A stretch of 63,291 bases of DNA, counting the filler, from Rhabdomonas costata (taxonomy: Eukaryota), in assembly GCA_019059605.1 (NCBI GenBank). It is 55 parts of 55 records of this genome, joined end to end, with 100 filler letters (N's around TTAATTAATTAA, not from the genome) between each part and the next. Parts side by side here need not be neighbours in the genome. Positions count along the whole stretch, not along the records: positions 10,375 to 11,427 come from JAHMHO010031193.1; 54 more parts are not named here. The stretch is one strand, 5' to 3'. The stretch's first letter is position 1, and the number at the start of each line of letters is the position of its first letter. A program made the translations under genes and the position numbers. Positions 1 through 63,291 of this stretch are shown here, piece after piece. The notes under the pieces are model-generated. The model worked only from the letters and a program-made list of their open reading frames with translations, made no database searches and was not told the origin of the DNA.

Positions 1-1054
1 GGTTGTGTGGAAAACAACAACCAATGTCATTAGACAACCACAATCATCATATCAACGTAGCATGTATGCATGAAACAGTGTCACTCAGTGGTCCGCTGTT
101 TTCCACAACTTCCACTTCAACATCCATAGAAGTGAAGAGTGCGTGTGTAGTAGTTTCGAGACAGTCAACATCACACCTATATTGGAATCATGGCCTGAGT
201 TGTTGCAGAAGCGCGGTGATGACGCCAAGACAGCAGGGTGAGGGATGTTTACATGATGGCTACTGTGGACGATGCGTTACACAATGATGTCAATCTCTCA
301 GCCAGCCTCCACTCAACCTAACTCACTCCAATGAGTGAGAGTGTGAGAGTGTGTGTGATTGTGAGTCTAGCAAGCACAACACAAGATGCTGAGTGTGACG
401 TGTGATGCTACTCTAATTAGCTTCACGGCATACCACTCACGATCTTCGTTGGCCATGCTGCCACACTCGCTACCTCTATGCATTCCTGACTGTGATACTG
501 AGGCGAATGTGGACAGAGAAATGGTGGATACTCCCATTTTTGTGAAGCTATAGCTCCATTCATTACAGGCAGAAGCCTCATGTCATTCCGCTAGTAATGT
601 TCCAATTCTCATTGGTGATATCCTGGGACCATAACCACCCAAGGGTGATGTGTATTGCTACGCTTCGTACATCTTTTCGCTACTCTCTAAATGTCTTAAC
701 GTAAAAAAAACTAAATGTCTCTGCGTCGCTGGTAACTACGTTCCTTGGTCATTTTTGGTCACTCGTTGATGCTGCGCATTTCCTCGTTTCTACTCAAACT
801 CACTCTCGCTACAATTGTGGTAGCTTTCGTGAAAACCATTCATAAGTCCTTGCCGTGGTGACACTGCATATGCAATTGTGGCTCTGAATGATTTTGGAAC
901 TGATACAATGATTGTATTGCTTTGTGAATGGAAACTGTGTGTGGAAAGTGATATACATGTGGAAGCCATTTGTGATATTCTAAGTAAGTATCTTAGTGAT
1001 GAATTGTTTAAAAGACGTTGGTGGTGTCTGTTCATCTATGCCTGATTAATCATT

Positions 1055-1154
1055 NNNNNNNNNNNNNNNNNNNNNNNNNNNNNNNNNNNNNNNNNNNNTT
1101 AATTAATTAANNNNNNNNNNNNNNNNNNNNNNNNNNNNNNNNNNNNNNNNNNNN
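1055..1154. other. Artificial contig spacer (N44-TTAATTAATTAA-N44), first of 54 copies
   Basis: The same 100-nt linker, with stops in all six frames, recurs every ~1150 nt. Neighbouring contigs are therefore not biologically adjacent. Confidence 0.98.
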
Positions 1155-2407
1155 GTGGTGTGTGTGGCAAAATTACCTCACAAGGCGGTGCGACTTTTCT
1201 TTTTCTTGTTTGTGTAATGTACCTTACTTGGTGGACTGGGTTTTTTATCGGATAGCCCACGTATCATCACCGTTCAACATTCGATTTTCTTCGCCGGTAC
1301 TTGAGGTGTGTTTGCGGCCTCGCCTCGAATCAACAGGGGCAGAGCTGTCTTCTTCAAAGGCGATGTTCCCGTATTTATGTACTTGCAGGGCTCGGCAGAG
1401 TCCGCATCCACTGCTGGAGCGAGCCCCGCATTGAGATTATTCCATTCTTCTGATTGGGCCGCGTGAGGGCTCGGTATTCGGCGCCAGTGAATGAAATTCC
1501 TAGATCCTGGAAAACTCGCTGATCTGGGGAAAGGGGAGAATTCATAAGATCCTTCACATGCTTTCAGAGCTGAGCAGATGGACCTTCAGAAGATCGTCCG
1601 GGTTCAAGCTGTGGTGCGGTGCCACCAACGGCGAAAGGCGTTTCTTGCCCTGCTACGAGAAACTCGCGCCTGCGTTCGGATTCAGACACTTTGGAGGATG
1701 TACCGGTGCGTGCGCTGTGTTCCCGTGTGTGTGGAAAAGCTTGGTTAAGTCACTCGGTGAACCGAGCAGATTTACAACATCGCTCTCCCCAACTATCCAG
1801 TCCGACCACCTTCCTCCAAACGAAGCGTCAATGGATTTTAGCTCACAAGCATCAACGGCACTTGATTAGTTAGCGCACGAGGCAAGGTAAATTGGCAACG
1901 CGGCCGTTGGCGGGATTTGTTTGCCTGGAAGCTGTGTCAGGGCGGTGATTGTGGTTCTGGACAGTTTGCTCTCAAATACGCGCCAGTAGATGCACCTTTG
2001 CTGTCTCTTTCTCCGCGGTCCGTATTTTTCTCTTCGCAGATACCGGACTGACTTCCTCCGAAAGCGGAAGGCTGCAGTGAGGATACAGGTCGATTCTCCA
2101 CCCCACCCCCACCCCACCCCAGTGTTTTCATCTGTCCATCTTGATTCAGCTCACAAACATACGTCAACCAAGTGAAACCACAGAATACCGTCACACCACA
2201 CCNNNNNNNNNNNNNNNNNNNNNNNNNNNNNNNNNNNNNNNNNNNNTTAATTAATTAANNNNNNNNNNNNNNNNNNNNNNNNNNNNNNNNNNNNNNNNNN
2301 NNTGTGTTTGTTGTAACGCCAAGCCCAGTGAAGAAAGGGAAGCCAACAGCAATGGCATGCTTCCCCCTATTCAAAGATGGAGAGCGGTGTCGGAGGAGCC
2401 CACACAC

Positions 2408-2492
2408 GTCGTCGTTGGTGTCATTCTCGTCAAAGACCTCGTCGAATGCAAACGCGTGCTGCTCGGTGTACCGGGTCAGGTCCACCTTCACC
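2408..2492 (-). CDS. Kinesin-13 (KIF2/MCAK-like) motor domain, internal exon
   Basis: Exon cag|...|GTGTGT encodes VKVDLTRYTEQHAFAFDEVFDENDTNDD. It carries the KVD finger diagnostic of kinesin-13, followed by FxFDxVFD. Confidence 0.9.
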
Positions 2493-5400
2493 CTGAACGG
2501 GGACGCGCATGCACGATCTATAAAGAGGAATACCAGCCTAAGCGCTTCTTTATAAAAAAGTCAAGCACAGGAAACCCTCTGAGGGACCTTTTCACATTTC
2601 ATGACATTTTCATTTGATTCCATTTGCTTCTCTCTCTCTCTGGGTTCCATTTCATTTATTCGTTTGAATGACATTTTCATTTGATTCCGCTGAGGTGTTT
2701 ACGGGCATTTTTTTTTTACAGAAATTGCGCACCGGTACACAGCAACATCCATAACTAGAAAGGAAAATATCAAAACACGCGTCAATATATTCATCGCAAT
2801 GATGACTATCGGGCACACTGGACATCAGTTGGCACCACAACTTATCAAACTTCGGGAGGGGACCAACACAACCACGGTCCCGATAACAGAGGGTTGTCAA
2901 CTCTGCACATAACCCCCAAAGACAAATTTTGGAGTGAAAACCCCACGAAGAGCAATTGCATGCTGGGACGAATTGAATTTCCCGCCGACACATCGCCCGA
3001 AACCGTGCCTGGTTCCCGCACCACAGGGGCACCTCACACAATCCTTGAACTGCTGGCTCGCTTCACACTTTTTTCTGGATTGAAGTTTCAAGTTTTGCGT
3101 TCTTTTGGCCAAACACTTCACGGGATCTTTACCCGCACGAATCGAACACAACCAATTAAACTGTCGTGGATTCGCGCGATCTGCTCGCAGCGGCAGCTTC
3201 AGACCAGCATCATCGCTGCCTTGAGCCCCCATAATCCCCTCATCAGCCCCTCACAAAGAACAAGCGGAGCCTAAGACGACGGGAGGTAGTATTACAATGG
3301 AAACCATTGTGTCTCACAACTTCACCAAAGTTATCAGAAGGATGCAGTACCAAACNNNNNNNNNNNNNNNNNNNNNNNNNNNNNNNNNNNNNNNNNNNNT
3401 TAATTAATTAANNNNNNNNNNNNNNNNNNNNNNNNNNNNNNNNNNNNNNNNNNNNTGTTGGGGTGCTGCTTCGCGGGCATTAGGGAAAACGAAGAGTCTG
3501 AGACGAAATGGGATGGAGGGGGAGAGCAGAGCAATTTGGGTCCGGTTTACGATCAGCGCGCAACGGAAAACTCATACCATGCGTACATTTGACAATGCAG
3601 ATACAAGAAAGATGAGCACCAACACACAAAATAAAGAGATAAATGCGCTGTTGAAGAAAAGCCGCACATTTCCAGCTTGTGTTCATTCCAGCTTGTTTTC
3701 GATTTCCACTGCGACGACGCAGGGGCGGGACATTCTAATCCTGATCCAAAAGCACATATCATTATCCATTATCCATTTAAGCAAGGCAGGCGCTTCGTTG
3801 ACCCAGCAGCTAGGACCGTACTCAGGCTGCTTCGGTGTGAGATGTAGCTGGCGGACATTCTTTTGGTTCCGGAGACGGGATTCCACAATTACTGGGGAAT
3901 ACCTCATTCTAAGGGACTGCTGCAGCAAAGCATCAGCAGAAGTGACGTCAGGCGAGAAAAGTCAACAAGAGTGGTAACATGAAAGAAGGCATCTTAAAAT
4001 TATAGTCTCCGATGTTCGGCGGCACAGAATATTATGGATGATGCCAAGCCGGAGGCGATGAATTTCACGGACAACGTATGACGGACGTCGGACCTCGCTC
4101 GGTGACTAATGCCAACAAGAAGGCTGCCTGGAATATGAAAAAAAAAAAAAGAACAGTTTGGCCGTGTCGCTTGACATCGGTTGTCGTCCCGTGGGTGTGC
4201 TGACAGGTCCAGCTGCAGATGCTGCTCCGGAGGCTAAGGCTCGGCTTCAGAAGTCATATGACAAATTCTGAGCAATTCTTCGGCACGCCCCTGTTTTGGG
4301 GCCTTTGGTTTTTGGGAAGGAACTCGCAGCACTGCTTCGTGGCCCAAGCTTTCCCCCTTGCTGCCCTTTCCGCCAAAAGTAGAGGAGCAACACAAGGGAC
4401 ACGCCCGCAGCGCCAGAGTGCGCCTGCGAACACCGCGGGCCCAAGAACCCGGGGCGGAGTCCTAACCAAACAGGCAACTCACCCACCCACCCAATGCAAC
4501 AAAAAACCNNNNNNNNNNNNNNNNNNNNNNNNNNNNNNNNNNNNNNNNNNNNTTAATTAATTAANNNNNNNNNNNNNNNNNNNNNNNNNNNNNNNNNNNN
4601 NNNNNNNNTGTTGTTTTGTACGTTTCCACAATGGAATACTGCTCAACTTTCACTGTTCAACTTTCAGCCCATTGTGACAACCGTTTCACCAAGACGCCAG
4701 CGACACCGAAACAGCAAGAAGGCGTAGGACACTCGCGCCAAAATGCCTGGAATAGTTTTTCATTGAGCCTTCGAAAAAGCATTAGAATTAGACAGCGAGG
4801 AGAGAAATGGATGACCACCAAGAGAGAGCACACCGCATGCAACACAAAAAAGGCTCCACTCGGCGATGTGCCATACACAAAGGCACGCAAACACCTTGCT
4901 GCTGTTCCGGGGTGTGGCCTGTTGCGCTACTACGTTGGCCGCGGACCCAAGCACCCGTTGGCTCTGGCTCCCTGTTGCTTGCATTCTAACAACACCAAAA
5001 GAAAGGGGAGCAAACGCTGCACGGACGCAAAAGCCAAACGAAAAGACGCCGCCCCTCCCATAAGGCTCCTTCAAACGCTGTCGCGACGGGTTTTGATATT
5101 AAATGCTCGATGGAAAACACGGGCACTTCCCAGCAACAGTTTCAAGCAATGACGGTGGGGCTTCGGGTCCAGATTGGAGCAGCCCACGTCGTAGCGCGAG
5201 CCTTGATATTCAAATCGGCAGCACTTGCAGGCAAGTTTCGGACTCTTCCCATTGCAGGCGACACCGCCCGTTGTTAGAAAAATCAAGATCGGGTTGCCAC
5301 GCCATAATTGCTGCATTTTTCACACAGAGAAGCCGGGATTTCACTCAGGCTTTCTCGGAAGGCATCTCTCCTGAGCGAGAGCCGGAGCGCACTTGACTCC

Positions 5401-5948
5401 CGCTTGACTCGAGCTGCACTGGGAAAAGGTGTCTTGCAGAGGGGCTGCGAGGAAGCGACAACAACACTGAAGATGAACGTGAGGTTTTCCGAAACCTTGT
5501 TTGAGAGGGACTGGGGGGGGGGTACGCCGATTCGCTTTGACGCCACCTCGGCGCCAATGCTCAAAAAGAAAGGAAACCACCAGCCAACCTCCAGAACTCC
5601 CTTTCCTTACAGAGCGGTTAGAACCGCACCACCCTCCCAGCACAACCCCCCATAACCACCANNNNNNNNNNNNNNNNNNNNNNNNNNNNNNNNNNNNNNN
5701 NNNNNTTAATTAATTAANNNNNNNNNNNNNNNNNNNNNNNNNNNNNNNNNNNNNNNNNNNNAAAACATGAGGGGGGGGGGGCGTCTGAAACCCACGTCGA
5801 AGCACACTGGACTGGAAACTTTTTGGGTAGGTAAACCAGCAGCCCACCATACGTGAATAATTTAGAGAGATACAGACTAATCTAATAACCCGGGCTCTTA
5901 ATTCAAAGGGGTTACTCGTTTCCGTTGATCCTACGGGGCGGGTGCAAC

Positions 5949-6647
5949 CTGGGGAAGGCGGAAGAGGGTGCTGGTGGGCAGCCCGAGCTCCTGGCGGGCC
6001 TTCGCGGTGAGGCCGCGGCCGATGATGAGGTTGATGCGGCCCTGGGCCTGGACCTCATCCAAGATGACCTCGGACTTGTGGGAGAACGAGCACACCGCGG
6101 CGCCCGACTTGTGGTCAGTGATCTTGCCGGCGTAGGGGTCGATGTCCAGGACGTCACCCGTCTTGATCTTCGTGACGTCGCACTCGAACACCAGCGCCCC
6201 GGAGTCCTCCATGGTGTTGAAGAAGATCGGCGCCACCTTGCCCCCGAAGCACACCCCTGTGCGAGACCGTGAGATAGCGATACCCCACAGATGAGACAAA
6301 AGGGAGAGTATGAGGTTGCCGGAGACCGAGGATCCGCTCCACAACATCAAACGAAATAAAAAGGAATGAAAAGCATTCTTCACGAATTGCTAAGAAGCAA
6401 GAAAGTTGATACCGCATTCTTCGATTCTTTATTTCCGAAAAGGACCTGTTAGAGAACATCTCAATTTCATTGTAATTTTGTCATTTTGATCCATCTGACC
6501 AGAATGTTCTGGGACCCCGTGTAAGGCAGTCTTGGTAACTGTGGTGAGGGAGGTCCAAGAGTCAAGCAACCATAGGGAAGGGTAAAGCGCACCTCCAGTG
6601 TTCTTGTTGGGGACACCGGGGATCGGGCTGCCAATGTACCACAGCAC
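5949..6647 (-). CDS. acnB: Aconitate hydratase B (bacterial-type AcnB), two exons 6593-6647 and 5949-6256
   Basis: The spliced product [40 protein letters not shown]...DEVQAQGRINLIIGRGLTAKAR follows the AcnB pattern VLW..G.DIP.VPNKR.GG...[14 protein letters not shown].GAL...GRIPLIIGRGLT. The phase-1 GT-AG intron rejoins a Gly codon. Confidence 0.93.
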
Positions 6648-7257
6648 CTGTGGAAATCAAAGGAAAAGAAAGGAAAGTAGGAAGAAAAAGCCCAACATAA
6701 CACTATACTCAACACACCATACCTTCTTTAAGAATGCACTCCAGGCAATACTACTCGGGCACACTTCTCACATGTGTCACTTCAAATTTATATCCCCCCC
6801 CCACACCAAACACANNNNNNNNNNNNNNNNNNNNNNNNNNNNNNNNNNNNNNNNNNNNTTAATTAATTAANNNNNNNNNNNNNNNNNNNNNNNNNNNNNN
6901 NNNNNNNNNNNNNNTTGTGTTGGGCTGCGACTGGATTTTAACTTTTGACCTGACCTAAAACACATGGCCTGGGCTAAGTCAGAAGTGATAAAGCGAAGAA
7001 TCACAGCTTATTTTATGTACTTGCACATCTGGGAAAAATCGCTGTAACTCAGAAAACCCTGCCTAAATTTAGCAGCTTGCAATGCACACGAAACAACTGT
7101 GCTGGCATGGTTTACAATCTGAGACTTTTTCTTCCCCCTGAAACCCCTGTAAGTCCACTTTTTTCACCTCTCGCTTTCGAGGTGGCACGGGCAACACAAA
7201 CTAATTGTTGATTAATTGTCGTAATCATGACCACCATCAATTACCCCCGCCCCGCAG

Positions 7258-7427
7258 GAAGGCGGGCAAGAAGATGGCCGCGGTTGCGTTCTGGAAGCGG
7301 CACCTGGGCGGCGGCAACGGGGAGGACCTGCCCGAGCTGGCCCGCTTCCCGCCCCCGGTGTTTCCCGACGGTGCGCTGCCTACCGGGGTGGTGGTGCACA
7401 TTCTGAGGCGGGCGAAGCCCTTCCAGG
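7258..7427 (+). CDS. Probable exon of an unknown protein
   Basis: cccgcag acceptor followed by GC3-rich codons (KAGKKMAAVAFWKRHLGG...RAKPFQ). The 3' boundary is unclear and may be a GC donor. Confidence 0.4.
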
Positions 7428-8574
7428 GCAGGCTTGTGATCTGCCGTTATATCAGAGGTTCTTCGTGAGCGAAAGTTTTGCTCGATTTGTCTTCTCAAAA
7501 AAATGGCACTTGCAAACGGAGGCTTTTTCGGATTTAGAAGCTAAAAAGGGGGGTGGTGAAAAACTGGGCTTTACCATGAGGTGTTTTTTTTTTTGCTTTT
7601 CCGCTTGTTCTTTGTGTCTACCCCAACCCCAGCCTCTAACTTATGGGCCTTCCAATGCAAGTTGGGGGGGGGGGTAGTGGTAACGATTACAGATAACAGA
7701 AAACTGGCTTTAAGCTTGAACATAATTAAATTCAAATATGCCAATACCCTCGAAATGACTGCATTTTTAGTCGCCTATAGATCCATAGATGATTGCTTTT
7801 GCTCAGCGGCGGAAAACTATTGCTAGCTAAGGACTCGCCAATGGCTGGAATAGCCGGACGAGTAAGGCAGCGTTTGTATAGGGGCGAATCCAGCGGCGCC
7901 GAAGCCGGAGCGGGCGGCTGGGGCGGTGGCGTAGCTGTTCGAGTCTGAGGGCAATGCCCCAAAAAAANNNNNNNNNNNNNNNNNNNNNNNNNNNNNNNNN
8001 NNNNNNNNNNNTTAATTAATTAANNNNNNNNNNNNNNNNNNNNNNNNNNNNNNNNNNNNNNNNNNNNGCTCTTCCTCACCCGTGTGTAAAATGTTTGTCG
8101 CTTTTTTTTTTGCACTTGGATGTTTGGCGCCAGTGTTGAGTTCCTCTGCTGCTGCCACAATGGATCTTGCGATCTCGGAATGAGGCAGGGGTCCGCAACT
8201 TTTTACACGTTAAGTTTGCTCTCTCTCCCCCCTTCCCGGCTTTTTCAGAGCTTCAAAAGAAAGCAGTTTGACATGAGCCTTTTCTCCTTCACGATCCGCG
8301 TGACGCAGCGCATGAGCAAAGTCATATATCCAAAATCAAGCTCATTTCCGAGTCGGCTGGATATAATGAGGGCACCTTTGGGACTCGGGTCGTTTTTCAG
8401 CAGTGTACAATAGTATTTGTGGTGGCCATCCTTTGCGAAGAGACCCCCCCCCGACATTTAGTGCCTGCTGGACCACCTCCTGCGTCCACATCCTCTCCCC
8501 GCCACCGCCATAGAGCAACATCCACAGCTGAAACACTCGGCAAGCACCGCCCTTGAAACCAAACCTGCTCGCAA

Positions 8575-8785
8575 CAGTAGGTAGTATAACGTTGGTGCGA
8601 TACGTTGCATTCTGCTACGGACCCCGCTCCGCACGGGAATCTGCTGGAGGCTGATCCGCACCGCCACCTGCCCACCCCCCATGGGCTTCACTCGGCGTGG
8701 TTGCCCCGGCCGGGTCTGGGAATCGAACTCTCGACCTTTCTGCCACAAATCTGGCACCCAGACCATAAGACCGGCCATACCAGAT
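8575..8785 (-). mobile_element. tRNA-derived SINE candidate or pseudo-tRNA
   Basis: The minus strand reads TGGCCGGTCTTATGG (A-box-like), TTGTGGC (His-type anticodon-loop-like) and GAGTTCGATTCCC (B box). A GC-rich body and a TACTACCTACT tail follow. The cloverleaf stems are imperfect. Confidence 0.35.
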
Positions 8786-9221
8786 TCCTGGTTTCTGGCG
8801 GTGCTTCGAATAAGAGCCAGCCGAAAAATCCACACACACCCCTTGGCGCGTTTTGCCCCCCTGTCAGACGGCACGGCGGGCTCGGACCAATTACGTGGCT
8901 CTTGCGACTTCCCCGCTTAGCCCACTCGATCCGCTCCCCTCCGTGGTCCCTCCCGACAAAGCTTTCGCTTTGTGAGCGCTGTCAACTCACCTATGTCCAC
9001 AAATGGTCCCCAAAAACCCGCGCAGAAACACACCACACCACCTGAACTTCCGAAATGTAAGAAAAAGGGCACCTCACTCGAAAAAGGGATCCTCGCTCAC
9101 TCCTTTTTCGTCGGTCGGGTTNNNNNNNNNNNNNNNNNNNNNNNNNNNNNNNNNNNNNNNNNNNNTTAATTAATTAANNNNNNNNNNNNNNNNNNNNNNN
9201 NNNNNNNNNNNNNNNNNNNNN

Positions 9222-10088
9222 CAGGCCGTGTCCCCCTCCGCCGGGCTCATCGTCCTCCGCCATTCGGATGCACATCGGGGGATGCAGGTTGGCAAACCCC
9301 ATCAGCGGCGCCTTGGAGCACGACGTCACGAAGGCAAGAAACCTGCATCGCAGAGAATCGCTGCGGATAGCGCCACAAAAAAACAGGAGACAGAAAGAGC
9401 ATGTTTTGCGGGCATATGATGATGGAACAACGGTACCAACCGTTGCTGAGAAGCAGCGGGAGGGAAGGCAGCAATCTGAACTCCACAACCCGCGCCGAAA
9501 GGGGAGAGGGAGAGGGCTCCGCAGTACCGGGCCCTCTGCGGGGTGTCCATCTCCTCGAGGGTCTTGAACAATCTTTTAATCACCGGGTGGTCGGCGTGGT
9601 AGCCCCCGGCGAACCGCACGTGGCGCTTCAGGTCCTCCAAGTCAAACGCTCCAGGCTCCCCTGCAGGTGTAGGGTTTCAGGAAAGAAGGTCCAACGAGAG
9701 TGAAATGGGTTGGCTTCTAGGGAACTCCGGTTCTAGTCCCGAGAGAGCAGCAAGAATGGACACAGACCAGGTAATAGGGCCCACGCTGCTGAAACCGCCA
9801 ACCTTCCTGCAATTCCACACAACAGAGGACATACATATAATTCATTAAAAATGGCTCAGCCATTCAACTTCTGGTAGCCCAAGGAAGATGAGCACCAGGC
9901 GTTCCCAACAACAAGCAAGGCATGGCACCTGCAATCAGCAGGACCAGCTCCCGGCGGTCGAACATCCGCAGCCAGTCTGGGCGGATGAGCTCCGAGAAAC
10001 CGGACAGGAACGCCGCAGTGGGCCGAGCAATCTGCTGGGTAAGCTTGTAGTCCGCGATGGCGTGGATGTACAGAATCAGATTGTCCGC
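9222..10088 (-). CDS. HECT E3 ubiquitin ligase, UBE3B/UBE3C-like; exons 9929-10088, 9528-9660, 9222-9342
   Basis: Spliced: ADNLILYIHAIADYKLTQQI...WLRMFDRRELVLLIAG-EPGAFDLEDLKRHVRFAGGYHADHPVI...RARFLAFVTSCSKAPLMGFANLHPPMCI. Both GT-AG introns are phase-consistent. Confidence 0.92.
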
Positions 10089-10375
10089 CTGAAACGCGTC
10101 CGCAGGACCAAAACTTACAAGGAAGGAACAACCCTATCCTTTGAATTCGCCGCATCCTAGCGGTCAGAGCAATTGCCCGGATGTTTTCATTGCAAAGCAA
10201 AAAACAAGCAGCATTGTCAGTTTACAAAGGGAAGACCCAGCTAGGCTGCTCGCCCCTCGACAACCAAAACCCCCNNNNNNNNNNNNNNNNNNNNNNNNNN
10301 NNNNNNNNNNNNNNNNNNTTAATTAATTAANNNNNNNNNNNNNNNNNNNNNNNNNNNNNNNNNNNNNNNNNNNNG

Positions 10376-11246
10376 ACCGTCACGCAGAACACGTCCACTG
10401 CCACAGGGATTATCCCCAACGGCTCCAGAGGAAAGGTGGTGGCCTTTAGCACGATCACACGGAGACAGTCACAATGATGGGCAGCGGTCGCTTTCATACC
10501 TTCTCTAGGGTATCTTCTCAACCGCTTCATGACAATTCCAACGTCAGCCTGAAAAGATCTCAATTTGCTCTGGAGCTCGCCTGTGCGACCACTCGTCTGT
10601 CCACGAAAGCCAGGGGGCAACAATTCCATGCATCGCTACAACAGTTGATGGCCAAAATAAGAATCGCTTCTGGAGCATGCTCTTTACCCTCTTGAGCAGG
10701 GTCAGGTCTCTGTCGAGCATCTATCTCGTAGGATACAACCTTCTTGCAAGCCAGCTGGTCAAGTCTCTTCTTCTGACGACCAACCATTGGTACAGTAGTG
10801 CAGACCACTGGGTTCAATCCGCCAGCCTCCTGCGACAGGTTTCTGAGCAGCCATTGATTCAGCCATCACGATCTTCTGCTCCCTTTTACGGAGGTGGGCT
10901 CCAAGCTCCTGGGCCCAACGAAAACGCAGTTTATTTCTTTGTCAGCAGACAGCATGGAATTACCTACGTCGGTTCCTCGACAGATGTTTCACACCGCATT
11001 GACCTACACAATGCCGGGATGGGGGCCTTGGCATCTTTTTTTGCGCGTGACTGGGACCTAAAAGCATGCGTTCTTGGATTTCCAACTGGATCCAATGGAT
11101 ACGCATGGGCAAAGGACTTTGAAACAACGTTGCAGCAGCAGCGTGCAATGCCCTATCCTCCGCTTTCGTCCTGGCTTGCGAAAGCGGTGATTTTGATGGA
11201 GACCTGGAGAGCAAGAGAGAATTTCCCACTTTGGTTGCACGTCTAG
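10376..11246 (+). mobile_element. Degenerate PIF1-family helicase C-terminus fused to an SLX1-like GIY-YIG endonuclease (Helitron-like or other element-derived ORF)
   Basis: Across two frameshifts (~10448 and ~10594-10598) the reading is TQN..GIIPNGSRGKVVAF / KRSQFALELACATT-VHESQGAT / LFTLLSRVRSLSSIYLVG, the PIF1 C-terminal motifs. It continues in frame into VYFFVS..ITYVGSSTDVSHRIDLHN..G...W..KACVLGF...DFE (GIY-YIG). No introns. Confidence 0.8.
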
Positions 11247-11794
11247 ACCTGGAACGTTTTTGTGGACTATTTCTGTGTGCTCTGTTTCAGTGTTCCATTT
11301 CGGCGGATTAAAGCCATCGGAAGAAATGGATCTGAGCAAATGAGCTTCTAACTTACAAATTGTAACCTTGATCAGAAACCTTCTGGCTCCCTCAATTTGA
11401 CCAAATACCTCTGCGATACAAAAACCCNNNNNNNNNNNNNNNNNNNNNNNNNNNNNNNNNNNNNNNNNNNNTTAATTAATTAANNNNNNNNNNNNNNNNN
11501 NNNNNNNNNNNNNNNNNNNNNNNNNNNTGTGGTGTGTGAGGACTGTCCTCCGTGCTGCTCGGGGATGTGTGGTGCGGTTATTTTGGGCTCTGAAGCGGTC
11601 GATGCATGACACGCTGGTTTCCGATGCCCGAATGAGTGGAACCCTCCTGTCAATTGAATTGGCTTTGACAAGATGTATCCTTGGTTCATGGGGTTTGGTC
11701 TGTGCATGCAACGTTGTGACAGAACGTGTGCAGTGTGTCCCCTCATCTTAGAAACGTCTCCCTGTGCCTCATTTTATGTTTGTGTGCACTCAAG

Positions 11795-11956
11795 GCTCTG
11801 ACGGGGAACTTCAAGACAGTTATGGACTGGGCGGCGAAGTACCGCCGGCTGAAGGTCCGCACCAACGCAGACACCCCCAGGGACGTCGCCGCGGCGCTGC
11901 GGTTCGGCGCGGAGGGCGTGGGGCTGTGCCGCACGGAGCACATGTTCTTCGACAAG
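11795..11956 (+). CDS. ppdK: Pyruvate, phosphate dikinase, internal exon
   Basis: caag|...|GTGTGC exon of 162 nt: [21 protein letters not shown]...[16 protein letters not shown], the PPDK signature. Confidence 0.95.
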
Positions 11957-12708
11957 GTGTGCACTTTTGCGTAAGCGCTCGCTGATCTGCGAAACGTTTG
12001 TATTTGCGTGGAATTCTGTGCAGCAGGCGCAGCAGCCGTGCAGAGGATCGGCAACCAGTCCCATTATTCCCAAAGAAACCCTAATGGCGCACAAATTAGT
12101 CGCATGCAGAAGATGTGCCGAACAGAAGAGCATGCCTGAGGCGAGATTTCCTCCCGTTGCTCACAGAGGCACCCATTCGCCCTTTTTGGATCTCACAGGC
12201 TCTTGTGGTTTTACGAGGATGACTTTTTCGAGACTCAGGAATGCATTCACTGGGATCCCCATGGAAAAACCCCTTGACTCCGCAACTGAAGAAGACCTCC
12301 TAGATGGATGCCACTGATCTGCCCATTTCCGTTGGTCCTTCAGTCATGGGATCCTTCGCGCCCGGAAATGCTTCACCGTACCAGACGAGACACGGGTGCG
12401 ACAAGCATCGTAACGTCCCCCAACTAGGTGTCATGGCCATCAGGGTATTTCCCACCTCATTGTTGTTAGGAACCTGCCATCAGTAGTGGAAGCAGCATTT
12501 TTCATACCCTTTGGAAGACCTTGTCCACCGCAGTGAGGGCTGGGGGAAGAACCATCTCTCTCCAGGAGATCCACCAACCCNNNNNNNNNNNNNNNNNNNN
12601 NNNNNNNNNNNNNNNNNNNNNNNNTTAATTAATTAANNNNNNNNNNNNNNNNNNNNNNNNNNNNNNNNNNNNNNNNNNNNTTTTGGTTGTCCCGATTTTG
12701 TGCCCCAG

Positions 12709-13401
12709 GCGTCAGCTCTGCAGGCCGAGCTCGCTGGGGTGGAGCAGAAGGAGCAGCAGGTGCGGTCCTTCCTACAGAAGTACCAGCTCACGCCGGAGGA
12801 GAAGCAGAGCCTGAAAGGTTCTACAGTGCCACAGAGCTTTCTTCTTCTTCTGTTTACCTCCTCCCTTGGGCCCAAAACAGAATAACGCAATCGTAAACAG
12901 GTTAGTTTTCCAAGAGGACAGTGTTTTTCTTCTTCTGTGCCTCACAGGGGACATCAACTGGGCCTTCTTCGCCACTCTGGCGAAGGTGCAGGACATCCAC
13001 AAGAATTGCAAGGAGCTGCTTAACGTCAGCCACCAGCAGGCGGGCATCGAGATTATGGAGGAGATGTACATGTACCAGCTTCAGGGGTTTGTGTACTCTC
13101 TTTTCTTTCCCCTTGACGTTTCATAGTCATTTAGCATCTGAGCATCTGGGCTTGAATATTTTAAATGCGCAGCGTTTTAGCGTTCTCCCAGTTTTGTTCT
13201 TGTGAGTTGTGGGAAATCGGTGTACTCACCCAAACAAACGAACCTGCAGCAGTGGGATTTTCCTCCTTTGTCCGTCTTTGGTTCAGTTTTGAGAGGCTGT
13301 TCAAGTACACTCACAAGCTTTGCCTCGACCTGATGCTCTCGGACAGCCCAGAAATCTCGCAGGACTTCATCACTGCCCTCAACGCCCTGAAGGACCGTCC
13401 G
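12709..13401 (+). CDS. COG6: Conserved oligomeric Golgi complex subunit 6; exons 12709-12817, 12948-13086, 13287-13401
   Basis: FLQKYQLTPEE...FFATLAKVQDIHKNCKELL..HQQAGIEIMEEM...FERLFKY...ALNALKDRP matches the COG6 N-terminal region. Both introns are GT-AG and in phase. Confidence 0.85.
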
Positions 13402-13833
13402 GTTGAGACCCCATGGCCCCCGTCCCCTCCCTGCCAACCTTCTACCAGCCTTCTCCCTATCACCTCGTACTGCTTTGTTGGCGAGAGGGGCACCTTCGGC
13501 TGAACTTCGGCAGCCATGGCAGCCCGCTGCGCTGTTCTCGCGCATTCTGTTTTGCAAATTCGCTCTGTTCGATCCCCCGCGTGTGTAACTTCTCTCTCTC
13601 CTTTGGGCACTGCTGCCTTTTTCTCTGAGCATGGTTGGCTGCTCTTCGTACCCCATTGCACCAAGTCGCTCTCTCTCTTTTTTGCATTTTGCTCTGTCCC
13701 CAAAATCCATAAGCAGAGACCCTCCCCAACACANNNNNNNNNNNNNNNNNNNNNNNNNNNNNNNNNNNNNNNNNNNNTTAATTAATTAANNNNNNNNNNN
13801 NNNNNNNNNNNNNNNNNNNNNNNNNNNNNNNNN

Positions 13834-14215
13834 CTTCCGCAGAAGGTCCCGGACCCTCACTTGTCTCATTACAGTCGCCGATTTCCTCTTCAGCCTCTTT
13901 CTGCGAGTGCTTCGGCGATCTGCGCTTGATTTCGTTGTAGTGTCCGGGTCCTTCGGGTTCCCGCAGTAGCCGTCGGGGCTCGTCTGCGCGCGTACCTGGG
14001 GCGAGATGCACCGCTTGATATCCTTGTGGGGTCTCCTGATAAACATTGACCCCGATGCCGGTGACTTGGGTGAAGGCGAAGATCTCAAGCGCTCCTCCGT
14101 GCTCGGAGGCCTTCACTTTTTGCAGGTATTCGGTGATCGCTGCATTTTTCTGATGCGCGTTGCCGCGGTGGGACAGGTCTGCTCTGCCCGCTGAGGCAAG
14201 AATCCAGTCCTGGAG
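13834..14215 (-). mobile_element. OTU-like cysteine protease fragment, probably element-derived
   Basis: EYLQKVKASEHGGALEIFAFTQVTGIGVNVYQ...LL...GHYNEI resembles the OTU pattern Y...M.....WGG..EI.A......I.VY...HY. No introns. Confidence 0.5.
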
Positions 14216-15001
14216 GTGTGTGTGTGTGTATGAGGGAGCATGACAATGTGTGGTGATCCGTTGGCGATGTGGACGAATGTGTGAAGTTACCAGATCGATG
14301 CTGCAAAGTATGGTCCCTCGCACCTGCTCATATTCCACCCCGACGGGGAGCACCAAGTGACCCAGCAGTCGAACCAGACACACGGCCATCTGAGGGTGTC
14401 TCACCCCCAGCACCCGCTGTGAGGCCTCGACCAGATACTGAACCCCTCCTGCGGAGAACGGAAATCTCACGCACAAATACACACACATTGGCCAGGCACA
14501 CACTGGCCCACCACCGTGAGTGAGTGAGTGAGTGAGTGAGTGTGTCTGTGTGTCTGTGTGTGCTGATTCCGATGCTATGACGAGCGAGTGCACGCAGTCG
14601 CTAGGTGCAATGGACAACAACCTCTGACGAGTTCCGAGAAACTCATCAGCCGCGGGACCGGAGACGTCCCAGCCTCGGCATGATCAAAAGATGACAAATT
14701 GTTCTTTTGCCTTGCCCAAGCCTCACTCGCTATGCTGGTGATTCTTGGGGCCCCTTGAGTGAAGAATAGATGGTCGTATACTCGCATACGCTCGTATACT
14801 CCCGAGATGTGGTGGTTCGTACTCTCCACCCCCATAAGCCTACGAGTACTCACCTCTACCATCCTACCTGCCGGTGGCCCACCCCACNNNNNNNNNNNNN
14901 NNNNNNNNNNNNNNNNNNNNNNNNNNNNNNNTTAATTAATTAANNNNNNNNNNNNNNNNNNNNNNNNNNNNNNNNNNNNNNNNNNNNTGTGTGGATTTCA
15001 G

Positions 15002-15258
15002 TCCTTCGGAGCATTGTGGATGTGGAGGAACTTCTGTGTTGTCTTCAACTTGTGCTTCCTGCATGCGGCCTACGGAGACTTGGGCTCCTGCACGGTGTTT
15101 TGGAAGAGGTGGGCGAGGAGCTGCTCAACCGTCCGCAGCTGGCGCCCGCTTTTCGAGCCCTGCTACTTCCATACTTCACCGCAGTGCTGGCCTGGGGATT
15201 CACGGAGAGGGCTTGGTGGTTGGCTGAGAAGCTGCAGTGCCCAGAGCTGAAAGATCAG
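15002..15258 (+). CDS. Exon of a helical-repeat protein (weak resemblance to the WDPCP/Fritz C-terminus)
   Basis: ttcag acceptor and CAG|GTGCGG donor with an open frame. YFTAVLAWGFTERAWWLAEKLQCPEL has the F..LL....E.A..LA pattern. The family call is tentative. Confidence 0.4.
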
Positions 15259-18054
15259 GTGCGGCTTCACGCAGTTCTTCCCCTTTTCGAACCCGTCCGG
15301 AGATTACTGAGCAATATCAACGAACCATGTTTCCCAAGTCGCCTGGAGTTAAAATACGCGAACGTTTGGGTTTCGACCACAAGCCCGTATTCCCATTTGA
15401 ATGTTCATGTCGGTTTGTTTTTGTAGCTGGATCGATGCGGGAGTTTTTTTTTAAGGAGGCTGCCGTTGCATTCCTCTGATACTACAATTGTTTTTGGCAT
15501 TTGCCGTGTATTTTCTTAGAGCGGATAACTTTCAGTACACAAGTCAGGATCGTTCGGTTGTGGCACGACACAATACAACACAAAAACACAAAAACAGAAA
15601 AAGAAACAGACGGAGGGAGGTCGAGAGGACGGGAAAGAGAGAGAAAGAAGAAAAGGGAGAGACCGCTATAGCAAAGAAAAAGATAGGAAAGGAGTGATTT
15701 TACGGGATGCGGTTTCGTTAGCGTTCAGCTTCTGTGTGTTGCATGTCATTAGCTTCAGTAGACGAGTGGAAAGCATTGGGCAATGTGCGGAGGTCAGTAT
15801 CGCGGTGCGGCTTCGGTGTGACCGGGGTGATGCAAATGGCAGCTATGTTAATCTCTCAGCACGACTTTAGGACCAACTTGGTGGATTTGCTGGTCATGTT
15901 ATTTTTGAGCACAGTGTCAGGTTTTAGGAAATTTCATGGGAGATTTGCCTTCGTCAACCCATGCATGAGTCATAGAGTCATATGCTCGTTTTGAATAGTT
16001 GGCATGAGTGCATTTATGCCCCCCCCCCACCAAACAAACCNNNNNNNNNNNNNNNNNNNNNNNNNNNNNNNNNNNNNNNNNNNNTTAATTAATTAANNNN
16101 NNNNNNNNNNNNNNNNNNNNNNNNNNNNNNNNNNNNNNNNGTTGTTGGTGATTTCAGCTTCCTGATGGTGACAACAACAACAGCAAACTGGGAAAGACCA
16201 GTACCAGTGTTACCCCAACTGTTACAACGAAATGTCGAGACATTTTGTGGTCCAAAATTACTGGAAACCTCGGTTCAGTGCCCAAATGGTCTATAATGGT
16301 TAGTTGAACCCACGCACTTATTTAGAGTACGGCGGTTCCTGTCAGGCGAAATGCCGAATGCAGTCTTCGAGCATGACAGCCTTCCATGAATTGACTGGGG
16401 GTGCATACGGTGAGTAGGTGTCCCCGAGAATCGTCAAGCTGTAGGACTTCGCGATGCCATTGAAGCAAGTGTAACCCAGCGAGCTCAAACCAAACGTGTT
16501 GACCCAGGACGAATCCGTTCCAGGAATAGAGCTGCACTCTTTGGGAGGGAGGAATGAAGGTCAAGCGGAGAAACCGAGAGTACTAATGAACGAACAAATA
16601 CCACGGTACAGCGGTCAAATTGCTGGGAAGATAAGTATGACAGGAGAAAAGTCATTCATCACCAAAGATTGCCGACCAATGCAACCATCTCAGCCTGGGT
16701 TAAAAGGGAACGGAAAGCACTGCTCACTCTCCCACATAGCGACGACCTTCGCAGGTGCCACTCTGCGACCACAACCTCTGGTTGTTGCAAATCAGGGTGC
16801 CGCCGCCAACGTACCCAGTGGGGCAGTAAAACGGGCATGTGCAAGAAAGAGTCGTGCACCCGCAGGACGACAGGATTGAGTTTGGGGGAGCTTGCGGAGT
16901 GCCACAGGTCATTGAGGGATCTGGAAATGGGCAGGAAGCTTGAAGAAAGCATGGCATGTGACTCAGGAGAAGGGCCGGGGTCGTGCGGACCCCTAAAGCC
17001 TGCCATCGACGCTGTCCACAGATTTCGTACCCACAGAACAACGTTTCTCAATTTGACCCACAATGGAGGAGAAAAGTGGGGAACGGACGAAACACTTCCA
17101 AGTAAGTAGCGTCCGTCCCGAAAGGTCATGGATTCTATGCGAGACTCGTAATCTCTTGAAAGAATGGATGCAGAAACCTCTCTTTGCGATGCTNNNNNNN
17201 NNNNNNNNNNNNNNNNNNNNNNNNNNNNNNNNNNNNNTTAATTAATTAANNNNNNNNNNNNNNNNNNNNNNNNNNNNNNNNNNNNNNNNNNNNGGGTGTG
17301 GGGGGAGGTGAGGAAAAACAGAAGACTCTAGCCCGCCCACAGGAAGAAGAGCGGTCCAAAGCAAAGAAACCTCGTCGCTGCCTTGCTGTCTTGGTTACGA
17401 AACACGGGGTACGGTATGGCATCCCGACGGCCCCTCCTCTACGGGGGAGAAGGAGGTGGAGCCGGCGAAGGAAGTCGAGAAGTCGAACCCACGCTTCCCC
17501 GTGGGGACTGGGGCAGGGGGTTGGTGCGACCTAAGTATGAGCATAAAAAACCATTGACGCTCCTCACCTATTTCATATGAATTCACAACCACCAAATTCA
17601 TTACACCCCAAAGGATGGAGCACATCCTCCATGTAAAACGCGAGGAATCGTGAGGTAATCACGTTCGTCGGACTGTCGGGTTTCATAAATTGAGGTAAAC
17701 TGGCAGGTTAGAGCTCATCCTGGGTGGGATGGAACTACTCCTCAGCTGAGGCAGTTTTCCGGCATCTGGCTGCATCTCTAATGGCTTCTTAAAGAGCGCA
17801 TTATTCTTTGGGAGGGCTTTTCAGGACGTTTTTTTTGACCGCATTTCCAAGAGGATTCAATGCTCTTTCAGCTGAGTTCCAAAAATCAAAAGGTCAACCC
17901 CAGAATTACTTCATGCTGGCACGGGGATGGGGGAAATGTCTTGTATACCTCACACACCTCAGGTGTTGCTACAGCAGCTGAGTTATGAGGGGTGAGTGCG
18001 TGAGTGATGATTCCATGCCAGGTCTGCTGTGGGGTCGAGGGAAGGGGGGGGTGC

Positions 18055-18202
18055 CTGTTCACGAAGGGGTAATTCATGTGAGAGATCACGGTGATGCCCG
18101 GCGGGAGGCGTTCTGGGAAGTCGTCCGATAACTCCGCGGCATAGGCCAAAGAGAGAGAGGCCAGCCTGGGGCACCGCTGCACCAGCCCAGCCACAGCCTC
18201 TT
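18055..18202 (-). CDS. Leucine-rich-repeat (F-box/LRR-type) exon
   Basis: ctctcag acceptor, then EAVAGLVQRCPRLASLSLAYAAELSD, a cysteine-containing LRR pattern. The donor is either AG|GC at 18054 or a GT slightly upstream. Confidence 0.6.
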
Positions 18203-21200
18203 CTGAGAGAGAATGCACAGCGCAGAGCTATCAGACAAACAAAAAGAAACAAAAAACTCAAAACAGACAATAATTTACAGAAAGTCAGACGATATAAACA
18301 GTCGAGTCAAAAGAGATTCTTCCGCCGTTTCCGTCCGTCGTTTNNNNNNNNNNNNNNNNNNNNNNNNNNNNNNNNNNNNNNNNNNNNTTAATTAATTAAN
18401 NNNNNNNNNNNNNNNNNNNNNNNNNNNNNNNNNNNNNNNNNNNGGGTGTGGGTGGGCCCATCATTGAGGTGGTGACTCCGGGCCTTTTCTTGTTTTTTGT
18501 CACCAGGTCTGAGCCGGTAGCCAGAAGAGAAATCATCGGGCAGAGTACAGTGGGGGAAACACCCAACCAGGCGTACTGGGATTGATTGCAAGCAGTACAG
18601 CGCCTCTTCATACGTTGTCGTCTTCGCCCACGCTGAGCCCGTTGACTTCACCAAGCCGCCGCAATTTTCAAACAGTGACCCGGAAGTGGACGCCACCCCT
18701 TTATGGGTTCGCTATTTTGTAACACATGCATTTCCCACTTTTCCATTTCATACGAACGCAAAGGACCCAAAACCCAGCACCATGCAGCTGCATCCTCCCA
18801 AATACCTGATCCCTTTCTTTCTCAACCACTTCAAAGCGACCGAGAACTATCTCAAGCATTCTACCAGATGCAAAAAAAAATGGGGTGTGGGAGACCTGTT
18901 CCCCAATTCACATTCGGGAGAAAGTCCTTGCAGCGTTACCGGCTCCAGTTGGCGGAGCCGGGGGTGCCCACCAGGGGGCTCCCACACCGCGGCAGCAGAG
19001 AGCACAGCTTGCGGCGACGGAAGGAGGACGGGGAGGAGGGAGCCGGAGAAGCCGGAGCCCCAGAGGGCCTCTGCGTGTGAAGCTATGGTAGATGAAAGGC
19101 AGTCGAGAAATGAGCACCTGACGGCAAGAGACCACGAGAGAACCGCCATTTCAGGCGCGGAAACCCAACGCGGGTCGGGACCATTTCGACTCTTCACAGC
19201 GAAAAAGGTCCGAGAGGCAGCAGTAAATTCAAATGCCAGGCGACCCTGCCCGACAACCCTTGGTATGGGGCTGCGAAGCGACCTCTACCGCCAGCCAGCC
19301 CCCCCCTCTAAATCCGGAAAGAGAGCCCCGGAAAAGATTTTCGAATAAATATAGTTTTGATCAAATCCTTTGAAAATATTTGCTTGCCTTTCATTTCTCG
19401 TACTACACTGTTGACCGGAAGAGACGCTCTGGGACGTGGGCTGGGAACTGGGAAAACCTGAGGAAAGCTGCTGCTGGGTGAGATGGCTCGAGACCCNNNN
19501 NNNNNNNNNNNNNNNNNNNNNNNNNNNNNNNNNNNNNNNNTTAATTAATTAANNNNNNNNNNNNNNNNNNNNNNNNNNNNNNNNNNNNNNNNNNNNGTGG
19601 TGGGTGGGGCGGGCGTGGAAAACACCAACCCAAAAGCGTGGTTCCCGATCCCCGTTCATCGAGCAGAAGGGATTGCGTGACAATCTAATTGCGGCCATAA
19701 GCAAGTACCCGGAAACCCGGAACCGACCTTGAGGCCTCCAGCTCTCACAAAGCAAGACGAAAGGTAGACATACCGCGACTGCCGGTTGCTCAAACCCGGG
19801 CAAATCGTCCGGTCCAACAGCCTGCCTCTCCTTGTCTTGTCCCTGAAGAACCGCATCGCCATGCAGCACGCAGCACAAGACTCGGTTGGAAAGGGAGCGA
19901 AGAGTTTTGCTGCTTTTCCCGCTCAAATGTATGCTAGTTCATTTTTCGTCGGTCAAAATAGGCGGGGGAGTTTGTCCAAGATGTGTTGGGCGCAGAAAGT
20001 GTGGGCACTTCGAGCTCAGGGGGCAGGGGCATAAACGCACTAGCACCAAAATTTCAAATCGAATAAACCCGGAAGTGGGTCACTGCGGCGCTTATGGGGT
20101 GAAGCCCGATGGCCCATGCCTCATCGAGGGCGGGGAGCCCAGGGGGGAAGTGAATCGCGAGACTTTCTCAGAAAAAAGCCACTCGGGCAACAAAGTGTTT
20201 GTGAGTGTGTGTGGCCTTCTCCCCGCGCTGGTTGTTTTGGACATTGTTTCCAAACGGTGTGCTTTGCCTTGCCACCAACAAAATGCGATAAGATTATTGT
20301 CACCATAGTGGCCACAAGGCAGGCGTAAGTCTGAGAAGCGGTCCAGAAGAATTTTTGTGAGATGATTCGACTGAACACACCAGTGTGTGCAATGTGTGAA
20401 TTTTTTTACGAAGTGTGCCAGTGTTGCCAGTCATCACGACAAAGGCCAGACGGCAGTTTTTTATCACGCGCCCAGAACAGCTCAACAGTCAACAGGACAG
20501 GTCTCCTGGCAGGAGCACCCAAACGAACCAAAAGTAACTTCTTCGTTTGTTTGTTGGTCACCAGCGGATGGCTTCACAAAGGGGTGGGGTGGTCTGGGGA
20601 GGGCACCCACCTCTTTGTGAAGCCATCCGCTGGTGACCACCAAAANNNNNNNNNNNNNNNNNNNNNNNNNNNNNNNNNNNNNNNNNNNNTTAATTAATTA
20701 ANNNNNNNNNNNNNNNNNNNNNNNNNNNNNNNNNNNNNNNNNNNNTGTGTTGTGTGTGTGTGTGTGTTCCAATTTATGTTGAAGCCTTGCGTTGCGTCCG
20801 TGCTAAATTCCTGATGATGTCGAAGTATGGTCGTGTTTCGGCTTCCTTCTTGGAGAGCTTGCAGACCTTGTGTGGCGTGCGGTGCGTCTGTGCATTTGCT
20901 TTTTTTTTTGTGGTTTGTTCTGCCTGACACCGATAATCATTGTTCCTTTGAATGATATCTTTTTTACTTTTGCCTTTAGAAAATTGCTAATCTGTCGAAT
21001 AGCAATCGAACCCGTCCCTGTTTATCCCGCGTTACCGTAAATGGCATGCCGCCTGGCTGGTCCGAGAAAGATTATTCAGAAAGTAAATAGGACCCCACAC
21101 GCGCAAATTGGGGAGCTGCGCGCCATCGTGAATATCCGATGATACCTCCGCCCTGCTTTTCCCTCGCTGGTTCATTCTTCCTGCCACCTGCAGCTGCAAT

Positions 21201-22039
21201 TACTGGACACATCTTTTAATATACTTGCACTGCATCCGTTTATACCCGTTCATTGGTGGCGAGATTGTCCCTGAAGGGCTACACACAGGGGATGGGCGTG
21301 CGCAAAAGTGCAAAAGCAGGGTTGAGTTGTGGCAATGGAAATAGCCGTGATAGCACTCACACACACAGCAGTTAATGTGAATGAAAATGGGCTGTGTTTA
21401 ACATACGTTTTGTCGATTAATTTGCCCTGGGCCGCTTCCGCTTCAGTGGCGGATTGCTAATAAAACAAAGGTGCAGAAGGAAAAAAGTAAAAAGCTCATT
21501 GGGCAAATGAATAAAGTGGATACAGGAAAGGGCGATGATTAGAGACAACGTTCGGCTTTGCTGGAGGCAAAGCATGCTTCCCAATCCTCCTTCTCAACAG
21601 AATGATGGTCGCAGAATCATGGCACGGCACAGTCCCACACAGGGAACGGCGTCCAGATGGTACTATGGGTTCAACGGCAACAAAAGTGCAACAAAGTAGC
21701 ACAGCTGCACGCGGCGAGGGCGGGGAAGGGAGGGAGGGGTGTGAGGATAGGTAGTTAAGACAGGGTAAGGGGAATAGAAAAAGGTCTGAGCACTGCAGNN
21801 NNNNNNNNNNNNNNNNNNNNNNNNNNNNNNNNNNNNNNNNNNTTAATTAATTAANNNNNNNNNNNNNNNNNNNNNNNNNNNNNNNNNNNNNNNNNNNNTT
21901 TGTGGGTGACCAGGATCACGAGCTCGTCGTGGATCTCACCTAGGGTGCTATTAGATAGTTGGTGGTGGTGTACTGCCATGAAACCAGAACCTTCTGGTTT
22001 CATGGCAGTACACCACCACCAACTATCTAATAGCACCCT

Positions 22040-22951
22040 AGGTGAGATCCACGACGAGCTCGTGATCCTGGTCGCCCACTTTATATCAAGGGCCGCTGGA
22101 GATCGCTGGCACGCAGAGCGCGCACAGTGAATTGGAGCTAGTCGTCTGGCACCACTGCGGAAGAATTTTGAGGGCATCTGGTCCACTGTTGCGCTCGATA
22201 CCCTGCACTCGCTCGTGTAACAATGTGCGCTTAATAAATCCGAGGGATCAATTGCTGAATCTCCACGAGACTTCACACCAGGGGTCAAACGGAGCCCATA
22301 CCGCAATTTACACGGCCCGCGAATGGGCCAACGACATCCGGACCACAATGCTATGCAAGGTGGATCTTCGCAACTCCTTCAATCAAGTCAGTCGCAAGGC
22401 ATATCGCCAGACCCTTGCTAACATCGACCCACTGTTGGATGCTTGTTCACGCTGGTATCTCTCGTCTGCCATGCCGATAGTCGGAGGAGTGCTTCAATGA
22501 GACCCACTGTCGCCCCAGAACCAATTCTCCGTGGAATTGGCATAAAAGGAGCTGTCCTGGACTTATGATACATGAACTACGTGTGCTGAACGCCGAAACC
22601 CGATGACGCGCTTTTCTCTACATAAATGAGCAGCTCCACACTATCTGGCTGGACATCAACGAGCGCAAGTGCGAGCTGTACTACGACCTGCTCCACATGG
22701 TCTCAGTCAAGTACCCTCAATCGATCAGAACTACGAGCGCAACTACCTGGAAGCACCACTGTCATCTGCTCCCAACCGAGCATCCGACACTGCCGTGCTG
22801 TTCAATCGCCAGGCACTGAAAAATATCAAAGCCTGCCTTGGTACCTGTCGTATTCATCACATTACACAGGCAATACCAAGTGATGTGTGTCCCGACTCAA
22901 CGATAACCCTGATGCGCAATGATGGCGTGGACACCATCGAGACCAAAACCC
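22040..22951 (+). mobile_element. Decayed non-LTR retrotransposon reverse transcriptase, CRE/SLACS-like
   Basis: Motifs occur in order despite stops and frameshifts: LAPLRKNFEGI, GAHTAIYTAR, KVDLRNSFNQVSR, GGVLQ*DPLSP (QQGDPL motif), WLDINERKCELY, YLEAPL and ACLGTCRIHHITQAIP. Confidence 0.8.
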
Positions 22952-23095
22952 NNNNNNNNNNNNNNNNNNNNNNNNNNNNNNNNNNNNNNNNNNNNTTAAT
23001 TAATTAANNNNNNNNNNNNNNNNNNNNNNNNNNNNNNNNNNNNNNNNNNNNGGGTTTGTGGAGGACATCTCCCAGCTGTCCGCCACGGGCCTTCC

Positions 23096-23817
23096 ACGAG
23101 GGCCGCCAGCGAAGGCCCGTGGCGGACAGCTGGGAGATGTCCTCCGGAGACCCCAATGGTGTGCCTGTGTGTGGTATGCATGCTGGCGCAACAGGTGGGG
23201 CTCTTCGTGGTCAGAAGGAAATGACCTGAATGATTGCACGTACATATCTATCATTAATTCAACTTTTATTTGTACTTGAATCAGTATATACTTGAATCAG
23301 TTTCAACCAATGCTATAAATAGACTCATGTTGACTTTCATGTCTGTTACTGAAGTGAGATGGAGTGCGGCACAGGAGTTCTGCAACAGGAGTTCTGAAGT
23401 GAAGAGGGCACATCGATGAGCATAAACTGATTTGACCGAGAGTCGAAGAATGGAAAAGAGAATGTGAAGAGAGAGGAGGAAAACAGTGGGAAGTGGGATC
23501 GATTTTCTGCTTGGGGTTGGTATCTTTCGGATTAATGCGACCCCGCTTGGTTTCAGACTGTTCCCGTAGACTTTAGGCTTCCATTTCTTCCAGGTCCACG
23601 CACACCAGCCAAGTTCACACGCCCAGACATAAATTTGCTCCAACGCACCCGCGCATCCCAATGGCTACCCACAGGGCTGGCCCCTGTGCTGCCCACCTTG
23701 CACCCCCTCAACGACAGCGGGCGCCCCGTGCCCTACCTGGCTGCACCTGGGGTGACGACCTTCTCCATTCTCGAGGTTGAGCCATCGGCCACCTCGCCGG
23801 AGCAAGTCCAGGCCCAG
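23096..23817 (+). CDS. Two phase-compatible exons of an unknown protein (..23158 and 23675-23817)
   Basis: The G|GTGTGC donor and cag|GG acceptor rebuild a Gly codon. Codons are GC3-rich and the second exon ends at CAG|GTGCGC. Confidence 0.5.
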
Positions 23818-24593
23818 GTGCGCTGCAACCCCCTCTCCCAACCTCCTCAGTTCCTATGCTATTTTCCTCCGCAGAGTGTGTTTGTGGGGTGAGGGGGGTT
23901 GTGGGGCTAGTAAGGCTGTACGGCTCTGCAAGACAAGGACCTCTCCCCTGTCCACATCACCTGTAGCTGTTTTTCTTTTGGTGCTTTTTCCAATCTAATT
24001 ATGTACTCCCACCCCTCCCCATCTCTTTGCGTTGTTGCTTTGCGTTCACTCTTCTAGCATCCTTTCACTGTCCACCAGTCAATGTTTGGGTGTCACCCCC
24101 AACCNNNNNNNNNNNNNNNNNNNNNNNNNNNNNNNNNNNNNNNNNNNNTTAATTAATTAANNNNNNNNNNNNNNNNNNNNNNNNNNNNNNNNNNNNNNNN
24201 NNNNGTTGAGGGGTTAGACTGGGACGCTGCTGGAGTGAGGGGGTGTGATGGAGGCTTGGGGTTGTTAGGAGGCCTTTGCTTTGATTGTGCTGTGGCGCAG
24301 TGTTACACCCCCTCCCCCACGCACAGATACCACTTGTTCGTTCGTTGCGTTAATGTCTGAGCTTTGGCATTGCCGCTTTGACTTGCAGCTCCGTGTAATG
24401 AAGGGTTTGGCCCTTATTGTAGCCCGGTGTAGTTTACCATTTCTGGTGTTGTGTCCACTTTCTTTTCGTTACTAGCTATCTATTTGTTTCATACTTAGTA
24501 ACCAAACTGTAGTCATGCCTCTGCCTGTGACCACACTCCTGTCGTGGCTTCCCCCGAAGCACCCCCGCTCCCCCGACCTGTCGGGGCAAACAG

Positions 24594-24826
24594 GCTCAGA
24601 CCCTCGAAAGCCCACCCGGAAGGGGATGATCTCCGACGAGTTCCGCGAGATTCGCGACGAGCTCCAGCGCCGCAGCTCGGGCCGGGAGTACAGTGACAGG
24701 ACTGTGCAGTCCTGCGTGAACTGCGCCCCGTACACCATGTCTCTCACCCTCACCATGAAGCTGGTGCAGCATTTCCACCTGGGCGCGATCAACGATCTCG
24801 CCGCCAGCGTGCTGGTTTTCGTCCAG
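24594..24826 (+). CDS. Exon of an unknown protein
   Basis: Strongly GC3-biased open frame (GMISDEFREIRDELQRR...LAASVLVFVQ) between a cag acceptor and CAG|GTTGCG. Confidence 0.55.
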
Positions 24827-26919
24827 GTTGCGACTCACCGCAGATTCAGTCCACGTTTCCACACTCTTCTTGGGGGCCAAGTAACGTATTGCAGCGGATT
24901 TAAACTTTTTTCGTCACGAAATAAGGCAGGAATGGATACTCGTCTCAACCACAAACCGCAGTCAAAGAACAAATGTACAGTGAGCCGCTGAAGAAGAAAA
25001 CATGGAAACCAAAATGAAGCACTTGGTATTGCTGTGGCTCTATCCACAAGCTCTGAAGGTCGTCTCGTTGTAGCGACACAACCTTTAAATTGCTTTCTGC
25101 TTCTACTCCGTTTTTCTCCGTTTGGGGTTGGGATGAATGAGAATGAGCAGTGTTCTGCCGGCCTCTGTCGCTGGCGGTCTGCTTCGTACTTCCCAGGATA
25201 TCTATGAGCTCGAGATGCTGCAGGAGCTGCTGGGAAGTACGAAGCAGACCACCAACANNNNNNNNNNNNNNNNNNNNNNNNNNNNNNNNNNNNNNNNNNN
25301 NTTAATTAATTAANNNNNNNNNNNNNNNNNNNNNNNNNNNNNNNNNNNNNNNNNNNNGTGTTGGGTGTGTGTGGTTTTTGTGGTATTCTGATAACAACGA
25401 GCAGCCGCTCTGACTCGCCTGGTGTGACATGTCCTGTGTGTGCGGCGCCTTGTATGGTTTTTGCACCGATACAGACCTCCGCTCTGGGCTGGGAAGTGGA
25501 GTTGTGCTCTGGAAGTTCGGGAGGGGTAACGGTTGCTACTGGTATCCCTGACCGTTGGTAACTGCTGCCACTGGTCGCCGTTAGCGGTTGTGACAGTTTT
25601 TCCAAAGGGGGCATATTTAAAAAAGTCGTTACCGATCCCCGCCGCCCGCTCCGACCGCGTCGAGGACTGGCCTTCGCTCCTAAACTTATTCTGTCATATT
25701 CGTCCGCCCATATCCCAGCCATTGGGGCGTCCATGGCCAACAGCAGTTTTCAGCTGCGAAGCCAAGAAAACCACTCATCTAGGGAGCACTTTCAGAGGTT
25801 ACCTCACTCCCTTGAACAAAAACAAAGTCATATTGAGGGTGCTAGTATGTTTGACCCTTTTCAAGAAAGTTTAACAAAATTAACAGGGACTTCACAAGTT
25901 AAAGCGTCACCAGTGGTAAAAGGGGAAGCGACGTTGTGTACACGATGGTAGTATTCAATGCATGGAGGGGGGGGGGGTAGGCCCTGAAGTGGATTTTTCC
26001 TTCAAGTGGTTTACGTGAGGCTTGCCTTCCAAACCAGCTTCTGGCTTATGAACTAACTCGTTGCTGAGCTTGTTGGTGGATGAGTGGGGCAGCTTTTGGC
26101 GGAAGCAAGCGCCGTGGCGTGGGTGGAGCGACGCTGATCAGGCTAGAACCTTTAAACACTTTTTGTGATAATATGGTCCATTTGTATGTAGTCACTCCCC
26201 CATTTGGTTTGTCCTCCCCTACCAGTTACGTGAACCTGCCATCCCAGCGTCAAGAATGTCAAACTCCAATTGCTTGTGATCCCATCATCGCCACTCAGCT
26301 GTTCTGTTAAAGGTGGGGAATGTTTGTACTTTGGTGTGCAGGGGGGAAGGCTTTCATACGTGCTGGCATTTCCAAGGGCTTGTTTCCTGCACACCAAAGT
26401 ACAAACCCACNNNNNNNNNNNNNNNNNNNNNNNNNNNNNNNNNNNNNNNNNNNNTTAATTAATTAANNNNNNNNNNNNNNNNNNNNNNNNNNNNNNNNNN
26501 NNNNNNNNNNGGGGGGTGGGGGTCATGTTAAACACCGTTGAACACCAAAATGTTTTGTTTTCAAAAAATGGGTGTCTCGAAATAATTTGGACTTTTGGTG
26601 TCCGCCGGTAACCGTTAAACACCAAGTTTTTTGTTTTCAAAAGTTAGTTTCCAAGCTCAGGGGTTAGGTTACGTGTGCTTGTAACCATGATGTTATTTTT
26701 TCGAAAGGGGTTAGGTGTACTGTTCAACTGCCCCCATGGTGCCAATAGTTTAGGTTAGGTAGGTACGTTTTTTGACCCGTTTTGAATTCACCGTTTAACA
26801 CATACTACTGCCAGTTCTTTACTATATGTTATACGTGAACGAATGTAATTGTAGGTCAGCTTTTGGATAATATGGAAGCCTGCCCCATTGTTGTTTCCCT
26901 GTGTGGCCTCGTTTGAAAG

Positions 26920-27032
26920 GTCAAGCTGGACCTGGCGGGGGTCGCCCTAACCGCCGAGGCCCAGGCCAAGCTGCGCTCCCTCCAGCATGAGATTCGCACC
27001 ATGCAGAGGCTGCGGCACGAGCACATCGTGAG
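26920..27032 (+). CDS. Ser/Thr kinase (MAP3K/STE11-like), subdomain III-IV exon
   Basis: aaag|VKLDLAG...KLRSLQHEIRTMQRLRHEHIVR|GT contains the alphaC Glu and the L.H..IV motif. The ORF track missed it. Confidence 0.8.
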
Positions 27033-27757
27033 GTTCTACTGCCCCCCGCTTCCGGCATATTGCCGTCCTTTGCTTCGCCGACTTTAGGATTACTTGTCGT
27101 GTTATGTTTTTCCCGCTTAAGCCCCCATCCTTAAGTAGGGTTGGGGCGTACAACAGCCATGTTGAACTCGTGATTCAATGCTTGTGTTTTGTGGTGGATG
27201 TCTTGCGAGGGACCCTCCTGGAAAAATCCATCAACAGGGACCTCACCACCAAATGAAAACCATCAGACAAAATAGGAAAACACTTCGACGTCGACGTGTA
27301 CCGTTATGAGTTTGTCTGTGTTATAGCCCACACCTCTTCACACAAACACACACACACCGCCCGGGAGAGTAACAGCGGCCCATCAATGTGGGTGCCGCGA
27401 GCTCGGGGGTTCCCATCAGGGGAGTCGGTGTGAAAGCCGTGCGGGGTCAGCACGCCCCTGATGAGGGGTAGAGAAACAGTCCGACTCCCCGGAAACGGGG
27501 GACACCGCACAGCGAGCTAACGAGCAGATCCCGGCCCAGTGCCTCAACACACACACACAAACNNNNNNNNNNNNNNNNNNNNNNNNNNNNNNNNNNNNNN
27601 NNNNNNTTAATTAATTAANNNNNNNNNNNNNNNNNNNNNNNNNNNNNNNNNNNNNNNNNNNNGGAAAGGTTGTTCTGCAACGGGCACTTAGCTTTTGACA
27701 CAAATGACTCGGATGTGGTAAAGAGCCAGAAGATGGCAACGTACTTGTTGTTTACAG

Positions 27758-28516
27758 GTCGTACCTTCACGGATATCCACCGGGAGTTCGTGGACGATGT
27801 GACCATTCCCAGCCGCAAGGGCAAGGCGCCGCTGCGCCGCGTGGAGGAGGTTTTCGACTGCTGGTTCGAAAGGTGGCTGCTCCCCCCTCCCTTCTGCTCT
27901 GCCCCGCCGCGTGCGCGTGCGGCAGGTGGTGCGACGTGCAGACGTTTGTAACAGTTGGGTCAGGTACTCCGGGTTTGTGCCTGGACCTCGGCCTGAAGTG
28001 GTCCCCATGGGGTTCTCTTTATTCCTCGTCAAAGACTTCTTAATGGCACTAAGTGGCGCCAGATCTGAGGATAATCGCTGTTTTGACAGCCCCCTGAGTT
28101 CATTGAAGAGGGAAACGTGGAGTCCAAGAGATGGTGCCAGATGGTGAATTAACAGACATCCCCATGCACCACCATCTCGCCTACTCTGTTGACGGCTCGT
28201 CCGTCTCTTTTTTTCAGCTCTCACTTCTGCACCACTTCCCCCACCCCCCTGGATTTTCGGGTTCTTGCTACTCCCGCTGAGCAGACTCTGGACATTGTTG
28301 GTTTTGGTGCCCGTACTTCTTCACCTGAAGGCTGTGAAGACTTGTGTGCTGGAGGGGATTGGGCGGGGGTTCCTAGCGGCTCCATGCCGTACGCCCAGCT
28401 GCACTACCCCTTTGAGAACGTGGAGAAGTTTGAAAAGGGCTTCCCGGCGGACTTCATTGCGGAAGGTCTGGACCAGACCCGGGGCTGGTTCTACACTCTG
28501 CTGGTGCTGAGCACAG
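27758..28516 (+). CDS. IARS1: Cytosolic isoleucyl-tRNA synthetase; exons 27758-27872 and 28377-28516
   Basis: [14 protein letters not shown]...[28 protein letters not shown]...[20 protein letters not shown]. The intron splits the Ser codon AG|C. Confidence 0.96.
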
Positions 28517-28895
28517 GTGCTTGCGCTGCTGGGCCCCCTTCCTTCCACCGGAGGCCACACACTTCCACACCCGAATATTTTTGCTCCGGATTGCTATTGG
28601 GAGCGGTGTGTGGCTATGAGAGGTTTTTTCTACTGGTAGTTTGGCACACGCACAGGGATCCCATTTTTAACTGACTAAGGTAAGTTAAAAATGGGATCCC
28701 TGTGCGTGTGCCAAANNNNNNNNNNNNNNNNNNNNNNNNNNNNNNNNNNNNNNNNNNNNTTAATTAATTAANNNNNNNNNNNNNNNNNNNNNNNNNNNNN
28801 NNNNNNNNNNNNNNNGGGTGAAGAGAGATTTTCTGGCTGTGAATACTTCTGCCGCCTCCGGAGGCACCCATCCTTTTGATCTGATCCTCGCATAG

Positions 28896-29729
28896 GACGT
28901 CGTCAACGCAACCGTGGCCCTACCACTACAAGGTTTGTGACTCATCATGGGCATGTGGTGCTGCTGAGCTGGGAACGGAGAGTGGAAACAGAGAAAGGTG
29001 CACATTGGAAGCCCCACACCACTCCATTTTCAGACTCGGGGTGCTACTGCTTCTTGGTATCTGCTGCACCTATTTGTCCTCCGGTCGCGATGTGTCGCAG
29101 TCTTATCTTGGCCTTGTCCGGGCGGGGGTAAGACAGCATGACAGTTGTCATTACATTTGGTGTTTTCTGCCATTAGCCTGGCGTTCTCGTAATTGGGGGC
29201 CTTTCTTTTACAGTCCGGTAGAGCAGCCTTGAAGAAGCGGCCATCCCCCAGTCTGTCATGCACACTCTGGCCCAAACCCGAGAGGGGCCCCGCAGCCGGG
29301 TCGAGCTGTGTAGCTTGTGGCGGTGCTTTGGTGAAACTGCGTCTGGCATCCCTTCTTTGGTCTTAGTTAGATATGGGTGGTAGAATATTGGTGGGCACTG
29401 GGGCTGAGCGGCATCATTTCTCCCCTCCTCAAAGGGCACGACCTTCCACCACCTCCAGAACAACCGCTTCATTGTTGGGGGGGACATCTCTGGGGGCTAC
29501 CGCGCTCCCCCGGAGGAGCCCCAGGAGGATCTGCCCCCTTCAGGGCGGAGCCGCAAGAGAGGTAGAGGGGTCCGCCCCCCTGCGCCTCCCCTCGTGGAGG
29601 AGGCCTGCTCAAGCGCCGGGGGAGAGAGCGTATTTGGGGGGCTCTTTGCGGACGAGTCCCTCGAGGGCCGGCACAGCCGCCGAGGGCTGCTGAGCATGGT
29701 CCGGCAAACGGGGCAGCCTGACTCCAACG
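28896..29729 (+). CDS. Cyclophilin-like protein with a degenerate active site and a loop insertion; exons 28896-28932 and 29435-29729
   Basis: Spliced: PYHYK|GTTFHHLQNNRFIVGGDIS-[insert]-GGESVFGGLFADESLEGRHSRRGLLSMV..GQPDSNG. This follows the cyclophilin pattern HYKG..FHR...GGD...GG.S..G..F.DE...H...G.LSM. Confidence 0.8.
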
Positions 29730-30038
29730 GTCACCCCCCCTCTCCCGAATTATGCCGAACTCCCGCGCGATTCACATCCACCCCCAATCACGCGCATTTC
29801 ACACAAGCATGCCACCCGAATCCAGCATGTGAATGGAGTATAACCAACTAACTTGAGTAAAAAAAAAANNNNNNNNNNNNNNNNNNNNNNNNNNNNNNNN
29901 NNNNNNNNNNNNTTAATTAATTAANNNNNNNNNNNNNNNNNNNNNNNNNNNNNNNNNNNNNNNNNNNNGTTTTGTGGTGGATTTTTTTCCCATTTTTCCC
30001 TGGTGTGTGTTGGGCATTTGTTGCCATAATTTCTGCAG

Positions 30039-30606
30039 CTTCGAATGATTTATAAGACGGAGGGGTCAAGCAACTACCTCGAAAGATCTGGAAAGACTGC
30101 ACTTTTCCAACCTTGTGATGTTTTCCGAAACTGGCAAAGTTGCTCGCTTTGGAGCAAGTGTAATTTTGTACATGTTTCGAAGGACTTTAACTTCGACGCC
30201 AACGGGAACCCAACTTCGATCATTCTGTGTCCCTATGGAAAATCCTGTCAGCAGCGGCAATGCAACGCCGCTCATGAGATTTCTGAGCTGTCCAAATATC
30301 CGACCTCCTTGCTCTGGTGCCAGTTCGCTTGTGTTTCTTCTCTTGCAGGGTGTTTTGATCCGTGCGGCCCAAGTTTTTCGTTGTTCTTCTTTCAGGAAAG
30401 GCAGGAAAGGTGACAGCGTTACTGCGGACAGTTGTAGTTTCTCTCGTCGGTTAATCATTTCTGGGGATTTCGTCTATATTAGCGCCGCCATCGACGAGAT
30501 TCTGGGGGCAAACAAAATTCCAAGAATATGTGACCACTTTTTGACTCGAAGCTGCGTGAAGGACACCGATTGCACTTACTTGCATGTGAGTCCTGAGCAT
30601 TATCAG
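30039..30606 (+). CDS. Multi-CCCH zinc-finger protein; exons 30039-30316 and 30396-30606
   Basis: Contains C-x8-C-x5-C-x3-H (CDVFRNWQSCSLWSKCNFVH), CPYGKSCQQRQCNAAH and C-x7-C-x5-C-x3-H (CDHFLTRSCVKDTDCTYLH). A 79-nt GT-AG intron joins the two ORF frames. Confidence 0.75.
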
Positions 30607-32568
30607 GTGATTTTGCCTGGGGAAACAAAGAACTTGTTTTCTTCATTCTTGCTTTCTTCATGCAGCTCATTATTTTCCTTTTTTCCTTTAACCTTGCGCC
30701 AACTCTTATTTTTCAACGCAGTCTAGTGTGTGCTTTGCTCAATGCGCCCGCCCCCCATCGTAATGGTCTCTTCCCTTTTCCAGCACCCACGTCTAAGTTG
30801 TGCTTTTGTTATTGACAAAACTCAAATTGAAAAGCATCCTCTCCCTAGTGAAGAAAATGGCTGAAATTTTGTGGCACTCATTCCTCGAGGGCTCCTTGTG
30901 ATCCTAAGGAGAGCATAGTCCTTCCCCAGAAATTCCTTTTTGCAAAACCTTCCCTTGCTCGCTTGTTGTCTCCAGGAAACCCCCAAAAAATGTCAAATTC
31001 AAAAATCAGAAAATCAGTGCANNNNNNNNNNNNNNNNNNNNNNNNNNNNNNNNNNNNNNNNNNNNTTAATTAATTAANNNNNNNNNNNNNNNNNNNNNNN
31101 NNNNNNNNNNNNNNNNNNNNNGAGGTAGGGCGTAGGGTGTTGGTACCCATAGGTATGCTGCCGATGTACATTGTGGTAACCTGTGTGTGTCATCCCGTTC
31201 CCAACCTCAATGTCATGTGGTGGTAGTGGCATCGGCGTTCCTTTCGTTTCAGCACCACGTGTAGAAGGTGGGTTAGTCTGTGCGTGAGGTAATGTCATGC
31301 TGTTATCATCCGGTGGTGGTCATTGGCAGCGTTCCTCCTTCGTTGGTGGTTCTGCATCGAGTGCTATGCATTGGCTGTCTACCCCTCTGTGTCGTATTCT
31401 ACCGTTGAAGTCAGGTTGTTGGTGATCATCAGGTGGTCGTGGCGATGTTGGCAACCCAGCGAGGGCCCAACATCCTACCCTGTACTAAGGTAGAGGTGTC
31501 TGTGTAGTGGTGGTAGTGGTGGTGCGGAGCTGCATAGGTTAAGCGTCCTCCAGGTCGTAGACGGTGGTGATGACTTCTTTCGTCCCGAAACAAATCCCAT
31601 TCTCCTGTGACCTTGTAGTCCATGCCGTCTGGCTGCGCTGGAAAAGGCCCACCTGCCGTGCAAAGGTTGTCAATGTACCGTTAGGCATTTCCTTGTCTTG
31701 TAGGCGTGTTTTGTTTTAACTGGGTGACGAGACACTTTGGCGATTTCAGGCGCTGTTGGCAGACACGTTGACCCACAAATTCGCCGCGTCCCTGGCCTCC
31801 GTTGTTAGAGTAGTTGTTCGTGATGAGAGGAGCGGCACACAAAACGCTTTGACATCCTCATTTCCTTGGCTGCTTGTCCTTTTCATCGCGTTTATCCCCT
31901 GCAAAACGATGGTGTCGTGAGGTTCGAGCAGCGGTTGCCGCTGGGCGGGTTTGGTCTGGATCACTCTATAAATTGCGGTAGTTTTACAACACGTCATGCC
32001 CAGTGCGGACCACCCGCGGCCTAGTGTTGCATGCCTTGAAGGCCTTGTCGTCTGAGTGGTGCCTGCACGACCCCCATGCCATTGGGAGGGGATAAACGCG
32101 ATGAAAAGGACAAGCAGCCAAGGAAATGAGGATGTCAAAGCGTTTTGTGTGCCGCTCCTCTCATCACCAACCACNNNNNNNNNNNNNNNNNNNNNNNNNN
32201 NNNNNNNNNNNNNNNNNNTTAATTAATTAANNNNNNNNNNNNNNNNNNNNNNNNNNNNNNNNNNNNNNNNNNNNTTTGTTTTGATTCTCTGCGTGCCTTT
32301 GTGGGTGTTGTCTTTATCATGCAACCTATAGCGGTTGCAATAGGCAACAGTGAATGACCTCGCACCCTGCACCCTCCCCCCAGTTTTATACGACTATGGA
32401 TTATGCCACCCCAACATTGTCTTCTTTGCCGGGGGGGGGGGGACAGAGAGCTGAGACTGAGACTGAGAAACCGAGTGAGTATTCGTATTTAGTTCTATTT
32501 GATTGCAGATTTTGGCACGTGTTGCAAAATATTGAGTATGAATTTTGGTGGTGGTGTGGATGCCTTAG

Positions 32569-32774
32569 GTTTGACAACTCCGCGTTGCGCGATCTTCCCC
32601 TCGACCCCAACCCCGAGAATTACGTCCGCACGGTGCGCGACTCGGTGTTCAGCCGGGTGAAGCCCACCCCGCTGGAGAACCCGCAGCTCATTGCGGCCTC
32701 CTTGCCCGCTCTGGCCTTGCTGGACCTGGGCGAGGACCAGGCGCGGCGGCCGGAGTTTGTGCAATACATGGCAG
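32569..32774 (+). CDS. SELENOO: Protein adenylyltransferase SelO (selenoprotein O family), N-terminal exon
   Basis: FDNSALRDLPLD...VRTVRDSVFSRVKPTPLENPQLIAASLPALALLDL, with tag acceptor and G|GT donor. Confidence 0.88.
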
Positions 32775-33835
32775 GTGGGTTTGCCATGGGCCAGGGGTAG
32801 GTGGGCAGGTGGAGGGACGGGCTCACTTGTGTCAGCCCTTCCATCGCTTTTCCTAAGGGCATCTTTGTGTGTTCAGTATTCTTGAATGGAGGGAGACGGG
32901 TGCTTCTGTGCAGGCAATGCCGTTCTCCCGGGGGCTGAGCCCGCGGCGCACTGCTACTGCGGGCATCAGTTTGGGCTGTTTTCCGGCCAGCTTGGCGACG
33001 GGGCCACGATGTACCTTGGTGTGCGTGCGATCTTTTGATGCCTTCCTTTGGACGTTCGCAACACGGGTCAAGGTGACAAGTTATTAGGAGCCACACGACA
33101 TTTTCCAAGTTACCCTGTACACTTGCTTTCATTGGCATATATTTCTTTTTGCTTTGAAGCAGTTGCCTTCTCGAAACCTCCAGAAACGCCAAAAAATGCT
33201 CTCAGAAGCTTCAGTCTGCCATGCATTTCTGTCCGGAACGACAACTCGTGATCGGAAGAGCTGGGCATCAAGGAGGTGGATTCTGTCATCAAGCGTGGAA
33301 GACTTTGTTGTGTAAACAACCACANNNNNNNNNNNNNNNNNNNNNNNNNNNNNNNNNNNNNNNNNNNNTTAATTAATTAANNNNNNNNNNNNNNNNNNNN
33401 NNNNNNNNNNNNNNNNNNNNNNNNGTTGTGTTTGAAAAAATGGAATTTAACTGAATGGGACATGTGTTCCCCACCTTGCTTTGGTGTGCAGTTGTTTCCT
33501 GATTGGATGTCAAAAATTTTTATATGAAGCGGGTCATGATATGTTGAGGGACCAATTGTAATGGAATGCCACGCCTAAAATATCTGACGAGCTGAGAAAC
33601 CGGCCGAAATTCTCGTGATTTTCAGATGAGGCACTGTGGTGCGCTTTTTATTCGGAACCCCTTTATGATTCCGCCTTTCCCTGGGACTTCAGCGCTGCTT
33701 CAGCGCAAAGATGCTACCCGGGGGGGGGGGATCAGTGGAAGAATGGACAACTCCGCTTGGCCATCCAGCTGGTCATTTTTTTGGGCTGAGAACGGTCTCG
33801 TCGTTATTCATTCGGTTGTTGGTGCCCTTCTTCAG

Positions 33836-34477
33836 GAGTATCCGAAGGAGATTGTGTACGCCAACGGACTGAAGGAGTATTTCGTGCGTTGTGCAGCAGC
33901 AACTTCTGCGCCGCGAGTTACCGCTGGTTTGCTTTATTGGCCCATTCGAATAATCCTCTGTTAAAGGTTACGTCAGGGGGGTTGTCCGCTCACTCCTGTG
34001 GCATCCCAACCACTGTCTTCCGCTCGAGTCACTTTTCCTGGGAGGAAGGGTTGTATCCTCGAAGCCGATGAAGCATATATCGCCCCTCCCACACACCCTA
34101 TATCCCGGGCCAGCCTTTCTTTCCTGCACACCTTTGGTAAACGTGAACTCGAAGAACGATTTCTCGCGCACCCACGGGCACTCGAGGGCACCTCACCTCA
34201 ATGCCGGCTTCGCAGACATCCTTTGCCGTCAGCACGTGCAGCTGGTGCACAGTGTTCATGCCTTCCACAGCTCATCACAGCACTTTTACTCATCTTCCCC
34301 CGCCCCCACACCTGCACTTCCCACAGTGGCACGGGGGACGCGGGGCTCTCCGGGGAAGAACTGGGGGAGCCTCCGGCCCCCAGCGATAAGTGGTGTGGAG
34401 TGGCTCTCGCCGCCGCCGCCGCCGCCATCGCAACCGCAACAACCGCGGCCCTTCGGCGAGCTCTTCACAAACCACAA
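33836..34477 (+). CDS. Three putative exons of an unknown protein (33836-33883, 33967-34049, 34216-contig end)
   Basis: Phase-consistent AG/GT boundaries give EYPKEIVYANGLKEYF-VTSGGLSAHSCG...-HPLP... with a C-terminal Ala-rich hydrophobic stretch. Confidence 0.4.
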
Positions 34478-34678
34478 NNNNNNNNNNNNNNNNNNNNNNN
34501 NNNNNNNNNNNNNNNNNNNNNTTAATTAATTAANNNNNNNNNNNNNNNNNNNNNNNNNNNNNNNNNNNNNNNNNNNNGTTTTTGGGTCTTTGTTGTCCGG
34601 TTTGCCGCTGAGTTCTCATCTTCCGGTTCCGTTGGGGTCAACGCCCCGGCCACCACCCTCGCTGTGGTTCACCGCAAG

Positions 34679-34864
34679 GCCGGGGTTGGGGTGCGGTACG
34701 TGCTGTCTGGGGCCCCGCTGCACAAGGCGGCGTTCTATGCTGTTCCCTCCGCGGTGTGTCCGGAAGCATTTGTGAGGGTCAGCCTTGGCCCGCAGGAGAG
34801 CATGCAATGGTGCCTGGAGGTGCAGCTGGGCAGCGCCGGGGTGGGGGACCTGGCCGCGCAGTGA
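34679..34864 (+). CDS. Terminal exon, possibly galactose-mutarotase-like fold
   Basis: caag|AGVGVRYVLSGAPLHKAAFYAVPSAVCPEAFVRVSLGPQESMQWCLEVQL...TGA. The CPE.F....L.P.E...W pattern recalls aldose-1-epimerase-like C-termini. Confidence 0.4.
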   Translation, partial: AGVGVRYVLSGAPLHKAAFYAVPSAVCPEAFVRVSLGPQESMQWCLEVQLGSAGVGDLAAQ

Positions 34865-35159
34865 GGGACGGAGTAGGCAAACGGTCAGCCTCCGAAGAAG
34901 CCAGGGCTGCAAGGAAGACCAAATCTGTGACAATGGCACGTTGTTCGATGCGATGTGTCAACCTTTGTACCCTACGCTGTACAGACCAGCTCAAGTTTCG
35001 GTTTTCTGTAAGATGGAACCAACAAGGTGGCGGAACCGTTTCGGACAAGAGGAGAAGCCCCTGCTTTTCTGCAAGTTGAGTAGAAGGAGGGAGGATTCAG
35101 CAGCATCAACTCGGAGCCGATTATGACAAGGGATTCATGGATGTAAGGCTCAGATCGTA

Positions 35160-35630
35160 CCGGGTGTCCCAGTTAAAATGTAAAAATAATTTTTTGAATA
35201 AAATTAAGACAAAGCATGGTGGTTGGGATGTGATGTTGGATTTGTGTCGTGGGTGGTTCCCCATTTTATTGGTGAGGGTTACTGGGCTGCGTCTCCTTCT
35301 ATTTACAGATTTTGTCCTTTTTTCCAAAAGCAAACTTATAACCATTTTTCCCGATGCGTTGGACTGTGGAAGAGAGAGCTCATGCGGTGGAGGTCTATCA
35401 TCGCTGCGGCTCAGCAGAAGGAGCGTTACGAGCCCTAAGGAGACAATGGGGGCGGGAGCTGGTGCCGACCCGCCAGACGCTTGTAAGGTGGGTCAGGGCT
35501 TTCCAGCGCGTAGGGAGTGTGCCTGGGGCCCCACACCGTGTGAGGGCCAGGCGGACTGATCCAACAAATGGGAGCATGCAAAAAAAAAGCGACTTTCCAG
35601 CCGCAATTCAAACTCACGATTAGGACCCAA
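35160..35630 (+). mobile_element. Left end of a Tc1/mariner-superfamily transposon: TA + TIR-like start, and a DUF4817-type HTH N-terminus (ORF from 35354)
   Basis: TA|CCGGGTGTCCCA at 35158-35171 resembles mariner-type termini. MRWTVEERAHAVEVYHRCGS...RALRRQWG...PTRQTLVRWVRAFQRVGSV is the typical N-terminal HTH of these transposases. Confidence 0.75.
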
Positions 35631-35730
35631 NNNNNNNNNNNNNNNNNNNNNNNNNNNNNNNNNNNNNNNNNNNNTTAATTAATTAANNNNNNNNNNNNNN
35701 NNNNNNNNNNNNNNNNNNNNNNNNNNNNNN

Positions 35731-36540
35731 GGGTGGTGTGGGACGAGAAGACTGGCACGGTCGACAAGCGTGCGTCCGCTATTCAGGTGGTTGTGGGTCC
35801 TGTTGCCCGCGCTCTGAAGCCCATGTGTGAAGCCCATTTTCTTGCTGAAATCTCCTTTTTTCTACCAATCCGTAAGTCAAGTCAAACGAAACTGCACAGC
35901 ACGATGATGGTTGCACTGCGCGGGAAGGCGGTGGAAGTGGTTGGGCGGGCGGTAGGGCTGTGACACGTGTCAACAAAAACAACAATTGCTGGTGGTGAAA
36001 TGGAGAAACAGCAATTTCCCGGCAGCTCTTTGTTCAAGGCGACAGGTTCTTCTTACTGACATAAATCATTGACCCAAGATTGACCTTTTTGTGACGGTTT
36101 TTGTCACAGGCCCTCACCAACCACTACTATGACATCGTGACAGACTTCTACGAGTACGGCTGGGGCCAGAGCTTTCACTTTGCCCGTATGTTGGAGCGGA
36201 AGGAAGCAGGGTTGTCAAGATCCTGGCTGCCCTCTACCGATAGAACAGTGTTTGTAAAATTGTCCGAGCTGACCGTGGGCCCTTTTGCCATGAGTTGACA
36301 TTCGTTCAAAGGAAGAGATGACCTCGTCCAAACCAGACCAGACATCTCTTTCTTTCTTTTCGCCGAAGCTGGGAATGGATCGGCCCACGCACACACACAC
36401 GCCTCGGGCGCCCTCGTCCCACAGCTCGCCACAGGGGGGAGTCCTTCGACGCGTCCATTGCGCGTCACGAGTTCTTCCTGGCCCACAAGATGGAGATCAA
36501 GCCGGGGATGAAAGTTCTGGACGTTGGCTGCGGAGTCGGG
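35731..36540 (+). CDS. SMT1: Sterol 24-C-methyltransferase; exons ..35786, 36110-36185, 36425-36540
   Basis: [61 protein letters not shown] covers SMT region I and the SAM-binding motif. Confidence 0.96.
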
Positions 36541-38134
36541 GTATCTCCCGATGGGCTTTCTCACTGTATATCTATCATCTGTCCGTGTGTCCGTGTGTGG
36601 TATCGTCCGTTGGAATCTCTCCCAGTGCTAGTTAACTACAAGAACTTTCGTCCTCGTTCCACCTTCTCAGCAGCGGTAATGGAGAGAGATATAAATTGTT
36701 AGCGCGGTTGTGGAAGGTTCAGCACAAACAGGCATGACACCAAGAAAGCACCAAACATATGCTCACTGCTTTCACACAACAAANNNNNNNNNNNNNNNNN
36801 NNNNNNNNNNNNNNNNNNNNNNNNNNNTTAATTAATTAANNNNNNNNNNNNNNNNNNNNNNNNNNNNNNNNNNNNNNNNNNNNATTTTATTTTAGATACT
36901 TTTATAACTTATAAAAACTGGTTTCTCTTTTTCGGCTGGTCCATTTGGCGTCGGCCACCACAAAAAAATTAGCAGAAGCGCTTTACGGACGAAAAAGGTT
37001 GCGAAATAAAGTGCGTTACACCATAAACTCGGAACTCCGCCAAAAGTCGCCCCAGTTTCAAGCACGAACTCTGTACACCACAATCATCAAATATCATCAC
37101 ACAGAGCTTCGCAATTTGCGTCACAATCAAAAACGAACACGGAATCAACCGCCAGAAAGCCGCGCCCGACGCGCATAATTCGCTGAGAAGTTCTCCATAT
37201 ACCATCCATTTTTCAGATCGCGCCCCAGAAAACATTTCGGTTTAACCACATGCTAGGTCCCTGGCAACGTCCTGGACAGCGGCAATTACACAGGCTCAAA
37301 AACGGCTTCGAATTGAAAACCGTCACACACCATTTTCTGAGTTTCCGGGTGTTATGACATTGTTACCGTTTGTTTTTCTTTCTGGTCGACGTTTGTCGTG
37401 TTCTTTCGCAAAATGGAAGAAGAAGGTTGAAAAAATCATGCCTACAACAGGCGACAGGCATTGGATATTTACTCTACTTGGACGCGCCCTAATTTAAAAG
37501 GTTATTAATCCCGGATTTGACCGCTTTTGGCGGGGTTGCTATTCTTTGATTCTATTTTGGTTAAGCATACCGTCCGCTTGCGGTACCTGCCTGCGATTTC
37601 TTTGCTTCGCCCCACGTGTTTGTTTTGTTTCTTTCTCTTTCTCTTTCTGTGGGTGTGTTTGGAGGCTCTGTTTTTTGGGTAGTAGGAGGCGGCCATGTCG
37701 TAACGTTCTTAAACTGACTCTTGGCCGTTTTTGTGCTACATCCGTCGCTGCGTTTCTAGAAATGGTCCATCACAAGGCATGCCAAAAGCAAGAGGCCCGT
37801 CTGCACATTTTCTTGGTTTACTTGATGCTGCATTGTAACCGACAAGCGCAGCACAAAACGCTTGCATCATTTGGACCCGCCCGTTGGATTGGGATTGGAA
37901 GGCTGCGAGGGACGGAGCAGCCTTCCAACCCCAACCNNNNNNNNNNNNNNNNNNNNNNNNNNNNNNNNNNNNNNNNNNNNTTAATTAATTAANNNNNNNN
38001 NNNNNNNNNNNNNNNNNNNNNNNNNNNNNNNNNNNNGTGCTTGGGTGTCACATGATTCACTTTGATGGTTTCCACTCCTCTGTGCTATTTCTGGTGCCAG
38101 CATCCGCTTCAGCATCCGCTTGTGCATTGCCCAG

Positions 38135-38323
38135 GGAATGATGTTTTCCTCGGCGCACCAGGATTACGCGGAGGTGCTCGAGCGGTTCCGGCCGGACCGG
38201 GTCCGGCCCTTCTTCGTCAGCTCTTTGATGCTCTTTAGCTCAGAGATGATCCTGCCCACCACCTTCGCCACTCTGGTGGAGCTGGCACAGAAGTACTACC
38301 GAGCCGTGGTTTCTCCAGACCAG
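38135..38323 (+). CDS. Exon of an unknown protein
   Basis: 189-nt GC3-rich frame between ccag| and CAG|GTTGGG. Confidence 0.5.
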
Positions 38324-41300
38324 GTTGGGGGTTGGCGAGGGGGTCCTTCTCAATACTATTGCACTCCTAGTTTCTTTTTCGCATCAATCCTAGTTTCTGT
38401 TGCGTCCTGTCGCTTGTACGTTCTCTTGCACACCCTCTGAAACCCGCAACACATACACAAACCTCCCGCTACTGCACTGTATACTACTAAAAAAACCCGC
38501 GACTGCACTGTTTGCTTGATAATCAGCCCCGCTGCCTCTCGGGGTTGAGGGATGTGGCAACAGCGAGGAAGGTGGGAGGGGTATTCACCCCAGGGGCCCT
38601 CCACAAAAGTCAGCGATGAACAGAAAGAAGAGGCAACCAATTCCAACCCCAAGTCCTCCACGGGTACATAGGACAGACCAAAAACCGAAAATGGGGACAG
38701 CAGCTGCCAAAAGCAAAGTCGTTATTCGAAGGAAGCACCGCCAGAGAGAGTGCAACAGAAACGGGAGCGAGGCAGGGAACTTGGGAGAGAGGGCCAGGAG
38801 CCGAGAGCAGAGAAGGGTCGGGGAAAGATGGCGGCGGGGATCAAGCATGGAGTATCCAGGGAGAACAGAGACGCAGAGCAGGAGAAGCCGACGGCAGGAA
38901 AGGGACCCCCGACTTCCAGGGGCGAGACATGAAAGCCACAGCGGAAAGTAGGTGGAAGACGAGCACGTGTGTCTCAGGAGTGCGATGCTGGCACGGGATA
39001 GCATGCAAGTTTCAACTGTGTTTCTTTCCGGAGGGGAGCACCTAGAACGAACCCGCGTAGAGACGGACCCAGTGCGCAGAAGCACAAACNNNNNNNNNNN
39101 NNNNNNNNNNNNNNNNNNNNNNNNNNNNNNNNNTTAATTAATTAANNNNNNNNNNNNNNNNNNNNNNNNNNNNNNNNNNNNNNNNNNNNGTGTTGGGGTG
39201 GACTGCATGGTGGGGCCGGAAAAACTGTGCCGGTGATGAAATGCCTGAAAAACAAACAAACCGAAACAACGGCCCAAAGGTATACGTGATCTTTTTTCGC
39301 AGTGTTTTCGCGGGTGAAAATCGGTCAACACTGATGTCATATCAGAGTTGGTGGGCAACGCTGCGGCACATGAGCCTTAAAGACGGCTGGTGAGCCAGCA
39401 GGAGTGTCCACTTGATATTATATTAAGGTAGCATCAGGTTGGCTTCCTTGCATCCCGAAGGGTAGGCGGAGGAGGTGCCTGAAATAAAAACCAAACCGCA
39501 ACAAATATCATTATAGTGTGATACCCCATTATAGTTATTATACCGGAGTATACCACGTTATACGTTATACAAAGGGATTCAGGAGGCAATGTACATGTCC
39601 CCTGCGGCTTCTCCAGGACGGATCCTAGGTATTTACGCGAGACCATTACCAACGTTTTTGTGTTCGCCCGTGTGTAATGCCTATACTGGGGTATTATAGC
39701 CATTATACCCGTATAATATCATTATACTATGGTGATATAATGATATTATGGCATATAATACCATTATCCGGACTGTATAATACCATTATGCGTAGTAAGG
39801 TAACACCCGAAAACTCAGAAAATATTATGTAACGGTTTTCCATTCGAAAAATTTTTTAGCCTTTAGAAGTGCCATTGAATGGTGACATGCTATGAGATGA
39901 ACCCAGAAAGTTTTCTTGGCGGTGGACCTAAAAAGCAGTTAAATATGGTTTGCTCCCAAGAGACTGCGCCGAAGGCGCAATTTTATCTCGGTGATTCCGT
40001 GATTGTGTTGATTTGAGAATTGTGAATTCTGTAGCCGGCTGTTTGTGCAGAATGGTATGTAAATGTAGGTTTTAAACCCAGCTAGGCCTTTTGGTCAGTT
40101 CTGAGTTTACGGTGTAACGTATTTTTACAATGATATTATAGTATAATTGACTGTACAAATACGTTACACCGTAAACTCAGAACTGACCAAAAGGCCTAGC
40201 TGGGTTTAAAACCTACATTTACATACCATTCTACACAAACCCNNNNNNNNNNNNNNNNNNNNNNNNNNNNNNNNNNNNNNNNNNNNTTAATTAATTAANN
40301 NNNNNNNNNNNNNNNNNNNNNNNNNNNNNNNNNNNNNNNNNNGTGGGGTTTGGTTCGACCCTGCGGTTCCTTTCGTGAGGCCTTGTGGTGCGCATTCTGC
40401 ATTTTTTGCTTTTCAGTGTTGTTTTTCCAAAAGCGCCCAAAGCTGGGTCGCCCCTTCACCTGGCAGATTGTATCCTGCTGGCGCACGTTTCGTTGGCTTT
40501 GTTGCTCTCCACTTCTTTCCTCCCGTTCACCGCTTTGGGGGGTGACCTGGCCTTCTCCATGTTTTTCTCCACCTCTTTCTGGCATTGTCTCCCTCCTCGC
40601 CCTTGGCGTGGAAACCCTCTGAGAAAATATGAAGCCTGGCTCACAATTCCCTCCCAGTCTTTAGAAGTGCTTGTCTGTACCTTGCATGCTAGTACTGTCT
40701 CGTGAGATTTGTACTCCATTCCATTTGTAAACCATTGTATCTTCTGCTCTTCCCCTGCTTTTCGTGGTCTCTGTACGTAGCGTTGCCCTGCAAGGTTTTT
40801 GTGGGTCATACTCTGCTGTAGTTTTTGTACGGGAAGCGGTGGACCTGGTCGACCTCGCGGTCACCTCAATGGCTGACCGAGTACTGGCTGAGTAGTTGGA
40901 GACTGCGGTCCTGGTGTTGTTCGCGCGCTTCCTTCGTTTTCGGTACGGCGTTGCCAGACCCCTCTTTTGGTGCTTCACAAGTGGTACCCCATATTTTATG
41001 TTGGGGAGAGCCTCTCTCGTTGTTCAGCCGCCCCTCCTCCTTTTTCACCGCAAGCTAACATTGTGGTGCATGGATGCAGGGTGCCCGTCGAGAGGGCTGT
41101 GTGTGTGCTCCCTCTTTTGTAGGGTGGAGTATGGGCCACGTGTGCTGCGTTAGTAGGGAATTATTGTGTTGGTTCGCCCCCTTTCCAACGCTGTGGCCAC
41201 TGGTAGTATGCTTGGGTGGGCAAATGGGTTGTGCCTGAGCCTTCGTGCGTGTGTTCGGCATACTTGTTCTCCTGATTGCGTTCTGACCCGCTGGCACACC

Positions 41301-42036
41301 AGGTGGGAAGGTGACCTGTTGTTGTTTACTATCCGCTTGAGTTGGCGAGGGGGCGAGTTGGACGGGTCTTGGACCCTTTTGTTACCCAACCCCCCNNNNN
41401 NNNNNNNNNNNNNNNNNNNNNNNNNNNNNNNNNNNNNNNTTAATTAATTAANNNNNNNNNNNNNNNNNNNNNNNNNNNNNNNNNNNNNNNNNNNNCCAGA
41501 ATGGTGTCTCCGCGTTGGTCCGCGCGCAAGTTTGAGTGCGCTGATGAGTTTCTTGCTGGGCAATTCAGTGTCTTCGAATCCCTGATTGGTGACGTGACCG
41601 GGAATGTAAGCAGAACCTTGCTGATGCAGCGGTTGGTGTTCGGTGTTTTAATCGATAATGATTCTCAAGGGGGTGAAGGGCTCAATGAAACCAGTGTAGC
41701 GCCATAGAAGGGTTAACAGCATTGCCACCTCGTCTCAGCGTGTGGAATTTCTGGGACCGAAAAGCCACCTCTATAGTAGCACCATGCTAATGTTCTTTGA
41801 CTTAGGGACAGTTGTGTCTGTTTGTTCGCGTTTGTGTAATGGGTTTTCAGTCTTCAACTCTAGCTCGAGCTCTGAGGTCAACGTGAAGCTCATGGAACAG
41901 TCCTGGCGCCGCCGAAAGGCAGAGATGCATATGTAGTCCTGCCCGCATCCTCCCTTTACAGTGAGGGTCTTTGGTCACGGGCATTTGGAAGGGCCCCCGA
42001 AACTGCTGTTCTTATTTATTTCCGATCTCTTCGCAG

Positions 42037-42138
42037 GCGCGAATGTAAACCAAGCTACGACGGACTCTGGAACCATTCCTCTGTTGATTGCTGTGCAGAA
42101 CGGCCACTTGGAGATCTCCACGCTACTCCTCCAGAAAG
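42037..42138 (+). CDS. Single ankyrin-repeat exon
   Basis: (G)ANVNQATTDSGTIPLLIAVQNGHLEISTLLLQK(G). The exon is 102 nt, phase 1-1, bounded by cag| and |GTGAGT. Confidence 0.85.
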
Positions 42139-42648
42139 GTGAGTCAAAAAACCAAAAATCGCAGGATTGCTAAGCTTTGGAGAGGAACTGATGATGCCCT
42201 CAAGTAAGGACGCCGCTGTCGACTTGCATCAATGGGAAGCTGCAATTAGCGCCGAGTATGGGACCCATGGCCTGCTCGCTTGAGAGGATTGTGTTTTCGC
42301 AGAGCACCACAACAGCTACTTCTTGGCTCACTCGGTTCCTTCTCTCCTTGATTTCGCATCCGGACAATACAATATCCCCGTCGCCTCGCTTACTTTCCAG
42401 GAGCGAACGTCAATCAGGCGAGGGAGGACAATGGCAGCAGCCCCTTGTTCATCGCAGTCCAGAAGAATCTTCTGGAGCTCGCGAAGTTGCTCCTTAAGAA
42501 CGGTTGTTGTGCGGTGATGGCGTGAGTACTGGACAAAGTGGACAGCAANNNNNNNNNNNNNNNNNNNNNNNNNNNNNNNNNNNNNNNNNNNNTTAATTAA
42601 TTAANNNNNNNNNNNNNNNNNNNNNNNNNNNNNNNNNNNNNNNNNNNN

Positions 42649-43701
42649 GGGTGTGGTTTCATTGCGAGGTATGCACTCAGAATGCATCTGGCTAACTGAA
42701 CATCTATCGATATCGTCGAAGCAATTTGCTCCAATACTTCATACACCTTGTAAACAAACGAATCGGCCCAGAATCTGATCTCGCTCGTGGAGAAGTGCCG
42801 TAGCACGTCCTCCAGATCAAGCCCGTCAAAAAGGTTGAGACCGTTTTACTACATGAGGTAGAAAGGTCTTCCGTCACCGTCTATCGGCCGCTGTGGAGAT
42901 AGAATGAAGGTTTTCCTGCCCTCGACCACCAACGTTTCGGTGTAGGTGTACTGAAAGTACGTACCAGTCCAAAAGGACAAATTTCCCTTGAAGGACCACT
43001 TTGGATTGTACATTGCCCGTCCGTAGAGTTGGAGTCTGGAACGCATGCCTCGATACATCTGTCCGCCGGGGGAGGAGTGGACTCTGAACACATGGTTGGC
43101 GGTTAGCACTCCATCCAGCGTGGTCAACGGAATGCCCGCCGTCACAACCACCGGGGCGCCTGAACCGATCTCCCCAACTTTTCCTCCTGTATAACGGTCC
43201 CATCCTGGAATGAGTCAGCAGCAATCGAGGTCACCATGAATGAGGAGCCGCCCTCTGTGTGGGGACAACATTTTTTTGACCAGTCGCCGCAACAACAATG
43301 GCGTATGGCGGAATGAAATGTCCTGCGTCACTGTAGCGCGCCATCTGCATCAATGACATCTTGAGGGTTCCGTCGGCAAAATGCAGGCTTGACAGGTACG
43401 TTTGCCGGTCTGAGATGACCCCGCTGGCACTCTTCACAATCATCCGACGCGTATGGCCGCCATCCTTGGCATCGAAGGAGGTCTCAAGTTTCGACACGGT
43501 ACTGAGCATCTCCTTCAAATCCAACAGGACGTCCATCCTCTCTGCTCGGTCATAGATGTGTTGAGTCTCAACACCTCCGGGTCCCTTCTTCAGGTTGACA
43601 AGCGTTCGTGACATATCAGTCGAAACCACAATCATAATGCCATTTGCCTTCCGCGTAAAAGTCACGTTCTTCAGAACCCCGGATCTGAGCGCCAACAAAC
43701 A
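42649..43701 (-). pseudogene. Intronless, coding-dense, frameshifted ORF remnant of unknown family
   Basis: Consecutive minus-strand frames (43231-43698, 42849-~43208, ~42650-42856) tile almost the whole contig with protein-like composition and no splice signals. Confidence 0.4.
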
Positions 43702-45057
43702 NNNNNNNNNNNNNNNNNNNNNNNNNNNNNNNNNNNNNNNNNNNNTTAATTAATTAANNNNNNNNNNNNNNNNNNNNNNNNNNNNNNNNNNNNNNNNNNN
43801 NAAAGGGACACTGTCAATTTGGTGCGGAAGCCAGCGCCCCGGCGGCCGCAGCGGCCATTGTCCACGGAGGCGAGTCCGCGGCGCAGGGGAAGGGGGCGTT
43901 GTGTGGGCGGGGACGTTTCCTGGGAAGGCGTTGCCTGCAACATGCTCGACAGGGAAGGTAGATGGGGAAACAAGACTCCTTGCTGACAAGGTTAGGCCAC
44001 CTTTTCCACCCCACCCCACAGCAAAATGGGCCAAATTGATGTCAATGGGGTTTTGGGCAAACACAGAAGAGGGAGGAAGCAAGACAGGTGCTGGGTGAAG
44101 CGGTCGGAACGCAGTGCAGCAAGGGAACCGTTGCTTGCACATTCAAAGCAGGAACATTTACGTGAGCCACAGGGATATCCCCTCCCAGGCGACGCAGAAC
44201 TTCCGGGTCAAATACCAGAAGGTTTTTTCAGCCAAAGAGCCGAGCCCGAGAAAACAAGGGCCGCGCCTCCTCGGAAAAGTTGAAGTTGGAGACGAAATCG
44301 GCCAGGGGTTGCTTTAGGGTGTCGTCTTCGTTGAACGTCAGAACGACAGATGGGATGCCCGACGGACCCCCATTGGAACCTAAACGACAGGCACTTCTTA
44401 GCATCCAGGATCTTGGGCATCCTGGACATGCTGGAACAGCAAAAACTGGCCAATGACCGCTCTCTTAATCCCGTGAGTCTGCTTGTTGTGGAAGGTCGAG
44501 GTGGGTAAAAACCTCCCGTCTCCGTTGTTGGATAATCTCATCCAGTTCTTGCAAAGGGAAACAGCCAAAATTGCTCACAGTGACTATAGTGACTGTACCA
44601 TTGGTTGAAACGAGTCCTATTCTTTATGCTGTCTGCTTTCCAACAGTTAAAAGTTGTGTGTGGATGAAAAGGTTCAAGAAAATACCTGATTCATAGCCTC
44701 CTGTGAGAATTTTTCCTGCTCTTCTTCTGGGGTTAACCGTGGGTTTTCCATGGTGTTCCCTAAGCGTATATCGGAGTTTCCGATGGAGTTGCTCACTCAA
44801 TTTTTGACAGGTACGGGGAGCATGGGGCAACATATAAAAAATANNNNNNNNNNNNNNNNNNNNNNNNNNNNNNNNNNNNNNNNNNNNTTAATTAATTAAN
44901 NNNNNNNNNNNNNNNNNNNNNNNNNNNNNNNNNNNNNNNNNNNTTTTTGTGGGAGTCTGTACAAGACGCTCGGCACTTATTCGCTTGATCACTTTTCCAT
45001 CACCTGTGAACCAGACTCAAGGTTCTGATCACATCCCCCATGCGGTCTCTCCTGCAG

Positions 45058-45653
45058 ACTTGGACTTGCAGACGTTGCGCAAGGGGTGGTTTACGGGGAT
45101 CCGAAGCGAACTTCAGAACTCTCCAGGGATCACTTCTTCCTGCGTCGTGGACATCCCTTTGGCGGACTTGCCGCCGACAAAGCACCCTGAGGCCTCCGAA
45201 TTCGCTCGCTTCTCGGGATGCCCTCGTTCCCGGGTTTTCTCCAACGTCAGCGCAGGTGGGAGGCGCGTCACAGTTTCGTGTGCAGGGCGAGCTGGCGTGG
45301 TGTTCTCGGCTGGACGGGGCTACGGGTGGAAGGCTCTCCCAGGAAATGCTCGGGTGGCCTCTAACGCTGCTGCCGCCTCTGCGCTGTCTAGCCACAGCTC
45401 ATCGTGGGAGTTTCTGCGGATGTTTTGCGCATCGGAGCGCGGCGCGTCTCTTCGGGCCTACAATATATTCACAAGGGTGGTCCCCAAACCCCCCAAGGGC
45501 GGCCTAAGTGTGGCACTTCCACTGGCACCCTCTAAACCTGTTGCTGTGATCGTGTTGCTCCTGGATGCCGTGTCGCGGTCAATGTTTCACCGCATGATGC
45601 CACGCTCGGCACATGTGATTAGGGAGCAGCTGCACGACAAGGAAAGATATGAG
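45058..45653 (+). CDS. DUF229 (alkaline-phosphatase/sulfatase-like) protein exon
   Basis: PVAVIVLLLDAVSRSMFHRMMPRSAHVI matches the DUF229 motif V....DS.SR..F.R.MP. Boundaries are cag| and GAG|GTCTGC. Confidence 0.7.
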
Positions 45654-46616
45654 GTCTGCTTTGCTTTGATAGAAACGACCTGTTTTGCTGATGGCAGAAT
45701 TTAGTTTTGCAGAGGATCAAATCCCACAGTTCTCCCCATCTTGATATTAGAGGTTTTTGCCCTTCATTTCAGTTTGGGTGGAAGTGACATTAGCTGTTTT
45801 GCGGGATGTGACCTTCGAGCTTTTCTCGTCTTGTCACAACAGAAAAAATCAGTGCCGGCACACCGGCGTGCAGGTGGGCGGACAGTGTGTCACCCTACAG
45901 TTCTTTCTCGTATCAAAACCCAAGCCCAAATTTAAGCAAGCGTAATAAAAACGGTCCTTCCAATTCCGTTTAAAGGCAAAAAGGGCCCAAAAACACNNNN
46001 NNNNNNNNNNNNNNNNNNNNNNNNNNNNNNNNNNNNNNNNTTAATTAATTAANNNNNNNNNNNNNNNNNNNNNNNNNNNNNNNNNNNNNNNNNNNNTTTT
46101 TGTACCGTATGAAGTCTTTGGCCAGACAGTGGAAGCAGAGTAAGCTGCAAGAGCCGCCCATTTTGGAAAAAGCGGGACATAAGGGAGCATAAACCGAAAC
46201 GCAGAAATGTGGTTGCCGAACCGGAACACCGCCAGCCGGGACGGCGCACCTGCGCGTGTATGAAACAAAACTTAGGAGGACCCTAGGCAAATTTTTTCTC
46301 GTGCGCTTCAGAACATGGGCTGGTAACCACGTTTTATTCGTTCGGACTTTGGACTTCGCGGGTTTGCCCAGGGAGTCTGTTGCCCTTCGCACTTTGGTCG
46401 TACAGAATTTTCCGCAGTGCCAAAATCTCCTTCTTATGAAAGGGTAGGCAAGACACAGAATGCAGTCCTTGTACAGTACACCTCCGCCTAGTCCAATGGG
46501 AAGGTGGGAAAGCACAGCGCAATGCATCACACGAGGAATTGTGAATGAGGGAACGGAGCAGTCTACAGCGAGCCCGTCTGCAGTTCAAAAAAAGGGGGCA
46601 GGGGTAGCTCGCCCAT

Positions 46617-46775
46617 CTACAGGACGTAGTCAAGCTCGTCCCTGGAGTAGCGGTTTCGGTCGTCATTTTCCAGCCTGGGGTACGCCGGGGTTAGCGAGTC
46701 CTGACAACCGATGTAGATGTTGTTGTAGACCTTCCAGTAAACTTCGCGCACCTTCCGCGCAGGGTGATACAGCCC
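46617..46775 (-). CDS. SF3B1: Splicing factor 3B subunit 1, last exon
   Basis: [52 protein letters not shown] is the conserved SF3B1 C-terminus. Confidence 0.96.
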
Positions 46776-47544
46776 CTGCAGGCAAGCCGCAGAAAAGAAG
46801 TTCATACAAAAACCGCTCACAGACCCCTTCTCTTAACGAGTAGGGAGTATAAGGAAAATAGGACTCATTTATCTCCACGGCATGTTCGCACAAAAGGGGT
46901 GCAAAAGTAGCAGCGGGACATAGCAGAGGGTTGCATGCAGGATTGGAAGGATTGAACGATTGTGGCAGCAAAAATGGCGCGAAAGCACATGGATACAGGG
47001 CAGTTTCCGACAGCTACTTCGGAGAGTTAGTAGCCAGCATCTCAATGAGAATCTACTTCAATCCTGACAAGAAGATTCAGTCAACCACGCCAATGCGAAA
47101 ACGTCGAGTTACCCACAACACCGATACAACACCCACACCCTCACAACANNNNNNNNNNNNNNNNNNNNNNNNNNNNNNNNNNNNNNNNNNNNTTAATTAA
47201 TTAANNNNNNNNNNNNNNNNNNNNNNNNNNNNNNNNNNNNNNNNNNNNGGGTGTGTGGGACTCGAAAGCAAAAAAGCAAAAACAGAACAAAAGAAACGAT
47301 AGTTTCCTGAGAGAGTGAGACCAGCAATGCTGTGATGACCATGTGCATTTGAGGGAGGGAAGTACCTGAGAGAGCAATCTGGTTGTTGGTGCAGAGTTCA
47401 AGTCCGCTCAGCTCTTTGGCAGCGGGAAAACATGCTTTCCACCCTTTCATCACGTTGCTTATTTTAACTTTTTGTTTGGTGCCCGTTGTGTGCGATGTGC
47501 GAAAACCTTGGTTTTCTGTTCTGTTCTCTGGTGCTTGCGGGGAG

Positions 47545-47580
47545 AAAGCAAAGCAAAGCAAAGCAAAGCAAAGCAAAGCA
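47545..47580 (+). repeat. (AAAGC)n microsatellite
   Basis: About 7 tandem AAAGC units. Confidence 0.9.
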
Positions 47581-50500
47581 TCCAAAGGAATCCTTTCTTA
47601 AATCACTCAAAGTTGCAACTCCTAGTTGTCTGGCTTGTGCAGAAAGGCAAAGCGTAACCTTGAGACAGAGCCCGTCGCGCGCCGCGCGCGCGCGAGAGAG
47701 AGATAGAAGCAACAAGGACCCCGCCCAAAAACACAGAACACCAAAGTTTTCTTCTTTGAAGTGCACCAAAAGTTTTCTTTATTGACTTGGGAACAATTTT
47801 TTTCCGGCGAACAGTCGCAACCTCAGCGACAAGCGCACTCCCACACATTGGAAAAGACCGACTCCAAGGGAATCATGACTCCAAGACACGCAGCGCTGTG
47901 GGAGGCCTACTTACTACTACTACGTACAAAGCCCTCTGTCCCCTAAATCCAAAAAAAAAACTGCTTCAGCTCAGCATTCAGCCCTGCTTCCGATTCAAGT
48001 GCAAAAACTTGAAATCTGACGTTCAACCTAGCTTTGCCTTCTCTAGAGCTGCTGCTGCTGAATCCAAGCAAGGCGTGGTCGGTGCGTGAAACCATGTTGC
48101 TGCCACCGCGCGCGACGCACAATCCGGATCGCTCGAACTGGTGCGCGTGGCACCCGTAAAAACAGTGCACCCAGTCGATCGAGGAGTTAGTTGAGGGGGC
48201 CAAGAAGCGAAGGAAGAGGCTCGTGTTGGGGTCAGTACTCCCGAAAGTTGCCGTGACGGGTGGCCCGAGCGTGGTCCTGGGCCTCCTTCTGCCCCTTGAN
48301 NNNNNNNNNNNNNNNNNNNNNNNNNNNNNNNNNNNNNNNNNNNTTAATTAATTAANNNNNNNNNNNNNNNNNNNNNNNNNNNNNNNNNNNNNNNNNNNNG
48401 GGGGGGGGTTTCGTTTTTGTTGTACATTGTACCCTCCCCCCTCCCCAATCGTGTCTCCAGAATCCAGAATCCTTTCGCGATGTCGTTTGAACGTGACACT
48501 GAGGTTTTAGTCGACTTTTGCTTGTCAACGCTGCAATATCCGTGCATTGCTTCCATTCGACTGGGGCTGATCCATCCTCTTAGGTGGTTCTCTTTTGTCT
48601 CTGGTTAGATGCTTCATCTCTCTTAGCATGCTTTGCTCGGTCTACTCATCGAGAATGGCCTTTCCCTATGTCCACTCGCCGTACTCCTTCGAAGGCGTGT
48701 CCATGCTTGCTCGAGCGCTGTTTTTAAATTGTGGGTTTTTCCAGCTGGACAGTTGGATGACACCCAACAGTGGCATCAAGTGTGGTTGAAGGCAAGGAGG
48801 AGGCAGGATTGCGCCGATCTCCAGCAGCTTATAGTCGTTGTTCATACCGTGACACTGAGTTTTGCAGCGCTAGAATGAAGCATGAGATGGGCCCTGAAGT
48901 GTAGAGTAGGGACCGGGACCGGGGTGACTTTGTATGCGTGGGGTATCCGTCATGGTATCGAAACATTCACACGCCACGTATCAGCTCTCCCCAGAGCAGC
49001 AGAGTTTTGTCAGATCGACCGATGGGGAGGCGTGCATTGCCTCTGGGTAGAAGGGAGACAGGGAAGGGTTTTTTTGTCAATGGCTGAAGGAGGTCCTGCC
49101 GGAACCGTTGCTTGGAGGGCTTCATTGCGGGTTGGGGGCGGGGTTGGGCACATAGGACTTTCCTTCTGCTCTCCTTTTGTTAGCTTCTCAATTCCCCATT
49201 TCCCATCCCAAACCCGAAAAAAAGTTTTGCAAGCCGCCCTTGCGCCCGTGGACCTGCATATTCCTGCTGACCGCATGCAGGGCCAACCCCCTGCACAGTA
49301 TGCGTCCGCTCCGCTTGGTCTTCCTTTATTCCGTTCTATCACCGCATCTCTCTGAACCAATTTTTTTTCCGACCAGCGCACCACCCACGCTCATTTTCTC
49401 AGGAGCAGTGCCGTGTTTGCCATCTCCTTAATATGACAGTGTGGAGGCGTGGNNNNNNNNNNNNNNNNNNNNNNNNNNNNNNNNNNNNNNNNNNNNTTAA
49501 TTAATTAANNNNNNNNNNNNNNNNNNNNNNNNNNNNNNNNNNNNNNNNNNNNTTCTTGGCCACACATTACAAAGAACGCCCACACAATACCGTGGCGGAA
49601 TGATATGGGGGGACCGGCGGGGCTCTGTCCGCTCCTCCACAAAGGCCCGCATCGCGGCTAGCTGGCGCGACTGCTCCTCCTGTCCCTTCCGTGTTAAACA
49701 TGTGCCGAGTGAAAGAACACCAGGCCACGGAACCAGGACTCCAGGCTGGATAACTCTCGAAAAGTACGAAAGTGCGGCGCGGGGGAAGCAGGCAATCTGA
49801 AGGAAGAAGCGTAAGTAGCATTAGCTTTATTTTTAGCTTTCCCTTTTTGCCCCTCATCTGGACCCCGCCGAGCGCCATGGGGTAGTCAACTCAGTGCTTT
49901 CCATCCCGGTTCAAGGCCACTATCGTGTCCTTTGGCAGTGTGCCCACATACAAAAGGTCCTTTGATGGCACCCCGTCTGTGGTGTGGCATGCCCCTGTGC
50001 TGTGGACTGTTTGCGCTCCGATTATCCCGAGATCGGCTGCACAACAGCTTGATATGGGCATTTACGTACTCCTCGACCTCCTGAAACACAGTGCTGTGGC
50101 GTTTTCGTCAATTATCCCCCCCCCTATGGCGATCGTCGTGAAGACAATTTTAATGACGATTGTCAAAAGTTCGTTCTTGCGTTCGTTTTAATTTTGGAGT
50201 TTTGTTACGATTGTTAAAATTTTCAAACTTTTGCTTTTACTTTTTTTAGCGATTGTTAAATTTCGTTATAATTCCGGTACCGTTTCGAAAAAAATTTCAG
50301 TCGTTATCATATCAAGTTTTAACAATCTCATGCTGCGTTATTGTTTCTGCGTAGTTTACAGTTACTTTTAATGATCGTTATGCAGTAGTGGTGGAGGGGG
50401 ATAATTGAAAGTAACTGTAAACTACGCAGAAACAATAACGCAGCATGAGATTGTTAAAACTTGATATGATAACGACTGAAAATTTTAACAATCTCATGCT

Positions 50501-51009
50501 GCGTTTTTGTTTCTGCGTAGTTTACAGTTACTTTTAATGATCGTTATGCAGTAGTGGTGGAGGGGGATAATTGACTTATCCCATGCGGTGCTTCCCACAA
50601 CACCNNNNNNNNNNNNNNNNNNNNNNNNNNNNNNNNNNNNNNNNNNNNTTAATTAATTAANNNNNNNNNNNNNNNNNNNNNNNNNNNNNNNNNNNNNNNN
50701 NNNNGGGTGTGTCAAGTCTGCCAACTCGTGCGGCCAAAAGCGCTAAGAACGCACACCACGCATCTCAGACCACATCACCCACAATTTGCTACAGCTAAAA
50801 ACCGCTTGCATTGAGGCGTGACAGCAACAGGTCAGTATCCACCAAGCGATTCGGATGAAGGGTTTCGCAGGTTAGCCCATGCAGAGAACATTGGAGAATT
50901 CTTGAAGTCCTCTCAATTCTCTCATACTGGTTAACAACGCGGCACTCCGATGAGACGGTGGATGCGGTCGTGACGTGTGCGGCGACGCGACTCTGCGGTG
51001 TACGCAAAC

Positions 51010-51145
51010 CTGCGATGCGCGGTTCTGCTTCGGCGGAGCTGTGAGGAGAGGGGCTTGCCGTGGAGTTGGGCAGCAGATCCTGTGCCAGGGCGAGGCCGAA
51101 GAAAAGCAGGTGTAACGACAAAAACACCGATCTGGAAAGAGTCAT
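51010..51145 (-). CDS. First coding exon of a secreted or membrane protein (signal peptide)
   Basis: MTLSRSVFLSLHLLFFGLALA-QD has an h-region and an A-L-A cleavage site. The donor is G|GTTTGC. A pyrimidine tract plus CAG lies about 30 nt upstream of the ATG. Confidence 0.45.
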
Positions 51146-51987
51146 CTTATGCTTGTTGCGTTCAACAAGGCACTCTGAGAAAACAAACAGAGCGAATGGA
51201 CAGAAGGGGGCTCCTGAGTGAAAATTAAAGACGGGAGAACGACGAAAGACGCTATAAGGATTCGAAACACAATTGAAGCCCAGAGTTCTCACACACGGCC
51301 TCGCGATGACGGGGCAGTTCATTTATCGACCCGCACCTGCACACCCGTTTACCGGGGGGTCCAACTACTGCCACAACTGTTTGCAAAAAAAAGAGGCCTT
51401 CCCTACTTCATGGGGCACAGCGCGACTTGGGGCACGAGAAATACCCTACGCGTTTCTGACCAGTGTGTAGTCCTTCATTTTTCATGTTCAAAAACGATGT
51501 GGCTGTCCGTTACGCTTCTGCGCGAACGCAGTTCTCAACAGGAGAGAAGGAAGCCGCGCCACCAACCAACCGAAGAAAAACTGGGTGGGTCCACAGAGGT
51601 CCAGAGCACAATGAGCAGTGCACAAAGACGCACAGGTGAAACTCAACAAGGCCCACACCTCACAGCGGGGAACTGATGAATGATGAAACACTCACATCCC
51701 ACAACGTCAACTCCTGCCTTTCCGAAGCCGCCAGCGCTTCGATTCCACCCACCACANNNNNNNNNNNNNNNNNNNNNNNNNNNNNNNNNNNNNNNNNNNN
51801 TTAATTAATTAANNNNNNNNNNNNNNNNNNNNNNNNNNNNNNNNNNNNNNNNNNNNGGGATAGTGCTTCAGGGTACTCCTTTGCTCTCTGCGTGCCCACT
51901 GCTAGGCTTCCACGATGAAACCCCTGCGTATACTTTGCTGCTCTTCCCATACGACTTTCCTGGGGAGCCCTTCGTGTCTGCTCGCAG

Positions 51988-52206
51988 GATGCCTCCGGGC
52001 TGGTGCCCTTGGCCGTGGCCTTGGCCGCCCACAACGACCGTGCCTGTGCTTTGCTGGCCGAGCCCACCTTCGCCTGCAAGGCCATGCACCCCAACCACAT
52101 CCTTGACGCCGTCACAGGCACCACGCTGCTGCACGAGGCTGCAAAGCATAACATGTATGAGTTCATCACCGCCTTGCTGAAGCTCAGCGCCGAAGCCAAT
52201 GTCCAG
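51988..52206 (+). CDS. Ankyrin-repeat protein exon
   Basis: DASGLVPLAVAL...TGTTLLHEAAKHNMYEFITALLKLSAEANVQ, 219 nt, bounded by cag| and |GTGTGT. Confidence 0.8.
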
Positions 52207-53259
52207 GTGTGTTTTGCCGCATGTCTGCGTGAGCTGGGTTGTCTTTGTGTTGTGTGGTGGCGAGAAACGAATTGGAAGCGGTTCCTTATGAGACGTTTCT
52301 GCCGTCGTGAAGTCGCCTGCTGACCCATAGCAGAAAGTCATTGGGATTCATATCGATATGGAAGTTCTCGGTCACCCTCGTACTTCTACCCTTGCCTTCT
52401 TCTTGTATGTGGCAGCACCTGCCTGCCTGCCTGTGGTGAAGGAGGAGCTGGGGGCCTTCCCGGAAGACCCCCCCACCCCCCCCATTTGTCGCCAAACTTT
52501 GCCATCGTTCCGAAATTTCCTGCGTCCTGCATGTTCACCACACCTTCGTGTGACGGAGGTGCTTTCCTCTTTTTTCTTTATTGAATTCCCATGAAGGAAA
52601 AGCTGGAGGGAGTGCTTTCTATCCGCCACATAAAGGTCGGAAAACTTGAATGAGCGATCCGCCGAGCAAGTCGCCCTGGCTTCGTGAAAGGTCCTCTCCC
52701 TGCTCTGACCCATCATCCCCGGCGGAAGCAGCGCTACTTCAGCCAGCGTCCGAAGAGAATAGGCCATTGAAAAGCACTCGCAGTGTCCAGAATCGACACC
52801 AGGAACGCGTGCATCGCCACCTGGCCCTCTTGAAAACCTCATCTGACCTCATCCGGGTCGCACGTGCTTCGCCATCTCACCCCATGCGAGACCAATAACC
52901 CCACCAACCNNNNNNNNNNNNNNNNNNNNNNNNNNNNNNNNNNNNNNNNNNNNTTAATTAATTAANNNNNNNNNNNNNNNNNNNNNNNNNNNNNNNNNNN
53001 NNNNNNNNNTTGTTGGTTGGATCCATCTCTTTTCCATTCCTCTATACCCGAAACGGTTATCCTTTGCGGTTGACTTTTCGTGTACCGTGGGGGCGTCTGC
53101 GGATTTGGTGTTGCTCTGTTTGTGTGCAGGACTAAATTGAGTTGCACTGGGAGCGCCCCGTGAACCCCTTGGCTCTGCCCGCCGCCCCTGTGGTGTCCGT
53201 GATGGAGGGCGAGGGGCAGTCCCCCTCTTCGAAAGCTGGCAAGGACAAGGTTCTTCCTT

Positions 53260-53295
<36 letters not shown>

Positions 53296-53677
53296 ACAGA
53301 GAGACTGGAGCGGCTACGAGTGTATGCATCAGCGGACGCTGGTACTCATAGCAGGGAGTAAGGGAGGTTGGTATCTTGGTTGGTCACAGGCCGCCACATG
53401 TAGCTCTGTGGAAGGGACGTGCAGGAGAATTGCGGTGTTGAACTGGACAAGCGCCGAAGCGCCACAACGCTGCATTCATCAAGCAGTGACTGTGTGTGTC
53501 ACATCAGTGAAGGAGTACACGTAAACGCAAAAATACAATGGCGGGAACGACCCTTGAAGCACCGCCGGACCGAGCACCGGTAAAAAGAAAAACGATGCGA
53601 TACGCCGGAACGGGAGTAGAATATCTCTCCTTCAATCTTCTGTCGTCCCAGCGGGTGAAGCGAAAAAAAAGAAACTT

Positions 53678-53920
53678 TCAGCAGAACTCTGTGGGTCGAT
53701 AGTTCACCCACAGCTTGCCGGTGGGCGGGACGTCTCCCCTCAGCCGCATCACAATGGGGTGCAGCACCCGGGCTGCGCCGTCCTCTACGCTCAGCGGGGG
53801 ACTGGTCACGGGGCTGGGGCGCATCGCGCTGACCCATCCCGTGTCCACCGCACTGACGCAGACCTGGCGCGCCCGCCACAACTCTGGCCCTGCAGTGGCA
53901 GTGAGCATGTTGAGGGCCAC
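53678..53920 (-). CDS. Short-chain dehydrogenase/reductase, last exon
   Basis: ALNMLTATAGPEL...VSAVDTGWVS...PPLSVEDGAARVLHPI follows the SDR C-terminal pattern ALNM...VDTGWV...PL...DGAARVL.P. Confidence 0.8.
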   Translation of the reverse strand: MALNMLTATAGPELWRARQVCVSAVDTGWVSAMRPSPVTSPPLSVEDGAARVLHPIVMRLRGDVPPTGKLWVNYRPTEFC

Positions 53921-54221
53921 CTGCGAGGGAAGCCAGAAAGGCGTGGAGATGGCCCGACCGGGATGGCACGTCACAGAAGGAAAGACACCATGGAGATGGA
54001 ATAAAAGAAAACAGTAGATGGAATTAGATGACGACAATAGTCTTGATACCCAACAAACAACANNNNNNNNNNNNNNNNNNNNNNNNNNNNNNNNNNNNNN
54101 NNNNNNTTAATTAATTAANNNNNNNNNNNNNNNNNNNNNNNNNNNNNNNNNNNNNNNNNNNNCTACATGTCTGTGTCCATGAGGGAGGGGTCGGACCACA
54201 GAGCCACATGTGCGCAACTAC

Positions 54222-54747
54222 CTAACGCTGTTGCCGCCGAGAGGGTTGCGGTGGAGTCGATGTTGGGGCCCGTGGGCTTTGGCTTGGCCGGTTCTGCAAT
54301 CGTGCCCTGCATCCAAGACGACAGCAAGTGAAACGGCACCGCCAGAACCGGGGAGACGTTGAAATCGTGGAACACCCAGTCATATATGCTCTGTGGGTTG
54401 GTGGCCGCGATCCCCACGACGTACGTCCGCGTGCTTGCACTGTAGGCCACGTACATCGCGCTGCAGGCGAAGCCCTCCGGAGGGTCGGTGACGACATACG
54501 CCGCGGGACCCCACACGACCTTCCACGGCGCGCCCCACAGCTTAGCAAAGACCGGGGTAGTGCCTTTGTTGAACAGCGGGAAGAACCCGGGGTACGAGAA
54601 GCCCGCGGGGTTGACCCCGCCGTTGAGGCTGACCTCCAGGTAGGCCGTGAGGTTGGCCTGCGAAGCTTTGATGTTGGCGGCCCCGTTGGCCGCCTGGTTC
54701 ATGAGGTACATGCTCTGGACGTCGCAGTACTGCGTCACCGAAGGTGC
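54222..54747 (-). CDS. Class-3-lipase-like alpha/beta hydrolase, N-terminal part (one exon)
   Basis: WKVVWGPAAY...AMYVAYS...YVVGIAATNPQSIYDWVFHDFNV precedes the nucleophile elbow in lipase-3-like proteins. The catalytic GxSxG is outside the contig. Confidence 0.7.
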
Positions 54748-55640
54748 CTTTGGGAGAGAGAGGGTGGCACTTGTGGAAAAAGGCCGATGCTTGAAAACGA
54801 AGCATATAAAAAAATTGCTGCGGTCGCTTGATGTGCATATGAGCGAGCGAAGGAGACCATGAAAAACGATGACTACAGGGAAAAAGGAAGGATTGCCAGT
54901 ACCCATTTGACCAGTAGTTCAACAGGGAAGATAGTGCGAATGGGAAACAACGGTTAGCTTTCGGAAATTTCTGGCGCATTGGGTTGTTGCAACTGAAGGG
55001 AATCATTGCCGATTGGGTCTTGCTGCTGTGTCTGAGTCCAGTGATAAGCCTAAGAGCTCTGCCCTGCAGTTGAGTGCGTTGCATTCCCTTTGTGGCTGGT
55101 CCTTCGACGGGACCAAGCAGACGTCATGCTAGAACAGCCACAGTCACATAAACAACTAACCTTTCGTTTCCAGTGACGCGGACCTCACCACCAACACCAA
55201 CCACACCCACCACNNNNNNNNNNNNNNNNNNNNNNNNNNNNNNNNNNNNNNNNNNNNTTAATTAATTAANNNNNNNNNNNNNNNNNNNNNNNNNNNNNNN
55301 NNNNNNNNNNNNNGTGCCTCCTTTCCATACACGCACCTGGTGTTTTCTTATAATCCCAAGCGCGAGTCTGCATCCGTGCCGGCTGAGAGGCTCTTTTTGA
55401 AAGGAAGGAAAAGAAGGAGACAAGGTGAAGATGCTCACTTGTAGCCATGCCTGCACTTTTATTTGTTATTTATTGCCAATACCGTGTAGATTGCCGAAAA
55501 ACGTGTGTTTCTGTGCAAGTAAGACTTCGTCTTTTTTCATTTTTCATTTTTTCTTATTTTTCCGGTTTTTTTTTCGTGCTTTCTAAGAATCTCTCTCTGT
55601 ACTTCTCTGCATACCGCTCTGTTTGAATCTTCGTCCTCAG

Positions 55641-55973
55641 GTCGACTGCGCTCCGCTGAAGGTCGCGCTGACGGGGCACTGCAACGAGTGGCAGAAGAAG
55701 TTCTTCACCCTCCTGAACAACATGGCCCGCACGGAGCTGGAGTCCCTGTACGAGATGTTTGCGACAAACCTGGAGAAGGTCCGGGCCGCCCCCAAGACCT
55801 TAGACATGCTGGGCGAGCAGCTCAGCCTTGTCGCCCGGCTGCAAACGGAGCAGCCTACGGTGCAGGCCCGGTTCGAGCCATTGCAGGCGCAGTACAGTCT
55901 CCTGGAGAAGTACGAGGTGAACATCAAGGAGGCCGAGGCAGAGAAGCACGCCACCCTTCCCGCAGCGTGGGAG
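55641..55973 (+). CDS. DNAH2: Axonemal dynein heavy chain tail (inner-arm I1-beta/DNAH2-like) exon
   Basis: VDCAPLKVALTGHCNEWQKKFFTLL...PKTLDMLG...FEPLQAQYSLLEKYEV, a 333-nt phase-0 exon. Confidence 0.82.
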
Positions 55974-56465
55974 GTCCTTCTCATTCTCAGCGGCACAACG
56001 ATTATATGAAGAAAAATGATGGAGGCGTGAGTGAAATGACAGAAACAGAAAAGGTTGCGCTCTTAAGCTCGCGCTGCCTGGGCGGGAAGTGCAAGCCAGG
56101 GTCAGAGTCCACCGCCGCGAGCATGAATCTTCCACCGAGAACTTGTTTGGAAGCGCGTAGCTGCTCATTTGGATGCAACTATTGAGCACTTACTGGCTGT
56201 CAGCGAGCATGTGTACAGTACCAGTCAGCAGACTCCGCTTACAAACCTGTAGACACAAACGCATGCAGATGGAAGGCTCAGAAGATGAGAGACTACCCGT
56301 AACCCCCGCTGACCCAAGACAGCAAGTCAGGCATCTCACACTCTCAGTTGCCCCAATTGGAGGAANNNNNNNNNNNNNNNNNNNNNNNNNNNNNNNNNNN
56401 NNNNNNNNNTTAATTAATTAANNNNNNNNNNNNNNNNNNNNNNNNNNNNNNNNNNNNNNNNNNNN

Positions 56466-56762
56466 GTTGGTCTCCAGAGAGATGTTCTGGATCACATTGT
56501 TGTCGACCTGCACCCCCGCCTTGCAGATGAACTCCACTTCCGGGTTCAGGGTAAATCTCCGCTCCACCGCCCCCTGACCCCCGTGGGGAGCGGACTCCGG
56601 GAGGTCCTGGTACTTCGCCTGAATGGACCGCACGCTGAAGTCCACCGTGAATGCGAACCCCACAATGGGGTGCTGCATGTAGTTCTCAGGGACCACCATC
56701 AGGTCCTCAAAGCCGATTCCCCCGGCGTTGCCGAAGGCGTCACTGAGAGTCAGGGGCTCCAT
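56466..56762 (-). CDS. Exon of an unknown protein
   Basis: accacag acceptor followed by a strongly GC3-biased frame (MEPLTLSDAFGNAGGIGFEDL...) running to the contig end. Confidence 0.6.
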
Positions 56763-56959
56763 CTGTGGTGAAAGCGTGAGAGAAGAGAGAGTGTCTGTTT
56801 GTGTTGGGCGCATTGCGCGCTGGCTGTTGCCTGGTTGCCTGGTTGACTGGTTGGTGGTGACCACTGTGGAATGACTGGCGCACGTGCTGTTGGCCACGGG
56901 TGCTCGCGAGAGGTGCCGTTGGAGCGAACGGTGTCGTGGGGAACCGAAAACGGCTCACC

Positions 56960-56962
<3 letters not shown>

Positions 56963-57003
<41 letters not shown>

Positions 57004-57241
57004 GTGTGTGTGTGTGTGTGTGTGAAAGCAACGTTCCGCGTACGATAACCTCCCTTTCGCTCCACGGGTTCCGGGCCTTTGTCCAAGAGCTGCTATTTTC
57101 CACATGCTACGGCATCTCATAGCCTCCCTTTTGCCCCACGGGTTCCGGGCCTTTGTCGAAGAGCTGCTATTTTCCACCTGCTAATGGCATCTCTAGGAAA
57201 AGACCCTTTGTGCTTTTCCTTTGGAGGTGTGAACGTGTTAG

Positions 57242-57287
<46 letters not shown>
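56963..57287 (+). repeat. (GA)n(GT)n and (GT)n microsatellites flanking a ~72-nt imperfect tandem duplication (~57048-57118 and ~57123-57193)
   Basis: Both copies share CCTCCCTTT.GC.CCACGGGTTCCGGGCCTTTGTC.AAGAGCTGCTATTTTCCAC.TGCTA..GGCATCTC. Confidence 0.85.
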
Positions 57288-57288
<1 letters not shown>

Positions 57289-58274
57289 TTGAGAGGGGTG
57301 AACTCTGAGCTGAGTAGCTTTGCAAGTGCAGGGAACTTCTGTTTGAATTCGGTATTATCGGTATACAATCCACCTTCCCTATCATACGGTGCAACAAATC
57401 GGCACCCCACCCAACTGCGCAAGACCCGATTATTAAAAAAAAAAGCAAAGCGAGACAGGCCCGAAAGAAAAAAAAACGGGCACGTAGACAAAACCGCCGC
57501 CACACCACGGTCTGGAAGCCCGCGCCCAGAGNNNNNNNNNNNNNNNNNNNNNNNNNNNNNNNNNNNNNNNNNNNNTTAATTAATTAANNNNNNNNNNNNN
57601 NNNNNNNNNNNNNNNNNNNNNNNNNNNNNNNGTGGTTGTGTGCTCCCCCCCCGGCCGGTGCTTTTTTTGGTGGCGCGCGGGTGCACGGAGTACAGAGTTG
57701 TGTGTGTGTGTGTGTGATGTCCACTCTGGTTGCAGTGTGGCATCAGCCGGGAACGCCTTGCCTTCCTATGGGTGCTGTGCTTCATCTCTGTAACGCCTTC
57801 TGCTGCTCAAGGGCTTCCTTCTTCCTTCTGCGCGAAGACGCCGTGGGATGGGGGCCAGGCCATCCACTGTGGCGACGGCTGAGCATACCACTCACCCACA
57901 GGCTCCTGCAAGGGGGGTGAATTGACGCGCTGCACACGCACACAAAGCCTTCAGGGGGAATCTGGCGCACGCATTCCCCTGAGAGATGGATGCAAGGGAG
58001 GACGACCAGTGGGCAGCTTCATTCTGTCTGTTAACTTATTCGTCCCGTCCTCCCCACCCCACTCTTTGGGACACTGGTGCTGAACCTCGAAAGACGGTCT
58101 GCGGATAAATCTGAGACCTGAATCTCTCCGGTTTTGGGGCAACTTCACGGTGGTCGCTGAAGGCAACCATGTCCAGCCCCATTGTGGGCCCAGATCTAAG
58201 CCCTTCATTCGGGCATTTTTGGGGACAGTGACTGAAATTCTGATTCGTTGTCTGCTGCACCCGCTCACTCAAAG

Positions 58275-58414
58275 ATATCGAGGAAGAGCTGGAGGCCCCT
58301 TCATCCACGGAGTGCAGCGTCCCGCCGGGGGGCCGGGTGCTTCCTGGGCACACAGTCTACGACCCTCGCTACCTCATTCCCGCGGTCTACGCCTTCCTAC
58401 ATGCCCTGCAAAAG
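58275..58414 (+). CDS. Exon, possibly URB1/Npa1-like
   Basis: aaag|...HTVYDPRYLIPAVYAFLHALQK|GT. The YDP.(F/Y)L.P motif recalls URB1, but this is a single short motif. Confidence 0.3.
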
Positions 58415-60087
58415 GTTCTTTTTCACGCCCCCACCCCTGCACGCACACATGCAGCGCTGTTGGCATCTCCCCCTTGCTGGTCCCAGTCACAAGCATAGCC
58501 ATATGAAACATTTCATTTTTTTGAGGGGGGGGGGAGGTAAGGTGTGAAGAGAAGAGGCTGTTGGACAAGCAGCATGTGCGTCTAAACTTCTCCAGCTTCT
58601 CAAGCGCAACAAGAGATTCTCGCACCAAGAGATTCTCGCAACAAGAGATTCTCGCAACAAATCTGCACTGGCGAACCCAACAANNNNNNNNNNNNNNNNN
58701 NNNNNNNNNNNNNNNNNNNNNNNNNNNTTAATTAATTAANNNNNNNNNNNNNNNNNNNNNNNNNNNNNNNNNNNNNNNNNNNNTTGTGGGGGGCAAGCTG
58801 GAGACGGGCAGGCTACGGACTGGGGACAAGGTCCCGTTTTGCATGCTTTGCACGTTGCTCTGGCACACAGTGGGGTTTCGTGCATGCTTTGCCAGACCCT
58901 GCTCTGTGCCGCCCCAATTCTTTCGCGCTCACTTTTTCTCTGGAGTGGTTTTTGGCCGTAATTGCAAAGGGCAAAACACCAGTATCCAGGGCCCTTATCC
59001 AACTGCATGTTTGGGACAATGAATGCACCTGAAGACATGGATGCATGGGACGACGCAGGCTGTTCCACCTCCGCCGAAGACAAAAGTTAAGTTTAGGATC
59101 AATGCTACTGATTTTATTTAGAGACAGATGATCGCCGAGTCGGGGTTCTAGGCAAGATGCCAAACAAAGTCAGGGGACAGGAACATGACAGGAGCAGCAG
59201 ATGAACTGGTGGGAAGGGCCTGAGCCCTTCCTAAGGTGCTCGTAGAAATAGGGCACGTCCGAAATCGTGTCAGAAAGAAAAGCGTATCACAGGTCATTCT
59301 GTGTTGCAGTTGGCCAGTCTTTAATTGGAGCTGGATAAACTGACTGAATTGAACATTCGGATTATGCCTGGGAGTGGTTTTACTCCCCAAGTAGAGGAGG
59401 GTATATATGTGCTGTCTTACTTTTGGGAAGAAGCGCAAGCGGAAAGCGGTGGAAGCGTTCTCCAGCAAGCCTCTTTTTTATTTGATGGATAACCTGGATG
59501 TCCAAGGAAGTGTTTTTGGACTCTCCCCCTCTCCAAAGAAAGAACATAAATTGCTAGAAGCAAGCGCAGAGGAGGCATAATGCAAAACAAATCAGGGTTA
59601 TCGCCCATGGCCTTTCCTGCTTTTCTTGCTCCCCTCTGCTGGAGTTCTCTACTCTTTCGTTTTCCTCCTTGTTTCATCCTGAAGGTTGTTTTGATGCCCT
59701 CCAAGGACACCTACGCTTGCAAAGGTATGTGGCCGTGGGTGGGTGCGCCCGCAGATGTGATATTTCAATCACGCCCCAGGCTGAGGAATGAGTTTCATGG
59801 CACATCCCGAGCTCCCTTTCTGGAATCACCAAAACNNNNNNNNNNNNNNNNNNNNNNNNNNNNNNNNNNNNNNNNNNNNTTAATTAATTAANNNNNNNNN
59901 NNNNNNNNNNNNNNNNNNNNNNNNNNNNNNNNNNNTTTGTTTGCAGCAGGGTGTCTACCTCGCCGGTCATGATGGGATGGAATGTAATTCGAATGGAGTG
60001 CATCCGATTTCACGCGTATCTTCTACCTTACCGAGCAAGGGGGGGGGGGTTCCTTTTTTTTTGCGGGGCCAGCGACTTTGCTTTCAC

Positions 60088-60168
60088 ATGACGAGAGCAT
60101 GGAAGGTATTATGACCTGTGGGCTTTGTTCACGAAACGAAGCCTGATGATTGCGTACACTTGATCTGA
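60088..60168 (+). ncRNA. Box C/D guide RNA, copy 1 (predicted U2 snRNA Am30 guide)
   Basis: C ATGACGA (60088), D' ATGA (60111), internal hairpin, C' TGATGA (60144), guide TACACTTGAT, D CTGA (60165). Confidence 0.75.
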
Positions 60169-60563
60169 ACTTCGTGGAAGCGAGGGCGTTTGAGTTTGTT
60201 GCTTGGGTCTTGCGTTCCGTTTTTCTTTCATTTTTTTTGGATGTACTCGTGACTATACAGGGTATTATAATCCATTGGGGCTTCCGTTGCCACCCTTTCT
60301 GATGCAGTTTTAAATAGCTTCCCCGGGAGGGATAAAGTGGAAGGCTTTGGCTGGGGTCTCTGTCAATGGCTGCATTTCTGACAACAATATTACACATTAC
60401 CCACACGTCACATAGACATTGAAATGAATTATCCAGTAGATATGGTGTTGTTTAAATGTGAAGGCTACTCACCCGCCCTCAGATTTTCTGCGCTCCCTTC
60501 TCCCAGTTGTCGGGTCGTCAAAATTTTTATCTGCGCAAACTTAACGTCGTGATGAGTGTTGCT

Positions 60564-60648
60564 GTGATGAGTGTGGAAGGTATTATGACGGTGGGCTTCC
60601 TTCTGCTCAAGGGAAGGACGCCTGATGAATGCGATACACTTGATCTGA
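60564..60648 (+). ncRNA. Box C/D guide RNA, copy 2 (predicted U2 snRNA Am30 guide)
   Basis: C GTGATGA (60564), D' ATGA (60585), internal hairpin, C' TGATGA (60623), guide TACACTTGAT, D CTGA (60645). Confidence 0.8.
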
Positions 60649-60825
60649 CCTTGACCAAAGGAACCCTTTTTATACGTTCCTTGAATTGTGCTCCGCACAT
60701 TCTGGTACCGACAGCTTGCGTGCATACAATATGACTTGCTTTTCTCGTGTCTTCTCCTTCATTTCCAATTTCTTTGCATGTATAAGTTTATCCGGCATTA
60801 CTTTAGAATTGTACCCACGGCCAGG

Positions 60826-60909
60826 AACCCTAACCCTAACCCTAACCGTATCCCTAACCCTAACGCTAACCCTATCCCTAACGCTAACCCCAACCCTAAC
60901 CCTAACCCC
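60826..60909 (+). repeat. Interstitial degenerate telomere-type (CCCTAA)n tract
   Basis: About 14 hexamers of CCCTAA with variants CCGTAT, CGCTAA, CCCTAT and CCCCAA, with unique sequence on both sides. Confidence 0.85.
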
Positions 60910-62704
60910 CAAAGGTAACGTCAAAGAAGCCAATAAACACATGTCACTGAAAGTAGCCGTCTCGGATGTGCTGACATAGGGCAACAANNNNNNNNNNNNN
61001 NNNNNNNNNNNNNNNNNNNNNNNNNNNNNNNTTAATTAATTAANNNNNNNNNNNNNNNNNNNNNNNNNNNNNNNNNNNNNNNNNNNNGGGTTGGGTGGCA
61101 GAATGACCCAACCACTCCGCCAGGATCAGTCACTCCAGTAAGACATTAGATCATTCTGCTACTCAACCCAGAGTTCACCCCTTTCACTTACATTCTCTTG
61201 TTTACGTCACCCCGCGCCTGCCCGAAGAAACTGTCGCAACATCTGATTTCAGATGTGAAGGGTGAAGGGTCCCACCAAAAGGCTAGACGTCAACCCCACA
61301 GTTGCAGAGCACAGTTCCAAGGTCACGAAGGAAGTTATCCAAGGGAGTAAAGAAGTCTGAAAGATGCTGGGCGCTGTCACTGCGTTCACCCTTCGACTTC
61401 ATAAGTGGCTCAAATACCACCACCGGGGGGTCGGGATGCTTGTCCCGCTGGGGGTATTGGGCTGTTCCCGGTACCCTTCACTCACATTGACGCCGCATGG
61501 AATCTGTCCCATGGGATCTGGCCCCATCTTTGAGTGTTGGCCTCCCTTGTGTATGTAGTGCCTTGTACCATGCGGCCAAACTTGATTGGTGCCATCTGTG
61601 TATTGGGCTAACACACATAGGTCCATCATACAGCAGCACTCTTCTGGGTTGTGCGTTGGTCCTGGCCCTCTGCGTGTTGTTGCCGCACTCCCAACCTCCA
61701 GGCAACGAGCAGTGATGTCAGTGATGAAGAGTTTGGTTCCATCCCTCCGTCGACTCTTCCCCTTCTTCTCTCACAGTGGATCCCTTGGAGGATTTCCTGG
61801 ACTGAAACCCTCCGCTCCACCGCGTGCCCCTGCCCCTGCCCCTGCCTCTGCTCAAACTGCAGCTGCGGCCGATGACGAGGGCGACTTTTTCCTCTCTCGG
61901 GCGCCCAAAGGGTGCGCAATATATTGCCTTTCAGACGATCAATGGTCAAGGCTACTGAGCGGGACCAGACATAAGACAGACATCATCACGCCAATGCTGT
62001 CCGAAAAGGCAGTAGGTTTTATTTGAGCAATTCAAAGTGATTGGCTCAAGCTGTGAAGTGGAGGTCTTGAACCTGAGGTACCATTATTTAAGGTAGGTAT
62101 GTTGAGTTTGTGAAGAATGGGACCTCAGGTTCAAGACCTNNNNNNNNNNNNNNNNNNNNNNNNNNNNNNNNNNNNNNNNNNNNTTAATTAATTAANNNNN
62201 NNNNNNNNNNNNNNNNNNNNNNNNNNNNNNNNNNNNNNNTTTATTCAGGAGGGTCAGTCTGGAAAGATGGCTTTTGCAATAATGCGTTTTTGTCGCATAT
62301 CAATCGTTGACAATTTCAGTTTGGGCTCTTCATTCAAAGCAGTGGGACCACATTTCCGTATTTCCAAAGGGCTGAAATCAAGGGGCAATTCGTCAGAATC
62401 CTCTTTTGCAAGCCGACAGGCGATGCAACATACTCTGCTGCTATATCTCTGCATTTTTTTGAACGGATTTACTTAGCGAAGCACGGTCATCCACATTACA
62501 ATTGTCGGAAAGAAAGGCTGGAGTTCGGCGAACAAAATGAAACCACATGAGGTACACACAAAAGGGCGCCCTCGGCTTGCTTTCCAGGCACCTCATCCTA
62601 CCCTCACAGGATGGCGTTTTGGCATCAAATCAAGCACCAACTCCGCATGATTGAGGACAGGACAGAATGAACCGCTGGAAAGCGGATATGCGCTCAGAGC
62701 AAGG

Positions 62705-62927
62705 TCACAGCAAATCATCGAAGTCAGAGTCGCTGGGAAATCCACCCTCACCCTCGCCCAGAAGGCCCTCCCCCTCGGCGCCGTCCTCCCCGGGCTCCTG
62801 GCGGTTCTCGTCGAAGCCCAGCTGGGGAGCCTCGTCCTCGTCCGTCTCCCGGGCCCGGAAGTCCGTGTCGATGTCCAGACAGTGCGTGACGGCATACAGC
62901 AGCTTCTCTCGCAGCACCTCGCGGGAT
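62705..62927 (-). CDS. HECT E3 ligase, last exon with acidic tail
   Basis: cag|.SREVLREKLLYAVTHCLDIDTD matches the HECT C-terminal helix (LREKL.YA...C..ID.D). An acidic extension and a stop follow. Confidence 0.8.
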
Positions 62928-63291
62928 CTGCGTGAGAAGACGGTGCGGCGCCAGAGAACCTCATTTCAAAGCAATTGAAATGGGAGGTGGCGGCGAATGA
63001 TGGGATGCAGGGCCTCTTCCACAAAAAGAACTGGGGACCTATGCATGTTTCGAAACCAAAGAAACCCAGCCACAAGCCACTGCGAATTTTCTGGAATTTA
63101 GAATTCATATATATCCCAACAAAAACGAACTGAGAATTGCCAATAACACAGGAGGGTTGAGTTTTCAAAATTGCTCCGGAAGTTGTCAGAGACACGTACA
63201 TTTAACTCAGTGTACCCCCACACACAAACAAACAGAAAGCTTAACTGAAGAAGCTGGATAGCGCCAACACCACCCCAACCACACCCACCAC

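Follow-up and report, generated by a model that had tools for sequence, protein, structure and literature searches.

Helitron-like elements reshape eukaryotic genomes. The canonical Helitron Helraiser (PDB 7lcc) is a Rep-helicase protein that ends after the helicase, with no nuclease domain behind it. Helentrons and HLE2 elements encode one long protein in which an HUH Rep is followed by a PIF1-like helicase and a C-terminal endonuclease, the Helentron enzyme being of the Exo_endo_phos (AP) type. The accessible text of the 2024 HELIANO report defines the groups HLE1 and HLE2, lists AP endonuclease, RPA and OTU as accessory domains, with OTU a known accessory of Helentrons, and proposes DUF6570, located upstream of Rep, as an HLE2 marker (PMC11417382). 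That text also describes HelenSM92, an HLE2 family of the moss Sphagnum magellanicum, in which a GIY-YIG domain is called 'captured' and is assigned to this one family (PMC11417382). A full-text literature search, with subscription papers and Repbase outside its scope, found GIY-YIG linked to Helitron-like elements only in the HELIANO paper and its preprint.

GIY-YIG nucleases have other partners as well. SLX1 has a C-terminal RING finger and is partnered with SLX4. In the accessible parts of the published descriptions, Tlr1 of Tetrahymena (Tlr8Rp) and polinton-like virus helicases combine an SF1B helicase with a C-terminal GIY-YIG domain, the Tlr1 nuclease is termed I-TevI-like, and the N-terminal part of the Tlr1 protein is an inactivated family B polymerase (PMC5499653, PMC1564403). 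A 2006 survey, as far as its accessible text goes, reports plant MutS homologues to which SLX1-like domains devoid of a RING finger are appended (PMC1564403).

The locus compared here with these systems lies in a window of 63,291 bases from Rhabdomonas costata, the whole stretch of DNA analysed, which is made up of 55 pieces, each 1042-1066 bp long, with N/TTAATTAATTAA spacers between them. Its carrier contig (10375-11427, 1053 bp) has such artificial spacers on both sides. Because the window is a concatenation of contigs, reading neighbouring 'genes' as context is unsafe; the genomic context of the feature is limited to 10375-11427, and the adjoining pieces are not its genomic neighbours. Searches with blastn and tblastn found no second copy among the other 54 pieces of the window. 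The contig very probably carries the last 870 nt of a Helitron-like rolling-circle transposase gene with the order Rep-helicase-GIY-YIG, in which the presence of Rep is read from relatives.

The preliminary description joined three reading frames into one protein, and the pieces are indeed collinear on two homologue profiles: a broad profile of 46 homologues with at least 130 residues upstream, run on all six-frame segments of the contig, and a clade profile of the 6 closest helicase-bearing relatives. Frame B, open from stop to stop at 10533-11246 (+), encodes 237 aa; the 189-aa ORF reported earlier is this same frame counted from its first ATG (residue 49). On the broad profile frame B scores E 2.8e-15 (profile positions 130-181), the frame C segment 10450-10692 E 2.3e-4 (positions 100-132) and the frame A segment 10376-10474 a weak E 0.081 (positions 40-65). 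The clade profile gives frame A E 1.1e-4 (positions 51-77) and frame C E 3.7e-4, with the next-best six-frame segment at E 1.1. When 97 homologues were compared with the contig by tblastn, five (P0001, P0003, P0014, P0031 and P0074) showed a frame C match that ends at 10593 and directly precedes, in collinear order, the frame B match of the same homologue. Frame A appears in tblastn through weak collinear matches of P0008 (E 0.56) and P0067 (E 0.75).

These three pieces span the end of the helicase. The frame A piece (10376-10456, +) covers part of domain 2A/2B (TVTQN..PNGSRGKVVAF) and is cut on its 5' side by the contig end. Frame A runs into a stop at 10475-10477, by which point frame C has been open since 10450; homology to the clade profile ends at 10456 in frame A and resumes at 10498 in frame C. 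The first break, from A to C, falls between 10457 and 10474 (+), a position that holds if a single event caused it. The frame C piece (10498-10593, +) contains the SF1B helicase motif V region, KRSQFALELACATT, and the second break, from C to B, occupies 10594-10598 (+), where five bases lack a counterpart in the closest homologues. This is the 5-nt insertion recognized earlier, and P0001 and P0014 read CATTVH ungapped across it. The frame B helicase part (10599-10739, +) supplies motif VI and completes the helicase core (VHESQGAT ... LFTLLSRVRSLSSIYLVG). The invariant R, Q and T are retained in frame C, as are H, G, T, W and R in the helicase part of frame B.

Pfam carried the preliminary assignment halfway: the 237-aa ORF matches GIY-YIG (PF01541) at E 5.7e-8 (33.4 bits, cut-off 22.6), and UvrD_C_2 appears only at E 0.13, leaving the helicase unconfirmed by Pfam alone. 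The two upstream frame pieces by themselves gave nothing useful against Pfam or NCBIfam. The helicase call rests on the homologue profiles, broad and clade, both of which match the PIF1-type C-terminal motifs that had been noted by eye. The feature is that of a PIF1-like SF1B helicase, of which the contig holds the last motifs only. The helicases of the homologues match Pfam PIF1 and the human and yeast PIF1 structures at E 2e-16 to 3e-31, and P0008 alone matches human PIF1 across the whole helicase at E 2e-16.

The helicase is followed by a linker (10740-10925, +) that is conserved across the family alignment. The AlphaFold model of the 237-aa ORF (mean pLDDT 78.1, pTM 0.53) places two helices here, at residues 70-81 and 85-96, and then about 20 low-confidence residues. 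Block means of pLDDT reach 90-98 over residues 121-237 and fall below 50 for residues 1-21 and 101-119. That the helicase-nuclease junction is a chimera of two unrelated genes, created during assembly or amplification, is barely conceivable. Such an origin would draw on the shortness of the contig, but the junction lies inside one uninterrupted 237-codon frame, and the helicase-linker-GIY-YIG order recurs together with the conserved linker in independent sources (80 rows aligned).

The nuclease core (10926-11144, +) is a GIY-YIG domain of the SLX1 lineage, recognized by Pfam PF01541, and the full catalytic set listed in the preliminary description (two Tyr, Arg, His and Glu) is present in the window copy together with the Gly. 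The SLX1 relationship proposed there holds at the level of both sequence and fold. The 237-aa ORF has a match in the SLX1 homologue 7wme (E 9.6e-5), and a 25-sequence family profile matches SLX1 chains in the PDB at E 4e-17 to 5e-14, bacterial UPF0213 at 1e-8 and 9e-6, and T4 endonuclease II at 0.42; UvrC and I-TevI gave no PDB match to this profile at E<=1. A Foldseek search of the model against the PDB returned only Slx1 or HIGLE at ranks 1-11 (E 2.7e-5 to 1.8e-2), with Pif1 helicases appearing weakly from rank 12 (E 0.22). Beyond the core, the nuclease C-terminus (11145-11246, +) forms a helix (residues 211-229) and a short strand and then reaches a natural stop; the homologues end at an equivalent point, P0001 aligning up to 11243. 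Since the ORF ends 33 residues past the Pfam core, there is no RING finger. Among look-alike GIY-YIG clusters in the protein atlas, which serve as leads, a few members come from Chordata and Bacillariophyta.

A search of 1.84 billion representative proteins with the 237-aa ORF yielded 97 matches at E<=1e-3, 20 at E<=1e-10 and one at E<=1e-30. In most of the 97 the aligned part is the C-terminal end, which covers query residues ~17-235; the closest of them (35-38% identity) are short fragments with no upstream sequence. Records in ENA and Logan are the source of the relatives, some of which lie on contigs 540-723 kb long. A separate homologue search limited to longer lengths, again with the 237-aa ORF as query, returned no match, and residues 1200-2520 of P0008 used as query matched only P0008 itself and P0105. 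A Pfam scan covered 32 of the 97, namely 30 of at least 605 aa and two short top matches. PIF1 and GIY-YIG occur together in 27 of the 32 (E<=1e-3); in the other five, P0001 shows nothing, P0003 and P0071 GIY-YIG only, and P0027 and P0058 PIF1 only. Helitron_like_N is found in 5/32 at E<=1e-3 and in 7/13 long relatives at E<=1. Exo_endo_phos is absent from the window ORF, from all 32 at E<=1e-3 and from all 13 long relatives at E<=1.

The seven Rep regions detected by Pfam share F.T.T..PG, EFQ..PH.H and Q.H.C..RC..CR, and a family Rep profile derived from these regions detects Rep in 17 of the 24 matches of at least 1000 aa. These are the seven builders, eight others (E 1e-52 to 1e-77), and P0021 and P0050, each of which has a partial Rep tail at a truncated N-terminus, at the expected distance. 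Rep was not found in the remaining seven. Of these, P0009, P0066 and P0093 are proteins of a different kind whose local matches are short or multiple, and in the other four the helicase is preceded by no more than 551 residues, a stretch too short to extend into Rep. The Helitron-like character suspected from the start is thus seen wherever it can be: a Helitron-type HUH Rep is present in 15/15 relatives whose helicase is preceded by 900 residues or more, and for this reason a Rep-helicase-GIY-YIG gene, of which the fragment would be the 3' end, is the best reading.

Across these 15 full-length proteins, the HUH histidines and two tyrosines (Y..KY) of Rep, the Walker A lysine, Walker B glutamate, arginines and glutamines of the helicase, and the Tyr, Tyr, Gly, Arg, His and Glu of GIY-YIG are invariant. 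The window copy belongs to this Rep-helicase-GIY-YIG family, whose domain order and catalytic conservation are observed in the relatives. A quick maximum-likelihood tree, computed with 80 rows from the C-terminal module that they share, places it within an 18-row clade (SH-aLRT 98) that includes the Rep-bearing P0008 and P0027, and Rep-bearing proteins are present in all major branches.

A stand-alone PIF1-GIY-YIG protein that never had a Rep, whether a host repair gene or a gene of a polinton-like virus or Tlr1-like element, is an improbable source of the fragment. Several matches of 556-1175 aa do show only PIF1 and GIY-YIG, among them P0004 (770 aa), which lies near the window copy in the tree, and the accessible descriptions of Tlr1 provide a published precedent for an SF1 helicase with a C-terminal GIY-YIG (PMC5499653, PMC1564403). 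In full proteins, however, Rep ends ~480-600 aa upstream of the helicase, and the shorter matches have at most 704 aa before the helicase, too few for a complete Rep; where looked up, they come from contigs of 2.4-3.7 kb. None of the 15 matches long enough to reveal a Rep is without one. The Tlr1 nuclease, moreover, is I-TevI-like in the text accessible (PMC1564403) and the window nuclease SLX1-like, which argues for a separate fusion. By the same descriptions, the relatives of the window copy also differ from Tlr1 in carrying an HUH Rep upstream, not PolB. The 'virus-like' element offered earlier as an alternative found no backing: a search of viral contigs with the 237-aa ORF yielded no relative, and among viral structure models only stand-alone giant-virus GIY-YIG proteins match, over the nuclease part. 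The Rep-helicase-GIY-YIG transposase remains the preferred reading.

An intact, intron-free ORF of 2439 aa at L001:5428-12747 (+), on a metagenome contig with a GC content of 0.34, is a natural full-length exemplar of the Rep-PIF1-GIY-YIG family. Rep occupies residues 885-1276, PIF1 1816-1966 and GIY-YIG 2322-2398. A different record, L002, contains this locus again, with 99.5% identity across 15.2 kb.

A comparison of this family with the described systems brings out both shared parts and a different nuclease. With Helentrons and HLE2 elements it shares the single long protein that runs from HUH Rep through a PIF1-like helicase to a C-terminal endonuclease, and weak OTU-type protease matches in some relatives of the window copy are a further likeness to Helentrons. 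The endonuclease, in contrast, is an SLX1-lineage GIY-YIG where that of Helentrons is Exo_endo_phos, and the proposed HLE2 marker DUF6570 is found in 0/13 long relatives (E<=1). With Helraiser the family shares the Rep-helicase order and the Rep motifs F.T.T..PG, EFQ..PH.H and Y..KY, but Rep has diverged too far for a single sequence to give a match in that region. With the 15-protein full-length profile, Helraiser scores E 1.6e-27, the helicase giving the best part of the match; PIF1 structures score E 3e-31 and SLX1 E 7e-15. SLX1 and HIGLE give the best sequence and fold matches of the nuclease and have the same catalytic residues; the window nuclease differs from SLX1 in its missing RING finger and its fusion to a helicase. 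Plant MSH1 and Penelope-like retroelements likewise end in a GIY-YIG without a RING, going by the accessible text of the survey (PMC1564403), but their partners are a MutS ATPase and a reverse transcriptase, respectively.

HelenSM92, compared here through its published description, is likewise a Helitron-like element with GIY-YIG beside RepHel, and it answers in part the question, raised in the preliminary description, of whether this architecture had already been described (PMC11417382, accessible text). The family is a little-described but widespread variant of a known transposon kind. As a lineage without the proposed HLE2 marker, it may stand outside both described groups. Tentatively, and with somewhat more doubt than confidence, it can be regarded as a deep, unnamed Helitron-like lineage in which an SLX1-type GIY-YIG is the ancestral, catalytically conserved third domain of the transposase. 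If this were true, it would be a third endonuclease solution in eukaryotic rolling-circle transposons, beside none in Helitrons and an AP endonuclease in Helentrons.

By analogy with Helraiser, Rep would both nick and join the single strand at the ends of the element, and the PIF1-type 5'-3' helicase would peel that strand off for rolling-circle transposition. The GIY-YIG domain could then add a cut beyond those of Rep by nicking duplex or branched DNA, either at the target or at the donor. This would equal the task that the AP endonuclease, which sits at the corresponding position, is assumed to have in Helentrons. Kinship with SLX1 would fit the cutting of branched or hairpin DNA. The SLX1-type nuclease is fused in every member inspected and its catalytic residues are invariant, a sequence pattern which suggests that the extra cut belongs to the chemistry of transposition and that the nuclease is no captured cargo. 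If so, the same job has been filled twice by unrelated nucleases, one AP-type and one GIY-YIG. The family thereby offers a comparative and experimental handle on the step beyond Rep, whether target nicking or the resolution of a branched intermediate. Annotation is affected too, as pipelines that seek Rep, helicase and AP endonuclease may mislabel such tails as SLX1-like host genes.

In itself the window copy is unremarkable, a fragment of this family that, with two frame breaks in the helicase tail, is probably dead. The loss of function looks recent, because the nuclease ORF and every covered invariant residue are intact. The contig keeps 14/14 of the family-invariant columns that it covers, a count that excludes the frame A rows, which the fragment-adding alignment misplaced onto frame C and B columns, and one frame C residue aligned to an unrelated column. 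The same preservation, together with a natural C-terminus and three homologous pieces that are all free of in-frame stops, could also mean that the gene is intact and live and that both breaks arose as errors in an assembly of low coverage and high fragmentation, made of 1-kb contigs. This is unlikely, if a good deal less so than a gene without Rep. Indel errors usually occur in homopolymer runs, and the sequence, read directly, has such a run at neither break; the second break, furthermore, consists of five extra bases and is no single-base slip. A recently dead copy of the transposase gene is the favoured account.

The 3' flank (11247-11427) extends 181 nt from the stop to the contig end and has a fold z-score of -0.45. 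Termini typical of Helitron-like elements are a 5' TC with a 3' hairpin plus CTRR, or else short terminal inverted repeats accompanied by a hairpin. The Helitron hairpin and CTRR end anticipated downstream are absent from these 181 nt, and the element end may lie beyond the contig; the only inverted repeat of the flank is a 13-nt overlapping palindrome at the stop. The weak GC3 bias remarked on earlier is upheld: the ORF has a value of 0.53, and the two comparators from the window are higher, a 47-codon pyruvate-phosphate-dikinase-like exon with 0.96 and a 251-codon ORF, no proven gene, with 0.74. The first is an exon-like stretch at 11819-11959 (+), which by its motifs we take to be pyruvate phosphate dikinase-like; since it combines this GC3 with an end at GT, host genes appear GC3-rich and intron-bearing. 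A second exon-like stretch, at 28399-28548 (+), shows a likeness to an isoleucyl-tRNA synthetase motif. The 251-aa open frame is at 54166-54918 (-) and has weak protein-atlas leads (score 0.86-0.87), including one cluster with Lipase_3 on 55% of its members.

Further features appear outside the three shared domains. In P0086 the nuclease is followed by a Ulp1 (Peptidase_C48) protease domain (E 2.5e-10). Sub-threshold matches to OTU occur N-terminally in P0046 and P0064, and C-terminal to the nuclease in P0042. In the AT-rich flanks of L001, a single AT-rich copy, no clear element ends were found. Degenerate direct repeats with a spacing of ~500-1100 bp lie upstream of its transposase ORF (L001:1500-3100), where positions 2219-2379 are a 161-bp copy, 84% identical, of an internal ORF piece at 8766-8926, and a palindrome with 22-nt arms occupies positions 1105-1149. 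Finally, the 15 full-length relatives share a Cys/His-rich block upstream of Rep, GGQ....C..H..PL ... C....C.......CP...C....C, which matches no Pfam family and may be a zinc-binding DNA-recognition module.
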